Shown here in pieces: positions 1 through 64,000 of a stretch of DNA of 64,000 nucleotides. Within the stretch, counting starts at the first letter, position 1; every line of letters begins with the position of its first letter. The stretch spans positions 5,088,001-5,152,000 of the forward strand of contig OZ242005.1 in assembly GCA_965204725.1 (NCBI GenBank), given 5' to 3'. Both the position numbers and the translations under genes were made by a program. The notes beneath the pieces were generated by a model. It saw only the letters and a program-made list of their open reading frames with translations. It was not told where the DNA came from and did no database searches. Source of the DNA: Candidatus Latescibacterota bacterium (GTDB lineage: Bacteria; Latescibacterota; UBA2968; UBA8231).

Positions 1-252
1 ATCTACAAACTCAACCGAAAGGCATATGGTATCGAGTGCATACGGGAGCAAGTGCCGCTAGCATTCGCCATCCTCAAGCAAGATCCAGGTGGTTCCGCAG
101 ACCACGACATCCCTATGCTACTACAGATCGCCGACGCCCATGTGCGCTCACGATTCAACGGGGCGACCGCACGGGATGAAGTCCTAGTAAGGTATTCGCT
201 TAATGATCCCTCACAATTCCTTAATCTAGTGAAAGAACGGAACTTACGATGA
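1..252 (+). CDS. 3' end of a NurA-like nuclease (truncated by window edge)
   Basis: Frame 1 is open from base 1 (IYKLNRKAYGIE...HDIPMLLQIADAHVR...). The IP-x-LL-xx-AD motif resembles the NurA C-terminus, and the stop overlaps the HerA start (ATGA at 249-252). Confidence 0.55.
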   Translation: MYKLNRKAYGIECIREQVPLAFAILKQDPGGSADHDIPMLLQIADAHVRSRFNGATARDEVLVRYSLNDPSQFLNLVKERNLR

Positions 253-1868
253 CTAAGCTTGTACAGATCGCTGATGATCAAGGAACAGATACGGACATTA
301 TCCGCCTCGTCGGGACCGGAGAGGATGACCTTGTTCCTTTGTTTACTTACTTGATTTCGGAGGATGACAATGAGAGATTTTTCCTCCAAGTATCATCCCC
401 GAACCGCAATCTCAGCCGTTTCTCCCCCCACCCTTTCGACACAATCGCGCTCAGCCAAATGCTCGCGCTCATCGAGAATCGGGGATATGAGAAGGATGCT
501 CTTGTCTCTCATATACGGTTTTACGAGGCCGAAATTATCGCCCAAATTGATGAGAATGGGAAGCCCAAAACATCCTTTACTCGTCCGTCTACGGGCGCAA
601 TCTCCCGGCCGGCTGAGGCTGAGTTAATTGTTGACTGTCTCCGCCTACCCATGGTTCCAGAAGCAAAGTCCAGTAAACTCCGGGTCGGAACGCTTGCACG
701 AAGTGGAGATACTATTGTGCCGATCTTCGCCAACGAGAACATCCTAAACCACCATATTCTTGTTGCAGGGGCAACGGGTTCTGGTAAATCGCATCTCCTC
801 GCCAACTTAGCGCATGTAGCCGATACCATGGATCGATGTATCATCTTGTTTGACCACAAACCGGACCACCAGGACCATCATTGTGAAAATCCCGATGCTG
901 AGATCAAACGTGCATTCCAACTCGATGAAAATGGGACAGGTGGTTCTGGTTCCGTTCGCTACTGGACTTTGGATTCGGACGATCCGAACAAAGGAGCCAA
1001 ACTCCTTGGGCTTCCAGCCCGTGAACTAGATCCTGAGATCCTCGCAGGCACGATCTTTCACCGTGCAAGCGAGGAAAACCAAGCCGAGACGTTCGCCGCC
1101 ATCGCTTCAGCGTTCTCCGAGACTAAAGAAGGTACGGAGTGGACAATTCAAGAACTCGTCAACTATGTCAATACTCATAACAAAGCTACCATCGAAAAGA
1201 GCCTGTTTAGCGACGCGGAAATAAATCTACACCAAGCCACTTTGCAAGCGATAAAGCGCAAACTCCGTTTCGGCGGAAGTCGAATCCCCAAGTTCATAGA
1301 TCCTGAACCCCCGATGACTGCTTTAGGAAAGCCCAAGCGCGATATTGGGAAAATTGATGACGTTTTTTTTCCAGGTCTTAACGTGATCAGGATCAGCGAG
1401 GACGATGCAAGGGGCTACGCTCTTTTTCTTTCGCACTTGCTCCGACGTGCTGCTGAAATCCGAGCACATTCGATTCAAAGCGGCAACAACACTCCTGAGA
1501 TGCTCATGATAGTCGACGAGGCCGCCGACATCTTCAAGGCCGACTCAAGATACCTAAGAAACGCCGCCACGGGCATGCTCGCCGAACGTATCCGCAAGGG
1601 ACGTTCGCTTCGCATCGGATACGTGATAGCAGTACAGAATGCAGGGGACGTCCCAGAGAACATCCGGCACAATCTTAACACAACCATCGTCGGTCGCCAT
1701 CGGCATCTCGGTACTCTACGGGAAGCACTTCCGACTGTCCGTGAAGGTCTGCTCTCCAATGCCGACAGGCTTGATCCTGGCGAGATGCTAGTCGATCTGT
1801 TCGGAGTGCCTTCTCTTCTGCTTGTCAAAATGGATATGTCACGATCTAAACTTACTGTCGCTACTTAG
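249..1868 (+). CDS. HerA/FtsK-family ATPase (DUF87-type)
   Basis: Walker A HILVAGATGSGKS, Walker B MLMIVDEA, HerA-type RKGRS arginine finger and AVQ motif. Confidence 0.85.
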   Translation: MTKLVQIADDQGTDTDIIRLVGTGEDDLVPLFTYLISEDDNERFFLQVSSPNRNLSRFSPHPFDTIALSQMLALIENRGYEKDALVSHIRFYEAEIIAQIDENGKPKTSFTRPSTGAISRPAEAELIVDCLRLPMVPEAKSSKLRVGTLARSGDTIVPIFANENILNHHILVAGATGSGKSHLLANLAHVADTMDRCIILFDHKPDHQDHHCENPDAEIKRAFQLDENGTGGSGSVRYWTLDSDDPNKGAKLLGLPARELDPEILAGTIFHRASEENQAETFAAIASAFSETKEGTEWTIQELVNYVNTHNKATIEKSLFSDAEINLHQATLQAIKRKLRFGGSRIPKFIDPEPPMTALGKPKRDIGKIDDVFFPGLNVIRISEDDARGYALFLSHLLRRAAEIRAHSIQSGNNTPEMLMIVDEAADIFKADSRYLRNAATGMLAERIRKGRSLRIGYVIAVQNAGDVPENIRHNLNTTIVGRHRHLGTLREALPTVREGLLSNADRLDPGEMLVDLFGVPSLLLVKMDMSRSKLTVAT

Positions 1869-1874
1869 ATTCAC

Positions 1875-2969
1875 ATGCCCCGCGATTGGACACGCTACCT
1901 TGCGAATACACGTACCGATGCCGGACGGGCACTTGTCGAGCAGGGAAACCGTATTGACGAGGCGCGGCGTACACTCTCTGCCGACGTGTACCAACGTCTC
2001 CTTGCCGCTGCTGGCATTACCGCCCGTGATGCACGACTCCTCGCGACGGTCGGTCGACGCCTTAGGCATCTGCTGGATCTCAAACCAGAACTGCGGCTAC
2101 CAATTCGAATCCGTACCTTGGCCGCACTCTCCGAACTATCGACTGAAACTCTGAGAAGAGCGACCGACGATGGCCGAGTACATGTGGCCATGACCGAGGC
2201 CGACGTACGTTCGCTTCGTGGTCCTACAACAGCATCTTCGAAGTCGATCATCCGACCAACGGACAACTGGAGTTTCTCGACTCTACGTTGGCCTCGCATT
2301 GATGGTTGGGATGGGCATGGATATATTCCTGGTGATCTCTACGCCAACTGCCTCTGGTACTATGCCCACAACGGGGACACGGTCGTCGATCCAATGGCGG
2401 GCTCCGGCATGCTGCTCCGGGTCTGGGAAGATCGTGCCACATGGTTTGATGGTAAGCATTGGAACCTCGATATCGTTCTGTCGGACCTTATTTCACGTGG
2501 CCCCTATGATGGCCAAATTCTCCCCTGCGACCTTCTCGAAGAATTCCCTACCGAAAGGGCCGACTACATCATCATTGATCCTCCCTATTGTGGACTAGTC
2601 AACGGTCAGTATTCGGAGCTTCCGAATGACCTCGCCAATATGGATGCCATACGCTGGACCGAAGCTATGGAAGGCATCGCTCATCGGTTCCGATCTGTCC
2701 AGATTCAAGGAGGACGCTGCACCGTCATTGTGCCAAACAATCGCATAATAACCACTGGTGAACGCTTACTTTTCCCACAGGTTGTACGGCGGATATTCTG
2801 TCAGGCTGGTTACGAGCTCTATGACGTAACCTACGCCTCTAGAAGGACTCAGCAGAAGCAAGGACGACAAATGGGTGTTCTCAACAACCGCGCACGACGG
2901 GATCGGGTTCCGCTGTCGGATATCTCTGAAGTACTTACTTTTATCACCCCTCATACACCGAAAAACTAG
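1875..2969 (+). CDS. Amino (N6A/N4C) DNA methyltransferase with N-terminal helical extension
   Basis: SAM-binding motif I VVDPMAGSG followed by catalytic motif IV IIDPPY. Confidence 0.8.
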   Translation: MPRDWTRYLANTRTDAGRALVEQGNRIDEARRTLSADVYQRLLAAAGITARDARLLATVGRRLRHLLDLKPELRLPIRIRTLAALSELSTETLRRATDDGRVHVAMTEADVRSLRGPTTASSKSIIRPTDNWSFSTLRWPRIDGWDGHGYIPGDLYANCLWYYAHNGDTVVDPMAGSGMLLRVWEDRATWFDGKHWNLDIVLSDLISRGPYDGQILPCDLLEEFPTERADYIIIDPPYCGLVNGQYSELPNDLANMDAIRWTEAMEGIAHRFRSVQIQGGRCTVIVPNNRIITTGERLLFPQVVRRIFCQAGYELYDVTYASRRTQQKQGRQMGVLNNRARRDRVPLSDISEVLTFITPHTPKN

Positions 2970-2984
2970 AAAGAGGACTTCGAC

Positions 2985-3947
2985 ATGTCACAAGCATTTG
3001 TATTGAGAATGAAACTAGGAGGAGGCGATAGAGTCCCCGAAGCATTAGAATGCAATCAGATATTCATCGGATGGTCAGACTTGGAAGGCCTCCTCAACTA
3101 TGAACTGTCTTGGGAGGAATTTAGAGCTCTTGTCAAAAATATGTTTCACCCTGATGATCCGAACCAGAGAAAGGCTGGTGCCAACAGCGGTCACCTTTGG
3201 CGCTTTATCCGAGAGATGGAAAAGGGTGACTTAGTAGTAGTACCACATGGCTCAGATTTCTATGTAGCCAAGATTGTAGGAGATGCGACGTACGACCCCA
3301 CAAAGGTATCAAATGACACTGCACACCGCCGTAACGTAATTTGGCAAAACAACAAAAAAGCAATCCCGAGAACCTCGGCTCGTTCTGCGCTTATCGGAAG
3401 AATGAGAAGCCAAGGAACTTGTACTAGGGCATCTGACCTGATCGATGATATACAGGAATGCCTGCACAATGCCGCTTCTGACCATGAGCCAACTTTCCAT
3501 AATGATCTTCAAGAAGCTCTCATAGAAAAAACGCTAGAGAGACTTCAAAGTGGTTACATTGATAATAATAGTTTTGAGTCGCTGATATGCGAGATGATGA
3601 AAGGGCTTGGCTCATCCGATGCACGAGTCGTGGCTAGAAACAAAGATAAAGGTGCTGACGTTTTGGCCACATTCCGAATAGCTGGCGTATTTCGCCAATT
3701 AGTAGCGATTCAAGCGAAGTACTTTAGACCGGAACCACCGGTAAGCCCAAAAGCAGTAGAGCAGTTGATACAAGGCATCGAATCAGAGGAAGCGAACTTG
3801 GGTATAGTGATAACTTCCGGTACGATCTCTAGTGAAGCAGAGGAAGCAGCCAAGCACTACTACGAGGAAAGCGGCATAAGAATCGAATTGATTGATGGCT
3901 ATCAGTTAGCAAAGCTGATTGTGGAGCATGGCGTGTCATCGAACTAA
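2985..3947 (+). CDS. Mrr-like (type IV) restriction endonuclease with N-terminal EVE/PUA-like domain
   Basis: C-terminal Mrr_cat motifs FE-x-LI, DKGADV, IQAK and IELIDG; N-terminal IGW...KGDLVVVP...HRRNVIW. RBS GAGG upstream. Confidence 0.85.
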   Translation: MSQAFVLRMKLGGGDRVPEALECNQIFIGWSDLEGLLNYELSWEEFRALVKNMFHPDDPNQRKAGANSGHLWRFIREMEKGDLVVVPHGSDFYVAKIVGDATYDPTKVSNDTAHRRNVIWQNNKKAIPRTSARSALIGRMRSQGTCTRASDLIDDIQECLHNAASDHEPTFHNDLQEALIEKTLERLQSGYIDNNSFESLICEMMKGLGSSDARVVARNKDKGADVLATFRIAGVFRQLVAIQAKYFRPEPPVSPKAVEQLIQGIESEEANLGIVITSGTISSEAEEAAKHYYEESGIRIELIDGYQLAKLIVEHGVSSN

Positions 3948-4789
3948 GCGATTCCCGGTTTATTCATCTCCCCCTCGGCCCGATGCCGATAGAGCAGCTT
4001 AACCGCCTCCGGCAGGGCCTCGTAGGTCGCCCGCGGCACAATCGCATTGTTGCGCCCGCCAAATTCCACGCTCAACCACCACGGACAATAGCGCGTAATG
4101 ATCGCCACCCTCGGCTCCGGGCTGGGATTGGCCGCGGTCGAATGCCAGATCCGGCTGTCCATCACCAGCGCACTGCCCGCCGGGCCGACGACTTGGACCT
4201 CCCCGCGAATCGGCTTGAACTGATCGATCCGCTCTTGTAGCCCTTCGGGCGTCTGGTGCATTCGCGGGTTGAGCAGGTCGCGGTGACTGCGCGGCACCAC
4301 CCACGTCCCGCCGGTCGCTGGACCAAACGGCGACAGCATCCACAGCACCGATAGCTGCATGGTCGCGTCCGGGAAGGGCTGCGCCACCCGGCCGGCCAAA
4401 TCCCGGTCGGTCAGGTCGTGCGGCCAATCCGAATGAAAGCCGCGCCAATCCAAGTCCGTGCGGTTGGGTGCTTGCGTCTTAAACTCTGTCTGCGCGATCC
4501 GCACATGCTCCCCAAAAATCGCTCGCGCCACCCCCAACAACCGCTCGTCGCCTAAATAGGGCGCGAACTCCGGCAAATACGCGATCAGGCAAACGCCCGG
4601 CTCGCCGTTGGGGCCGGTCTGCCGCCCGATGTTCCCGCCCATGGCCTCATAGTCCTGCCGCGCCGTTTCGTGCGCTTCTCGCACATGCGCCCGCACTCGG
4701 TCTATGGCGTCGGCCGGAATAATCCGCTCCAACACGCACCAACCCTCGCGGCGCAACTGATCCACTTTCTCGTCGATACCAGCGTCCAT
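3944..4789 (-). CDS. Phytanoyl-CoA dioxygenase (PhyH) family protein
   Basis: HSD iron ligands, GGTWVVPRSH and WH motifs. Start placed at ATG 4789 after GGGAGG. Confidence 0.85.
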   Translation of the reverse strand: MDAGIDEKVDQLRREGWCVLERIIPADAIDRVRAHVREAHETARQDYEAMGGNIGRQTGPNGEPGVCLIAYLPEFAPYLGDERLLGVARAIFGEHVRIAQTEFKTQAPNRTDLDWRGFHSDWPHDLTDRDLAGRVAQPFPDATMQLSVLWMLSPFGPATGGTWVVPRSHRDLLNPRMHQTPEGLQERIDQFKPIRGEVQVVGPAGSALVMDSRIWHSTAANPSPEPRVAIITRYCPWWLSVEFGGRNNAIVPRATYEALPEAVKLLYRHRAEGEMNKPGIA

Positions 4790-4831
4790 AAGACCTCCCG
4801 CTTCTCGGTTGCTCAAGCCATTGCGTACTGC

Positions 4832-4999
4832 TATAGCCGTCCTACATCCTTCATAATGGCGTGTTGGGTATGAGATACTTCGCTGCGCTCAGTATGACAA
4901 GGGCTGGGGCACGAAGCCCCCGGCTCGGTGTCATGCTGAGCGCAGCGCGGCGCAGTCGAAGCATCTCTACATGCTTGCAAGTCATGTAGGACTGCTATA
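4832..4999. mobile_element. MITE-like element with 16-bp terminal inverted repeats enclosing a REP-like hairpin
   Basis: TATAGCCGTCCTACAT (4832-4847) and ATGTAGGACTGCTATA (4984-4999) are 15/16 complementary with TA ends. Internal inverted repeat 4872-4899 / 4929-4967. Confidence 0.6.
4872..4967. repeat. REP-like palindrome (GAGATxCTTCG...GCTCAGxATGACA type)
   Basis: GAGATACTTCGCTGCGCTCAGTATGACA pairs with TGTCATGCTGAGCGCAGCG...CGAAGCATCTC. Confidence 0.75.
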
Positions 5000-5087
5000 T
5001 ACTAGAGCCAATTGCGACTGCAACGCCGTACATCCTAGTAGTCCACGCGGACAACGCCCGACGGCCCTTTATAAGAAAGAACGCTAA

Positions 5088-5915
5088 ATGAACCAAGACG
5101 AAAAGTATTTCTTCGACCTCAACGGCTACCTAGTCGTTCCCAACGTCTTGTCGGCCGAGGACATCGCGCTGGCCAACGAGGCCATTGATCGCCATGCCGA
5201 CCAGATCCACGAGCGCACCGGCGAGTTGTCGCTATCGGCGGGATCCAAGGCCCTTGAAGGGAGCACTGGACGCGGCGATCTGGGCGGCGCGCTCTCATGG
5301 CCCGACCCTTATGGCCGCCCCTTCCGCGACATGCTGGTCAACCCCAAGGTGGTGCCCTATCTACACGAGATGTTGGGCACGGGCTTCCGCCTCGACCACA
5401 ATCTCGGCATCATCACCATGCGTAAAGGGGCCGAAGGGCACCTGCTACACGGATCGTCCGGCCCCGGGTTTGACCGCCACCAGTACTACATCTTCAAAGA
5501 CAGCAAAATGCACAACGGCCTGACCGTGGCCGCCTATCAGCTCGCGGATGTCCGCGCGGGTGACGGGGGCTTGTGCCTAATCCCAGGCAGCCACAAGAGC
5601 AACTATCCCTGCCCGATGGCACTTCGACGCGGCGAGGCGTATCGCGAGTCCATCAAGCAGATTGCCTGCAACGCCGGCGACTGCGTCCTATTCACCGAGG
5701 CCACCACGCACGGGACCCTGCCTTGGACCGCCGACCACGACCGCCGCACCGCCCTCTTCCGCTTCTCACCGGGCAATCTCGCTTATGTGGCCCACGACTG
5801 GTCCGCAGACATGCTCGCCCTAATGACCGACGAGCAACGCAAAGTCCTCGAACCGCCTTATCATGCGCGATTGGACCGCCCCGTATTGGAACCTTCAACA
5901 AAACCCACAGCGTAG
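5088..5915 (+). CDS. Phytanoyl-CoA dioxygenase (PhyH) family protein
   Basis: FDLNGY start, GGLCLIPGSHK and HGTLPW motifs. Confidence 0.85.
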   Translation: MNQDEKYFFDLNGYLVVPNVLSAEDIALANEAIDRHADQIHERTGELSLSAGSKALEGSTGRGDLGGALSWPDPYGRPFRDMLVNPKVVPYLHEMLGTGFRLDHNLGIITMRKGAEGHLLHGSSGPGFDRHQYYIFKDSKMHNGLTVAAYQLADVRAGDGGLCLIPGSHKSNYPCPMALRRGEAYRESIKQIACNAGDCVLFTEATTHGTLPWTADHDRRTALFRFSPGNLAYVAHDWSADMLALMTDEQRKVLEPPYHARLDRPVLEPSTKPTA

Positions 5916-5924
5916 GGAAACCTC

Positions 5925-6218
5925 ATGTCCAAACGCAAAATCGTCGTCACCGGGGCCGCCGGGTACGTGGCCGGTCGCATGTTGCCGGCCCTAAAGGAAC
6001 GCTACGAAACCGTTCTGCTCGATGTGAAAACGAGCAATCGCCAAGGCGAAGCGGTCGCCGGAGTTCGCATCGCCGATCTGCTAGAGAAGGACCGCGATAC
6101 CTACCGGTTCTGGAGCTTGGCCAATGCCCGGCGCGAGATCGGGTACGCGCCCCAAGACGACAGCCAAGTGCGCTTTGCCGACAAAATCGCGGTCATCACG
6201 CGGGCGGCGCACGACTAG
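5925..6218 (+). pseudogene. NAD-dependent epimerase/dehydratase, internally deleted
   Basis: Only 97 aa. The Rossmann start VTGAAGYVA is joined directly to the family C-terminus RFWSLANARREIGYAPQDDS (compare the intact paralog 60094-60912); the YxxxK core is absent. Confidence 0.75.
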
Positions 6219-6266
6219 ACTATTCGAGTCTCTTTTGCGTTGAGACTTTTCATTGAGGAGGGAACC

Positions 6267-7640
6267 ATGGCCAATAAGGTGACGATTTTTGGCGCGGGCA
6301 GCGTAGTATTTTCGCTCGGCCTAGTCAAGGATTTGTGTCTGACCAAGGAGTTGAACGGCAGCCACGTTTGTTTTATGGACATCAACGAGGAAGTGCTCGA
6401 TGTCGTTTGCGAACTCGGGCGGCGGTATGCCGAGGATTTGGGCGCAGACCTGACGTTTGCGAAAACCACGGATCGGGAAGCCGCGCTAAAAGACGCTGAT
6501 TTTGTGATCAATACGGCAACGGTGACACACAACGAATACTTCATGCAGCGTCGGCGCAAAATGACGGCCAAACTCGGTTATTTTTACGACCGAACCGGGA
6601 TGCCCGAATACCACAATCTGCAACTGATGCTGGACGTGGCACAGGACATGGAGAAGCTGTGTCCGGCTGCGTGGATTTTGCTGGCGGGCAATCCGGTCTT
6701 TGCCGGAACGACGTTGCTGACGCGGGAGACGCAGATTAAGGTGTGTGGTTTGTGTCACGGGCATTATGGCTATGCCGAGGTGGCGCGTACACTGGGCTTA
6801 AATGCGGCGGCGGTGACGTGGCAGGCACCGGGATTGAATCACAATATCTGGTTGACGGATTTCATCTATGAAAACGAAGACGTGTATCCAAAACTAAATC
6901 GGTGGATTGCCGAGGAGAGCGAGGCGTATTGGGAGCAGCGGACCCGAGCCGGCCAAGCAATTCCCACGCAGATGTCGCGTGCGGCCATTCATCAATACAA
7001 GATGTATGGCCTGATGCCCATTGGCGATACGCCTCGGCGAGGCGGCTGGTGGTATCACACGGATTTGGCGGCGCGGAAATACTGGTACGATCCCAACGGC
7101 GGCAAAGACACGCCCGCCGGGCGCGACGCAGTGCTGGCCGGCAAGGCCAAAAAATACGAGCAGATGAAGGCCGCGGCCTACGACGAGAACATTCGGCCAG
7201 TTGACCTGTTTGGCGACCGGATGACGCACGAGCAGCACATTCCCATTATGAATGGGCTGCTCAACAATGTGGAAGGTCAGTTTCAGGTGAACGTGCCCAA
7301 CTGCGGCGCCCTGCCGGGCATTCCCGACGACGTGGCCGTAGAGGTCCCCGCGATTGTAAACAAGAAGGGCATTCAGCCGTTGCGCGTACCGCCCTTGCCC
7401 AAGAAAATCATGCTGGAGTGCATCTATCCCGATTGGCTCGACATGGAGCGCACCCTCGAAGCGGTCTTGTCAGGCGATAAATCGATGATGCTGTTTGGTG
7501 TGCTCGAAAGCAAAGAGACAAAATGTTATGAGCACGGGCTGGAGGTGCTGGACGCGCTGTTTAATATGGAACCCAACGAGCCGATGCAGTACGTGGAAGA
7601 TATCAACGCGCACTTTTCTTGGCCCAAGAATTGGTCGTAG
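6267..7640 (+). CDS. Glycoside hydrolase family 4 (NAD-dependent alpha-galactosidase/glucosidase)
   Basis: GAGS Rossmann motif, DADFVI, NP, GLCHG, GLNH and VEVP motifs. RBS GAGGAGG before ATG 6267. Confidence 0.9.
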   Translation: MANKVTIFGAGSVVFSLGLVKDLCLTKELNGSHVCFMDINEEVLDVVCELGRRYAEDLGADLTFAKTTDREAALKDADFVINTATVTHNEYFMQRRRKMTAKLGYFYDRTGMPEYHNLQLMLDVAQDMEKLCPAAWILLAGNPVFAGTTLLTRETQIKVCGLCHGHYGYAEVARTLGLNAAAVTWQAPGLNHNIWLTDFIYENEDVYPKLNRWIAEESEAYWEQRTRAGQAIPTQMSRAAIHQYKMYGLMPIGDTPRRGGWWYHTDLAARKYWYDPNGGKDTPAGRDAVLAGKAKKYEQMKAAAYDENIRPVDLFGDRMTHEQHIPIMNGLLNNVEGQFQVNVPNCGALPGIPDDVAVEVPAIVNKKGIQPLRVPPLPKKIMLECIYPDWLDMERTLEAVLSGDKSMMLFGVLESKETKCYEHGLEVLDALFNMEPNEPMQYVEDINAHFSWPKNWS

Positions 7641-7678
7641 GGTAATACGCGACCCCTACGCGGTTCCCGCTCCGTCCG

Positions 7679-7705
7679 GGGTCGAGGGCAAGATGCCCTC
7701 GACCC
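7679..7705. terminator. Perfect 12-bp hairpin between convergent genes (bidirectional terminator or REP)
   Basis: GGGTCGAGGGCA-AGA-TGCCCTCGACCC; a second small inverted repeat CGTAGGG...CCCTACG lies at 7636-7660. Confidence 0.6.
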
Positions 7706-7713
7706 TTGGAAAA

Positions 7714-10053
7714 TTAGTAGATGACCGCGACCGAGCGCACAGCCGCGTCCTCGCCGGCCGCAGCCCCGAGATCGATGTGGCACAAATACAGCCCCGGAGG
7801 CACCAGCGCCCCTTGGGCATCGCGCCCGGACCAAGTGTACGAGGCAACGTCGCCGCTCATCCCGGCCAACTCAACCACCACCCGCCCGGCCAAGTCGAGG
7901 ATCCGCACTTGCGGCATGGCGTCCTCGACCTTAAAAACCACGAACCGAATATGCACCTGATCGTGGATGCCGTCGCCGTTGGGCGTGAAGGCGACGGGAG
8001 ACACCTCCAAATCGCCGATGAGTCGGTCGCTGCCGGTCAGGGCCGGCAGGAGCACCACGTTGGCGCGCCGAAAAGCGGCCTCGACCGACTGCCAAAGGCC
8101 CGGCCGGTCTTGGTGGCCAAGCTCCGCGCTAAAGACCGCGGCATTGCGCCATAGGCGGGCGGTGAAATGGACTGCTAGCGAGTCGCCGCCGACGGGCTGG
8201 GCCAAAGTCACCAATAGCGAGTCGCCCCGCTGCGAGACCTCGGCTGGGACGATGGCCTCGCCCGCGAGATCCACCTCCACCGCTGTGGCCTTCAGCCAGC
8301 CGCCGGGGGCGATGAGCCGCAGCTGGTCGAAGCCGCTGTCGTCCTCAGTCGCGGCCGGCCACAGCGTATAGGTAAAGCGCGTGTCCTCGTTGGGCTGGGC
8401 CTCGCGCGGCCAGATCTGGCCCTTGGCCTCGGTCACCAAGGCGTCCTCAAACTCGATCGCTAGGGAACGCAACACGGGAGCAACCCGCGGATCCTCGGTT
8501 GACAGCAAAGCCTCTAGCTGGACGAAGCGCCGCGGGCTATCCGACTGGAAGGCTTCGCCCGAAAGCTGATAGACATTGCTCCACGCGCCCCAATCTTCGC
8601 CTACGACCAGCGTAGTATCGACCCGGCCGCGCAGCACCTTGGGCGAGCTAAGCCATTTCTCTTCGGTGACCGCTTCGCCGATCTTGTTGTGATATGCGTA
8701 CTCCTCGCTGAGGACCGCGCCCGAGCGGGAGCGCAGTTGCATCCGCGTCCCCACGGGCAAATCCGCCTCCCACGACAGGTTCCTAATGGCCTTGGGGCGG
8801 CCGTCGCCAACGATCTGGCCCAAGTCGATAAAGCCCGAGCGCAGCACGACTTGCGCCGGGTAGCCGGGCGAAAAAAGCATGAGTTCGGCCGCGCGGGCGT
8901 GCCACTCTTGCTCGGTGAGAAAGCCGTGCCAGAATAGGTAGCGCACCTTGCGCGGCTCGAATAGGTAGCGATAGTGCCGCTCGGGAGTGGTCGCGGGGTT
9001 TTGCTCGTTGCCGTGGGCCACCAGTCTGTCGTAATCCACCTCGCCCGCGGTCGTGCGCCGACCGTCCGAGACCAAAAAGGCGAATCCCGTGCCCCCGTTG
9101 CGCACCGACGAGCCGGAAGCCCCTTCGCCTCGGTCGTTGAAGTAGAGGAAGATTTCGTCAATCCAGAACTGGGCGCCTAGATCCAACTCCCACCACAGCC
9201 CTTCGTTGCGCCAGCCAGAGGTCGCTCGATAGGTCGTGAACTTATTGGCATAAGTATTCATGTCGCCGTCGATCAAGCCCTCCACGTCTCGCACGACGAG
9301 GCCGGTTGCAAAGACCCCACCGCGCTCTAGGACCCCGAGGCTGAGGTTGTCGCCGACCGCGCGGATCTCGACTTCGGCGAGGGCCGCGCCCGCACTCTGC
9401 TCATCGACGCCGATGCGAATGTACTGGATGACCCGGAAGCGCGCCGCGTCCTCCAGCACCGCGTCCAAGCCGGGGTCTAAGACCCGCGTGGTGTCGTTGC
9501 GCCCGTTTAGCCCGATGCGGATCTCGGTCTGTTCGTTGGGCAAGGTCGTCTGATACACCGACTCAAAGCGGAAAAGATCCTTCCGGGGGTCGATCGTCGC
9601 CCCGGTCGATACATAGACGGTAAACTGCCGCAGGGGGCGGGCGCCTTCTTGGTTGGGGAAGCGCAAGAGCAGCTCTTGGGCCAACACCGCCCGGCCCAAG
9701 TCGATCTCGACTTCCCACTTGGCCAGCGGATCGGCCGGATCGGGCTGCCAGAACGTGTCGGCGTCGCCGTCGATGATCTTAAAGGCGTCGCTCGGATTGG
9801 ACCCAGCCCGAAAGATGCCGCCCTGCACGGCTTTCCGCTCCATTGTATCGTGGAAAAATTCACCCGCATTGCCTACGGGATCGATGTCCTTGCGGAACTT
9901 GACCAGTTCTAGGGCACCAGTTGGGCTAAGTTGCACCAGCCCTTGCGGGAGCTGCCAAGTTTGCCACTTTTCCGCGCTGTCGAAGGTAAAAACCTCGGCA
10001 GCGAGGGGGCTGGCCCACGAGCAGAACATCGCACAGAAGAGAAAAGCCGCCAT
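7714..10053 (-). CDS. Large secreted protein with C-terminal FlgD Ig-like domain
   Basis: Signal peptide; discoidin-like EIDLG motifs; C-terminal FTPNGDGIHD...WSGRD...PPGLY. Confidence 0.8.
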   Translation of the reverse strand: MAAFLFCAMFCSWASPLAAEVFTFDSAEKWQTWQLPQGLVQLSPTGALELVKFRKDIDPVGNAGEFFHDTMERKAVQGGIFRAGSNPSDAFKIIDGDADTFWQPDPADPLAKWEVEIDLGRAVLAQELLLRFPNQEGARPLRQFTVYVSTGATIDPRKDLFRFESVYQTTLPNEQTEIRIGLNGRNDTTRVLDPGLDAVLEDAARFRVIQYIRIGVDEQSAGAALAEVEIRAVGDNLSLGVLERGGVFATGLVVRDVEGLIDGDMNTYANKFTTYRATSGWRNEGLWWELDLGAQFWIDEIFLYFNDRGEGASGSSVRNGGTGFAFLVSDGRRTTAGEVDYDRLVAHGNEQNPATTPERHYRYLFEPRKVRYLFWHGFLTEQEWHARAAELMLFSPGYPAQVVLRSGFIDLGQIVGDGRPKAIRNLSWEADLPVGTRMQLRSRSGAVLSEEYAYHNKIGEAVTEEKWLSSPKVLRGRVDTTLVVGEDWGAWSNVYQLSGEAFQSDSPRRFVQLEALLSTEDPRVAPVLRSLAIEFEDALVTEAKGQIWPREAQPNEDTRFTYTLWPAATEDDSGFDQLRLIAPGGWLKATAVEVDLAGEAIVPAEVSQRGDSLLVTLAQPVGGDSLAVHFTARLWRNAAVFSAELGHQDRPGLWQSVEAAFRRANVVLLPALTGSDRLIGDLEVSPVAFTPNGDGIHDQVHIRFVVFKVEDAMPQVRILDLAGRVVVELAGMSGDVASYTWSGRDAQGALVPPGLYLCHIDLGAAAGEDAAVRSVAVIY

Positions 10054-10062
10054 GCGTTGCGC

Positions 10063-12057
10063 TCAATAGGCCAAGCCAACGGGCTGGAGCGTGCGCCCGC
10101 GCTCGGCCTCGGTCTTTAGAGTCAAATCCAATAAGTACAGGCCCGGGGGCAGGAGCACCCCCTGCTCGTCGCGGCCGTCCCAAAAGGCCCGCTGCGGCCC
10201 CGTGCCCTGCACACCGACCACCACGTGGGCGCGGCGGTTGCCTGCTAAGTCGTACACATCAAGCACCACCGGTACGGGCGCGGGCAGCAGAAAGAGCGAG
10301 TACTCTAGGACTGAGCGGTCGTTGACCCCGTCGCCGTTGGGCGTGACGACCCCGCTCGACAAGCGCACGCGCCGGACGATGTCCGAGGCCGTATCCGCAG
10401 TGCCGAGCACCCGCAGGCTATTGGTGGAGACCGCGACGCTGGCGTCGCCCGGCTCAATCGGCTGCGGCAGGCGGCTGTCGTCCTCGGTCAATACCTCGCC
10501 GGTAAAGGTCGTCGCCCGCGCAAAAATTTCCGCGGCAAAAACGACGCGCAACGGCTCGTTGGACTCGGCAGTTACCCTGTGCGGCAGGAGCACCTCCAAG
10601 CTGGCGTCGCCTTCGACTACGGCCTGCGGCTCGATGGCTGCGAGCGGCTCGCCCATTTCCAAGCGCGCAAACTCGGGCGCAATCCCCGTGTGGATCCGCA
10701 CCCGGTCAAAGCCTCCTTCAGCCGCGTTGGCAAACGAGGCGCGCACGTCGTACACAAACGTCTCCCGCGCCCCCAGCTCAACTTGGACAAAACCTAGGGC
10801 GGGCTGTAGGTCGGCGGCGCGTGCAATCTCGCCGACGACTTGATCGGCCAGCGGCGGCGAGGTTTCAATCCACAGCGAATCGAGCACCACCCAGTCGTCA
10901 AAAGCTCGGCTTTGCAGGGTGATTTGGACCTGCAAGTGCGAGCCGTTGCGCAAGTCGAGCCAAGTGCCGGATTCCGCGATGGGGCTGGACCAAAAAGACC
11001 AGTTCTCGCTATCGTACCCAATGGAAGCGCGGATGCCGGGCTGGCGGTCAATTTGCAGGATTCCCTCGGTTTCGGGCAGGCGCAATTCGCCTTCGTAGCG
11101 CGCGCGGGTCACCGCAAACTCCCGGCCCGAGTCCGTGTACTCGTAGTAGATGTTGGGGTCGCCATCGCGGCCGGTTCGCACCTCCACCTCCACCCACGCC
11201 TCGGCGTCGGGCGCGGCCACGGCCTCTTCGCCAACCATCCGCATATTGCGGGCGGCCCACGCCAAGCGGCCAAAATTGACCTCGGCCCCCAAGTCGATGA
11301 TCTTGCTGCGATAGATCGCCCGCTTGGGGACGCCGCGGCCGGTGAGCACAAACTCGGCGATGGTGCCGCGCACCGTGTTGCTGTCGGTGGTGCGCTGCTC
11401 GTCCAGCGCGGATGCTTTGCGCTGGTAGCGCACAAAGCGCACGTATTGTTGGGGAAAATCGATCGCGACCTCTGAATCGAAGTTGACCGGCACGTCGGCG
11501 ATGAGGGTGTTTAAGCGGTGATAGTCCTTTTGCGCGAGGATGTCGCTGGCCTCGGCGGCGATGCTCACCTCAAAGGCCGGCACGGGGTCTTGGTTGAGCG
11601 GTACGCCGTCGGAGCGAACTCCCTCGGTCGGCGTGGCAAACCCAAAGCGCGTGGCCGGCACGGGGACGCCGATGTCTATGGTCCACCAGCCGTCGCGGGC
11701 CGTGTTGTACGTGCTCCGCAGCCCATCCACGTAGAGCGGGCTGTCGTAGTACGAGGTCTGATTGACGTTGGTGCCGTCGCCGTACCACAACCGCGGCTGA
11801 TGGCCGTTGATGTAGCCCAACTCGCGCGGGGCGATCAGTTCGGACCAACCCGCTACCGACAGGAACATGTTGTCGCCAGCGGCAAAATACACGGGCTGAA
11901 TGCGCTCGGCGTTGATGTCCATGATGACCCGCGTGGTGTCGCTTTCTTCCCACGCCAGCCCGGCCCCGCCGATTTGCCACAGCGATATTCGCGCTTCTGC
12001 CGAGGAGCCCAGCACCAGCGCGATCAGTGCAATGCTGTACATCGGTGCGCGTACCAT
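10063..12057 (-). CDS. Large secreted protein with C-terminal FlgD Ig-like domain (paralog)
   Basis: Signal peptide; VTPNGDGVND...WDGRD...PPGLY tail. Confidence 0.8.
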   Translation of the reverse strand: MVRAPMYSIALIALVLGSSAEARISLWQIGGAGLAWEESDTTRVIMDINAERIQPVYFAAGDNMFLSVAGWSELIAPRELGYINGHQPRLWYGDGTNVNQTSYYDSPLYVDGLRSTYNTARDGWWTIDIGVPVPATRFGFATPTEGVRSDGVPLNQDPVPAFEVSIAAEASDILAQKDYHRLNTLIADVPVNFDSEVAIDFPQQYVRFVRYQRKASALDEQRTTDSNTVRGTIAEFVLTGRGVPKRAIYRSKIIDLGAEVNFGRLAWAARNMRMVGEEAVAAPDAEAWVEVEVRTGRDGDPNIYYEYTDSGREFAVTRARYEGELRLPETEGILQIDRQPGIRASIGYDSENWSFWSSPIAESGTWLDLRNGSHLQVQITLQSRAFDDWVVLDSLWIETSPPLADQVVGEIARAADLQPALGFVQVELGARETFVYDVRASFANAAEGGFDRVRIHTGIAPEFARLEMGEPLAAIEPQAVVEGDASLEVLLPHRVTAESNEPLRVVFAAEIFARATTFTGEVLTEDDSRLPQPIEPGDASVAVSTNSLRVLGTADTASDIVRRVRLSSGVVTPNGDGVNDRSVLEYSLFLLPAPVPVVLDVYDLAGNRRAHVVVGVQGTGPQRAFWDGRDEQGVLLPPGLYLLDLTLKTEAERGRTLQPVGLAY

Positions 12058-12177
12058 CACGCCCTCCCAGTTGAACGGCACTCAATATAACGCAACGCGC
12101 CAAGGCAAGCTATTGACGCGAGCGCGTCTCGCTCCCTTTATATGCCCATCTTTCCAACCCCAACAAGGAGCTTTTCC

Positions 12178-12903
12178 ATGGGCAAATCAGGGTACGACGA
12201 TACCCCCCTGCTCCCCAACTCTCCCTATTGCGTCCACGATCACCGGCGACCGGCCCCAGCGGTCGTGACACCCGGCCGCGACAACAGCCCCCCCGCCGAC
12301 GCGGTCGTCCTTTTCGACGGGTCCCATCTCGATAGCTGGCAGAGTGCCAACGGCGGCGACGCCTCTTGGCGGGTGGCCGACGGATACATGGAGGTCGCGC
12401 CCCGCACCGGCGACATCGTGAGTACGGTGCGCTTTGGCGATGTCCAGTACCACCTCGAATTCGCTTGTCCCAGCGAGGTCAAAGGCGACAGCCAAGGGCG
12501 CGGCAACAGCGGCGTCTTTCTCATGAGCCGATACGAGATCCAAGTCCTCGACGGGTACGACAACCCCACGTACGCCGACGGCACCACGGCCGCCGTCTAT
12601 GGCGAGTACCCACCGCTGGTCAACGCCTGCCGCCCGCCCGGCGAATGGCAGACCTACGACATCTTCTGGCAGGCCCCGCGCTTCAACGGCACCGAGTTGG
12701 TCAGCCCGGCCTATCTCACTTTGGTCCACAACGGCGTCTTGGTCCACCACCACGTCGAGGTTTTAGGCCCCACCGGCCACCGCGGCGTCTATCGCTACGA
12801 AGCGCACCCTCCCACCGGCCCGCTCCGCTTGCAAGACCACGGCGATTTAGTGCGCTATCGAAATATCTGGGCGCGGCCCGTCAAGGGGTACGACGAAGGC
12901 TGA
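12178..12903 (+). CDS. DUF1080 / 3-keto-disaccharide hydrolase family protein
   Basis: LFDG, GNSGVF, YEIQVLD, GEWQTYDI and LQDHG..VRYRNIW motifs; RBS AAGGAG. Confidence 0.9.
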   Translation: MGKSGYDDTPLLPNSPYCVHDHRRPAPAVVTPGRDNSPPADAVVLFDGSHLDSWQSANGGDASWRVADGYMEVAPRTGDIVSTVRFGDVQYHLEFACPSEVKGDSQGRGNSGVFLMSRYEIQVLDGYDNPTYADGTTAAVYGEYPPLVNACRPPGEWQTYDIFWQAPRFNGTELVSPAYLTLVHNGVLVHHHVEVLGPTGHRGVYRYEAHPPTGPLRLQDHGDLVRYRNIWARPVKGYDEG

Positions 12904-12991
12904 TGGATCGTTGGGGTCGCTGACGCGGGCGTTTGTAACCCAGTAAACGGATACCTTGAAATCTGTGCGGCGATCGCTCATATTTCAAGGT

Positions 12992-14152
12992 ATGCAGATT
13001 GCTCGCCAACATCACTTGCGTCGAGTGAAGCGGCTCTTGCGGGAGTTTCCCGTCGTCGCACTCTTGGGAGCCCGGCAAGTCGGCAAATCTACCCTCGCTC
13101 GCCAGATCGTGGCTTCGCGCCGCGCTCCGGCTACTTGGTTTGACTTGGAGAACCCGGCCGATCTCGCGCGCTTGGCCGATCCCGGCCTCGAACTGCGTCC
13201 CCTCCGGGGACTCGTCGTCTTAGACGAAATCCACCGGCTCCCCGATGTGTTCCCGCTGCTGCGCGTCCTCGCGGACCGGCCGCGGACGCCGGCCCGATTT
13301 CTCGTGCTGGGCAGTGCCTCTCCCGACTTACTCCGGCAGACCTCCGAGACGCTTGCCGGGCGCGTGGCCTTCCACGAGTTGGAAGGCTTTGGACTGCGCG
13401 AGGTCGGCGATCTAGAGCGGCTCTGGCTGCGCGGCGGCTTCCCGCTTTCTTATCTGGCGCGATCCGCTCCGGCGAGCCGACGCTGGCTCGACAACTTCAT
13501 CCGCACTTTCCTCGAACGCGATGTCCTCGCATTCGACAATTTGGTCCCATCGGCGACCTTGCGTCGCTTCTGGACCATGCTCGCCCACTGGCACGGCCAA
13601 CTGTGGAATGGCACTGAGTTTGGGCGGGCGTTTGGCGTGTCTCATACTACGATCCGGCGCTATCTCGATCTGATGACTTCGGTCTTTGTGGTTCGGCAGC
13701 TCCAGCCTTGGTACGAAAACATCGGCAAGCGACAGGTGCGCTCGCCTAAGATATACATTGGCGACTCGGGCGTCCTACACGCCCTGCTGGGCCTGACCAC
13801 CCGCGAGCAAATCGTTTCGCATCCCAAGGTGGGGGCCTCTTGGGAGGGATTCGTCGTGCAACAAATCATCCACCTGCTCGCCGCCCACCCCGAGCAATGC
13901 TTCCACTGGTCCACCCACTCCGGCGCCCAACTCGATTTGCTCGTCGTCGCTGGCAACCGACGCTACGGCTTTGAGATCAAGCGGACTGAGGCCCCGCGCC
14001 GGACGCCCTCAATGCGCTCGGCGGTCGAGACTTTGGGGCTGGAGCGTCTCGATGTGGTCCACGCCGGGCCGGACCGCTACGCGCTAGCCCCACACATCCG
14101 CGCTCTGCCCGCTGCCCAGCTCGTGCGAGAGCTTAGACCGTTGCGCGGCTGA
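12992..14152 (+). CDS. AAA_14 ATPase with DUF4143 domain
   Basis: GARQVGKST, LDEIH, LGSAS, RGGFP, PKIY..DSG, GASWEG and C-terminal D...EIK motifs. Confidence 0.85.
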   Translation: MQIARQHHLRRVKRLLREFPVVALLGARQVGKSTLARQIVASRRAPATWFDLENPADLARLADPGLELRPLRGLVVLDEIHRLPDVFPLLRVLADRPRTPARFLVLGSASPDLLRQTSETLAGRVAFHELEGFGLREVGDLERLWLRGGFPLSYLARSAPASRRWLDNFIRTFLERDVLAFDNLVPSATLRRFWTMLAHWHGQLWNGTEFGRAFGVSHTTIRRYLDLMTSVFVVRQLQPWYENIGKRQVRSPKIYIGDSGVLHALLGLTTREQIVSHPKVGASWEGFVVQQIIHLLAAHPEQCFHWSTHSGAQLDLLVVAGNRRYGFEIKRTEAPRRTPSMRSAVETLGLERLDVVHAGPDRYALAPHIRALPAAQLVRELRPLRG

Positions 14153-14193
14153 TTATCCGCCGAGTACACTCGCTCCACCGCACCGCGCCCTAG

Positions 14194-16095
14194 TCAGCCC
14201 ACCAAAACCCGCACATCTCCCCGCCGCACCGTCAGGCCCTCGGCGTCAAAATAGCCCAAAAGCGCCATGGCGCATTTGCGGTTGCTGCCGATCAGGGTGC
14301 GGAATTCAGCGACCGCAATCTCGCCATCGCGCTCGAGAACGTCGCTCAGCAACGTCCGAGCACGGGCGAGGGCCTCGCAGTAAATCAGCAAGCCTCCCTC
14401 CAACGAGACGACCTCCCCCAGTGCTTGCAGCGCTTGCAGCATATCCGCCACTTCGGCCCGCGGGGCGTCGAGGGCTTGGGCTAGCTCGGCCAGCGTCGGC
14501 AAGTCGGCGAAATTCGCGGTGTTGAGCCGCGCCTCCACGGCCGCTTTAAGCACCTCTTGCTGCGGGGTGAAGCATATTCGGTGCGACGCGGCCCGCACTA
14601 CGGCTCCGTCCAGCACGACCCGCCCGGCTTCCGCCAAGTAGCGCAACACGCAGTCGAACAATTCGGGCTGGACGTAGCGCGCGCTCAAATTGCGTAGCTC
14701 CTCGCGCGGCAATCCCAACTTGAGCGGCTGGGCGCGGTGAAAGCGGGCGAGCGCGGCCTCGATCTGCGCCCCCCAGTGCTCGCACACGTCGAGATGCAAA
14801 ACGTGCGTTTGCCCCTCCGACGCCACGCGCACGGCGCGGCCCGCCGCTACGAGCGCGTCCGTCCAACGCGCCAACCGCTCCACGCCGAGGCCCAGCTCGC
14901 CGGCCAACGCCTGCTCGCTCTTGAGCCGGTGGTCCGCACAGCGGAGCCAGCACTCCACGACTGCGGGCAGGTCGTCTTGGGTCAACGCCTGCAAATGCGC
15001 GAGCAACGCTGGCTCGAAGCGCCGGTGCTTGGCTGGGTGCGGGTTGAGCACACGGCCGCCGCCAATCGTCAGGGCTGGCGAGTACCGGCGCAGCACAAAG
15101 CGGTCGCCCCACGCCGCCACGACCGGAGCCTCCAAGCGAAGCTGGGCGAAACCCTCCTGCCCGGGCGTCAAGGGCCTAGCAGCGGGGAGGACGACCCGCG
15201 CCATGATCTCCCGCGTCCCCAAGTGTAGGCGTACGCGGGTGCGCGATGCCATGGGCATGGGGCTTGAGGCGAGGAGCTGCACTTGGGCGTCTAGCATCTG
15301 CGTAGGGCGAAAAAACCCGGGCGCGACCAGCGAGTGACCGCGCGTGAGTTGGCCCTGCTCCACGCCGGCTAAATTGATCGCAGCGCGGTCGCCGGCCCGC
15401 ACCGCTTGGACCGCGGCACCGTGCTGTTGCAAGCGGCGCACACGCGCCAATGGCCCTTCGGGCGCGACCTCGACGCGGTCGCCCTCGGCTAAGGCACCGG
15501 CCTGCACCGTGCCCGTACAGACCAGACCAAAGCCCTTGACCCCAAAGGCCCGATCTACGGGCAGGCGGAACGGCGCGTCGGTGCGCTTGGCTGCGGTGTC
15601 CTCGCCGAGGGCCAACAGCCGCTGCCGCAGCCGGTCAATGCCCGCGCCGCTGAGCGCGGAGACGCGAAAAATTTCGGCCGACGCCAAAAAAGTCCCGCCG
15701 ACAAACTCGCGCACCTCTTCCTCCACCAAGTCCAACCACTCCGCTTCCACCAAATCGGCCTTGTTGATCACCACCACCCCGCGCTCAACCCCCAAGAGCC
15801 GCAACACGTCGAGATGCTCCCGCGACTGCGGCATCACCCCGTCGTCTGCGGCAATGACCAGCATGGCCACGTCAATGGTGCTGACGCCCGCGACCATGGT
15901 CTTGACGAAGCGCTCGTGCCCGGGCACGTCGATGATCGTGGCTTGGTCTCCCAAAAAGGCAAAGCCGAGTTCAATGGTAATCCCGCGCACCCGCTCTTCT
16001 GGGGCTTGGTCGGTATCCATGCCGGTCAGGGCCTTGACCAACCGGGTTTTGCCGTGGTCAATGTGCCCGGCCGTGCCAATCACTGTATGCGCCAT
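14194..16095 (-). CDS. selB: Selenocysteine-specific translation elongation factor
   Basis: [32 protein letters not shown] and NKAD; C-terminal winged-helix with RK..A..L.YFD and RRGD.R. Confidence 0.95.
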
Positions 16096-16112
16096 CTGTT
16101 CAATGTCCTCGC

Positions 16113-16140
16113 TTGACGTGCTCTTCCTTGCCTATATTAT
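16113..16140 (+). promoter_or_regulatory. Putative sigma70 promoter
   Basis: TTGACG (16113-16118), 16 bp, TATTAT (16135-16140) upstream of the 16175 gene. Confidence 0.45.
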
Positions 16141-16174
16141 GTCCAATTCCGCGGCCCCAACAAGGAGCTTCTCC

Positions 16175-16909
16175 ATGTACCTCAAGCACCTGCGTCCCTA
16201 CCAACTCACCAATGCGGTGGCCCAAGGGCATCCCCTGCTCGTGCCGGCCGGCTGCATCGAGACCCACGGCCCACACATGGCCATCGGCCACGACACCCTT
16301 ATCGTCGAGGCGATCTGCGACCGCGTGGCCGCACGCACTCCGTGCGCCATTGCCCCGTCGTTTGACTACGGCCCCACCGGCTATGCCCTCGGCGGCCCGG
16401 CCGACGGGACCATCGACCCGGACTACGACGCCTTTGGCCGCTTGGTCAAGAGCATCCTGCGCAACTTTCTCGAGATGGGCTTTCGCAAGACCTATGTCAT
16501 CATCATGCACCAAGGCATGGGCGGTCCCCTCGCCTTGGCCTTTAGCAAGGCCGCGGCCGAGCTGGCGTTTGAGCAGGTGCTCGCCGCGGGGCATCCACGC
16601 GGCTGGTGGGGCGACCGCGCCGCGCTCGACCGGGCCGGCTCTTGGGGCGGGCGCATTGAGGTCCAGCCCATGATCCTCCCGGAATCGAGCCCGCCGGCCG
16701 GGGGCGATCACGCCGGATACAACGAGACCTCCTTCCTGCTTGCGGCCCGCCCCGAGCTGGTGGAGCAAGACCGCCTCGGCGACGCGCCGCCTTGGTACTG
16801 CCAGCAAGACGAAGCGCGCAACAGCTACACGGCCAACGCCGAGCACGGCCAAGCCATGATCGAGGCCGTCGTCGAGGCGTGGGTCGCCAAAATTGACGAG
16901 GAGCGCTAA
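16175..16909 (+). CDS. Creatininase family protein
   Basis: [14 protein letters not shown] and GGDHAG..ETS motifs; RBS AAGGAG before ATG 16175. Confidence 0.85.
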
Positions 16910-16910
16910 G

Positions 16911-17534
16911 ATGGCCCCAGTCCTAACCGTGCATCCCGACCGCCTCAAAGGCCGCCACATCGAGCGTGCCGCCGAGGTGTTGCGCCAAGGCGGCGTTCTC
17001 GTCTATCCCACCGATACGATCTACGGCCTCGGCTGCGACATCACCAACAAGCAGGCGATTGAGCGCGTGCAGCGCATCAAGGGGCGCGACAAAAAGAAGC
17101 CCATGTCCTTTGTGTGCGCCGACCTGACCCACATCAGCGACTACGCTCGCGTCTCCAACTACGCCCACCGCATCCTCAAGCAGTGCCTGCCGGGGGCGTA
17201 CACCTTTGTGTTGCCCGCTACCCGCCAGACGCCGCGCATCCTCCAAACCAAACAGAAGACGGTCGGCCTGCGGATTCCCGACCACCCGGTGCCGCTGGCC
17301 TTGGTCCGCGCCCTCGGCCAACCCATCCTGAGCACCAGCGCGAACTACGCCGATCAAGAAGTGCTGACCGAGCCTTGGGCTTTGGAGGAAGAGTTGGGGC
17401 CGCAAGTGGATTTGATCTTGGAGTGCGGGCCGCTGCCCGTGGAGGCTTCGAGCGTGGTGTCGTTGGTCGGGGATCGCGCCGAGGTGTTGCGGGCGGGCAA
17501 AGGGGATTTGCGCTTGTTTGTCGAGGGAAATTAG
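16911..17534 (+). CDS. Sua5/YciO/YrdC (threonylcarbamoyl-AMP synthase) family protein
   Basis: YPTDTIYGLGC, K.R...KP, LPGAYTF, VGLRIPDHP and STSAN motifs. Confidence 0.9.
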   Translation: MAPVLTVHPDRLKGRHIERAAEVLRQGGVLVYPTDTIYGLGCDITNKQAIERVQRIKGRDKKKPMSFVCADLTHISDYARVSNYAHRILKQCLPGAYTFVLPATRQTPRILQTKQKTVGLRIPDHPVPLALVRALGQPILSTSANYADQEVLTEPWALEEELGPQVDLILECGPLPVEASSVVSLVGDRAEVLRAGKGDLRLFVEGN

Positions 17535-17860
17535 CGGTGCGTTCTTGGGCGACACACGGAGAAAGGCAGATCGGAATTGAGTTATCTCAATGCCTGTGTT
17601 ACTTAACTTTCGTCATCGATAGGGAGCGTCCGCAGTCACTTCATCAACGATGGCAAGAACCAAATTCGCTTATCAATCAGGAGGCCGCGGTTTTTCTCGA
17701 TTCAGATAGCCGGTGAAAGCCGCTTGTTTCAAGCCCCGTGCGGCCCTGTCGCTCGCGCCTTGTAGCTTGGTAGTTTACCTTGTTATACGCGGCAAGCGAC
17801 AAGAGGCTTGTACAAGGCGCAAGCGGCAAGCAACACGTAACGAAGAAACGGAGACACGTC

Positions 17861-18113
17861 ATGGATACGAGCGGCAAGGACGTTAGAAACGTCGAGAGCG
17901 TCGTCGAGATCTTTAAGCACCCCCAAGAGTACTACCTGAATACGTTTGCGTGGCCCGACGAGCGGTTCTACGAGCGCGGCTTTTACTGGTGGCGTGGATC
18001 CAAGTGGCGAGCCGCACGGGCCGTATGCCACTGTCGACAAGGCGCGGCAAGCGGCGGAGAGGCACTTGCCGCAAGTGAAAGAAGTGTCTTCTAACCCCAA
18101 GGCAGGGAAATGA
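17861..18113 (+). pseudogene. Small hypothetical protein with a probable 1-nt frameshift near 17990
   Basis: RBS GGAG plus ATG 17861. After GFYWW the +1 frame reads VDPSGEPHGPYATVDKARQAAERHL...AGK* and its TGA (18111-18113) overlaps the next ATG. Confidence 0.5.
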
Positions 18114-19684
18114 ACAGTATTGAAACTGATAAGGTATGCAAATTGATTTGCGAAATAAAAGACAAGGCCAAGGAAAAAGGTTATGACCTTTACCGCGGGG
18201 AGCCTAATAGTGAATACCCCAGCGTGTCCCCAAGTCTCTGTCGTAAACTATTGTCATTTGGGCACGAGAAATTTGGCCCCGACAACGAAGAATTTAATCT
18301 TGGGCTTGACTGGTTCTATCCTAGTCAATTTCAAGAAACAATCACAGAAAGAGCGATGACTCATTTGGAGCGTGATGACGAAAGGAGGATTATTATAGAT
18401 ATTCAGCATCAAGGTGGGATATCTTTCTTGATTGATTTCACCAACGATCTTTATATAGCACTGTTCTTTGCCTGTAATAAACTTGCTAGCAAAAATGGAA
18501 GGGTTATCTTGGCAAAGAAATTAAACTATTCACAAGATCAACTTTTTGTTCCTCCAGATTCACATGGTCGAGGAAAAAGTCAGAGCAGTGTTTTGATTTG
18601 TCCTGAAAAAGGTGCCATGGATGAGAGTGAATATGAAGAAATTGAAATTCCCCAAGAATATAAACTCCCAATCCTTATGTACTTAAGGGATCGCGGAATA
18701 TCAGTGAAAAAAGTGTATCCAGATATTCAGGGGTTTATCGATGCGGAGAAGTCTTATTGGGATGCCTTTGCTAAGAAACTGGCGGGAGGACAGGCTTGGG
18801 CTATGGGATACACCTATCAAGCCATTAAGTTTTACAAGGAGGCAACAGACATTAAGACCGACTACAAGGAGGCATATCACGCACTCAATTCCATATATTT
18901 AACTCGCGCCCACAGGTCTCGATTTCCGCGTAAAGAAATAGCAAAGGCCGAGGAGAATCTTGTTGCTGTTCAATCGTTTAATCCATATTGCACTTTCATG
19001 GGTAGTTTTAATCCCGATCCCGCTTGTGACTCAGGGTTGACTATCCGGGAAGCAGAATTAAACAGTGGCGATTCTTTTGATTATCTCTGGCTGGACGGGG
19101 AAATAAGGGATGTGATGTTTAAGTATGGAGAGCTTGACGTGGAGTCTGAGCAAGAATGGGGAAGGATGAGAGCCGATGATCACAATAAGGTAATAAAGTG
19201 GCTTTCTGCTCGTGACTTGATAGGGAAACTCATCCCCAACAAGACGATAAATCTCAGGTCTGGTCATGTTGTTGTTTGCTATGACTCGGGTATGCTTTAC
19301 CTGTGTCTTGGGCTTCCTAGAGGTAAAAGCCAATTTGTCCCAGCGATAAAATTTCTAAATACGGCAATATGTCGTATTCCAGATTTTATCTTTGCCTACG
19401 CTTTACGCGCCAAGATTTACAAGGCAATGAACAAAAACAGCGATGCCAACCGGGACATTGTTGTGGCGAACAAGATCAATAGAAGGAAAAGGTATCCAAT
19501 TCCTGTTGATTACCTTCGGTCATTCATAAGCGATCCTCTCCCTGAGTACCCAAAATGGATATACGATACTCCACGGGAAGGCTCGTATAGTCAAACCCTT
19601 TATGCACCCAGGGACACGGAGAATCTCCCCTTTTGGCTTTACGCAGAATCATCCGAGCCTATAAAGGGAGACTTAGACACATAA
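18110..19684 (+). CDS. FRG-domain protein with TPR-like repeats
   Basis: FRG motifs LYRGE, PSL.R, QHQG...LIDFT.D..IALFFAC and Q.SV; TPR-like helices (AIKFYKEA...YKEAY; AIKFLNTAI...AYALRA). Confidence 0.8.
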   Translation: MNSIETDKVCKLICEIKDKAKEKGYDLYRGEPNSEYPSVSPSLCRKLLSFGHEKFGPDNEEFNLGLDWFYPSQFQETITERAMTHLERDDERRIIIDIQHQGGISFLIDFTNDLYIALFFACNKLASKNGRVILAKKLNYSQDQLFVPPDSHGRGKSQSSVLICPEKGAMDESEYEEIEIPQEYKLPILMYLRDRGISVKKVYPDIQGFIDAEKSYWDAFAKKLAGGQAWAMGYTYQAIKFYKEATDIKTDYKEAYHALNSIYLTRAHRSRFPRKEIAKAEENLVAVQSFNPYCTFMGSFNPDPACDSGLTIREAELNSGDSFDYLWLDGEIRDVMFKYGELDVESEQEWGRMRADDHNKVIKWLSARDLIGKLIPNKTINLRSGHVVVCYDSGMLYLCLGLPRGKSQFVPAIKFLNTAICRIPDFIFAYALRAKIYKAMNKNSDANRDIVVANKINRRKRYPIPVDYLRSFISDPLPEYPKWIYDTPREGSYSQTLYAPRDTENLPFWLYAESSEPIKGDLDT

Positions 19685-19747
19685 TCATCCACCGAAAAGT
19701 CATGTGAGCTAGTTTCTTTTTAACAATGTACGATCGGAGAATCCCTC

Positions 19748-20077
19748 ATGCCCAAACGAAAAGCAGGCAAAACCATCGAGAGCACGTTTAACGAGGCGTT
19801 AGGCTTGGCTCTTGCCTCGACGACGGCCCGCTGGCGATCCGACTCTAGCATTATTCAAAAGGACAACCGCGGCAAGCACCCGGATATTTTAATCGCGGAT
19901 CCCTTGTCGCCGCTGGTGATCATCGAGACGTCCTTTATCAAAGCGGACACGGACAGAGACGCCGCCGAGCGGCTTGGCGCACGGGATAATCAATTACTCA
20001 ACCACTATCAGAAAGGCTATTCAAATGATAGAACGGCTGATAGAACGACTAAAAGAATTCGATGCGCTGCGCGATGA
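19748..20077 (+). pseudogene. N-terminal stub of a PD-(D/E)xK restriction-endonuclease domain (Type IIG-like)
   Basis: E.TFN.AL...HPDILI...LVIIETS...DA.ERLG resembles Type IIG N-termini; the similarity stops after about 78 codons. Confidence 0.5.
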
Positions 20078-22271
20078 CGATAAAATAAAAACAGGTACTG
20101 TTGATTGCATCGAACCACAATATGCAGACGAGTGGCCTGATCAGCTACACCCGTCCGTTCGCGATGCACTAACCACTATTCGGCCATATCGTCATCAGGC
20201 CGACGCCATCATCAGGTCGCTGAGTGGCGTAGACGTAGTTATGGAATCGCCTACCGCTAGTGGAAAGACACTGGCGTTCGCCGCACCAATGCTCGACGCC
20301 TTGATGCGAAACAGGGGGTCTCATGCGTTGATGGTCTACCCCATGAAGGCGTTAGCTTTTGATCAAAGGGAGCAAATTCGGAAAGTCTGCGAACCTCTTG
20401 GGATCGACTCGTGGCCCTACGATGGTGACACCGAAGAGCAACACAAAACCTTGCTAAGAAGAGACCCGCCGCAAATTTTGTTGACCAACCCCGAATACCT
20501 GAATATGTCATTTCTGGGGTATCGAGAACAATGGGAAAGATTCCTGCAAAACCTACAGTATATAGTCATTGACGAAATGCACGAATACCGGGGCTTTTTC
20601 GGCGGCAACATGGCACTTTTGCTGAGGCGATTCTTTCTGCACCTAGAGCGGATTGGCGCATCTCCCCATGTGTTCCTCTCAACGGCAACCTGTGCCAACC
20701 CTTCTGAGCACGCCAAGAGGCTCACAGGCCGGGACGTGGAAGTCGTATCAGCGAGAGGAGTATTGCGTCCGAAAAGACATTTCATATTTGTCAATCCTGA
20801 TAATATTCCCGACTTCAGGTATAGAGAGATTCTCCAATTGCGTGTTGAGCAAACCGCGCTGACCGTTCTTGCCGAGAGACTACAGGCACTGGTATTTTGC
20901 CCGACAAAGCGATTCCTTGAAGACGCCTTTCGTAACTGCCAGCGCAAGGCCGAAGAACTCGGGCTAGACCGCGAGAGAATATCTGCGTTCCACGCCGACT
21001 TAAAGAACGAAGATCGGCAGGATATACAGCAGAAAATCAAATTGGGCCACATCAGTGTGGTGTTTACGACCAACGCCTTGGAACTTGGATTGGACATTGG
21101 CGGATTGGATGGAATTATACTGGCCGGATTTCCGTCCAATATTATGTCCGCTTGGCAGCAAATCGGGCGGGCTGGACGAGGTTGGAACAAGGAGGCATTT
21201 GTGTTGTTTTATGCCATGAACGATCCGATTGACCGCTTTTTCGTAGGTAACTTGGACGCTTTTCTGAATAAGCCCTTTGACGAACTGGTGGTCGACCCGG
21301 AGAACGAACAACTGATTGAAAACCACCTTGCCACACTCATAGCAGAAACCGACGGAGAATTGCATCCCTCGGACGAATCCATCCTCGGCAGCGCATTCTA
21401 CAACAAAGCGAAAGAGAACGGCGGAAGGCCTCCCCGAGGTAGTTATAATCCACACCCTCGTCTGAATATGCGCGGCGGAATCGGTCCGTCTTTTAAGTTG
21501 AAACGCGGTAATGAGGAAGTGGGGCAGATCTCGGCAATGCGGCGGTTCCGCGAAGCCTACATCGGTGCCATATTTACCTTTTTTGGACAGAAGTACCTCG
21601 TGCATTCCCACGAACAGGAAGCCGTTGTCTTGGCCGAGGCTGAGCCTAATCTGAGAACTGATGCCGGTTTTTTTACAGTACTGTCTCCAAAGGACATTTT
21701 CAAAGGATATGCTTATGGAGACATTGAGGTCTATTATGGCTCGCTGAATCTCGTGGTAAACTTCACTGGCTACAAGTTGGTGGACGAGCACACGGGAGAA
21801 GAGAGAGATTCTGTCCGCTCTAGCGAGGCACATTACGAAAATAACCTGCACTCCTTCTGGATAGACTTTCCGGCAGATGGATGTTCCACTGCTGGAATTG
21901 GCGCACTAGAACACATGATCCGGGTTGGTGCCATGTTTGTGATTCCGGCTGACCGGTTTGACACCAGTACTTACTCAAAGACTAACGACAATCCCACAGC
22001 TTATTATTACGAAAATTATTCCGGCGGTATTGGCGTTGCCAAAAAACTGTTCGAGGTATGGCAACAGGCCCTGGGAAAAGGGATTGAGATTGCCCGCAAT
22101 TGCGAATGCGGGTTGGGATGCCAGAATTGTATTGAGCCGGCCAAGTCCTACAATATCAGCAATGAGGATATTGACAAAGTGCGCGGCATTGAACTGGCAA
22201 ACAATCTTCTTGCAGCAGTGGACCGCGGCCCCAGCTACCAATTCCGCAATGGACGAATGGTTCCATTGTAA
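20025..22271 (+). CDS. SF2 DEAH helicase with C-terminal DUF1998 Zn domain (MrfA/Hrq1-like)
   Basis: PTASGKT, YPMKALA.DQ, TNPEYL, IDEMH, TNALELGLDIG, QQIGRAGR; C-terminal GG.G and CECGLGCQNC. Confidence 0.9.
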   Translation: MIERLIERLKEFDALRDDDKIKTGTVDCIEPQYADEWPDQLHPSVRDALTTIRPYRHQADAIIRSLSGVDVVMESPTASGKTLAFAAPMLDALMRNRGSHALMVYPMKALAFDQREQIRKVCEPLGIDSWPYDGDTEEQHKTLLRRDPPQILLTNPEYLNMSFLGYREQWERFLQNLQYIVIDEMHEYRGFFGGNMALLLRRFFLHLERIGASPHVFLSTATCANPSEHAKRLTGRDVEVVSARGVLRPKRHFIFVNPDNIPDFRYREILQLRVEQTALTVLAERLQALVFCPTKRFLEDAFRNCQRKAEELGLDRERISAFHADLKNEDRQDIQQKIKLGHISVVFTTNALELGLDIGGLDGIILAGFPSNIMSAWQQIGRAGRGWNKEAFVLFYAMNDPIDRFFVGNLDAFLNKPFDELVVDPENEQLIENHLATLIAETDGELHPSDESILGSAFYNKAKENGGRPPRGSYNPHPRLNMRGGIGPSFKLKRGNEEVGQISAMRRFREAYIGAIFTFFGQKYLVHSHEQEAVVLAEAEPNLRTDAGFFTVLSPKDIFKGYAYGDIEVYYGSLNLVVNFTGYKLVDEHTGEERDSVRSSEAHYENNLHSFWIDFPADGCSTAGIGALEHMIRVGAMFVIPADRFDTSTYSKTNDNPTAYYYENYSGGIGVAKKLFEVWQQALGKGIEIARNCECGLGCQNCIEPAKSYNISNEDIDKVRGIELANNLLAAVDRGPSYQFRNGRMVPL

Positions 22272-22343
22272 CAGTATCGGTGTGTCCCGCCCAATCCAGT
22301 ACATCCAAACCATCATTCCTCCACTCACTATCAGGACTAAAGA

Positions 22344-22865
22344 ATGATTGCCGCCTTCGCCCTGTGCGTCTTCCTTGCTGCCAGCAGTGCCCACACGGAA
22401 TACGCCGAGCGCGGGAAATTCGTGCTCGCCCCTTCCGGTGCGCTCGACATCGGCCTCTACGGATACGCCAATCCCGCGTTGCTCAGCTATGTCGAAGGCT
22501 TAGAGCAGGGCGTTGCTTGGTCGGACAGCAGCTCGGTCCATCGCGCCGGACTCGGTCGAAGTTATTGCCCAAGGCCGAGTCTGGAGCGGCCAACGCGCCG
22601 TGCAGTTCGGCCTCGCCGACCGAATCGGGGCCTCGAAGCGGCCATCGCGCTAGCCAAAGAAAAAATCGGGCTGTCGGCGGACGCGATCGTCGAACTGATG
22701 GAGCGCCCTCGGCCCAAGCTGTTTTCGCCCGCGTTTTTTCGCCCGCGCCTGTTGGGCCTCGCCGCACAGCCCACCCCCGAACTCGACTACCTGCAATTTC
22801 GTCTCCAGCACAATGGGTTGCCTTTGTTGCTGGTTCCCGCCCACCATGTAGCACGGAGAAAAACC
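22344..22865 (+). pseudogene. sppA: Signal peptide peptidase SppA remnant (large internal deletion plus frameshift)
   Basis: A signal peptide is followed by an alternative frame at 22555-22630 reading VEVIAQGRVWSGQRAVQFGLADRIG, continuing as GLEAAIALAKEKIGL, which is the hallmark SppA C-terminal motif. Confidence 0.7.
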
Positions 22866-23978
22866 ATGAGTAAGGAAGCCCGCGCCCTGTACGCGGATAT
22901 GGGGGCGACGCCCGTGATCAACGCCCTCGGTCCGCGCACCCTCTTAGGGGGATCGTCCCCCCACCCGGACCTTATCGCCGCTATGGAACTGGCTGGCCGG
23001 TACTACGTTGACATGGATGCCTTCTTGGCGAGTACGGGGCGGATCGTCGCCGACCTGCTCGGGGCCGAGGCCGCGCTGATTACCCCGGGCTGCGCGGCCG
23101 CGTTGGTCCTCGGCACGGCCGCTTGCCTAACCGGCGCAGACCCCAAGAAAATGGCCCGCCTGCCCGATGCGACCGGGATGCCCAACCAAGTGGTCATCCA
23201 AAAGGCCCAGCGCTACAAATACGACCGCATGGTGCGCCTGCCCGGCGGCATTCTCGTGGAGGCGGGCACCGAGCAAGGCACCACAGCCGACGAGCTCGCC
23301 GCGGCTTTCGGCCCCCAAACGGCCGCCCTCCTCTACCCGGCCATCGACAACCCCGCCGCCATCGTCCCGCTGGCCACGGCCATTGACATCGCCCATGCCC
23401 ACGACGTGCCGGTCTTCGTGGATGCGGCTTTCCGCGTCTATCCCCTAGATGGCTTAACCCAATACATCGCGGCCGGGGCCGATTTAGTCGGCTACGGGGC
23501 CAAGTACGTGGGTGCGCCCAATTCTTCGGGCATCCTCTGCGGCCGCGCCGACTTAATCGAAGCCGCCCACTTGCACAGCTTCGCCTGCTTTGAAACCCGC
23601 GACCTAGAAGGGGTTGGCCGCCCGCTCAAAATCGACCGCCAAGAGGTCGTCGGCGTGGTCGTGGCCCTGCGTCGCTGGCTGGCCATGGACCACGACGCCC
23701 GCAATCGAGGCGACGCCCGCCGCGCCGAGACCGTGCGTCAGTGCCTAGGCCAACTCCCCCACGTGCAAAGCTCGGTCCATGGCGCGTCCCTGACCCTGAC
23801 CTTGGACGAACAAGCCCTCGGCCGCACCGCTGCCGACCTAGAAGAAGCCCTGCGCAACGGCAATCCCGCAGTCTGGCTCTCAGCCGCCCCGGGCCAGCTT
23901 CACTTGTCCATGCCCACAGTAGCCGACGGCGACGAGGAGCTTTTGGCTGCACAACTGAAGAAGGCGTTAAGTAGTTAG
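22866..23978 (+). CDS. SelA/DgaE-like PLP-dependent enzyme
   Basis: PVINA.G..T.LGGS, G.AAAL, VDAA, GADLV.YGAK (PLP lysine) and GRPLK.D motifs; RBS GGAG before ATG 22866. Confidence 0.8.
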   Translation: MSKEARALYADMGATPVINALGPRTLLGGSSPHPDLIAAMELAGRYYVDMDAFLASTGRIVADLLGAEAALITPGCAAALVLGTAACLTGADPKKMARLPDATGMPNQVVIQKAQRYKYDRMVRLPGGILVEAGTEQGTTADELAAAFGPQTAALLYPAIDNPAAIVPLATAIDIAHAHDVPVFVDAAFRVYPLDGLTQYIAAGADLVGYGAKYVGAPNSSGILCGRADLIEAAHLHSFACFETRDLEGVGRPLKIDRQEVVGVVVALRRWLAMDHDARNRGDARRAETVRQCLGQLPHVQSSVHGASLTLTLDEQALGRTAADLEEALRNGNPAVWLSAAPGQLHLSMPTVADGDEELLAAQLKKALSS

Positions 23979-23987
23979 TGGGCTGGG

Positions 23988-25757
23988 ATGAGCACGGCAC
24001 AACAACAAGCCGAGGGGCTCGCGGCCGGGCTGTATGCCCATCAGGTCGAGGGCGTCGCCTTTTTGTTGGGTCGTCAGCGGGCGATCCTCGCCGACGACAT
24101 GGGGCTGGGCAAGACTCGGCAGTCCGTGCTGGCCATGCGCCAAGCCCGACCCGAGGGGCCGTATCTAGTCGTCTGCCCGGCCGCGGTCAAGACCAACTGG
24201 GCGCGCGAGATCGAACTGGTGCTGCCAGCGACCGAGGTCGCCATCGTCGGCCCCGCACCCGCGCCGACGCCCGGTTATAGCGGCTGGGTCGTCATCAACT
24301 ACGACATCCTCGCCAAACACCCGCTGGCAGCCCACGCTTGGAGCGGCTTAGTCTTCGACGAGGCCCACTATCTCAAGAACTACCGCAGCCAGCGACATCG
24401 CCTGTCGCTGGACTTGGTTAAGGCCGTTGGCGACGAGGCGGTGGTCCACCTTTTGACCGGCACACCGCTGACGAGTCGACCGCGCGATCTCTTTCCCTTG
24501 TTGCAGTTGGTGCGCCATGCGCTCGGGCGTTCATTCGTCTCGTTTGCCAAACGCTACTGCGACGGGTACAAAGGCGACTACGGCTGGGTCGCCGATGGGG
24601 CCTCCAATATCGAGGAGTTGACCGTGCAGTTGCACGGCATCATGCTGCGCCGCACCAAGGCCGAGGTGCTCGACCTACCGCCCAAGATCCGCAGTTGGCT
24701 CGACGTGGCGGTCGCCAGCCGGGTGGCGTGCGAGATGAGCGAGGTGGTGATGGAGCTGTTGCACACCATCTCGCGCCGGGGCCAAGCCGAGCTCGTCGGC
24801 GAGACCGAGGCGGAGCGTCGCTCTCGCCAAGGCTGGGTCATGGGCCAGTTGACCACGGCGCGCAACCGCTTGGCCATCGCCAAGGTCCGCAGTACGATTC
24901 CCTTTGTCGAAAACGCGCTCGAACAGGGCGAGAAGGTGCTGGTCTTCTCGTGTTTTCTGGCGCCGGTCAACACGCTGCGCAAGCACTTTGGTCAGAAGGC
25001 CGTAGCCATCACCGGCGAGGTGCCAGCGAGCGCACGGCAATCACTAGCCGACCGCTTTCAGCAGGACGACTCCGTGCAGGTGCTGGCCGCGCAGATTACC
25101 GCCGGGGGCGTCGGGCTCAACCTCACGGCAGCGCGGCAAGTGATCTTCAACGATCTCGACTGGGTGCCAATTAATCACTGGCAGGCCGAGGACCGGGCCT
25201 ACCGCATTGGGCAACGGCAAGCCGTCAACGTCACCTATATGGTCGGCCGCGGCACAATCGACGAATTCGTCAAGACGGTCCTCGAGACCAAGTCCGCGCT
25301 GATCGACCAACTCGTCGAAGGCAGTGCCTTGCCCGAACACTTCCAGCGCGACGTGATGGACGAGTTGCGGCGAGTGATGGATGTGCTACCCGCCCCATCC
25401 ATCGGCGCGATGGACGAGCGGCAAGTGGTGGAACTGTTGCGCGAGGCCGAGGCGGCTTTTGTTGCCGCACAGCCCGCCGTTGATAAGCCGGCCCAGTCGC
25501 GCTTGCCGTCGGCCGAGGCGGTGCGGGTGTTGGCGCGGGTGTTGGCAGGGCCGGAACGAGCGTTGTACCGGGTGGATAGCTCGTCGAAGCCGGGGGCGTT
25601 CTACGAGTTGGAGGTGGAGGGAAACGATATAAGTTGCAGTTGTAAGGGGTTTGCTTATCGGGGGATTTGCCAACATGCGCGGGCCTTGAAGGAGGCGTTG
25701 GTCAAGGGGGCGCGCTTGCCGGAGAAATTTGTCGCCGTGCGTCAAGCCCCCGCTTAG
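23988..25757 (+). CDS. SNF2-family (HARP/SMARCAL1-like) helicase with C-terminal SWIM zinc finger
   Basis: LADDMGLGKT, DEAHYLKN, LTGTP, LRRTK, GVGLNLT and QAEDRAYRIGQ; C-terminal CSC-x7-CQH. Confidence 0.88.
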   Translation: MSTAQQQAEGLAAGLYAHQVEGVAFLLGRQRAILADDMGLGKTRQSVLAMRQARPEGPYLVVCPAAVKTNWAREIELVLPATEVAIVGPAPAPTPGYSGWVVINYDILAKHPLAAHAWSGLVFDEAHYLKNYRSQRHRLSLDLVKAVGDEAVVHLLTGTPLTSRPRDLFPLLQLVRHALGRSFVSFAKRYCDGYKGDYGWVADGASNIEELTVQLHGIMLRRTKAEVLDLPPKIRSWLDVAVASRVACEMSEVVMELLHTISRRGQAELVGETEAERRSRQGWVMGQLTTARNRLAIAKVRSTIPFVENALEQGEKVLVFSCFLAPVNTLRKHFGQKAVAITGEVPASARQSLADRFQQDDSVQVLAAQITAGGVGLNLTAARQVIFNDLDWVPINHWQAEDRAYRIGQRQAVNVTYMVGRGTIDEFVKTVLETKSALIDQLVEGSALPEHFQRDVMDELRRVMDVLPAPSIGAMDERQVVELLREAEAAFVAAQPAVDKPAQSRLPSAEAVRVLARVLAGPERALYRVDSSSKPGAFYELEVEGNDISCSCKGFAYRGICQHARALKEALVKGARLPEKFVAVRQAPA

Positions 25758-25859
25758 CGGTTTACAAGAGACCCGCGATTGCTCATGGTTAATGTATTCC
25801 TGCCCTATCAACGCCGCTGTCCCGAAAGGCATAGCGCAGAAGAGCTGAGAGGAGACCGC

Positions 25860-26576
25860 ATGACAAGCCGCCGCTGGCGCAAAGCCCAAGCCAGCGAACG
25901 GGACTGGTGGGAGTCCCGCGCCGCCGACATGACCCTAGATTTCTACGCGGCCTTCGCCCAAGCCCTGCGCCGGGAGCTCAACGGTATGCTCACCGTGACG
26001 GCCGACACCCGCATCTTGGAAATCGGCAGTGGTGCGGCCGGTATCCTCACCCATCTCAGCGAGAGCAACTACCGCCACGCCGTTGATCCGCTAGAGGATT
26101 TTTACGCCTCCATCGAACGCTTTCGGGCTTTCCGCGACCCGGCCGTGCAGTACCACGCGGGCGCGGGCGAAAAACTCGACTTCCCGGCCGACCACTTCGA
26201 CTTAGTCATCATGGACAATGTCCTCGACCATTGCGCCGACCCCGAGCAAGTCCTCTTGGAAATGCACCGCGTGCTCAAGCCGGATGGCACGGCCTACTTT
26301 CGCCAGAACACCTACCATTTTTGGGGTCGCTTGGTGCGCGGGCTGATGGAGTGCTTTCAGATAGACCGGGGGCATCCCCATACCTTTTCAAAGCGATACT
26401 TACGGCGTCGCTTCACTCGGCTAGGGCTAACGGTGCGCCGCTTTGAGCGGGGCGGCTATTGGGCCACTTGGCGCGAAGAAATCCGCTCATCCCGCCCGCT
26501 AGACCGGATCAAAGCCCTGCTCTTAGCCACCCGCGATCGCACCCTGTACATCCTACAAAAATCAGCGACTCCCTGA
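25860..26576 (+). CDS. Class I SAM-dependent methyltransferase
   Basis: ILEIGSG, FDLVI..NVLDH and RVLKPDG motifs. Confidence 0.85.
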   Translation: MTSRRWRKAQASERDWWESRAADMTLDFYAAFAQALRRELNGMLTVTADTRILEIGSGAAGILTHLSESNYRHAVDPLEDFYASIERFRAFRDPAVQYHAGAGEKLDFPADHFDLVIMDNVLDHCADPEQVLLEMHRVLKPDGTAYFRQNTYHFWGRLVRGLMECFQIDRGHPHTFSKRYLRRRFTRLGLTVRRFERGGYWATWREEIRSSRPLDRIKALLLATRDRTLYILQKSATP

Positions 26577-26701
26577 CGTTCCGAGCAGCCCGGGACGGGG
26601 AGACGGCCGAGCCGCTATCCGCCAGACGCTACGCGACATAACGCTTGCCAACGAAACATTGCAGTGGACTCGATAATTCACTCTTAGCAAGGAGCCTACA
26701 G

Positions 26702-27346
26702 ATGGCCTTTGAAATTTTCGACTTTCGCCGGGACGAGCACATCAAAAACCTGCTCGTCACCCCCCACATCCGCTCCCGCTTTCTCCGCATGCAGCCGGGC
26801 GCGGTGGCCGACCTGCACAGCCACGATCTCGGCCACGAGATTTTCCTCATCCTGCAAGGCCGCTGCGTCTTTCACATCGCCGGCAGCGAACAGGAGCTAG
26901 GCGCAGGCCAGCTCTGCGTCGCCCTCGCCGATGAGATTCATCAGGTGCGGGCTATCGGCGACGAGCCCATGGTCATGTACCTATCGGTAACGCCCCACAT
27001 CCAGCCGACCCACACCGGCCGCGACCCCGACGGCACTCGCCACCCGACCCGCTTCCAGCCCTCTGGCGCGTACGACGTGGAGACGGATACCGACACGCCC
27101 ATCGACGAACTCATCGACAAATTTACGGCCGCGGCCGACGACTTGGCCCGTGTGGCCGGCGACCAAGCGGCCGCACAACGAGCAAGGAGCGACCAACTCA
27201 AGGCGGCCCTCGCGGCCGGCGACCAAGCACAGGCCACCGAGCTGCGCGAGGCGATATGGCAAGACGTGTATCAGAGCTTCAAGCGGGCCTACGCCTTGGC
27301 CGATCTCTGGAACGACCTGACGCCCCGCGTCGGAAAGGTGGGATAA
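26702..27346 (+). CDS. Cupin-domain protein
   Basis: HSHD..HEIF.ILQG and H.V cupin motifs; RBS AAGGAG. Confidence 0.8.
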   Translation: MAFEIFDFRRDEHIKNLLVTPHIRSRFLRMQPGAVADLHSHDLGHEIFLILQGRCVFHIAGSEQELGAGQLCVALADEIHQVRAIGDEPMVMYLSVTPHIQPTHTGRDPDGTRHPTRFQPSGAYDVETDTDTPIDELIDKFTAAADDLARVAGDQAAAQRARSDQLKAALAAGDQAQATELREAIWQDVYQSFKRAYALADLWNDLTPRVGKVG

Positions 27347-27425
27347 GTCAGGGACGGGAGAGTAGCGGCGGATGATTAAGAAAGTGGAAGCGGAATGGCG
27401 ATTCAGGTAATTGATAACTTCGAGG

Positions 27426-28292
27426 CTATGAGGCCAAAGGCCCGAATATGTCGTAGCCTTTGTTTCGTTTAGACCACATCCTCGCGTCTGCATATAACTT
27501 CGTCTGGTGAAAATCTTTGCTGTCATACGCGAGACGGAGCGCAATGCCTAGTACCTCAGGACCCGCAGTTTTCGATGACCGGCTTCCTAAAATTTTTCTC
27601 AAGGCAATGCCAAAGATCTCAATGAAGTCGTGCCCGCAGCAGATTTGATAGGGATCATCATTCATCTCATCTACAAGTTCCGACAATCTATTACTAACGT
27701 CTTTCTTATCTAAACACCGATTGCTAGTCAAAGCAAAAATATTACTTAGCATTTTGTCCTGATCTATTTCTAACGAATTGCGGTCAATGAAACGGTCAAA
27801 ATGAAGCCCTTCAAAGCGCAGGTGAAGGTTATCTGTCATAGACAAGTAGCGAAGATGACCTATAATCAAGGTTTTCTGTATCAGATCATCGCGTATTTCA
27901 CCTTCTTGATTTCGAAACTCACGAATTTTCTTTTCTGAACCTAGTTCAAGCAAAACTGCATCAAATGCCTTGGTTTTAATAATCATCATTTCGACGTCAT
28001 GATAGTCAGTGACAATCACATTTTGCGACTCCGGTAACGAACCGTCAATATGTCCAAAGTCTGCATCAACGATTCCCATAAAACCCTGTACACCGTTATA
28101 TGTCTCAAGAATCGCAACGGCGTTAAGGACTTTCTCCTTACCTCCAGCAGGAATAATCGGCATTTCTGAATTTTTAACAAATCGGTAGAAAAATCTTTCG
28201 TCCTTACTTCCTTCGAGGAGGAGGATAGGTCCCTTGTATTTGGCGCGTATAAGAAGAACTTCATTGGCTATTTCGTCGCCTGTCTGATCCAT
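27426..28292 (-). CDS. DUF4435 TOPRIM-like effector (PARIS AriB-like)
   Basis: LLLEG..D, GG...V, GIVDADF, D.E and GHD motifs; directly downstream of an ABC ATPase. Confidence 0.8.
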   Translation of the reverse strand: MDQTGDEIANEVLLIRAKYKGPILLLEGSKDERFFYRFVKNSEMPIIPAGGKEKVLNAVAILETYNGVQGFMGIVDADFGHIDGSLPESQNVIVTDYHDVEMMIIKTKAFDAVLLELGSEKKIREFRNQEGEIRDDLIQKTLIIGHLRYLSMTDNLHLRFEGLHFDRFIDRNSLEIDQDKMLSNIFALTSNRCLDKKDVSNRLSELVDEMNDDPYQICCGHDFIEIFGIALRKILGSRSSKTAGPEVLGIALRLAYDSKDFHQTKLYADARMWSKRNKGYDIFGPLAS

Positions 28293-28302
28293 AATGTTAG
28301 AA

Positions 28303-29634
28303 CTATCCTCCACCTAATAGATCGACCATGAGATCTCGCCGATCGTGAATGATCGATGGAGAATGAGTAGCTATAAGAAAATCAAGATCTGCTAACTCCG
28401 ATATTTTAGCAATATCCTCAAGAAATTTTCGCTGCCATGTGACATGAAGAGATAGTTCAGGTTCATCAATAAAAATCAGGGAACCCGGCTGTGCCTTGAA
28501 CAAAAGTTCGTACGTCAGGACAATTTCGTGCTGCTCACCAGAAGACAGTGCCCTTGGAGGCACAATAGACTCATCGTGAGCCGATTCAAAGATGAAACCC
28601 TTCTCTCTATCTACTTCAAATTTCTTATATGAGAAGCGTGAGTTGACAATATCTTTGAACAATTCCACTCGAAGGAGAAGCCAGTCGAAAACTTGTAGTT
28701 TCTTCTTAACATCGTCTAGATACGCCCATAAAACCTTTCGTTCACTATCTTCCAAATTTTCGGGATGGAGAGGAACAGGTGCCCCAGGAGCAATAAGACC
28801 AGACTGCATCAATCGATCTCTATATTTTGACTGACCATTATATTCTTCCCTTATGTGCTTTTCCGTCGCTTTCTTAGGAAGTTCCAGCTTCAAAAGTCGT
28901 CGAGGGAAAGAGCTATCTAAAGACGCTCCAAGTTCACCGGATTCTCGTTGGTACTTTTCTATTTGGGAGATCATATCCTCCGAGTATTGCTCTACCGTCA
29001 TCCGCTGTTGCACACGAACTCTTCTTCTATATCGAGGCACAGGTTCTTCGTCTTCTTCCTTATACCCTGTAAAGAGTCTCTGGGTTTCAAGAACCACAAT
29101 ATTAGTTTGTTCTAATAGATTTTCTATATTTTCTGGAATCGGGGTGATAGACTCACGAATATCAGAAGGTAGAAGATGTCCATAGGAGAGGATGACCTCG
29201 GCTAAAGACATTCTTCTGTCGGTTTTTTCATCGTACCATTCAGATAGACCAATTCGTTCTACATTGTCAATCATATCGTCTATCCTATTTTTTAGGTATC
29301 CGAGAGGATATTCCCTGAGTATTTTCTTATCTTCTAGCGATAGTGTATATTTGGTCCGTTTTTGCCCAAAATGGTAGATAAATTTCAACTCTTCTTTGGC
29401 TCGAATAACTGTCAGGCTACCTTTAGGCTTGAAGCGGATCACAATACGGTCAAAAGGAGTAACAAGCATTGAGAGAAACTGACGTTTGAAGAGATCGGAT
29501 ATAAGACGGAGAACCGTCGTCTTGCCGACTCCATTCGGTCCGTGGATTATCGTAATACGGTCATCTGTCTTCAGAGGTATCTTGTGATCAAAATACCCGA
29601 ACAGGGATCGAATTTCTATTTCCTTTATTTTCAT
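28303..29634 (-). CDS. AAA_15/AAA_21 ABC-type ATPase (PARIS AriA-like)
   Basis: HGPNGVGKT, LSSGEQ, IFIDEPELSLH..WQ and ATHSP; AT-rich. Confidence 0.85.
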   Translation of the reverse strand: MKIKEIEIRSLFGYFDHKIPLKTDDRITIIHGPNGVGKTTVLRLISDLFKRQFLSMLVTPFDRIVIRFKPKGSLTVIRAKEELKFIYHFGQKRTKYTLSLEDKKILREYPLGYLKNRIDDMIDNVERIGLSEWYDEKTDRRMSLAEVILSYGHLLPSDIRESITPIPENIENLLEQTNIVVLETQRLFTGYKEEDEEPVPRYRRRVRVQQRMTVEQYSEDMISQIEKYQRESGELGASLDSSFPRRLLKLELPKKATEKHIREEYNGQSKYRDRLMQSGLIAPGAPVPLHPENLEDSERKVLWAYLDDVKKKLQVFDWLLLRVELFKDIVNSRFSYKKFEVDREKGFIFESAHDESIVPPRALSSGEQHEIVLTYELLFKAQPGSLIFIDEPELSLHVTWQRKFLEDIAKISELADLDFLIATHSPSIIHDRRDLMVDLLGGG

Positions 29635-29702
29635 GTCTGCCTCCGCATAAGTATACTCTATTTCCCTTCTTTTTACAAATCCCTCCACTCCTCCTCTATC
29701 CC

Positions 29703-29980
29703 TCACACCTGAACATCTTCATCACCTCGGACCTCAATATGATTGATCGCCTTCACGGCGAATGCAGCCGACTTCGGCTTGGCGAATGGACGGGATGCGT
29801 CGCTTCTGAGGTCACCGGGCTTCGCGGCTAACTTCGGCTTTTAGCGTCGTCTTTAGCGACTTGTACGATCTCGCTGTCTCTTGAGCGACTGTCCACCCTC
29901 GTCAGATCCCAATGCTTGACCGAGCACTCGTATGACGAGTTGAGGACAGGTTGGTTAAAGACTAGATTCGTCAGAGTCAT
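29703..29980 (-). pseudogene. Scar of a Type III-like R-M operon: Res N-terminus joined to Mod C-terminus
   Basis: AGGAGG plus ATG 29980 gives ...FNQPVLNSSYE...HWDL (Res start, PILNSPYE..HWEL-like). Shifted frames then give YKSLKTTLKAEV.REA, SDASRPFAKPKS..FAVKAINH and EVMKMFR (Mod end). Confidence 0.7.
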
Positions 29981-30124
29981 ACACCTCCTACGACGGCATA
30001 GCAAAGATACGTCGTCCAAGCTGGCTATCAAGGCACTTTTGCCTTGTAGCAGGAGAGCAGCCGCACTATTTTTAACTATACTGAACACCAATACTCCCTT
30101 CCATCCAACCGTAGCACACCGCTT

Positions 30125-31213
30125 ATGAAAAATCCCATCCGCATCGGCGTCGTCGGCTGCGGTGCCGTCGCCCAAGTCCAGCACCTGCCCAACCTCACCG
30201 CGCTCAAGGACCTGTTTTCCGTAGAGATGGTCTGCGACCTCTCGCCGCGCTTGGCGCAGACGGTGGCGCGGGAGTTTTACGTGCCGCACCACACCAGCGA
30301 CTGGCGGGCGCTGCTCGCCGCAGACCTCGACGCCGTGCTCTTGTGCCACACCGACCCTAAGACCGAGATCGCGGTCGCCGCTTTTGAGGCCGGCAAGCAT
30401 GTCTTTATCGAAAAGCCGGTCTGCTTCTCGCTGCCAGAAGCCGACCGGATCATGGTCGCTCGGCAGGCGGCGGGCACGGTGGGCTTGGCCGGTTATATGA
30501 AGGTGTACGATCCGGCCTTTGAGGCGGCCGCTCGCGCAACCGCCGACATGGCCGCGATCCGCTTTGTGCAGATCCACCACCTGCACACCAACAACGCGCA
30601 TCACCTCGCGCACTTCCGCCTGCACCGCGCTGACGACCTGCCCGTTGATGCCGTTGAGCAGACGCGCATGGCACGTGCGGCGGCCGTGCGCGAAGCCATC
30701 GGCGAGGTCTCCGCCGATGTGCAGGCTGCCTTTGGCCACCTCGCCGGCAGCATGATTCACGACCTCTACGGCCTGCGCGCCATCATGGGCGTACCCGAGC
30801 GGGTCGCCAGCACTGAAATCTGGTACGAAGGCTGGGGCGTCAGCACCGTGCTCGTTTATGCAAACGGTGCGCGATGTGCGGCCACTTGGGTTGAGCTGAA
30901 GGATGTGCGCGATTTCAAGGAGACTCTCGAAGTTTGCGGTGACGACTGCCGCGTCCTGCTTTCTTATCCGACCGGCTTTTCGCGGGGGATCCTCTCCACC
31001 TTGGAGATTCAGACCCTCGACGAGGCCGGGGAGGCCATCGTCCACCGCCCGGCCATCGCGTGGGAAGGCCCCTTCGTCCGCGAGTTAAAGCACTTCTACG
31101 CCTGCATCGCCGAGGGAGCGAAGCCGCGTACTCCCTTGGAAGAGGCCCGCTACGACATCGCCCTAATCATCGACATCGTCAAAGCCTATAGGGGAAGGGA
31201 TATACTGAGTTAG
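30125..31213 (+). CDS. Gfo/Idh/MocA oxidoreductase
   Basis: IGVVGCG, AGKHVFIEKP and MIHD motifs. Confidence 0.9.
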   Translation: MKNPIRIGVVGCGAVAQVQHLPNLTALKDLFSVEMVCDLSPRLAQTVAREFYVPHHTSDWRALLAADLDAVLLCHTDPKTEIAVAAFEAGKHVFIEKPVCFSLPEADRIMVARQAAGTVGLAGYMKVYDPAFEAAARATADMAAIRFVQIHHLHTNNAHHLAHFRLHRADDLPVDAVEQTRMARAAAVREAIGEVSADVQAAFGHLAGSMIHDLYGLRAIMGVPERVASTEIWYEGWGVSTVLVYANGARCAATWVELKDVRDFKETLEVCGDDCRVLLSYPTGFSRGILSTLEIQTLDEAGEAIVHRPAIAWEGPFVRELKHFYACIAEGAKPRTPLEEARYDIALIIDIVKAYRGRDILS

Positions 31214-31257
31214 TTAGCAGATTTTCCGGGACACTCTTAACAAGGCGTTCATGCGAT

Positions 31258-31728
31258 ATGACTTCTGAAACACAGTCTATTGGCGCTCTGACCAAGAGCA
31301 GCCTGCTGCCCGCTTGGCAGCCCCAGATCGAGAGCGCGAGTACGCACGAGGCGATCACTGCCGTCTTCCGATCGTTTGGACTCGATGCGATCGCGGACCG
31401 GCTCAATTACCTCCGACAGCTTGTCGAGGACGACCCTGACGAGTCGCCCATGGCGATTGAATCGTTGAGAGCGATGGCCCTTTTTCTTATGAGCGAACGA
31501 CAATTAGCCGCTCCACAAATCGGCGTCACCCCGGACGGATTGGCGCAAATTGAGTGGCGGTTCCCAACCAACGGTATTCTGGCCATGGAGTTCCTGTCCT
31601 CTGGTCTGATCCGGTTCGCCGCCATCTCTGCGCCGGCCCGACCCGGAGTCGAACGGCTGAGCGTCAATGGGACGTTGCCTAAAGATGCGGCCTTGGAAGC
31701 GATCCGGCCGTTCACCGCACGTCTATAG
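31258..31728 (+). CDS. Hypothetical protein (P-x-I-xxx-PDG-xxx-IEW family); putative antitoxin
   Basis: 156-aa ORF with RL..L..L...D, PQIGVTPDGLAQIEW and L.MEF...G.I.F; ends 5 bp before the next gene. Confidence 0.65.
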   Translation: MTSETQSIGALTKSSLLPAWQPQIESASTHEAITAVFRSFGLDAIADRLNYLRQLVEDDPDESPMAIESLRAMALFLMSERQLAAPQIGVTPDGLAQIEWRFPTNGILAMEFLSSGLIRFAAISAPARPGVERLSVNGTLPKDAALEAIRPFTARL

Positions 31729-31733
31729 CTTCG

Positions 31734-32162
31734 ATGATGGCCCAACCGCTTCCCGACGACGACCACATATCACGGTACTGCAAGCCATCGGCTATCAATG
31801 AGAGTGGCATGCCCATGGTGAACGCCTTCAGCCTACGACAGGGAGAAGAGCACCTCTCGGTCAACTGGCTTGAGTACTTCGATGAGACCGACTTGAACGC
31901 CGCCGTTGAGCGGGTTCGAGAGGTGTTTCGTAGCAAGGATTTCCAAGTACGACCGAATGGCCGATTTGCGGTGCTAAACGTCGGGGTTGTAAAGACAGCT
32001 ATCCACGAAGTGGTCGGGCGTCGCTTGGACATAGATCATCTGCCCCTCAGCGATGACAAGTCCCACGCCGGTATTCTCGGATATGCTTCGGAGGACTTGG
32101 CGGTTGCCGTAGAGCTAGCAGCACTCGTCACATCCCAAGACGTACACCCCGCCATACCTTGA
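31734..32162 (+). CDS. Hypothetical protein with ADP-ribosyltransferase-like (R...S-V...H) motif spacing; putative toxin
   Basis: 142 aa: ISRYCKP, AF, LSVNW, FAVLNV and HLP...SHAGI. The fold assignment is inferred. Confidence 0.55.
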   Translation: MMAQPLPDDDHISRYCKPSAINESGMPMVNAFSLRQGEEHLSVNWLEYFDETDLNAAVERVREVFRSKDFQVRPNGRFAVLNVGVVKTAIHEVVGRRLDIDHLPLSDDKSHAGILGYASEDLAVAVELAALVTSQDVHPAIP

Positions 32163-32276
32163 TCAATTTGGCCTCGTACCTGATAGGATGGCACTGCTCG
32201 GGGCGGTCAAACAGCGCGGTCGCTGACCATTACTACGTCCGCTCCGTGTAGCCCGTTTTCGTGCGTCGAGCATCTT

Positions 32277-32882
32277 TCACTCAAACAGTTGCTGTAGCCA
32301 ATTAGCGAATGCTGTGCTGAGTGTTCCATCTACGTGCAAATCGTGTGCGCCAATGGCGGCACCCATTTGTCTAGGGTCTTCTCGCGTCGCCAGCCAAGCG
32401 TGGATCTTGGCTCGCAGTATCTTCTTCTCGGCAAACTTTCGGTCGGCCCTTGGAATGCCGTCAATGTAGTTCTCGGATAGTGGCCATACTGGATCGTCGG
32501 CGGGGATCATCTCTGAGACGAAATTTTCGAGTTCGCCGGGTGATGTGTTGTTGGGCATTAACCAGATGCCGACGCGGGGGGTGCTGTCTATAATGGTGCC
32601 AGTGCGTTCAGGACTGTTGGGGACCTCGATATTCTCCGCTCGAAGCCTATTCGCCACAGCACTCCAGCGGGCGTCCAAATCGTCGTTTGCTTCCACGAGG
32701 ATGCCGACGGCTTTGCGACCAGGAGCCATAATTTCCGAACCTATACCTTCGAGAAGCACTGTTATTCCATCTTTATCCTGAATGTAGAATTCTGGCATCG
32801 CTTGATGGCGATTACAGAGTTGTAGAACAACATGCTTGTCGTCTGCCCCTTCAACGAGAAGAACGCGGTCATTATTATCCAT
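32277..32882 (-). CDS. DUF3226 TOPRIM-like protein
   Basis: LLVEG.DD, GILVEANDD, GIWLMPNN..PGELE.F and KILRAKIHAWLA; downstream of an ABC ATPase. Confidence 0.8.
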   Translation of the reverse strand: MDNNDRVLLVEGADDKHVVLQLCNRHQAMPEFYIQDKDGITVLLEGIGSEIMAPGRKAVGILVEANDDLDARWSAVANRLRAENIEVPNSPERTGTIIDSTPRVGIWLMPNNTSPGELENFVSEMIPADDPVWPLSENYIDGIPRADRKFAEKKILRAKIHAWLATREDPRQMGAAIGAHDLHVDGTLSTAFANWLQQLFE

Positions 32883-32915
32883 CTACTTACCTCACCTCAA
32901 TATGTTTTTGAGAAA

Positions 32916-34313
32916 TTACCTTACTTCAATGTGTTGTTTGGCGGCGGCTTTGAGATTGCGCTCTGAATACTCGACCGCCCACATCTCCTCATCTTTCCGC
33001 TCAAGACGCACGAGTGCCCCTTCGACTTCCTCGCATTCGGCTGTTGCTTGTGCGAAGCCGCGTACACAGTCAAAGCTGTGCGTCGTCGCAATGACCTGTA
33101 CGTTGTTTGCGTGGGCGGTCTTAAAGACCATGCGCCAGAAATCGGGCTGGACGGAATGGTGAATGCCGTTTTCGACTTCGTCGATAAGTAGGAAGCCGTC
33201 CCGGCTATTGGCTAGTGCTAAGGCAGTGCCGGCTAGATGCAGTGCTCCGTCGCCTAAACTTTGCAAAGGGACGGGACGAGCTTGCCCACGGAGCTTTACG
33301 ACCACCCGCTGAATATATTCGACCTCAGGTTTCTTAGATGATACGTCTGATACGTCGGTGCGGATAACCGCCACGCGCTCTAAGTCGCTGCCGAGTATCA
33401 ATCTCATTGTCTGCATCGCTCGGTCCTCATCATCCGTCAACGCAATGGCATTCCAGAACCGTACGATTTCTTTATCGCTCAACAGGCCCGGCCCCAAAGG
33501 TTGACATCCTATTTGGGATGGCCATTCAGCTTCGAACAAGAAATTATATGAGTACAGATATACACTACCGCCATAACGCTCTACGGTTCTGGCCGCATCC
33601 GATCCTTGGATGGGAAGAACCCATGGAAGGATTTGTTCAGTGTCTTGAAATACGACTTTGAACGCCTGAGTATAGCCCCTCTGAACAGAGAAAGGTAGGA
33701 TTTGTTCGATGCTAGAAGCCTGCTCATCGTCTAGCGGAGTCTCCTCAATCCTGAGTTGTCCTATGTCGCTTTTTGGACCGATTGAGATGCGGGCACATCT
33801 CGACACATCTCGTCCGTGGAATAGGGCCGCAAAATCGGGTACAAATTTTCTGTTCACAGTGTGATTTTCAGTGGTAGCGATAGCGTACTCTTGGCGGCTT
33901 TCCAGTAGTTCGGACAGTACGGTATAGTGACCACGCGCCGCATAGACCCGGACGGCGTCTAAAACGGTCGTCTTGCCGACGCTGTTCTTGCCTGCCAGCA
34001 GCGTCACGCGGCCCAACCGCTCAATGGAAAGCTCATTGATTCCCCGAAACCCCGTTATCGACAGGCTCGGAAGATGTAAGTGGTTATCGCGTCGTTCTTG
34101 GGACATGGCGTTAGCACCTTCTTTTGAGGGCGAGAGTTTTGAACTGACGGAATGTGCTGCTGAATCTTGGTCGCTGTTTTGAGAGATCCACGCCTTGGCA
34201 GCCTCGCGTCGTTTTTCACGCGCCTTGGTTCCACGATTGATTTCGCTCGGACTTGGCGCACTTTCTTTTATGTACTTTTGATAGTCAAATTCTGTATCTT
34301 GTGTAGTATTCAT
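32916..34313 (-). CDS. AAA_21 ABC-type ATPase with an in-frame N-terminal BrnA-like stub (ATPase alone may start at 34106)
   Basis: GFRGI, AGKNSVGKT, SLGDG, LLIDEVENGIH and TTHS. The frame is open from ATG 34313 (overlapping brnT) through a second ATG at 34106. Confidence 0.8.
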   Translation of the reverse strand: MNTTQDTEFDYQKYIKESAPSPSEINRGTKAREKRREAAKAWISQNSDQDSAAHSVSSKLSPSKEGANAMSQERRDNHLHLPSLSITGFRGINELSIERLGRVTLLAGKNSVGKTTVLDAVRVYAARGHYTVLSELLESRQEYAIATTENHTVNRKFVPDFAALFHGRDVSRCARISIGPKSDIGQLRIEETPLDDEQASSIEQILPFSVQRGYTQAFKVVFQDTEQILPWVLPIQGSDAARTVERYGGSVYLYSYNFLFEAEWPSQIGCQPLGPGLLSDKEIVRFWNAIALTDDEDRAMQTMRLILGSDLERVAVIRTDVSDVSSKKPEVEYIQRVVVKLRGQARPVPLQSLGDGALHLAGTALALANSRDGFLLIDEVENGIHHSVQPDFWRMVFKTAHANNVQVIATTHSFDCVRGFAQATAECEEVEGALVRLERKDEEMWAVEYSERNLKAAAKQHIEVR

Positions 34314-34569
34314 CGAGCCACCTTCCTTCTGCATCAAATGCGGTGATTAGACGATAGAGCGGCAAATCTTCTTCGGAGCAAACTATGGCTAATATCCGAC
34401 CACTGGCGGTTGCCCCTATCCGAATCCACCGATCTTCATGTCCTGCTGGGTCTGGGGATTCGTATCCGCTTGGATCATCAAATGCGGAGACGGCCTCGTA
34501 AAACTGGACTTGGTGCTTCTCTTTGACTTCTTGATATTTGTCTTCATCCCATATAAATCCGATATCCAT
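34285..34569 (-). CDS. BrnT-family toxin (ribonuclease)
   Basis: F.WDEDK....KH.V.F.EA...F.DP, E.RW..IG and R.ITA motifs. Confidence 0.8.
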   Translation of the reverse strand: MDIGFIWDEDKYQEVKEKHQVQFYEAVSAFDDPSGYESPDPAGHEDRWIRIGATASGRILAIVCSEEDLPLYRLITAFDAEGRWLDEYYTRYRI

Positions 34570-34705
34570 GCTACGGACTCCATGTAGTATGTGTACTTAC
34601 AGGCGTTGTTGCAGGAAATCCGTGTTCGCTTACCGATGCCTACTCGTCCCAAAAGCCTGTCTCGCTTAACGTCTCGTATCGCCCAAACTCTGTCAAGAGA
34701 CGCAT

Positions 34706-37700
34706 CTACACCGCGACCCTCGTCTCCGTATCCCCCGCTGTTAGCGCATTCATATACGCCAGCGTCATATCGCGGGTGCGGTATGTTCCGAAGGCGGCTT
34801 CGTCGTTGCGGCGGACGATGGGGAAGGTGTTGAGGATGTATTGGGCGTCGTCGCGCGACAGGCAGTAGAGGTGGAAGTAGAGGGCGTCGAGGCGGGCGCG
34901 TAGGTGGCGGCGTTCCTCTTCATCCCATGAGAAGGGCGGGCTGTCGTAGCCGAGGTCGCGGGCGAAAGGGGCCATGTCGTGGGCAGTGTACGTGAGGCGG
35001 AGGACGTGGTCGCGGATCAGGTCTCGGGCGGTTTTGTTGCCGAATTTTTGGTCGTATGCGTCGAGGGCGATGACGGGGAGTTGCTCGACGATGTACCAAT
35101 TCAGATGAGTGCCTTGAGCCTTCTGTCTCGCAACAAAGTCCACACATATAGCATTCAGGTTTGCCATGAGATACGCGGTGGCCATGGGGTCGGCACTGAG
35201 GAGTAGAGGCACCGTGTTTCCACAACCCGCCCATGGGACGATGGAAGCAATTACTGTTCTCTCATTTGTAGGATTGGTGATGTCGCGGAAACCCAATGCG
35301 TACCCGCGACTTTGGGGCAAAGCCGCCTCTACGTTGTGAGCCGGCACCCAATACTGTGTTTGGGGTAGGAAACTAGGGTCTGCGTGTTGCGCTTGGGTTA
35401 CTTCCTCGCTGAGATACGGGTTGTGTGTGCTCTCCGGGTTGACGCGAACCGAGTTGGCGCGGTGGTCAAAATGCCAGATCATCCGGCCCTGATACAGCGG
35501 CAAATACAGCTCCTGACCTTTCTTCCAGCGATTGCCCTCAACGGGATAGAAACCTTCTGCATTGAGTTGTTCCGCTGTCCTGAAGAGATGAGAGTCGTTG
35601 GCCATGTGAAACATCGTAGCGTACCGCACCGGCCACACGCGCTTTTCTTCGCCATCCGAACGATCCACTAGCACGGGATGCTGCTCGTAGATGCGGCGTG
35701 TGATCTCCGCGTCCCTCCGGCGGCGGAACACGGGCGCGGTGCCGGTATTCGGATTCACGCGGGCGAAGTCGTCCGGCGTCAGCGGGAAGCAGCGGTCTTT
35801 GTCATGGATCGTTTTCGTGTCGCGGAGGAAGAAGGCGCATTCAGTTTGGTCGAATCGGCGCTCTTCGCCGCCCAAGATGAGAGCGCAGAATTTGAAGGAT
35901 GCGTGAACATCCTTGAAGAAAATTTTCTTGTTCTCAAAATCGAACACGCCGCCCACCCGCCCTGTGGTTGAAACCGACTTAAAAAACCGGGCCGCAGTCT
36001 TGTCGGCGTAAATGCCCGACGGCGTCAACAAGCCGACAAAGCCATCCGGCTTCACCAAGCGTAGCGTCCGCTCGACGAACAGCGAATAGAGATTGATGTC
36101 GCCGCCACCCAACAGTGGGTAGTAGCCGGAGGTACGAACCACATGACCGAGCTTGTCGGAGTGTTCCTTGGCCGCGTCGAACTCAATGGCCAGTGGGTCG
36201 TCCTGTCGGCGGAGTTTCTGGATGGCCGTGCGTCGTATCGCTGCCGTCGGAGCACGGGCCAGTTCCGGGGCGCGACTGGCAAACCACTCAACCTCTTGCA
36301 ACTTGATGCGATCCCACGGCGGATTGCCGATGATGGCGTCGAAGCCGCCCTCTGGACACTTCGCTTGCCAGTGCTGCCACACGCCGGGGAACGCCACCTC
36401 CCAGTGCAAAAAGTGCTCGCGTTGAGCCGTAGCGCAGGCCTCATGCCATAACTCGGCGAAACCCAACCATGCCGCGTCGCTGGTGTCGGGCAAAAGCTCG
36501 TCTATGCGCTCCGGCCCCCGGGCGAGCAGGGTGTACGCACTGGCCTGCTGGCGGCCGAGGGTGGTAACCAGCGGCCCTTCCAAAGAAGCGAGGTTTTTCT
36601 TCGTCAGGCCAGCCGTTACCCAGCGCAAGCCGCATAGGAAATCCAGCAAGCCGCGCAGGTCGGCTGTCGTCGCCTCCACATGGCCGAACAGTGACGTGGA
36701 CTCGCGCACCTCGGCCACGTCGGTGTCGGACATTTCCTCAATGCGCTGCATTCCTCCGGTGGCGGCTTCGGCTCCGGCAATGGCACTGGTAGCGAACAAG
36801 CCGCCGAGCCGGTTCAACTCGTCCAGAGCGTCGGCAACGCGCAGGCCGATGAGTGAGTCGCCGCAACGCAGGTGGTGGTCGAGGAAAGACAGCGGTGCGC
36901 CTACGGTGAAGCTGTGTAGCCATAGCGACACTTTCGCCAATTCGACGGTGAGCGGGTTCTTATCGACACCATAGATGCAGCGTTTGAGGACCATGCGGCG
37001 GATAATGGCTTGGTCGGTGAGTTGAACCTCATCGAGAATCCAGTTGGACGCCTTGGCTTGTTGGAGGATGGCCTCGCGGGTCGCCGCCACCCGCTTGACT
37101 AACGGCGACACGTATTTGCCATCAAGCCAGTCAGGAATCGCTGGGACGCGCTCGACCAAGGCGGCGATGGCGTCGGCGAGGAAATCTACAGCGGTAACGA
37201 GGAAGTGGCCGCTGCCCATCGCAGGGTCCACGACCTTGAGGTGCAAAACCGCCTCGGCCGGATCGAGGGCTTCTAGCTCGGCCTTCCGCCTGTTCTTGGG
37301 ATGGCGAGTATCCTTGAGTTCGGCCGCCCTTGCTGCAAAGGCGGAGAACCGCTCGTCAATGAGGGGCTTGAGCGTCCGCTCCACGACCAGATCGACGAGG
37401 GCTTGCGGCGTGTAAAAACTGCCGCTGTCCTTACGGGCATAAGGGTTGGGGCGGATGACGATTTTGCCGCCGTTGTCGCGGACAGGTTCGCGTTCGAGGA
37501 GTTGTTCGTAAATGGATCCGAGTTGTTGTACGGACATGTCGCGGTAGTTGACAAAGCGAGACGTACCAGTGGTGTCGGTGTGGCTCATGTCGTAGATGAT
37601 CGGCGCGATGGCGGCGTCGGCGAGGCGAGTGGTTTCCAACAGCGGCGCGGCATCCGGTGCGAACAGGCCGCCGTTGTAGGGAGGCAGGCCAATGGCTTGG

Positions 37701-38716
37701 TCTCCTTGGTCGATGAGCCGGAACAGGTTAGCAAGGTGGTCGTAGTAGTTGGTCGCCAGCGTGGAGAACGGGTCGCGCTGGTTCATCCTCGCGGCAATGT
37801 CGTCTCGCACTCGTTTCCGCAAACCATAGTCGTCGTAGCGCGCATCGTGGACTGGCAGCAGCCCCCGGTCCTCGGCGTAGAGCACAAACAGCAAGCGGTA
37901 GAGGAAGATTAGCGCCGCATCCCGGCTCTCGGCGAGGCTTTGACCCGACGCCTCGGCCAGCGCATCGACGAGGCGGGGAAACACGCGCTCAAACACCACC
38001 CCGGAAAGGTCTTGCGCGACCTGTTCCTCATAGCGGCGTCCCTCGGCCAGTGCCGCTTCAAGGAACGTGACCGTGGACCCGTGCCGGAGAATGAAAGACT
38101 CGCGGCGGAACAGCAGGTGAAAGACGCGGAGATCGTCTTCGCGGTCGGGCGCGAGCAGGTCGCCCAAGTCGGCTTCAAAGTAGCCGCTGGCTCGCGGCCG
38201 GGCGCGGTAATCGTAGAGCCGCCAGACCCGGCCGTTGGTCAAGATGCCCCAGCGAATGCGCCCCTCCGACTCAATCTCAGCCGTCGCTAAGTATCGGAGA
38301 ATTTGGCCGTGCGGCGTTCCGCTCCGCTCCCGGCCGTCAAGGGAAAGCCCAAAGCGTTTGCTCTCTTCAACGACGGTGGCGTGACGAAGGCGATCGCCGG
38401 CATTGCGCTCGGCAGCGGCTTGCTGCTTGGCAGCGGCGTCGGCGAAAAGCAGATGGTCGGGAATGTCCTCGTTGTGCGCGACGCCCTGCTGCGGCAAATA
38501 ATCCGCCCATCCGAGCAACGCCAAAACCGGACGGATTAGGTCCTGCTCAGTGGCCGCTTCGTTAGGCTCTTGGGAACGGCTGAGAGCGTCGTACCGCTGT
38601 TGAACGCCACCCCTAAACGCAGCAAACGCCTCCGGCTGGGAGCAAGACGCTTGCCACTCCGCCGTGGCCTTTATGCCGTCAGTGAGAAAGTAATGGGTGA
38701 ACAATTGGCCGGGCAT
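34706..38716 (-). CDS. Type IIG (Eco57I-like) fused restriction-modification enzyme
   Basis: PD...EESK nuclease motif, ILTNG..WRLY, GSFYTP, DPAMGSGHFL, YGVD.N, GNPPW and a C-terminal target-recognition domain. Confidence 0.92.
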   Translation of the reverse strand: MPGQLFTHYFLTDGIKATAEWQASCSQPEAFAAFRGGVQQRYDALSRSQEPNEAATEQDLIRPVLALLGWADYLPQQGVAHNEDIPDHLLFADAAAKQQAAAERNAGDRLRHATVVEESKRFGLSLDGRERSGTPHGQILRYLATAEIESEGRIRWGILTNGRVWRLYDYRARPRASGYFEADLGDLLAPDREDDLRVFHLLFRRESFILRHGSTVTFLEAALAEGRRYEEQVAQDLSGVVFERVFPRLVDALAEASGQSLAESRDAALIFLYRLLFVLYAEDRGLLPVHDARYDDYGLRKRVRDDIAARMNQRDPFSTLATNYYDHLANLFRLIDQGDQAIGLPPYNGGLFAPDAAPLLETTRLADAAIAPIIYDMSHTDTTGTSRFVNYRDMSVQQLGSIYEQLLEREPVRDNGGKIVIRPNPYARKDSGSFYTPQALVDLVVERTLKPLIDERFSAFAARAAELKDTRHPKNRRKAELEALDPAEAVLHLKVVDPAMGSGHFLVTAVDFLADAIAALVERVPAIPDWLDGKYVSPLVKRVAATREAILQQAKASNWILDEVQLTDQAIIRRMVLKRCIYGVDKNPLTVELAKVSLWLHSFTVGAPLSFLDHHLRCGDSLIGLRVADALDELNRLGGLFATSAIAGAEAATGGMQRIEEMSDTDVAEVRESTSLFGHVEATTADLRGLLDFLCGLRWVTAGLTKKNLASLEGPLVTTLGRQQASAYTLLARGPERIDELLPDTSDAAWLGFAELWHEACATAQREHFLHWEVAFPGVWQHWQAKCPEGGFDAIIGNPPWDRIKLQEVEWFASRAPELARAPTAAIRRTAIQKLRRQDDPLAIEFDAAKEHSDKLGHVVRTSGYYPLLGGGDINLYSLFVERTLRLVKPDGFVGLLTPSGIYADKTAARFFKSVSTTGRVGGVFDFENKKIFFKDVHASFKFCALILGGEERRFDQTECAFFLRDTKTIHDKDRCFPLTPDDFARVNPNTGTAPVFRRRRDAEITRRIYEQHPVLVDRSDGEEKRVWPVRYATMFHMANDSHLFRTAEQLNAEGFYPVEGNRWKKGQELYLPLYQGRMIWHFDHRANSVRVNPESTHNPYLSEEVTQAQHADPSFLPQTQYWVPAHNVEAALPQSRGYALGFRDITNPTNERTVIASIVPWAGCGNTVPLLLSADPMATAYLMANLNAICVDFVARQKAQGTHLNWYIVEQLPVIALDAYDQKFGNKTARDLIRDHVLRLTYTAHDMAPFARDLGYDSPPFSWDEEERRHLRARLDALYFHLYCLSRDDAQYILNTFPIVRRNDEAAFGTYRTRDMTLAYMNALTAGDTETRVAV

Positions 38717-38740
38717 ATCCAATCCTCTTAGCTGAACTCC

Positions 38741-39529
38741 TTATTCCTCAACCTCGGCCCACGCGCCCTTGGCCATCAGCCCGCCGTCAACACAGACGTT
38801 CTCGCCGGTCATAAACGATGCCTTGTCGCTGGCTAAGAACAGCATGGCGTTGGCGATGTCCGCTGGCTGGCCGTAGCGGCCGAGCGGATGGATTTTGGCG
38901 TAGTCCTTGAAGAATTGCTCGCGCTCGTGGCCGAATGCCTCGATAACCTCATCGACTAACGGCGTCTGGATGCCCCCCGGATTGACCGCTAAAACCCGAA
39001 TTCCGTGCTGGGCGTAGTCGAGCGCGAGTTGCCGAGTCAGGGAGATGATCCCGCCCTTGCTGGCAGCATAAGCCGAAACCATCGAAGCCGACTGCAACCC
39101 TTGGACGCTGGCCGTGTTGATGATGACGCCCTTGCGCTGCTCCATCATCTGCGGCAGGCAGTGCCGCGCCATCAGGAAAAAGCTCTTCAGGTTGACGTCG
39201 ATGATCCGGTCCCACATTTCCACCGGCAACTCGTGGGCCGGCAAATAGCTGGGCACGGGCTGGATGCCGACGTTGTTGCACAACACGTCAATGCGGCCCC
39301 ACTCGTCGAGAATCTGTCCCACGGTCTGGGCGCAAACCTCGTCGTTGGCTACGTCGGCCGCAAAAAAGCGGATTAGGCCCTCTTCTTTGGCCAACGCCGC
39401 GCCCGCCTCCGCGTCTATGTCCAACGCTGCGACCTTGGCCCCCTCGCCGGCGAACGCCCGCGAAATCCCCGCGCCAATGCCCTTGGCGCCGCCGGTTACG
39501 ATTACTACTTGGCCCGTAAAATCAGCCAT
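38741..39529 (-). CDS. SDR family oxidoreductase
   Basis: TGGAKGIG, NNVG, YAASK and DGG motifs. Confidence 0.92.
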   Translation of the reverse strand: MADFTGQVVIVTGGAKGIGAGISRAFAGEGAKVAALDIDAEAGAALAKEEGLIRFFAADVANDEVCAQTVGQILDEWGRIDVLCNNVGIQPVPSYLPAHELPVEMWDRIIDVNLKSFFLMARHCLPQMMEQRKGVIINTASVQGLQSASMVSAYAASKGGIISLTRQLALDYAQHGIRVLAVNPGGIQTPLVDEVIEAFGHEREQFFKDYAKIHPLGRYGQPADIANAMLFLASDKASFMTGENVCVDGGLMAKGAWAEVEE

Positions 39530-39547
39530 GACAATCTCCTTTGTGGT

Positions 39548-40600
39548 TTAATGAAATTTCTTCAATTTACAACAAAACGCCCGTTGCCCCAGCACCTCAA
39601 CCGGGAACACGCGCTCCATGTACAGCGCCGGCCACGCGCCGAATGCGTCGGCCAGCAGTGTGCGCTCGCTGGTCAGGCATACGGCCACGCCACCGGCCTT
39701 TAGCACTCTGGCCACCTCACGGGCAAACCCCTCGTAGAGCGACCGCAGTGCTTGCGGCTCGCCGATTTTTTTGCCAAAAGGCAAGTTGCACACCACCCGA
39801 TCGACGCTGCCGTCGCCCAAGGGCAAATCCCGCGCATCCCATTGGCGGATGGCGATCGGCTTATAGCGCGGGCCGATGTTGGTACGAGCGGCAGCCACAG
39901 CGGCCGGGGACATGTCGCCGCCCAAGAGCTGGGCATAGCGACCGCATAGCCCTCGCTCGATGAGGATGGTCCCAGCCCCGCACATCGGATCGACGAAGAC
40001 GTCGCTGTCGGCTGGCTCGGATAGCATTACCAAGGCCCGCGCCACGGTCGGTCGCAACGAAGCCTCCACTTGCGCGACCTTGTAGGTGCGGTGGCGCATG
40101 GTCTCGTCGGAAAGGCGCACCCCGCACAGCAGCTCGCCGGCGACCTCCAAGCCCCACACCTCCAACAGGGCGTGCTCGGCCTTGTACTTCCAGCGCGGGA
40201 AACGCCACGCTACGGCTTGCTGCAAGGCGCGGCGCATCTCTTGGCGCGCATAGCGCTGCTGTCCGCCGCGACGCTGGGCCACTATTCGGTAGGTGATGCG
40301 CTTGATTCGCTTGGGGCGAGCGCGGCGGTGCGCCCCCACGGCCTCGGCAAAAAGCGGAGACTCAGCGACGAGTGCGCCGGCTTGGGCCAAGCCCTCGCGC
40401 GCCGCGCCCACCGGGCCGCGCACGACCAGCGCGAATATATCTTCGGTCGTTCCCAAGGAGAGCAGGGCCGGCGGCGGAGCATCCGTCGCAAAGAATACCA
40501 CGCCGCGCTGCTGGCCCTGCCGCTGGCCCCCCACGCACGCCGCGATTTCTCGTTGGGCGATCTGCTCTAGCCCAGGGGCGACGAATGCGTAGAATTGCAC
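39548..40600 (-). CDS. THUMP-domain RNA methyltransferase (Trm11/Trm14/RlmL-like)
   Basis: PGLE, HR.Y, SLRPT.A, DPMCGAGTI.IE and NLPFG motifs. Confidence 0.85.
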   Translation of the reverse strand: MQFYAFVAPGLEQIAQREIAACVGGQRQGQQRGVVFFATDAPPPALLSLGTTEDIFALVVRGPVGAAREGLAQAGALVAESPLFAEAVGAHRRARPKRIKRITYRIVAQRRGGQQRYARQEMRRALQQAVAWRFPRWKYKAEHALLEVWGLEVAGELLCGVRLSDETMRHRTYKVAQVEASLRPTVARALVMLSEPADSDVFVDPMCGAGTILIERGLCGRYAQLLGGDMSPAAVAAARTNIGPRYKPIAIRQWDARDLPLGDGSVDRVVCNLPFGKKIGEPQALRSLYEGFAREVARVLKAGGVAVCLTSERTLLADAFGAWPALYMERVFPVEVLGQRAFCCKLKKFH

Positions 40601-40604
40601 GGCC

Positions 40605-41366
40605 CTATTCGTAGAGGTCGTTTAGATCGGCCGCGGCGAGCTCGACCAAAAACTCGGCGAGCTGCGCTGCCACTTGCTCCAAGCAGCGGCGGCCCTTTTC
40701 CGGGGTGGCTTGGCGCGGGTCGCCAATGCCTGTGTCGTCGGTCGCCTGCGTCCAGTCGCGCTGGGTCCAGACCCAGCCTTCCCGCAGCGCGGCCATCTTA
40801 AACTTGTGCTCGCGGCCGCTACCCGCCTCCGACAGGGGCCGCACCCAATCCGGCCGCAAGTACTGCATGAGGCTGGTTTCCATTTCGTTGGCGTGGTCGC
40901 CGCCGGCCGCGAAAAGCCCGGTATCGACGATGCGATACCAATCCATGCAGCAAATAAAAATCGCATGGCGCGGCAAAAGCTCCCGCACCATCTGCTTGAA
41001 GTCGTTGCCACCGTGGCCGTTTACAATGAGCAGTTTGGGGATGCCCTGATGGGCGAGGGCCTCGACCAAGTCGCGCAGGACCGCGAGTTGGGTCGAGGGA
41101 TTGATATTGAGGTCCAGCTTGATGTCGAGTTGGCCGGTGTTGACCCCAAAGGGCACGGTCGGCAAGACGATGACCTGAGCGGCTTGCTCCCAAGCGATGC
41201 CGGCCGCGGCCGCCGCGATTTCGTCGCACTGAACCACGTCGGTCGAATAGGGCAGGTGGTAATTGTGGGCTTCCGTAGCCCCCCACGGCAGGATCGCCAC
41301 CTCATACGGGGTTTGCGCTACGGTCTGCCAATTGGTCTCGGCGAGGATGTAGGGTCGGCCGGGCAT
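40605..41366 (-). CDS. Creatininase family protein
   Basis: LPWGATEAHNYHLP..TD, NGHGGN and DHANEMETS; start coupled to the thpR stop (TAATG). Confidence 0.9.
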   Translation of the reverse strand: MPGRPYILAETNWQTVAQTPYEVAILPWGATEAHNYHLPYSTDVVQCDEIAAAAAGIAWEQAAQVIVLPTVPFGVNTGQLDIKLDLNINPSTQLAVLRDLVEALAHQGIPKLLIVNGHGGNDFKQMVRELLPRHAIFICCMDWYRIVDTGLFAAGGDHANEMETSLMQYLRPDWVRPLSEAGSGREHKFKMAALREGWVWTQRDWTQATDDTGIGDPRQATPEKGRRCLEQVAAQLAEFLVELAAADLNDLYE

Positions 41367-41914
41367 TATAATAGTACCGCTCGGTGCAGGGGCCGGTACA
41401 CCGCTCCGCTCGGCTTGAGGATGCTTTCGATCAGTTCCATCGCCTCCACCGGAACCTGCAATCGCGGCAGGTCGCCGCTCCCCTTGCCGCTGGGCGGGCG
41501 CACCCCGGCCCGCACCCGACCGAGCGTCACGTGCGGGCGGAAGTCCCGTTCCTCCCGCGCCCAACCCGCAGCGTACACCACCGCTTCAACATCCCGTTGC
41601 AACGCCCCCAACCGTCCGTCCGCGTCGGCCACGCCGGCCCAAACGACCTTGGGCTGGCGGCGATTGGGAAAGCAGCCGCTCTGCCCAACCGACGTGACAA
41701 ACCCTGTGTGCCGGGCGGCAACCGCGGTCAGCCCCTGCCTCAGCGCGGCGATTTGTGCGTCCTCAGCCGCGCCGAGAAAGCGCAGCGTCAGATGGAGGTT
41801 TTCCGGCCGCACCCAAGCCACGCTCTGTGCCGGCCACAACGGCCGCAGCGCGTCGCTCAGCTTCCCTAGCACGGCCGGCAGCCGGATGGCGACAAAGGCG
41901 CGTTTAACGGGCAC
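41366..41914 (-). CDS. thpR: RNA 2',3'-cyclic phosphodiesterase
   Basis: RAFVAI start and the two 2H motifs HLTL and HVTL. Confidence 0.9.
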   Translation of the reverse strand: MPVKRAFVAIRLPAVLGKLSDALRPLWPAQSVAWVRPENLHLTLRFLGAAEDAQIAALRQGLTAVAARHTGFVTSVGQSGCFPNRRQPKVVWAGVADADGRLGALQRDVEAVVYAAGWAREERDFRPHVTLGRVRAGVRPPSGKGSGDLPRLQVPVEAMELIESILKPSGAVYRPLHRAVLL

Positions 41915-42704
41915 CGCAAGCCCGCAAACAGGCGTTTAAGTACCCCCGGCTCTCGGCCGCAATCGTCGCCACCTGTCCCAAGTCGTACTCCCTCGCGCCG
42001 ATCACTTCTAGGTTGGCCGCCACGTCTAGGCCGTTGTCGTGCAGCACTTTGACGTATCCGAACAAGTCGATATCGCCGCGCCCACACGCTTGCAATTCCG
42101 GTTCGCCCGGCCCGCCGGCTGCCACCGCGCAATCCCGGATATGTACGTGCTTGACCCGCGCAATAACCGCTGCTAGGGCCTCTACCGCATTCTCCCCCGC
42201 CCGATGGATGTGGCTCGGATCCATATCGACGCCAAACCCCGGCGAGTCAATTCGCTCCATCGCCCGCAACGTGGTCGGCGTATCGTAGATGCACTGCCCC
42301 ACGTGCGCCTTGACGCACAGCGTTACGCCGTGTTCGTGTGCCCTATCGGCCATTTTGGCCAACAGCGCGACCTGCCGGTCGAAATCTTCCTCCACATCGC
42401 TTTTGCCCCCCGGGCCGACGTTGACGACCGGAATGCCGATTTCAGCACCGGCCGCAAACGCCTGCATCAAGCGCTCTTCGTCGAGCGCCGCTTCTTCCAT
42501 CGCCAGCAATTTTAGCTCGTATTTTTCCGCTAGTTCCTTGATTTGGTTGGCCTGCGCCGACCAGTTGTCCAACTCCAAGTGCTCGCACATGCCCTTGATC
42601 GCCGCGAGCTCGACGCCGTCGTAGCCAGCGAGGTGGATATGGCGCATCGCCGTTTCTAAATCGAATCCGGCAAAGAGCACCGAATTGGCCCCTAAATGAA
42701 TCAT
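41904..42704 (-). CDS. Sugar phosphate isomerase/epimerase (xylose-isomerase-like TIM barrel)
   Basis: GYDGVEL, D.SH, HVHIRD, G.G.ID and LE motifs. Confidence 0.85.
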   Translation of the reverse strand: MIHLGANSVLFAGFDLETAMRHIHLAGYDGVELAAIKGMCEHLELDNWSAQANQIKELAEKYELKLLAMEEAALDEERLMQAFAAGAEIGIPVVNVGPGGKSDVEEDFDRQVALLAKMADRAHEHGVTLCVKAHVGQCIYDTPTTLRAMERIDSPGFGVDMDPSHIHRAGENAVEALAAVIARVKHVHIRDCAVAAGGPGEPELQACGRGDIDLFGYVKVLHDNGLDVAANLEVIGAREYDLGQVATIAAESRGYLNACLRACGAR

Positions 42705-42761
42705 TTTAGCAAACTCCTCTTGGGTGATAAGCAATTGATTTTACTGAATTACCGAGCGGCT

Positions 42762-42790
42762 AGTATAGGGCGGTGAAAAAGGGGCGTCAA
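42762..42790 (-). promoter_or_regulatory. Sigma70 promoter for the 42704-38741 operon
   Basis: Minus strand TTGACG, 17 bp, TATACT. Confidence 0.7.
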
Positions 42791-42925
42791 GCGACTGTAG
42801 GGAGAATGCTTGACGGGGTTTGGCCGTTGGTATTTCATCTGTTAATAAAAACCATCGGAGGGTTTTTCTGGGATGGCGTAGTTTCGTCCAGACCTCGGCC
42901 AGACTCTGTTGGTCTAGATATACCG

Positions 42926-43228
42926 CTACGCATTTACCTTATCGAGATCGCGCACCTTGCGCGTAGTGATTTTGAAATCATGCCCCAAGGCACCGAGGAT
43001 ATTGAAAAGTACATCGAAGCTAATTTTTCCGATCTTGGTTCTATTTTCGATCTGGGCAATGCGCGGTTGGGAGACGCCGACCATCTCGGCCAATTGGCCT
43101 TGCGTCAAGCCAAGCCGCTTTCTACTCTGCACGATCTTTGCGATGAGCTGTTCCTTCTGGCGTAGTTCGTTGATATTGACGCCGAGTTCCTCTGCCCATT
43201 GCTCAATGTTTACCTTTTCCCAAGACAT
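42926..43228 (-). CDS. HTH (XRE) antitoxin, HigA-like
   Basis: RKRLGLTQGQLAEMVGVSQPRIAQIEN; lies downstream of a RelE-like toxin. Confidence 0.85.
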   Translation of the reverse strand: MSWEKVNIEQWAEELGVNINELRQKEQLIAKIVQSRKRLGLTQGQLAEMVGVSQPRIAQIENRTKIGKISFDVLFNILGALGHDFKITTRKVRDLDKVNA

Positions 43229-43230
43229 TT

Positions 43231-43563
43231 TCAAATCTCCTTCAGTCTGCTGAGAATAAGCCGTCTATCCTTATCGGGAATGGTTTTGGTCTTTTTTTGA
43301 AGCACATGAACCAGATAAATCGCATCCCCGCGTTTGATAAAATAGAAGACTCGATAGATATTACGCCGTTCTTTGAAGCGCAGTTCGTGTAAACCGAGAG
43401 CAATATTGAACAGCGGCTTGCTCAACGGCATCTCTAGAATTTCCCCCTGCCTCAGCCGATCAAGTGCCAAGAAGAAATCCTCCTGTAGGCTTTGAGATAA
43501 TCCCTCGACAAATTTCTCGACCGGCGAATTGCCTGAAGCAGTGGTATAGTAGAGGATTTCCAT
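43231..43563 (-). CDS. RelE/HigB-family toxin (Gp49/DUF891-like)
   Basis: Y.T..G.SPVEKF, GLHELR, YRVFY and LVH...KKT motifs. Confidence 0.85.
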   Translation of the reverse strand: MEILYYTTASGNSPVEKFVEGLSQSLQEDFFLALDRLRQGEILEMPLSKPLFNIALGLHELRFKERRNIYRVFYFIKRGDAIYLVHVLQKKTKTIPDKDRRLILSRLKEI

Positions 43564-43569
43564 CCTTGA

Positions 43570-43598
43570 ATTATAAGCTGTGTATTATAATCGATCAA
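43570..43598 (-). promoter_or_regulatory. TA promoter with palindromic operator
   Basis: Minus strand TTGATC, 17 bp, TATAAT. The inverted repeat ATTATAA-N8-TTATAAT (43570-43591) overlaps the -10. Confidence 0.6.
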
Positions 43599-43628
43599 CA
43601 GAGCCTGCTAGGGCTGAAAGGGGGTCTT

Positions 43629-43748
43629 TCCATCCCGCACTCCACCGCTTGCCCGCTGCACATTCGTATAGTATATTCTTTGTTTTCGTTCCCCTCCCCT
43701 CGCGCTACACGAAGCCATGGAAACCCGAGATATCGTCGTCTGCGGTGC
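43629..43748 (+). repeat. Copy 1 of a 120-bp direct repeat (uvrA promoter plus first ~11 codons)
   Basis: Matches 45106-45225 at offset 1477 with 5 C/T mismatches; contains TTGCCC-17-TATATT and ATGGAAACCCGAGATATC. Confidence 0.95.
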
Positions 43749-43880
43749 TGGGACAGAATGGTTCCTCACTCATCTGAAGTTCCTCGACTCGACTGCCGAA
43801 CTACTCGGCCTCAAGACCCACTTCGCAATCGACGACTCGGACAGCGATTAGAACGCACTAAATCTAACGGGAGTATTGCC

Positions 43881-45086
43881 GTGGTCATCGAAGAAATTCG
43901 CATCCGAAACTTTAAGGCGTTAAGAGATGTTCAGCTAAAGAACCTGCCTGCACTGGCGGTGTTTATCGGCAAAAACGGGACCGGCAAAACCACCTTGTTT
44001 CGCGTTTTTGCGTTTCTGAAAAACTGTTTGTCCGACAACGTCCGCATTGCGTTGCAAAACGAAGGCGGATTCAGAGGGTTCAAGGAAGTTATTACGCGCG
44101 ATGTGGACCCCGCGGAAAGCATTGTCATCGAATTCAAGTTTCGCTTGACGATAGCAGAAAAAGAGCGCCTTGTGACCTACCATTTGGAAATCGGCTTACA
44201 AGACGAAAAACCAATCGTGCGCCGCGAGGTACTGCGCTATAAACGGTCCTCTTATGGCAAGCCTTTTCACTTTCTCGACTTTTTCGCCGGCAGAGGCAAA
44301 GCCGTCAGTAACGAAGAAGATTTTAGCAAACCCGACGCCGAACTCACGCGAGAGGAACAAGTGGTTGCCCCCGACGTGTTGGCGATTGGCGGCCTCGGGC
44401 AATTGGAGCGTTTCAAGGCGGCGAAAGAACTCCGCGACCTAATCGAAAACTGGCATATTTCGGATTTTCACATCAGCCAAGCACGCGGTAAGAAAAGCCA
44501 TCAAGAGGGCCTCCACCTCTCCAGCTCAGGGGATAACTTACCTTCGGTTGCTTTCCAATTGAGAGAAGACCATCCAGATATTTTTGCGACCGTCCTACAA
44601 AAAATGCGCGACAGGGTGCCGGGCGTCTCGGATATTGAGGCCAAAGTCGGCGACGATGGGAGCTTGCTAATCCGCTACGCCGATGGTGCTTTCAAAGACC
44701 CTTTCTTGGACTTCAATGTCTCCGACGGCACCATCAAAATGTTTGCTTACATGTTGCTGTTGCACGAGCCTAAACCACACAAAGTTCTCTGCGTCGAAGA
44801 ACCTGAAAACCAGCTATATCCACTACTAATGAGTTTGCTTGCAGAAGAATTTGCAGAGTACGCCCATAGAGGCGGGCAGGTGTTCGTCTCCACGCACTCG
44901 CCGCAGTTTCTAAACGCCATACCGCTAGAAAACCTGTATTACATAGAGAAAATCGACGGTACATCGGTCATTGCCCCCTTTACCGACGATCCACTAAGCA
45001 GAAGCCAAATGGAGGCCGGAGATAAAGCCGGCTATCTGTGGGAACAGGGTCTGCTCACCGGCTTCGGCGAAAGGGCTACAACGTGA
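43881..45086 (+). CDS. AAA_21 ABC-type ATPase (orphan)
   Basis: NFKAL, GKNGTGKT, VSDGT, VEEPEN.L.P and STHSP; GTG start after GGGAG. Confidence 0.85.
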   Translation: MVIEEIRIRNFKALRDVQLKNLPALAVFIGKNGTGKTTLFRVFAFLKNCLSDNVRIALQNEGGFRGFKEVITRDVDPAESIVIEFKFRLTIAEKERLVTYHLEIGLQDEKPIVRREVLRYKRSSYGKPFHFLDFFAGRGKAVSNEEDFSKPDAELTREEQVVAPDVLAIGGLGQLERFKAAKELRDLIENWHISDFHISQARGKKSHQEGLHLSSSGDNLPSVAFQLREDHPDIFATVLQKMRDRVPGVSDIEAKVGDDGSLLIRYADGAFKDPFLDFNVSDGTIKMFAYMLLLHEPKPHKVLCVEEPENQLYPLLMSLLAEEFAEYAHRGGQVFVSTHSPQFLNAIPLENLYYIEKIDGTSVIAPFTDDPLSRSQMEAGDKAGYLWEQGLLTGFGERATT

Positions 45087-45193
45087 TTGTCTAAAACCCC
45101 CTCGCTCCATCCCGCACCCCACCGCTTGCCCGCTGCACATCCGTATAGTATATTCTTTGTTTCCGTTCTCCTCCCCTCGCGCTACACGAAGCC

Positions 45194-50859
<5,666 letters not shown>

Positions 50860-50863
<4 letters not shown>

Positions 50864-51513
50864 GCGATTTGCACCTGCCCCAACGCGCCTTTTTCGAGTT
50901 TTCCTTTTGCTGCTCGCGGCGGCAGAAGCCGCCCAAGATCGACGGCAACTTGCGCGATTGGGACGCCGCCGAGCGCGTGCCCGACCTGATGGCCGTCGAT
51001 GGCCACAAGCCCTTTGCCTCCGTCTATATGGCCTACGACGACAGCGGCCTGTACTTTGCCTGCGCGGTCAAGAACAAGACGAAGTACCAGCTCAACCCGC
51101 TGCAACCGGCGGCCGGCGACAGCCTCGAACTGTTCATCGACACCCGCGACATCAAGGAGCATCGCGCCAACCGCTTTTGCCATCGGTTTTACGTCTTGCC
51201 CGGCGGCAGCGGCCAAGGGGGCAAGCAACCCATTGCCCGCCAGACCTCCATTGCAGACGCCCGCGAACAGGCCCCGCCCTGCCCGGAGGACTCCATCGAA
51301 ACCGGCCTGCGCCGGCTCAAGCGGAGCTATCAGTTGGAGATCAAACTGCCGGCGGCCGGCCTCAATGGTTTTGCCCCGAGGGAGTTCAGCCGAGTGGGGT
51401 TTGCGTACCTGTTGCACGACGTGCAGCACGGCACCCAATCTTGGTCGTCCATCCCAGACCTAGGAGTAGAGCGCGATCCGAGCACTTGGGGCACGGCCGA
51501 ACTGGTGGGCTAG
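50860..51513 (+). CDS. CBM9/DOMON-like sugar-binding domain protein
   Basis: PKIDG.L.DW, YD..GLYFA, DSLELFID and Y.LEI.LP motifs. Confidence 0.7.
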
Positions 51514-51581
51514 GACAGTCGGCGGCCTTTTGCCTATATTTACAATGAATTTTCATCCGCGCCTTTACCTAAGACCATGCC

Positions 51582-54152
51582 ATGCCTAATTCCGCTGTAA
51601 TCCACCGGGTCGCCGGGGTGGGGATTTTCGTGCTGACCTTGGGGATGTACGTCAAGACCCTCGCGCCCACCGTGTCGTTTTGGGACTGCGGCGAGTTCAT
51701 CGCCACGTCCTATATCCTCGGGGTGCCCCATCCTCCGGGCGCTCCGTTGTACGTGCTGTTGGGGCGCGTCTTCACGTTGTTCCCCATCGGCGAGGTCGCC
51801 CTCCGCGTCAACTTCATGTCCGCGCTGACCTCCGCGCTGGCAATCTGGTGCGTCTATCTGTCGACCGTCGCGCTGGGGCGGCGGGCGTTGGGCGGCCAGC
51901 CCTTGCAACCGCTCGGCGACGCCCGCGACATCGGCGTCCTCGCCGGGGGGGCCGTGGCCGCGCTGACGTTGGCGTTTTCCTACACCCAGTGGTACAATGC
52001 CTCCGAAGCCGAGGTCTATGGGTACTCCATCTTGTTCACGTGTCTGGGGCTGTGGCTGATTCTCTACTGGGAAGGCAGCGGGGCCGGGGCCGCCAACGAC
52101 CGCTGGCTGTTGGTGCTGGCGTATTTGTTTGGGCTCGGCGGCGGCTTGCACCTGTTGTGCCTGCTGACGATTCCATCGCTCATGCTGCTGGCGTGGTTTG
52201 CCGACCGCGGGCTGCGGCAACTCATCGTGCTGTTGATAGCATGGGGCGTGGTCGGCGGGCTGGGGCTGGTGGTGTTGGGGCCGGGGGCGCAGTCGAATGG
52301 GGTGCTGGGGCTGGGGCTGGTCGGGCTGCTGGCTTACCTGTACGGCCGCGACCGCCGGCTGTTTGTCCTGCTGCTAGGCGTCCTCGTGCTGTTCGCGCTG
52401 GGCTATTCCACATACAGTGCGCTGTACATTCGCTCCGGCCTAAATCCGGCCATTGACGAAAACGATCCCGAGACGTGGTCGGCGTTTGTCAAGTTTCTCA
52501 ACCGCGAGCAATACGGCACCGAGAGCATGCTGACGACCATGCTGACGGCGCGGGCGAGCCGCACCTATCAGTTTTGGGATCAGCAGATGAAATACTTTTT
52601 TCAGCAGTTTCCCTTTCCGCTGTTGGAGCGGACCGTAGAGTTCCGCAAGGCCACCATTAACCTGCCGGAACAGGTGGCCGTTTCGCTGGTGCCGTACTTG
52701 CTGGGGCTGTGGGGGCTGTTGTGGCACGGGCGGCAGGACTGGCGGCGGTTTGGGGGCGTGTTGGTGCTGTTCTTGGTCATGGGGTTTGGGCTGTCGCTCT
52801 ACCTGAACATGCCCGACCCGCAGCCGCGCGAGCGGCACTACGTGTTTGGGGGCATGTACTTGGCGTTCGCGCTGTGGATGGGGTTGGGCTGGCTGGGCGT
52901 GGTGGAAGCGGTGCGGCAGCAGTGGGTGCGGCATCGGGCGGCCGTAGTCGCGGTGGCCGCGGCTGGGTTGTTGCTGCCGGCCGGAGTGGCGGCGAAGCTC
53001 TATCACGTGGAAGACCGCACGGGCGACTTTATTGCCTACGATTACGCGCACAACATGCTGACGGGCTGCGAGGAAGGCTCCATCCTGTTCACCAATGGCG
53101 ACAACGACACGTTTCCGCTGTGGTTTTTGCAGGAGGTGGAACAGGTGCGCCGAGACGTGCGGGTGGTCAACCTGAGCTTGTTGAACACCAACTGGTACAT
53201 CAAGCAACTGCGCGACCGCGAACCGCGCATCGACATCCGCTATACAGACGACTTCATCGACTCAGTGCTCACCGACACGCAGATGGTCGATTTATACAAA
53301 CGGTACTGGCCCGATCCCAAGGTGCCGCCGGAGTTCAAAAAACTGGGCATCGACCTAGAAGTGAGCACCCCCCCCGAGTTCCCAATCCTCCGCGTCCAAG
53401 ACGTCATGGTCATCAAAATTCTGGCTTGGAACGAGTGGAAAAAACCCATTCACTTTGCCATCACCGTTCCCTCCAGCAACCTGCTCAACCTCGACCCGCA
53501 CCTGACGATGGTCGGCATGAGCGTAAAGGTCTCGCCCGAGCCCACAGACGGCGTAGATGCCGAGGCCCTAGAGCGCAATCTCCTCGAAAAATACCGCTTC
53601 CGCGGCCTCAACGATCCATCCTTGTACAAGGACGAAAACTCCGAGCGCCTCTTGGGCAACTACTGGGCTTGCGCCTTGCAACTGGCCCGCAGCTACGAGG
53701 AGCAGGGCCGCCGGGCCGAGGTGCCGCAGCTCATGCAGTGGGCGCGGGACAACATCTATCTGAGCTGGGAAAACCACTATACGGCGGCTGATTACTTCAG
53801 CGAGCTCGGGCAGTACGACATAGCGACCGAGCACCTCTACGAGGCCGCTCGGTTTCTCATTGAGCGCGTGGGCACTGAGCCTGCCGCCACCTACGACAAC
53901 ATCGTCGCGCTGGCCGGATTGCTGACCCAAGAACCCTATTTGGCCTACGAGCGCGCCGAGGGCCTTTATCGCCAAGCCATTGCCCTCGCGCCGCCCCGCT
54001 GGGAGGGCTACTACGAGTTGGCTGTCGTCCGCCAAGCTAAGGGCGATGTGGCCGGGGCCTTGGCCATCCTCCAACAGTACAAAGAGCAATACGGCGAGCG
54101 ACCGGAGTTGGTCGAGGCCGAGCGCATCCTCCGCCAGTCCGTTGCTCCATGA
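51582..54152 (+). CDS. DUF2723 membrane glycosyltransferase (protein O-mannosyltransferase-like) with C-terminal TPR
   Basis: WDCGEFI...LGVPHPPG.P, EAEVY, PRER.Y and GDNDTFPLW..QEVE..R.DV motifs. Confidence 0.9.
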   Translation: MPNSAVIHRVAGVGIFVLTLGMYVKTLAPTVSFWDCGEFIATSYILGVPHPPGAPLYVLLGRVFTLFPIGEVALRVNFMSALTSALAIWCVYLSTVALGRRALGGQPLQPLGDARDIGVLAGGAVAALTLAFSYTQWYNASEAEVYGYSILFTCLGLWLILYWEGSGAGAANDRWLLVLAYLFGLGGGLHLLCLLTIPSLMLLAWFADRGLRQLIVLLIAWGVVGGLGLVVLGPGAQSNGVLGLGLVGLLAYLYGRDRRLFVLLLGVLVLFALGYSTYSALYIRSGLNPAIDENDPETWSAFVKFLNREQYGTESMLTTMLTARASRTYQFWDQQMKYFFQQFPFPLLERTVEFRKATINLPEQVAVSLVPYLLGLWGLLWHGRQDWRRFGGVLVLFLVMGFGLSLYLNMPDPQPRERHYVFGGMYLAFALWMGLGWLGVVEAVRQQWVRHRAAVVAVAAAGLLLPAGVAAKLYHVEDRTGDFIAYDYAHNMLTGCEEGSILFTNGDNDTFPLWFLQEVEQVRRDVRVVNLSLLNTNWYIKQLRDREPRIDIRYTDDFIDSVLTDTQMVDLYKRYWPDPKVPPEFKKLGIDLEVSTPPEFPILRVQDVMVIKILAWNEWKKPIHFAITVPSSNLLNLDPHLTMVGMSVKVSPEPTDGVDAEALERNLLEKYRFRGLNDPSLYKDENSERLLGNYWACALQLARSYEEQGRRAEVPQLMQWARDNIYLSWENHYTAADYFSELGQYDIATEHLYEAARFLIERVGTEPAATYDNIVALAGLLTQEPYLAYERAEGLYRQAIALAPPRWEGYYELAVVRQAKGDVAGALAILQQYKEQYGERPELVEAERILRQSVAP

Positions 54153-55189
54153 CCGAGGCCGTCACCGTCGTCATTCCGCACTACCGTGCGGACGTGCTCT
54201 ACGACTGCGTGGCCTCGGTCTATGCCCACAGCGATCATCCGGTTTGTGTCCTCGTCGTTGACGACGGCGGCAACGCCCCGAGCTTGCAGCGCGCCCAAGC
54301 CGCCTTCCCCGCGCTGGCGGTCTTGAGCAACGAGCGCAATCTGGGGTTTGCCGCGGCCTGCAACCGGGGGTTGGCGGCCGTCCGCACTCGCTACGCCGTA
54401 CTGCTCAACGACGACACCCGCGTCGGCCCGAACTGGCTCGCTCCCCTCGTGGCAATGGCCGACGGCAATCCCCAGATCGCCGCCTGCCAGCCCAAGCTGC
54501 GCTCGGCCAGTGCGCCCGAGTGCTTTGATTACAGCGGCGGGGCCGGTGGCTACATCGACGCCTTGGGGTACGCTTTTTGTCGGGGGCGGCTCTTCGACCG
54601 CTGCGAGCGCGACGAGGGCCAATACGACGCGGCCGTGCCGATCTTTTGGGCCTGTGGCGCGGCCCTCTTCCTCCGCGTGACCGCGGCCCGCCAAGTCGGT
54701 TTTTTCGACCCCGAATACTTTATGCACTTTGAGGAAGTTGACTTGTGCTGGCGTCTCCAACGCGCCGGCTACCAAATCCGCGCCGTGCCGCAATCGGTGG
54801 TTTTTCACCACTCGGGTTTTTCCCAGCCGCCGGCCACGTTCCGCAAGGCGTACTTCAACCACCGCAATAGCCTCATCACGGTGTGCAAAAACTCGGGGCT
54901 GCGCCGCCTACTGTGGCTGCTGCCCTTGCGCCTGTGGTTGGAGGGATTGGCCGTGCTCTACTACCTCGGCCGAGGCCGGTGGTCCAGCGCCTTGGCCCCT
55001 TGTGCCAGCTTGCTTTGGTGCCTCGTGCATTCGCGCAACATCTATCGCCGCCGCTGCCAGAGCCAAGCCATCCGCGGCGCAGCGGTCGCACCGGCCGGCG
55101 TCTATCCGGGCAGCGTCCTCTACCAGCACTTTGCCCTCCGCGTCCAGCACACCTCGGCACTCGTACCCGAGCCGGCCGCAGCCCGATGA
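54149..55189 (+). CDS. Glycosyltransferase family 2
   Basis: VVDD, NLGFA..CN.G, LLNDD, GAA and EEVDLCWR motifs. Confidence 0.9.
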   Translation: MTEAVTVVIPHYRADVLYDCVASVYAHSDHPVCVLVVDDGGNAPSLQRAQAAFPALAVLSNERNLGFAAACNRGLAAVRTRYAVLLNDDTRVGPNWLAPLVAMADGNPQIAACQPKLRSASAPECFDYSGGAGGYIDALGYAFCRGRLFDRCERDEGQYDAAVPIFWACGAALFLRVTAARQVGFFDPEYFMHFEEVDLCWRLQRAGYQIRAVPQSVVFHHSGFSQPPATFRKAYFNHRNSLITVCKNSGLRRLLWLLPLRLWLEGLAVLYYLGRGRWSSALAPCASLLWCLVHSRNIYRRRCQSQAIRGAAVAPAGVYPGSVLYQHFALRVQHTSALVPEPAAAR

Positions 55190-56343
55190 GCCGCGTCGTC
55201 CTCGGGTGCGAACGCCTGCTCGCGGACGCCGGCCCAATCCGCGGTCGGCGCGTCGGCCTGATTACCAATCACTCAGGAGTCGATGCGCGCCTGCAATCCA
55301 CGGCCGACCGGCTACACCAAGCCGATTGCTGTACGCTCGTCGCCTTGTACGGGCCAGAGCACGGGATTCGCGGTGCCGCGCAGGACGGCGAGCGCATCGC
55401 CCACTCCACTGATGCTCGCACCGGCGTACCGGCGTACAGCCTCTACGGTCAAACGCGGTCGCCGGACGCGGCCCTGCTCGCGGGCGTCGAGCTGATGCTC
55501 TTTGACATTCAAGACGTGGGCGCACGCTTTTACACCTATCTCTACACCATGAGCCTGAGCATGGCCGCCTGTGCCCAAGCGGGCATCCCCTTCCTCGTGC
55601 TCGACCGCCCCAACCCCTTGGGTGGCCAAGCCATCGCCGGCAATTGTCTCGACCCGGCGTTTGCCTCGTTTGTTGGGCAGTACCCGATTCCAGTGCGCTA
55701 TGGGCTGAGCATCGGCGAGCTCGCCCGGCTCTTCAACGAGGAATACGGAATCGGCGCGGAACTGCACGTCGTGGCTATGGAGGGTTGGCAACGCTCCTTT
55801 TACTGGGAAGATACCGGCCTGCCGTGGGTCCCGCCGTCGCCCAACATGCCCAGCCCGGAGACGGCCGTGGTCTATCCGGGAACCTGTTTTTTTGAAGGGA
55901 CGAATGTGTCTGAAGGACGGGGGACAGCCAAGCCTTTTGAGCAGTTTGGCGCGCCGTTTATCGACGGGGCGCACCTAGCCGACGCGCTCAACAGCCGCGC
56001 GCTGCCCGGGGTGGGCTTTCGCCCGGTGTTTTTCCAGCCAGCGGCCGGTAAGTACGCGGGCGAACCCTGCGAGGGCGTCCAAGTCCACGTCCTCGATCGC
56101 GCCGCCTTTGAGCCGGTCGGCGTTGGCTTTGAGGCCCTCGCGGCCGTGCGGCGGCTCTACCCGCGTGAATTCGCTTGGCGCGTACCGGCCGGTGGCATCC
56201 ACAACTTCGACCGCCTCGCCGGCACCGACCAAATCCGCCGCGCACTCGACGCGGGCGCGGTCGTCGCCGAGCTACAGGCCGCTTGGGTCGAGGCGTGCCA
56301 AGCCTTTGACGCGATTCGCCGCCGCTACTGGGCGTACCCTTGA
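55186..56343 (+). CDS. namZ: Exo-beta-N-acetylmuramidase (DUF1343)
   Basis: GLITNHSG, PEHGIRG, FDIQDVG.RFYTY, LDRPNP, PSPNMP and SEGRGT motifs. Confidence 0.9.
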   Translation: MSRVVLGCERLLADAGPIRGRRVGLITNHSGVDARLQSTADRLHQADCCTLVALYGPEHGIRGAAQDGERIAHSTDARTGVPAYSLYGQTRSPDAALLAGVELMLFDIQDVGARFYTYLYTMSLSMAACAQAGIPFLVLDRPNPLGGQAIAGNCLDPAFASFVGQYPIPVRYGLSIGELARLFNEEYGIGAELHVVAMEGWQRSFYWEDTGLPWVPPSPNMPSPETAVVYPGTCFFEGTNVSEGRGTAKPFEQFGAPFIDGAHLADALNSRALPGVGFRPVFFQPAAGKYAGEPCEGVQVHVLDRAAFEPVGVGFEALAAVRRLYPREFAWRVPAGGIHNFDRLAGTDQIRRALDAGAVVAELQAAWVEACQAFDAIRRRYWAYP

Positions 56344-56411
56344 GCGCGGTTGTCCGGCCACGCGGTCTTTGTTATCGTCCATAGCAGCACGCGCTACCCC
56401 TGATATCTGCC

Positions 56412-57002
56412 ATGCCCGCACCACTCCAAACCGGCACCCTGTTGGTCGCTACTCCGGCGCACGAATCGCTGGCCTTCGACCGCGCGGTCGTGCTCATCAC
56501 CCGCTATAGCGAAGAAGACATCACCATGGGCTTGGTGATCAACCGGCCCCTCGGCGAGCAGGTCCGGCGCTACACGGCCGAATCCCTGCAACACCTCGCG
56601 GGCAGCGAAGAGGCCCATGCGGAATTGGGGCGGATATTCTATCAGGGGGGGCCGGTGCGCCCGCACTGGCTTTTCTTTTTGCACCGGCTCGATGGCCTAG
56701 TGGAAGGGGGGACGAAAATCCTCGATGGCCTCTATCTGGGCGGCAGCCTCGACGCCGAGTACGCCGAACCCGAGGTCTTCCAAGCCGACGTGCCGCGGCT
56801 GCGATTTTACTTGGGGTATGCCGGCTGGGAGCCGGGCCAACTCGAAGCCGAGATTCGCGCTGGCACTTGGTTTTTGGCACCGGGCAACGCCGAGCAGGTC
56901 CTCGCGCCCACGCCCGAAACTATATGGCAAACCGTGCTCTACTCCATGGGGGGCAAGTATCGCCCCATCTCCGTATTTCCCAAAGATCCATCCGTCAACT
57001 AA
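56412..57002 (+). CDS. YqgE/AlgH family protein
   Basis: GLVINRP, GGPV, GYAGW..GQLE.E and PS.N motifs. Confidence 0.9.
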   Translation: MPAPLQTGTLLVATPAHESLAFDRAVVLITRYSEEDITMGLVINRPLGEQVRRYTAESLQHLAGSEEAHAELGRIFYQGGPVRPHWLFFLHRLDGLVEGGTKILDGLYLGGSLDAEYAEPEVFQADVPRLRFYLGYAGWEPGQLEAEIRAGTWFLAPGNAEQVLAPTPETIWQTVLYSMGGKYRPISVFPKDPSVN

Positions 57003-57010
57003 TCAGCTAA

Positions 57011-57994
57011 TCAGCACACCATGCCCCGCTTGGCGCGGATGCCGTGCGCGGGCGGGTCGTCGCCGATCCAGCGCTCGTCTATGGGCTCGTGTGAGCGCTG
57101 GTAGCGCGTATCGGCCGAGAGACGAATGCGGTCCGTCTGGTTGTCTGAGCTGGCGTGTAGCAGATACATGCTGAAAACCAGCAAATCCCCCATCTGGTAC
57201 TCGGCCGTCAGCCAGCGGCCCTGTAGCTGCTCGCGCACGGCAATCGCGTCGTTAGCATAAGCCCCGGACGAGTTCCAGCGAATTTGCTCGCGTTCTTGCT
57301 TGGTCAGTTCGCGGCCCTGCTCTTGCGCGGCCGCGACGATTTGGCCTGCGGTGGGGCCGTCGTTTTCGCAAAACGCATCTACATCGGTCTGGCCGTAGCC
57401 TTGCTTTAGGGCTTCGTTTTGGTGCGACCACTCCAACACCATCAACCCCCCCATCTCGTAGGGCACGTCGCTAAAGGGCGTCCACGACGTATAGAGGGCT
57501 TTGGTTCCTCGGCCCATATAGACGATGTCGCAATGCGGGGTCGTCGCCGTATTGGTGCCCGGCTGCTTGGCGCGGAACCAAGTGTAGTCGTAATGCCGGA
57601 CCGGGCCGCCTAAGAAGAACTCGTAAAAGGCCATCATCGGGCCGTCGTATAAGACCTTGTCTAGGGCCGGGTTGTTGCGCGCCAAAATGGGCATAAACGG
57701 GCCTGTGGCCGCCGGATTGACCGTCTTGCCCGTGGCGACTACGCCTTCCAGGGGCGGGTGCGCCGGGTCTAGCACCCCGAATTTGCAGAGGCGATCGCAC
57801 AATGCGGCCCGCGCCACCAACACTTCGCGCCGGTCCAAATGCTGCGGCAAAAACAAATACCCGTCTTCTTCCATCCGCTCCCAGAGCGCGTCCCGATCGT
57901 CGGTTATGTCATCCGAGCGGCGGAGCTCGCCTACTTGATCTCTGGCGATCGGCTCGCCGCTATACGTGAGTTGAGGTATGGCTGCGGTAGTCAT
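57011..57994 (-). CDS. Phytanoyl-CoA dioxygenase (PhyH) family protein
   Basis: EDGYLFL, HCDIVYMGRG, GDLLVF...LH and RLSADTRYQ motifs. Confidence 0.85.
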   Translation of the reverse strand: MTTAAIPQLTYSGEPIARDQVGELRRSDDITDDRDALWERMEEDGYLFLPQHLDRREVLVARAALCDRLCKFGVLDPAHPPLEGVVATGKTVNPAATGPFMPILARNNPALDKVLYDGPMMAFYEFFLGGPVRHYDYTWFRAKQPGTNTATTPHCDIVYMGRGTKALYTSWTPFSDVPYEMGGLMVLEWSHQNEALKQGYGQTDVDAFCENDGPTAGQIVAAAQEQGRELTKQEREQIRWNSSGAYANDAIAVREQLQGRWLTAEYQMGDLLVFSMYLLHASSDNQTDRIRLSADTRYQRSHEPIDERWIGDDPPAHGIRAKRGMVC

Positions 57995-58142
57995 CTGTCG
58001 TCCTTTCTGGTATGGCTGGCCCTCGCAAGCAAACACCCGCAGTGATTGATATAAAGTGGCCGAGCTATTACATTTATAAGCACCCCAATTTTGCATCCCC
58101 CGCGTTTTATAAGTCCTGTCCGCTTTTTGATCGGAAGAAACA

Positions 58143-59270
58143 ATGTACATCCGCTCGCTGTGTGTCGCCCTATGTCTGTCGTATGTACCGCTGCACGCCG
58201 CTGTCTTCAACCCCGGCCCGAACCCACCGTATGCCGCCGCCATTTTGCTCGAAGCCGAAAGCGGTGCGGTGCTATTTGCCCACAATCCAGATTTGCAGCG
58301 CTCGCCCGCCAGCACCCTCAAGCTGATGCTCGAGCTGGTGGTCATGGACTTGGTCAAAGCCGATAAGATCGCGCTAGACGACCCGATCCGAGCCTCGCGT
58401 CGCGCCGCCCGAACCGGCGGCTCTCAGGTCTATCTAGCGCAGGGCGAAGTCTTTACGCTGGAGCAGCTCATGGAGGCGGTCGTCATTGTCTCGGCCAACG
58501 ACGCCTGCGTCGCCATCGCCGAGCACGTGGGCGGCTCAACCGAGAGCTTCGTCGATCTGATGAACAGCCGCGCCCAAAGCCTCGGCTTGGACCACACGCG
58601 CTACGTGAACGTCCACGGTCTCGACGATACTCCGCGCAACAACCGCAACATTACTACGGCCCGCGACCTGTCCAAAGTTGCCCAAGCGCTCTTGGCGTAC
58701 CCCGAAATTTTGGCTTGGTCCTCCATTCGCTACAAGCCGTTCCGCAACGGCAAATTCATACTCCGCGCCACCAACAAACTTTTGGGGCGGTTCCGGGGAG
58801 CGGACGGGTTTAAGACCGGCTATACCCGACGCGCTGGATATTGTCTAGTCGCCACGGCCCAGCGCCACGAGATGCGCCTGATCTCGGTGATCTTGGGTGC
58901 TCCATCCGCGCGCGTCCGCACCCGGGAGACCAGTCGCCTATTGAGCTGGGGCTTCAATAGTTTCTCGCGCGTACCTCTCGTCAAAACCGGCGAACTAATG
59001 GGCAAGGTCGTGCTCGACTGGGGTATAGAGCCAGAGGTGCGCGTTTTGGCCCAAGACACCGTAGTCGCCGTGCTCACCCCCGAACAAGAGCAACAGGTCG
59101 TTCGCCACCTCGATCTGCCCGAGGAACTGCCAGCGCCGGTCGATGCCGGCGACGAACTGGGCAAGCTCAGGGTCTCGCTGGGCGATAGCCTCTTGGCCGT
59201 AGTGCCCATCCGCGCTGAAAAGAGCATCGGCCGCATGGGGATTTGGGACAAACTAATGACGTATTTTTAA
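58143..59270 (+). CDS. D-alanyl-D-alanine carboxypeptidase (peptidase S11, DacA-like)
   Basis: PASTLK (SxxK), SANDA (SxN) and KTG motifs; signal peptide. Confidence 0.92.
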   Translation: MYIRSLCVALCLSYVPLHAAVFNPGPNPPYAAAILLEAESGAVLFAHNPDLQRSPASTLKLMLELVVMDLVKADKIALDDPIRASRRAARTGGSQVYLAQGEVFTLEQLMEAVVIVSANDACVAIAEHVGGSTESFVDLMNSRAQSLGLDHTRYVNVHGLDDTPRNNRNITTARDLSKVAQALLAYPEILAWSSIRYKPFRNGKFILRATNKLLGRFRGADGFKTGYTRRAGYCLVATAQRHEMRLISVILGAPSARVRTRETSRLLSWGFNSFSRVPLVKTGELMGKVVLDWGIEPEVRVLAQDTVVAVLTPEQEQQVVRHLDLPEELPAPVDAGDELGKLRVSLGDSLLAVVPIRAEKSIGRMGIWDKLMTYF

Positions 59271-59309
59271 GCGGAGGTGATGGGCATTTTGATCTCCGCT
59301 CGCGCAACC

Positions 59310-59338
59310 TTGACGCTGTTGGGGGGCCGGGATATATT
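59310..59338 (+). promoter_or_regulatory. Sigma70 promoter of tRNA-Val
   Basis: TTGACG, 17 bp, TATATT, followed by a GC-rich discriminator. Confidence 0.7.
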
Positions 59339-59366
59339 ATTGGCCCGTCAGCAATTAGGCAACATG

Positions 59367-59443
59367 GGGCGATTAGCTCAGCTGGCTAGAGCGCCTGCTT
59401 GACATGCAGGAGGTCACTAGTTCAAGTCTAGTATCGCCCACCA
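59367..59443 (+). tRNA. tRNA-Val (anticodon GAC)
   Basis: Acceptor stem GGGCGAT/ATCGCCC, D arm, anticodon arm CCTGC-TTGACAT-GCAGG, T loop TTCAAGT and encoded CCA. Confidence 0.97.
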
Positions 59444-59449
59444 TCTTCT

Positions 59450-59477
59450 AAGCCCCTGATTTTTCAGGGGCTTTTTT
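59450..59477 (+). terminator. Rho-independent terminator
   Basis: AAGCCCCTGA-TTTT-TCAGGGGCTT followed by a T run. Confidence 0.85.
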
Positions 59478-59534
59478 ATGTTCTGTTGGTTTTGCAGCGG
59501 GGCTGGATCTCTTTGAGTCAACCGAGGTTTATCA

Positions 59535-60089
59535 TCAGGGCTGGGAAAGCCTGAAGGACGCGAAAAATCGCTCGATGTCCGCAGGGTCGTCAAACGCATG
59601 GGGGGATCCGACCGCCATTAAGCTGTAGAGCCGCTGGCCTACCTGTAGGCTCTGCAATCGCAGGAGGCTTTGGTCCGTAGCTTGGATCTGCGTCTGCCAA
59701 GCGGGATGCCCGTCCATCTCAACGGCGGCTTCCGACAGGACCGTCCCCTCGACCTTCTGCAAGATGGCATCTCGACGGGCGGCAATCGCGCTATCGGCGT
59801 GGACGGCCTCGGGCACATCTCCGTAGGCAACGGCGTATTGCACGTCGGCGCGCTCGAACATCAGGTATTGGAACTCTACCTCGCCAAAGGGCAACGGCTC
59901 GCGCAACTTGCGCAGATTGGGCCGCCCGGCCATCTGCACGGCGAAGGCCCCGGCCTCATAGGTCCGCTCCTCCCATTCCGGTGCGCCGCGCACCCAATTG
60001 GCGATGTTGTAGGCGACAATGGCCCCTAGGACGACGAAGAAGAGCTTGACGGACCAGAGGTCCGTTTTGGTTTTAGGCTCGCGGCCCAT
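59535..60089 (-). CDS. Hypothetical membrane-anchored protein
   Basis: N-terminal hydrophobic helix; C-terminal ERFFASFRL typical of PsbP/DcrB-like exported domains. Confidence 0.6.
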   Translation of the reverse strand: MGREPKTKTDLWSVKLFFVVLGAIVAYNIANWVRGAPEWEERTYEAGAFAVQMAGRPNLRKLREPLPFGEVEFQYLMFERADVQYAVAYGDVPEAVHADSAIAARRDAILQKVEGTVLSEAAVEMDGHPAWQTQIQATDQSLLRLQSLQVGQRLYSLMAVGSPHAFDDPADIERFFASFRLSQP

Positions 60090-60093
60090 TGGC

Positions 60094-60912
60094 TTAGGCC
60101 AGCCCCAGCCTTTCTTCGGCGCTGTCTGCTGGAATATAGCCCAAGACCTCGCGCGGATGGTCGATATCGACCCAACGCCAGCGGTTGTTGGACACGCCGT
60201 AGAAAATATCAAAGCGCAAGTCTGCGGGGGCCTTGATTGCGCGCTGCACGAGCTGCACCACGTCGCGCTGGCTACACCAGATGGCACCGCCCCGCTCGTC
60301 GCGCGGGTGGTCCTCGGCATTGACCCAGCCGATGCGCAGACAGGGCACTGACATATTGTGTACGTCGGCGTAGTAGCGCGCTAGTGCCTCGCCCCAAATT
60401 TTAGTCGCCGGATAGAGGCCCGTCGGGCGATGCGGCCATTCGTGAGTCACGAACTGGACCTGACTGGCATCGACCGCGTCGAAGCGCCCTTCGGAGATTG
60501 CCTTGTACGGGTCGTCCTGCTGGTAGCCCCAAGACACCATGATCGAGCTAGCCAAGACCACGCGCCCGACGCTAGCGCGGCGCGCGGCCTCTAGCACATT
60601 GCGCGGCCCGATGATATTGCTGCCGAGCAGGCTCTCCCAACTGGCGTCTGGGCGCGGGTCGGCCGCTAGTTGCACGATCACGTCCATGCCTTCAACGGCT
60701 TGGGCGACTGCGTTGTAGTCGGTTAGGTCTGCGAGGGAAAGTTTTTCTTGGGGAATTTTCAACGCGGCGTCTTTGGGTGCGCGCGCCGAAGGCTGGAACC
60801 GCCGAGCTAGGCCATAGAGGTCGTAGCGGTCGGGTTGGGTGTTCAGGTGCTGATACACGGCACTGGCGATTAGGCCATAGACGCCGGTGATTAAGACTTT
60901 CTTGGGGGCCAT
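60094..60912 (-). CDS. NAD-dependent epimerase/dehydratase (uronate dehydrogenase-like)
   Basis: ITGVYGLIA, ASS, YPATK, LRIG and YGVSNN motifs. Confidence 0.88.
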   Translation of the reverse strand: MAPKKVLITGVYGLIASAVYQHLNTQPDRYDLYGLARRFQPSARAPKDAALKIPQEKLSLADLTDYNAVAQAVEGMDVIVQLAADPRPDASWESLLGSNIIGPRNVLEAARRASVGRVVLASSIMVSWGYQQDDPYKAISEGRFDAVDASQVQFVTHEWPHRPTGLYPATKIWGEALARYYADVHNMSVPCLRIGWVNAEDHPRDERGGAIWCSQRDVVQLVQRAIKAPADLRFDIFYGVSNNRWRWVDIDHPREVLGYIPADSAEERLGLA

Positions 60913-61478
60913 TGCTCTGGTGCTCCTCTGGTGGGTTCGATGGCGGCGATGTGGTGCAGGGCGCGGTAGTGCTGGTCGCAATCCATGCCGTAGCCGACGA
61001 CGAACGCGTCTTCAATTTCAAAACCACAGTAATCTATGGGCACTGGAAACTCTCTGCGAGCGCGCTTGTTGAGCAGCGTACATGCTCTGAGCGAACGGGG
61101 TTGCCGCGGCGCGATCATGGCCATCACAAAATCTAGGGATCGTCCCGTATCGACGATGCCATCGACGACAAGCACATCCCGGCCGGCCACGGCCACGACG
61201 AGGTCTTTGGCCTGCTCAACCTGCCCGGTGTTCTCTGTGCCTTGATAGCTCGAAACATCGACGAAGTCGTAGTCCAACCGCGCCAACAGTTCCTCGGGCA
61301 GGCGGTTTAGCAGGGCCATCATAAACTGCACTGCTCCGTTGAGGAGGCCGATAAATAAGGGGGCCGCCCCAGCGTAGTCGAGGGCTAGTAGCTCGGCCAA
61401 CTCGTCAATGCGCCGCTCTACTTGCTGGCGCTCGATCAGCACCTTTAAGACCGGGGTTTCCAGCGGACTGCAAGGCAT
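60891..61478 (-). CDS. hpt: Hypoxanthine phosphoribosyltransferase
   Basis: VSSY, VLVVDGIVDTGRSL (PRPP loop) and FVVGYGMD..Q.YR.L motifs. Confidence 0.9.
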   Translation of the reverse strand: MPCSPLETPVLKVLIERQQVERRIDELAELLALDYAGAAPLFIGLLNGAVQFMMALLNRLPEELLARLDYDFVDVSSYQGTENTGQVEQAKDLVVAVAGRDVLVVDGIVDTGRSLDFVMAMIAPRQPRSLRACTLLNKRARREFPVPIDYCGFEIEDAFVVGYGMDCDQHYRALHHIAAIEPTRGAPEQWPPRKS

Positions 61479-61550
61479 ACCTCTGATTATACGGCTTGGG
61501 CTATTCTTTGCAAAACGCGGCCGGGCCTTCAGAGCCAGCGGAAAGTAATC

Positions 61551-61814
61551 TCAGGCGGCTTGACGGGTGTTGTGTGGCATTTCCCGGCCCCGATTCAGGA
61601 GGGCCTCGGCGGGGATGCTGGGGTGCTCGGGCACCTTCAGAGCGGTAGCCGCAACCAAGGCACTCAGCTCGTCGGCACTCGACAGGTCGAGATCACCGCG
61701 CTGGTAGGCGGCGTCGATGTGCCCGCACAACAACTCTAAGTCGGCCCAAGAGCGGGCTTGCCCAATGCGCGCCTGCAAGGGGATGGCCGTGGGGCTTAGT
61801 CTGGCAGTCTGCAT
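61551..61814 (-). CDS. Small hypothetical protein downstream of recA
   Basis: 87-aa ORF with a strong RBS AAGGAGGT. Confidence 0.6.
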   Translation of the reverse strand: MQTARLSPTAIPLQARIGQARSWADLELLCGHIDAAYQRGDLDLSSADELSALVAATALKVPEHPSIPAEALLNRGREMPHNTRQAA

Positions 61815-61926
61815 GATTTTACCTCCTTGGGGGAGTTAAGGAGAACGCGCGGGTGCGAGGTGCTGGGGCCACTTTGGCGTGGGGTTTCCAGCAGCCTTGG
61901 CACCTCGACCCGCGAGTGCATAGAGG

Positions 61927-63042
<1,116 letters not shown>

Positions 63043-63086
63043 GATTTCCTCCTCGCGTGTCCTATGAGATATGTAGCACACCGCCA

Positions 63087-63126
63087 ACCTGAACAAAAAG
63101 ATAGTGAAGTAATGTTCAGGTGTCAA
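63087..63126 (-). promoter_or_regulatory. recA promoter with an overlapping inverted-repeat operator candidate
   Basis: Minus strand TTGACA, 17 bp, TATCTT. Perfect inverted repeat ACCTGAACA (63087-63095) / TGTTCAGGT (63113-63121). Confidence 0.65.
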
Positions 63127-63138
63127 GATTTTTTTAAT

Positions 63139-63178
63139 TGAAGCGGATTAAGCTACTCTGAAGCGGATTAAGCTACTC
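63139..63178. repeat. Perfect 20-bp tandem duplication
   Basis: TGAAGCGGATTAAGCTACTC occurs twice. Confidence 0.95.
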
Positions 63179-63319
63179 TACCCGTTTATAACAAATATCG
63201 TGCCAAACGGCAAGAATACGCGCAACTTATTGTTTTATGTTAGGTTATAAAGAATGAAGGGGATGCTGCGAAAAGCAAAATGTGGGAACTGGGAGAAACA
63301 GGACTGTAAAAAAAAGGGA

Positions 63320-64000
63320 CTAGCTCGCGCCCAGTGCGAGTGCTTCAACCGCCTCCATCCCCCCTATCCCGACCACCTCCATCTCGGCCGGCCGCTTCCA
63401 CCCCTGTAGGTTGCTCCGCGCAACTAAACACCGCTCAAACCCCAAACTCCGCGCCTCAACCACCCGCCGGTCAATCTGGTTCACCGGCCGGATCTCCCCC
63501 CCCAACCCGATCTCGCCAATGGTCACGGTCTGTGCGTCAATGGGCTTGTTGCGGAAGCTCGAGACAATCGCCAGCCCCACCCCCATGTCCACGGCCGGCT
63601 CGTCGAGGCGAATACCCCCTACGACATTGACGAAGATGTCCTCGCCCGACAGGTCGTGGCCGCAGCGCTTTTCGAGCACCGCGATGATAATCGAGAGCCG
63701 CTTGGCGTCAATGCCGGTGGCCACCCGCTGCGGATAACCAAAACTAGAGCGCGAGACGAGGGCCTGAATTTCGATCAAGAGCGGCCGAGTGCCCTCCATG
63801 CTACAGACGATGGCCGAACCCGACACGCCCTCAGCGCGCTCGGCCAGCAGAATTTTGGAGGGGTTGGCGACCTCTATTAGCCCTTGGTCTCGCATCTCAA
63901 AAATCCCGATCTCGTTGGTTGAACCAAAGCGATTTTTGGCGGCGCGCAGGATGCGGAAGTGGTGGTGTCGCTCGCCCTCTAAATAGAGCACGGTATCGAC
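63320..64000 (-). CDS. radA: DNA repair protein RadA/Sms, 3' part (truncated by window edge)
   Basis: KNRFG.TNE.G.FEM, EGTRPLL.EIQAL and GEIGLGGEIRPV motifs. Confidence 0.95.
   Translation of the reverse strand, partial: VDTVLYLEGERHHHFRILRAAKNRFGSTNEIGIFEMRDQGLIEVANPSKILLAERAEGVSGSAIVCSMEGTRPLLIEIQALVSRSSFGYPQRVATGIDAKRLSIIIAVLEKRCGHDLSGEDIFVNVVGGIRLDEPAVDMGVGLAIVSSFRNKPIDAQTVTIGEIGLGGEIRPVNQIDRRVVEARSLGFERCLVARSNLQGWKRPAEMEVVGIGGMEAVEALALGAS

Follow-up and report, generated by a model that had tools for sequence, protein, structure and literature searches.

Each of the ADP-ribosyltransferase (ART)-fold toxin/antitoxin (TA) pairs DarTG, ParST, MbcTA, Xre-RES and CmdTAC has brought a new target or NAD+ chemistry to light. 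According to a review, the three ART motifs sit on strands 1, 2 and 5, and DarT carries a catalytic Glu and acts on DNA (PMC8120803). CmdTAC (PD-T4-9) combines an mRNA ART toxin, an antitoxin and a SecB-like chaperone controlling the antitoxin, and functions in abortive-infection defence (PMC11618068). 'KptA/Tpt1-like toxins' figure only as a hypothesis in PMC11833690. To these systems the pair described here adds a large family that is unnamed in the libraries, together with a partner that is unrelated and a third gene that is optional.

Locus architecture

The window, meaning the whole stretch of 64,000 nucleotides that was analysed, contains the pair and its surroundings as follows.

27426-29706, minus strand: AriA/AriB-like pair, farther upstream
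30125-31213, plus strand: GFO_IDH_MocA oxidoreductase, upstream of the pair
31214..31257, plus strand: spacer 5' of gene 1, 44 bases; presumed operon start, without recognisable signals
31258..31728, plus strand: gene 1 (G1), ORF of 156 aa; predicted antitoxin- or immunity-like binding partner of gene 2
31729..31733, plus strand: spacer between gene 1 and gene 2, 5 bases
31734..32162, plus strand: gene 2 (G2), ORF of 142 aa; stand-alone minimal ART-fold protein, predicted NAD+-using toxin
32277-32882, minus strand: DUF3226/PDC-M38B, downstream of the pair
32916-34337, minus strand: PDC-M38A ATPase, downstream
34285-34569, minus strand: BrnT, downstream
34706-38722, minus strand: Type IIG/DrmMI-like enzyme, 1,338 aa, downstream

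A first-pass annotation had described two small co-oriented ORFs 5 bp apart, lying between a metabolic gene and a DUF3226/ATPase/BrnT/Type IIG block, and the coordinates and the setting proved correct, with both ORFs on the plus strand. The motifs that it had singled out were likewise present, both in gene 2 (ISRYCKP at residues 12-18, AF at 31-32, LSVNW at 41-45, and H102-L-P104 followed by S110-H111-A-G-I114) and in gene 1 (EDDPDESP at 57-64 and PQIGVTPDGLAQIEW at 86-100). GC content was 0.56-0.57 in the pair compared to 0.61-0.65 in the flanking backbone, and far lower (0.39-0.43) in the AriAB-like region. A scan of positions 31000-32500 found neither a sigma-70-like promoter nor an intrinsic terminator.

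The database gene call for gene 2 in this genome (P0006) is 115 aa long and begins at an internal Met; the 142-aa start is the better one, because relatives with 80-87% identity cover all 142 residues. Gene 1 and gene 2 are both genuine genes under selection.

Sequence families

Searches recovered 321 relatives of gene 2 among 379 candidates and 228 relatives of gene 1 among 458 candidates, both at E ≤ 0.001. An exhaustive search of cluster representatives at the same cut-off placed 1,218 clusters (50% identity) in the gene 2 family, with 492 representatives retained at E ≤ 1e-10 and 22 at E ≤ 1e-30. Relatives in public sources were called 'hypothetical protein' or had no name at all, and the ESM Atlas returned unnamed clusters only for both genes.

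No Pfam match to gene 2 was obtained at E ≤ 1, nor any match in NCBIfam, PADLOC or PHROGs, and none of 115 diverse family members gave a meaningful Pfam match. Gene 1 had no match in Pfam, NCBIfam or PHROGs, and a weak one in PADLOC 2.0 (PDC-M32A, E = 0.013); PHROGs returned nothing for the 13 proteins searched. PDB sequence searches with profiles A1, A2 and A3 gave nothing meaningful. The initial statement that neither gene belongs to a named family therefore agrees with the libraries, which name neither. Full texts of the literature yielded no description of the gene 2 family, which is weak evidence for a family without a searchable name or accession.

Predicted fold of gene 2

A first model of gene 2, based on an alignment of 29 close relatives, was unusable (pLDDT 50.5). 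The model built from 115 diverse sequences reached a pLDDT of 97.5 and a pTM of 0.91, and shows six strands with helices between them, arranged as in the ART core: a split sheet, most strands followed by a helix, superposable on solved ARTs.

Foldseek against the PDB returned nothing at E ≤ 0.001, and the best 14 matches were all Tpt1/KptA (E 0.06-0.22, TM 0.35-0.40). In a viral structure library a single unnamed protein, A0A9E7QQI2 (149 aa, E 1e-4), was followed by a giant-virus Tpt1 (E 0.055). The structural neighbours in a search of 48,161 chains were dominated by Tpt1/KptA, Tse2, RES toxins, DarT, ParT, MbcT and toxins of the cholera/pertussis type. Below the top matches of that search came CopC, Tne2, TreX, Xre-RES, pierisin, PltA, mosquitocidal toxin and pertussis toxin, followed by MbcT, TreTu, heat-labile enterotoxin, SidE, ParT and CARDS toxin. 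Nineteen of its best 30 matches were ARTs by entry title or paper, and most of the others we take to be ART-fold proteins.

Collectively, the modelling supports, as a high-confidence prediction, an ART-superfamily fold for gene 2, as the first-pass annotation had suggested; ART, RES and Tse2 structures were all among the neighbours. Gene 2 aligned to residues ~85-180 only of the Tpt1/KptA chains. On the model, gene 2 would be a minimal ART-fold protein of ~140 aa, equivalent to the NAD+-binding lobe of Tpt1/KptA without the RNA-binding lobe.

Conserved residues and putative active site of gene 2

Conservation across the 115 diverse members was as follows, with residues of the motifs singled out at first pass among the best conserved.

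F32: 115/115 members
W45: 114/115 members
S42: 113/115 members
R14: 112/115 members
H111: 112/115 members
C16: 111/115 members
E47: 110/115 members
N44: 107/115 members
S110: 106/115 members
A31: 104/115 members
H11: 103/115 members
P104: 103/115 members
H102: 93/115 members
D108: 88/115 members, N in 17
Position 40: Y in 64, H in 18 and F in 8 of 115 members

The model places H11, R14 and C16 on strand 1, S42 and N44 on strand 2 (with W45 and E47 on this strand and just after it), and S110-H111 at the start of strand 5. The site had originally been interpreted as an R-S-x layout of NAD-using toxins, with His in place of Glu. Much of this stood: the Arg, the Ser-x-Asn and the His are near-invariant and lie on the strands that bear ART motifs, R14 on strand 1 and S42-V-N44 on strand 2 may correspond to the residues of R-S-E toxins, and the His occupies the place of the Glu. 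The nearest fold, however, is that of Tpt1/KptA, of the H-H-h type, and not that of an R-S-E toxin. At the start of strand 5, S110-H111 is found rather than a catalytic Glu, the nearest acidic residue being D108. The near-invariant polar set as a whole matches no described ART triad.

Two readings of the modelled site are possible. It may have an R-S-x layout in which His replaces the catalytic Glu, or, via H11 and position 40, an H-[Y/H]-x layout as in Tpt1 and CC0527. The near-invariant C16 belongs to none of the ART motifs listed in the review PMC8120803, and a site that lacks the classical Glu and has an invariant Cys may perform new biochemistry. The first-pass annotation had overlooked both this Cys (111/115) and a third gene, G0, described below. 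Gene 2 has a pI of 4.98 (family median 5.81, 87 of 115 members acidic), which makes a protein or small-molecule target likelier than a nucleic acid.

Gene 1 and the predicted complex

The conserved core of gene 1 spans approximately residues 20-156 and consists of a helical N-terminal half with the acidic DDPDE loop and a beta-rich C-terminal half; S69, W100 and F112 are invariant in alignment A4 (66 sequences). Many relatives are ~245 aa long, with ~90 extra and poorly conserved N-terminal residues, while short forms of 156 aa are also conserved. A DNA-binding domain is usual, though not universal, in type II antitoxins, and no Pfam match of the HTH, RHH or AbrB kind, hence no sign of such an autoregulatory domain, was detected in gene 1 or in eight long forms. 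Gene 1 itself also gave no macrodomain match in Pfam. Its pI of 4.86 (family median 4.88, 61 of 66 members acidic) further argues against DNA binding.

The first-pass annotation had proposed an immunity or sensor role for gene 1 and suggested modelling the two proteins together. The modelled complex scored an ipSAE of 0.91 in all three runs, compared to 0.02 for the best of three controls; 116 of 157 solved complexes attain the ipSAE mark applied, as do 2 of 215 mismatched pairs, a calibration that is rough here owing to custom alignments. The runs gave 89-95 contacts with at least 96% contact agreement between them, and a partner pLDDT of 91-92. These values support a predicted binding of gene 1 to gene 2. 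The interface involves gene 2 residues 17-38, 70-73, 88-93 and 119-131, and gene 1 residues 48-63 (including the acidic loop), 87-111 and 119-139. None of the listed contacts involves the near-invariant site residues of gene 2. In Tpt1, residues immediately following the first strand of the NAD+ lobe contact adenine and phosphate (PMC6333775). In the modelled complex, gene 1 covers mainly the equivalent stretch of gene 2, which includes A31, F32 and R35. By analogy with Tpt1, gene 1 might thereby block the access of NAD+ to gene 2.

Conservation of the pair and a third gene

Scanning a single genome from each species produced 158 gene 2 matches, of which 78 loci were kept, spread, by record title or phylum label, over eight phyla (Latescibacterota, Acidobacteriota, Chloroflexota, Pseudomonadota, Binatota, Rhodothermota, Spirochaetota and Bacteroidota). 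With profile HMMs, 77 of the 78 loci showed gene 1 immediately upstream of gene 2 and in the same orientation, the sole exception being L073, where gene 2 lies at a contig start. In many relatives the two genes overlap by 4 bases, for example at 5264-6004 and 6001-6426 in L001. Conservation of the pair, which had been proposed as a check on the initial reading, is thus well documented, and the small, adjacent, co-oriented genes are kept together as in type II TA systems.

Clustering of flanking ORFs revealed a third family, G0 (~215-230 aa), which 39 of the 78 loci carry immediately 5' of gene 1 and in the same orientation. It has no match in Pfam, NCBIfam, PADLOC or PHROG. G0 is absent from the window, and a search of the window's genome (94% complete) with one G0 protein as query did not find it. 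The long forms of gene 1 occur mostly in loci with G0.

In the gene 2 tree the window copy groups with two G0-bearing copies from Latescibacterota (SH-aLRT 83, in a weakly resolved tree), and the presence of G0 changes ~12 times across the tree. Taken together, these two observations make the window's two-gene form look like one of several losses, even though the short form of gene 1 is conserved in its own right. The tree is based on 141 columns and poorly resolved, with 31 of 73 inner branches open. It clusters by phylum, with 19 changes against a minimum of 7 and a shuffled mean of 43, which neither proves nor excludes transfers.

A candidate fusion, P0391 (410 aa), contained a gene 1 match in its first half only, followed by a full gene 2, and was read as a frameshifted read-through; no case of gene 2 truly fused to another domain emerged.

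Profile comparisons with hhalign gave a probability of 0.3% for gene 2 versus Tpt1 (25 natural Tpt1 sequences), 0.1% for gene 2 versus RES (7 sequences) and 0.0% for gene 1 versus DUF2384 (9 sequences). RES against Tpt1, run as a control, likewise came out at 0.1%, so that such comparisons can rule out close membership but not kinship within a superfamily. Comparisons of gene 1 with Tpt1 and gene 2, and of G0 with gene 1, gene 2 and Tpt1, were also negative. Two family assignments of gene 2 were considered and rejected: Tpt1/KptA (PF01885), given the lack of a Pfam match and of an RNA lobe in addition to the low hhalign value, and RES (PF08808) with a DUF2384 or Xre partner, for which neither a RES Pfam match nor the corresponding partner was found.

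Distribution and genomic neighbourhood

The module was detected in 16 of 151 sampled genomes of the phylum (the window's own included). Within the genus, 7 of 22 further genomes carry it, at very different levels of similarity. The neighbourhood was surveyed in 58 of the 78 loci (six near-duplicates and 14 loci chosen at random were left out) by taking the nearest flanking ORF on each side, as longest-ORF calls of at least 150 aa, 114 ORFs in all. Most were unrelated housekeeping genes, and 10 of the 114, in nine loci, were transposases or integrases.

Tandem copies were also observed, with three pairs in L058 and two each in L054, L068 and L075. Gene 2 appears to be broken in L050, L065, L070 (by a 2.3-kb insertion) and L071, and gene 1 in L050 and L078, with assembly errors a possible cause. 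Patchy occurrence, varied flanks, transposases, and tandem and broken copies together describe the behaviour of a mobile, self-sufficient cassette. Searches of plasmid and phage records by tblastn, with a single protein as query, gave no match.

The defence-island link is real in the window and modest elsewhere. Five of the 11 PADLOC matches among neighbours were discarded as look-alikes from housekeeping genes or IS elements (EndoIII in three loci, IstB and an amino-acid transporter). The credible defence genes comprised a PtuA-like gene, DrmC, OloA, OloB, a GmrSD-like gene and a restriction enzyme with its control protein. The anti-phage role originally proposed for the pair is weakly supported by this count, which amounts to 6 of 114 neighbours in the 58 other loci; a role in phage defence is possible, with only the context in the window and these few neighbours elsewhere in its favour.

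Interpretation and alternatives

On balance we lean towards reading the locus as a self-contained, horizontally mobile two-gene module of TA type, in which a new minimal ART-fold enzyme would be held inactive by a new and unrelated partner. What the analysis shows is the pair, its conservation, a fold predicted with high confidence and a predicted complex; NAD+ use, toxicity, the mode of neutralisation and any part in phage defence are inferences. NAD+ would be bound by gene 2 in the cleft between strands 1, 2 and 5, lined by R14/H11, C16, S42, N44 and S110-H111, and the enzyme would then either transfer ADP-ribose to a cellular target or destroy NAD+, in both cases halting growth. Gene 1, translated just before gene 2, would bind it one-to-one through its beta-rich C-terminal half and acidic loop, covering in gene 2 both residues 17-38, which follow strand 1, and the C-terminal helix (119-131). 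If the Tpt1 analogy holds, residues 17-38 form the part of the NAD+ site that faces adenine and phosphate, and the enzyme would stay inactive for as long as gene 1 is bound. G0 and the longer gene 1 in half of the relatives probably add a layer of control, with the window representing a two-gene variant.

A bolder extension of the TA reading is unlikely as a whole, if attractive. Gene 2 would found a new ART branch derived from the Tpt1/KptA NAD+ lobe, with a Glu-less site of Arg/His, Ser-x-Asn, Ser-His and Cys performing an ART chemistry not yet described, and would give the 'KptA/Tpt1-like toxins' hypothesised in PMC11833690 their first actual instance. The full form would be a three-protein switch in which G0 detects a signal or keeps the extended gene 1 stable, and the toxin is freed once that gene 1 is lost.

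Among the rival explanations, a non-toxic two-subunit enzyme fares best, although we consider it unlikely. Gene 2 would then be a housekeeping or accessory handler of NAD+ or ADP-ribose, be it a small-molecule ART like Arr or DUF952/CC0527 or an enzyme of RNA-end processing like Tpt1, and gene 1 (with G0 where present) would be its specificity or regulatory subunit. The patchy occurrence within a single genus (7/22), the tandem arrays, broken copies and frequent transposase neighbours amid otherwise variable flanks do not suit such an enzyme. Moreover, the window's genome already encodes a full Tpt1, and the structural neighbours other than Tpt1 are overwhelmingly toxins.

Somewhat less credence is due to a variant within the TA frame, in which gene 2, in the manner of RES/MbcT or Tne toxins, breaks down NAD+ by glycohydrolase or phosphorylase activity and transfers no ADP-ribose to a target. 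The best structural matches are transferases, profile similarity to RES is lacking (0.1%) and gene 1 is unrelated to the DUF2384 partners (0.0%). A different chemistry centred on C16 with H111 or H102 (thiol hydrolase, deamidase or transferase), or a non-enzymatic ART-fold toxin, as Tse2 has reportedly been proposed to be, is improbable, as all structural neighbours of known chemistry use NAD+.

The pair would also put to the test the proposal that Tpt1-like ARTs can be toxins, in a family spread over at least eight, mostly uncultured, phyla. The small size of both proteins (142 and 156 aa) should make expression, mutagenesis and structural work easy.

Comparison with described systems

Tpt1/KptA, an RNA 2'-phosphotransferase, possesses an N-terminal winged-helix RNA lobe and an R-H-R-R tetrad, whereas gene 2, being only 142 aa long, is without both; it is also acidic, accompanied by gene 1 and of patchy occurrence. 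Elsewhere the genome of the window encodes a genuine Tpt1 along with two RES proteins and a canonical DUF2384-RES pair; gene 2 occurs in a single copy. Xre-RES, MbcT-MbcA and ParT-ParS differ from the present pair in their conserved toxin residues and in their DUF2384 antitoxins, to which gene 1 shows no relation.

No sequence similarity was detected between gene 2 and the Tse2-Tsi2 type VI effector/immunity pair of P. aeruginosa, the gene order of which is presumably reversed relative to the present pair, where the partner comes first; no secretion genes were seen among the neighbours of the pair. In DarT-DarG, the antitoxin DarG undoes the modification as a macrodomain hydrolase. Gene 1 gave no macrodomain match, and gene 2 differs from DarT in being acidic and in lacking such a catalytic Glu.

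The three-gene G0-G1-G2 form, with its poorly conserved extension of gene 1, invites comparison with CmdTAC. No SecB match was obtained for G0 in Pfam, and a survey of 61 genomes of the phylum turned up no SecB genes, which left no profile to compare with G0. PADLOC gave no match for G0 or gene 2 and no convincing one for gene 1, and the window copy is without G0. CmdT has an H-Y-[EDQ] triad, from which the motif of gene 2 differs, the order of the genes is not the same, and the gene 1 extension lies at the N-terminus and not at the C-terminus. Of the three-part ART systems described so far CmdTAC comes closest, yet it differs from the present one in motif, gene order and chaperone.

Genomic context of the pair in related loci

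Flanking open reading frames were compared across the 78 related loci that had been recovered by matches to gene 2, the ADP-ribosyltransferase-fold protein. In half of them (39 of 78) a third gene, here called G0, lies directly 5′ of gene 1, which encodes the predicted binding partner (e.g. L001:4584–5267). G0 encodes a protein of ~ 215–230 aa, 4-base overlaps are frequent, and the gene 1 accompanying it is of a longer form, whose N-terminal extension is poorly conserved. G0 is an unnamed family for which no library supplied a name, and it is absent from the window.

In four loci from Pseudomonadales and other Gammaproteobacteria (L012, L017, L019 and L022), the pair occupies a fixed place, 3′ of a same-strand ORF of ~ 890–930 aa. 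A domain scan of this upstream ORF, covering L012, L019 and L022, identified PPDK_N and PEP-utilizers domains in all three, and a short-chain dehydrogenase gene lies after the pair in L012 and L019. The constancy of genomic place suggests that the pair has been inherited vertically within this clade.

Tandem arrays of the pair were also observed, with three pairs in L058 (2022–6417) and two in each of L054, L068 and L075. Five further loci carry apparently broken copies, all of them from metagenome assemblies, such that sequencing errors are possible:

Apparently broken copies of the pair
L070:3611–6363, gene 2 split by a 2.3-kb insertion
L071:6001–6376, gene 2 lacking residues 36–69
L065:6001–6327, gene 2 cut after residue 110
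L050:5816–6381, gene 2 frameshifted and gene 1 truncated
L078:5597–5993, gene 1 frameshifted

Neighbouring defence genes

Defence-related genes near the pair in the window are as follows:

Defence-related genes in the window
27426–29706, minus strand, AriB-like DUF4435 gene and AriA-like ATPase, a PARIS-like pair
32277–34337, minus strand, PDC-M38 candidate defence pair (PADLOC models), DUF3226 protein (E = 7.8e-38) and ATPase (E = 4.2e-76)
34285–34569, minus strand, BrnT toxin gene

With a GC content of 0.39–0.43 versus 0.61–0.65 in the backbone, the AriB-like/AriA-like genes look like a recent foreign insertion. No BrnA partner of BrnT was recognised. The PDC-M38 ATPase match starts only at residue 89 of a 473-aa ORF; because the first 88 residues, just downstream of the BrnT gene, gave no match and overlap its end, this stretch might conceal a small antitoxin gene beside BrnT.

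Occurrence in public sequencing runs

At least half of the words sampled from window positions 31200–32200 were present in each of five public runs from three studies. Two of these runs, both from one study, were labelled sponge metagenome (word shares of 0.94 and 0.51).

Other ADP-ribosyltransferase-fold proteins

The window's genome also encodes full-length Tpt1/KptA, together with a canonical DUF2384-RES toxin-antitoxin pair and a second RES protein (entry positions G000:C1:1075909–1076513 and G000:C1:1962862–1963353). Among viral structures, the fold of gene 2 was found in BFVD entry A0A9E7QQI2, an unnamed 149-aa protein (Foldseek E = 1e-4, TM = 0.53, identity 15%). This viral protein may either belong to the gene 2 family or mimic it.
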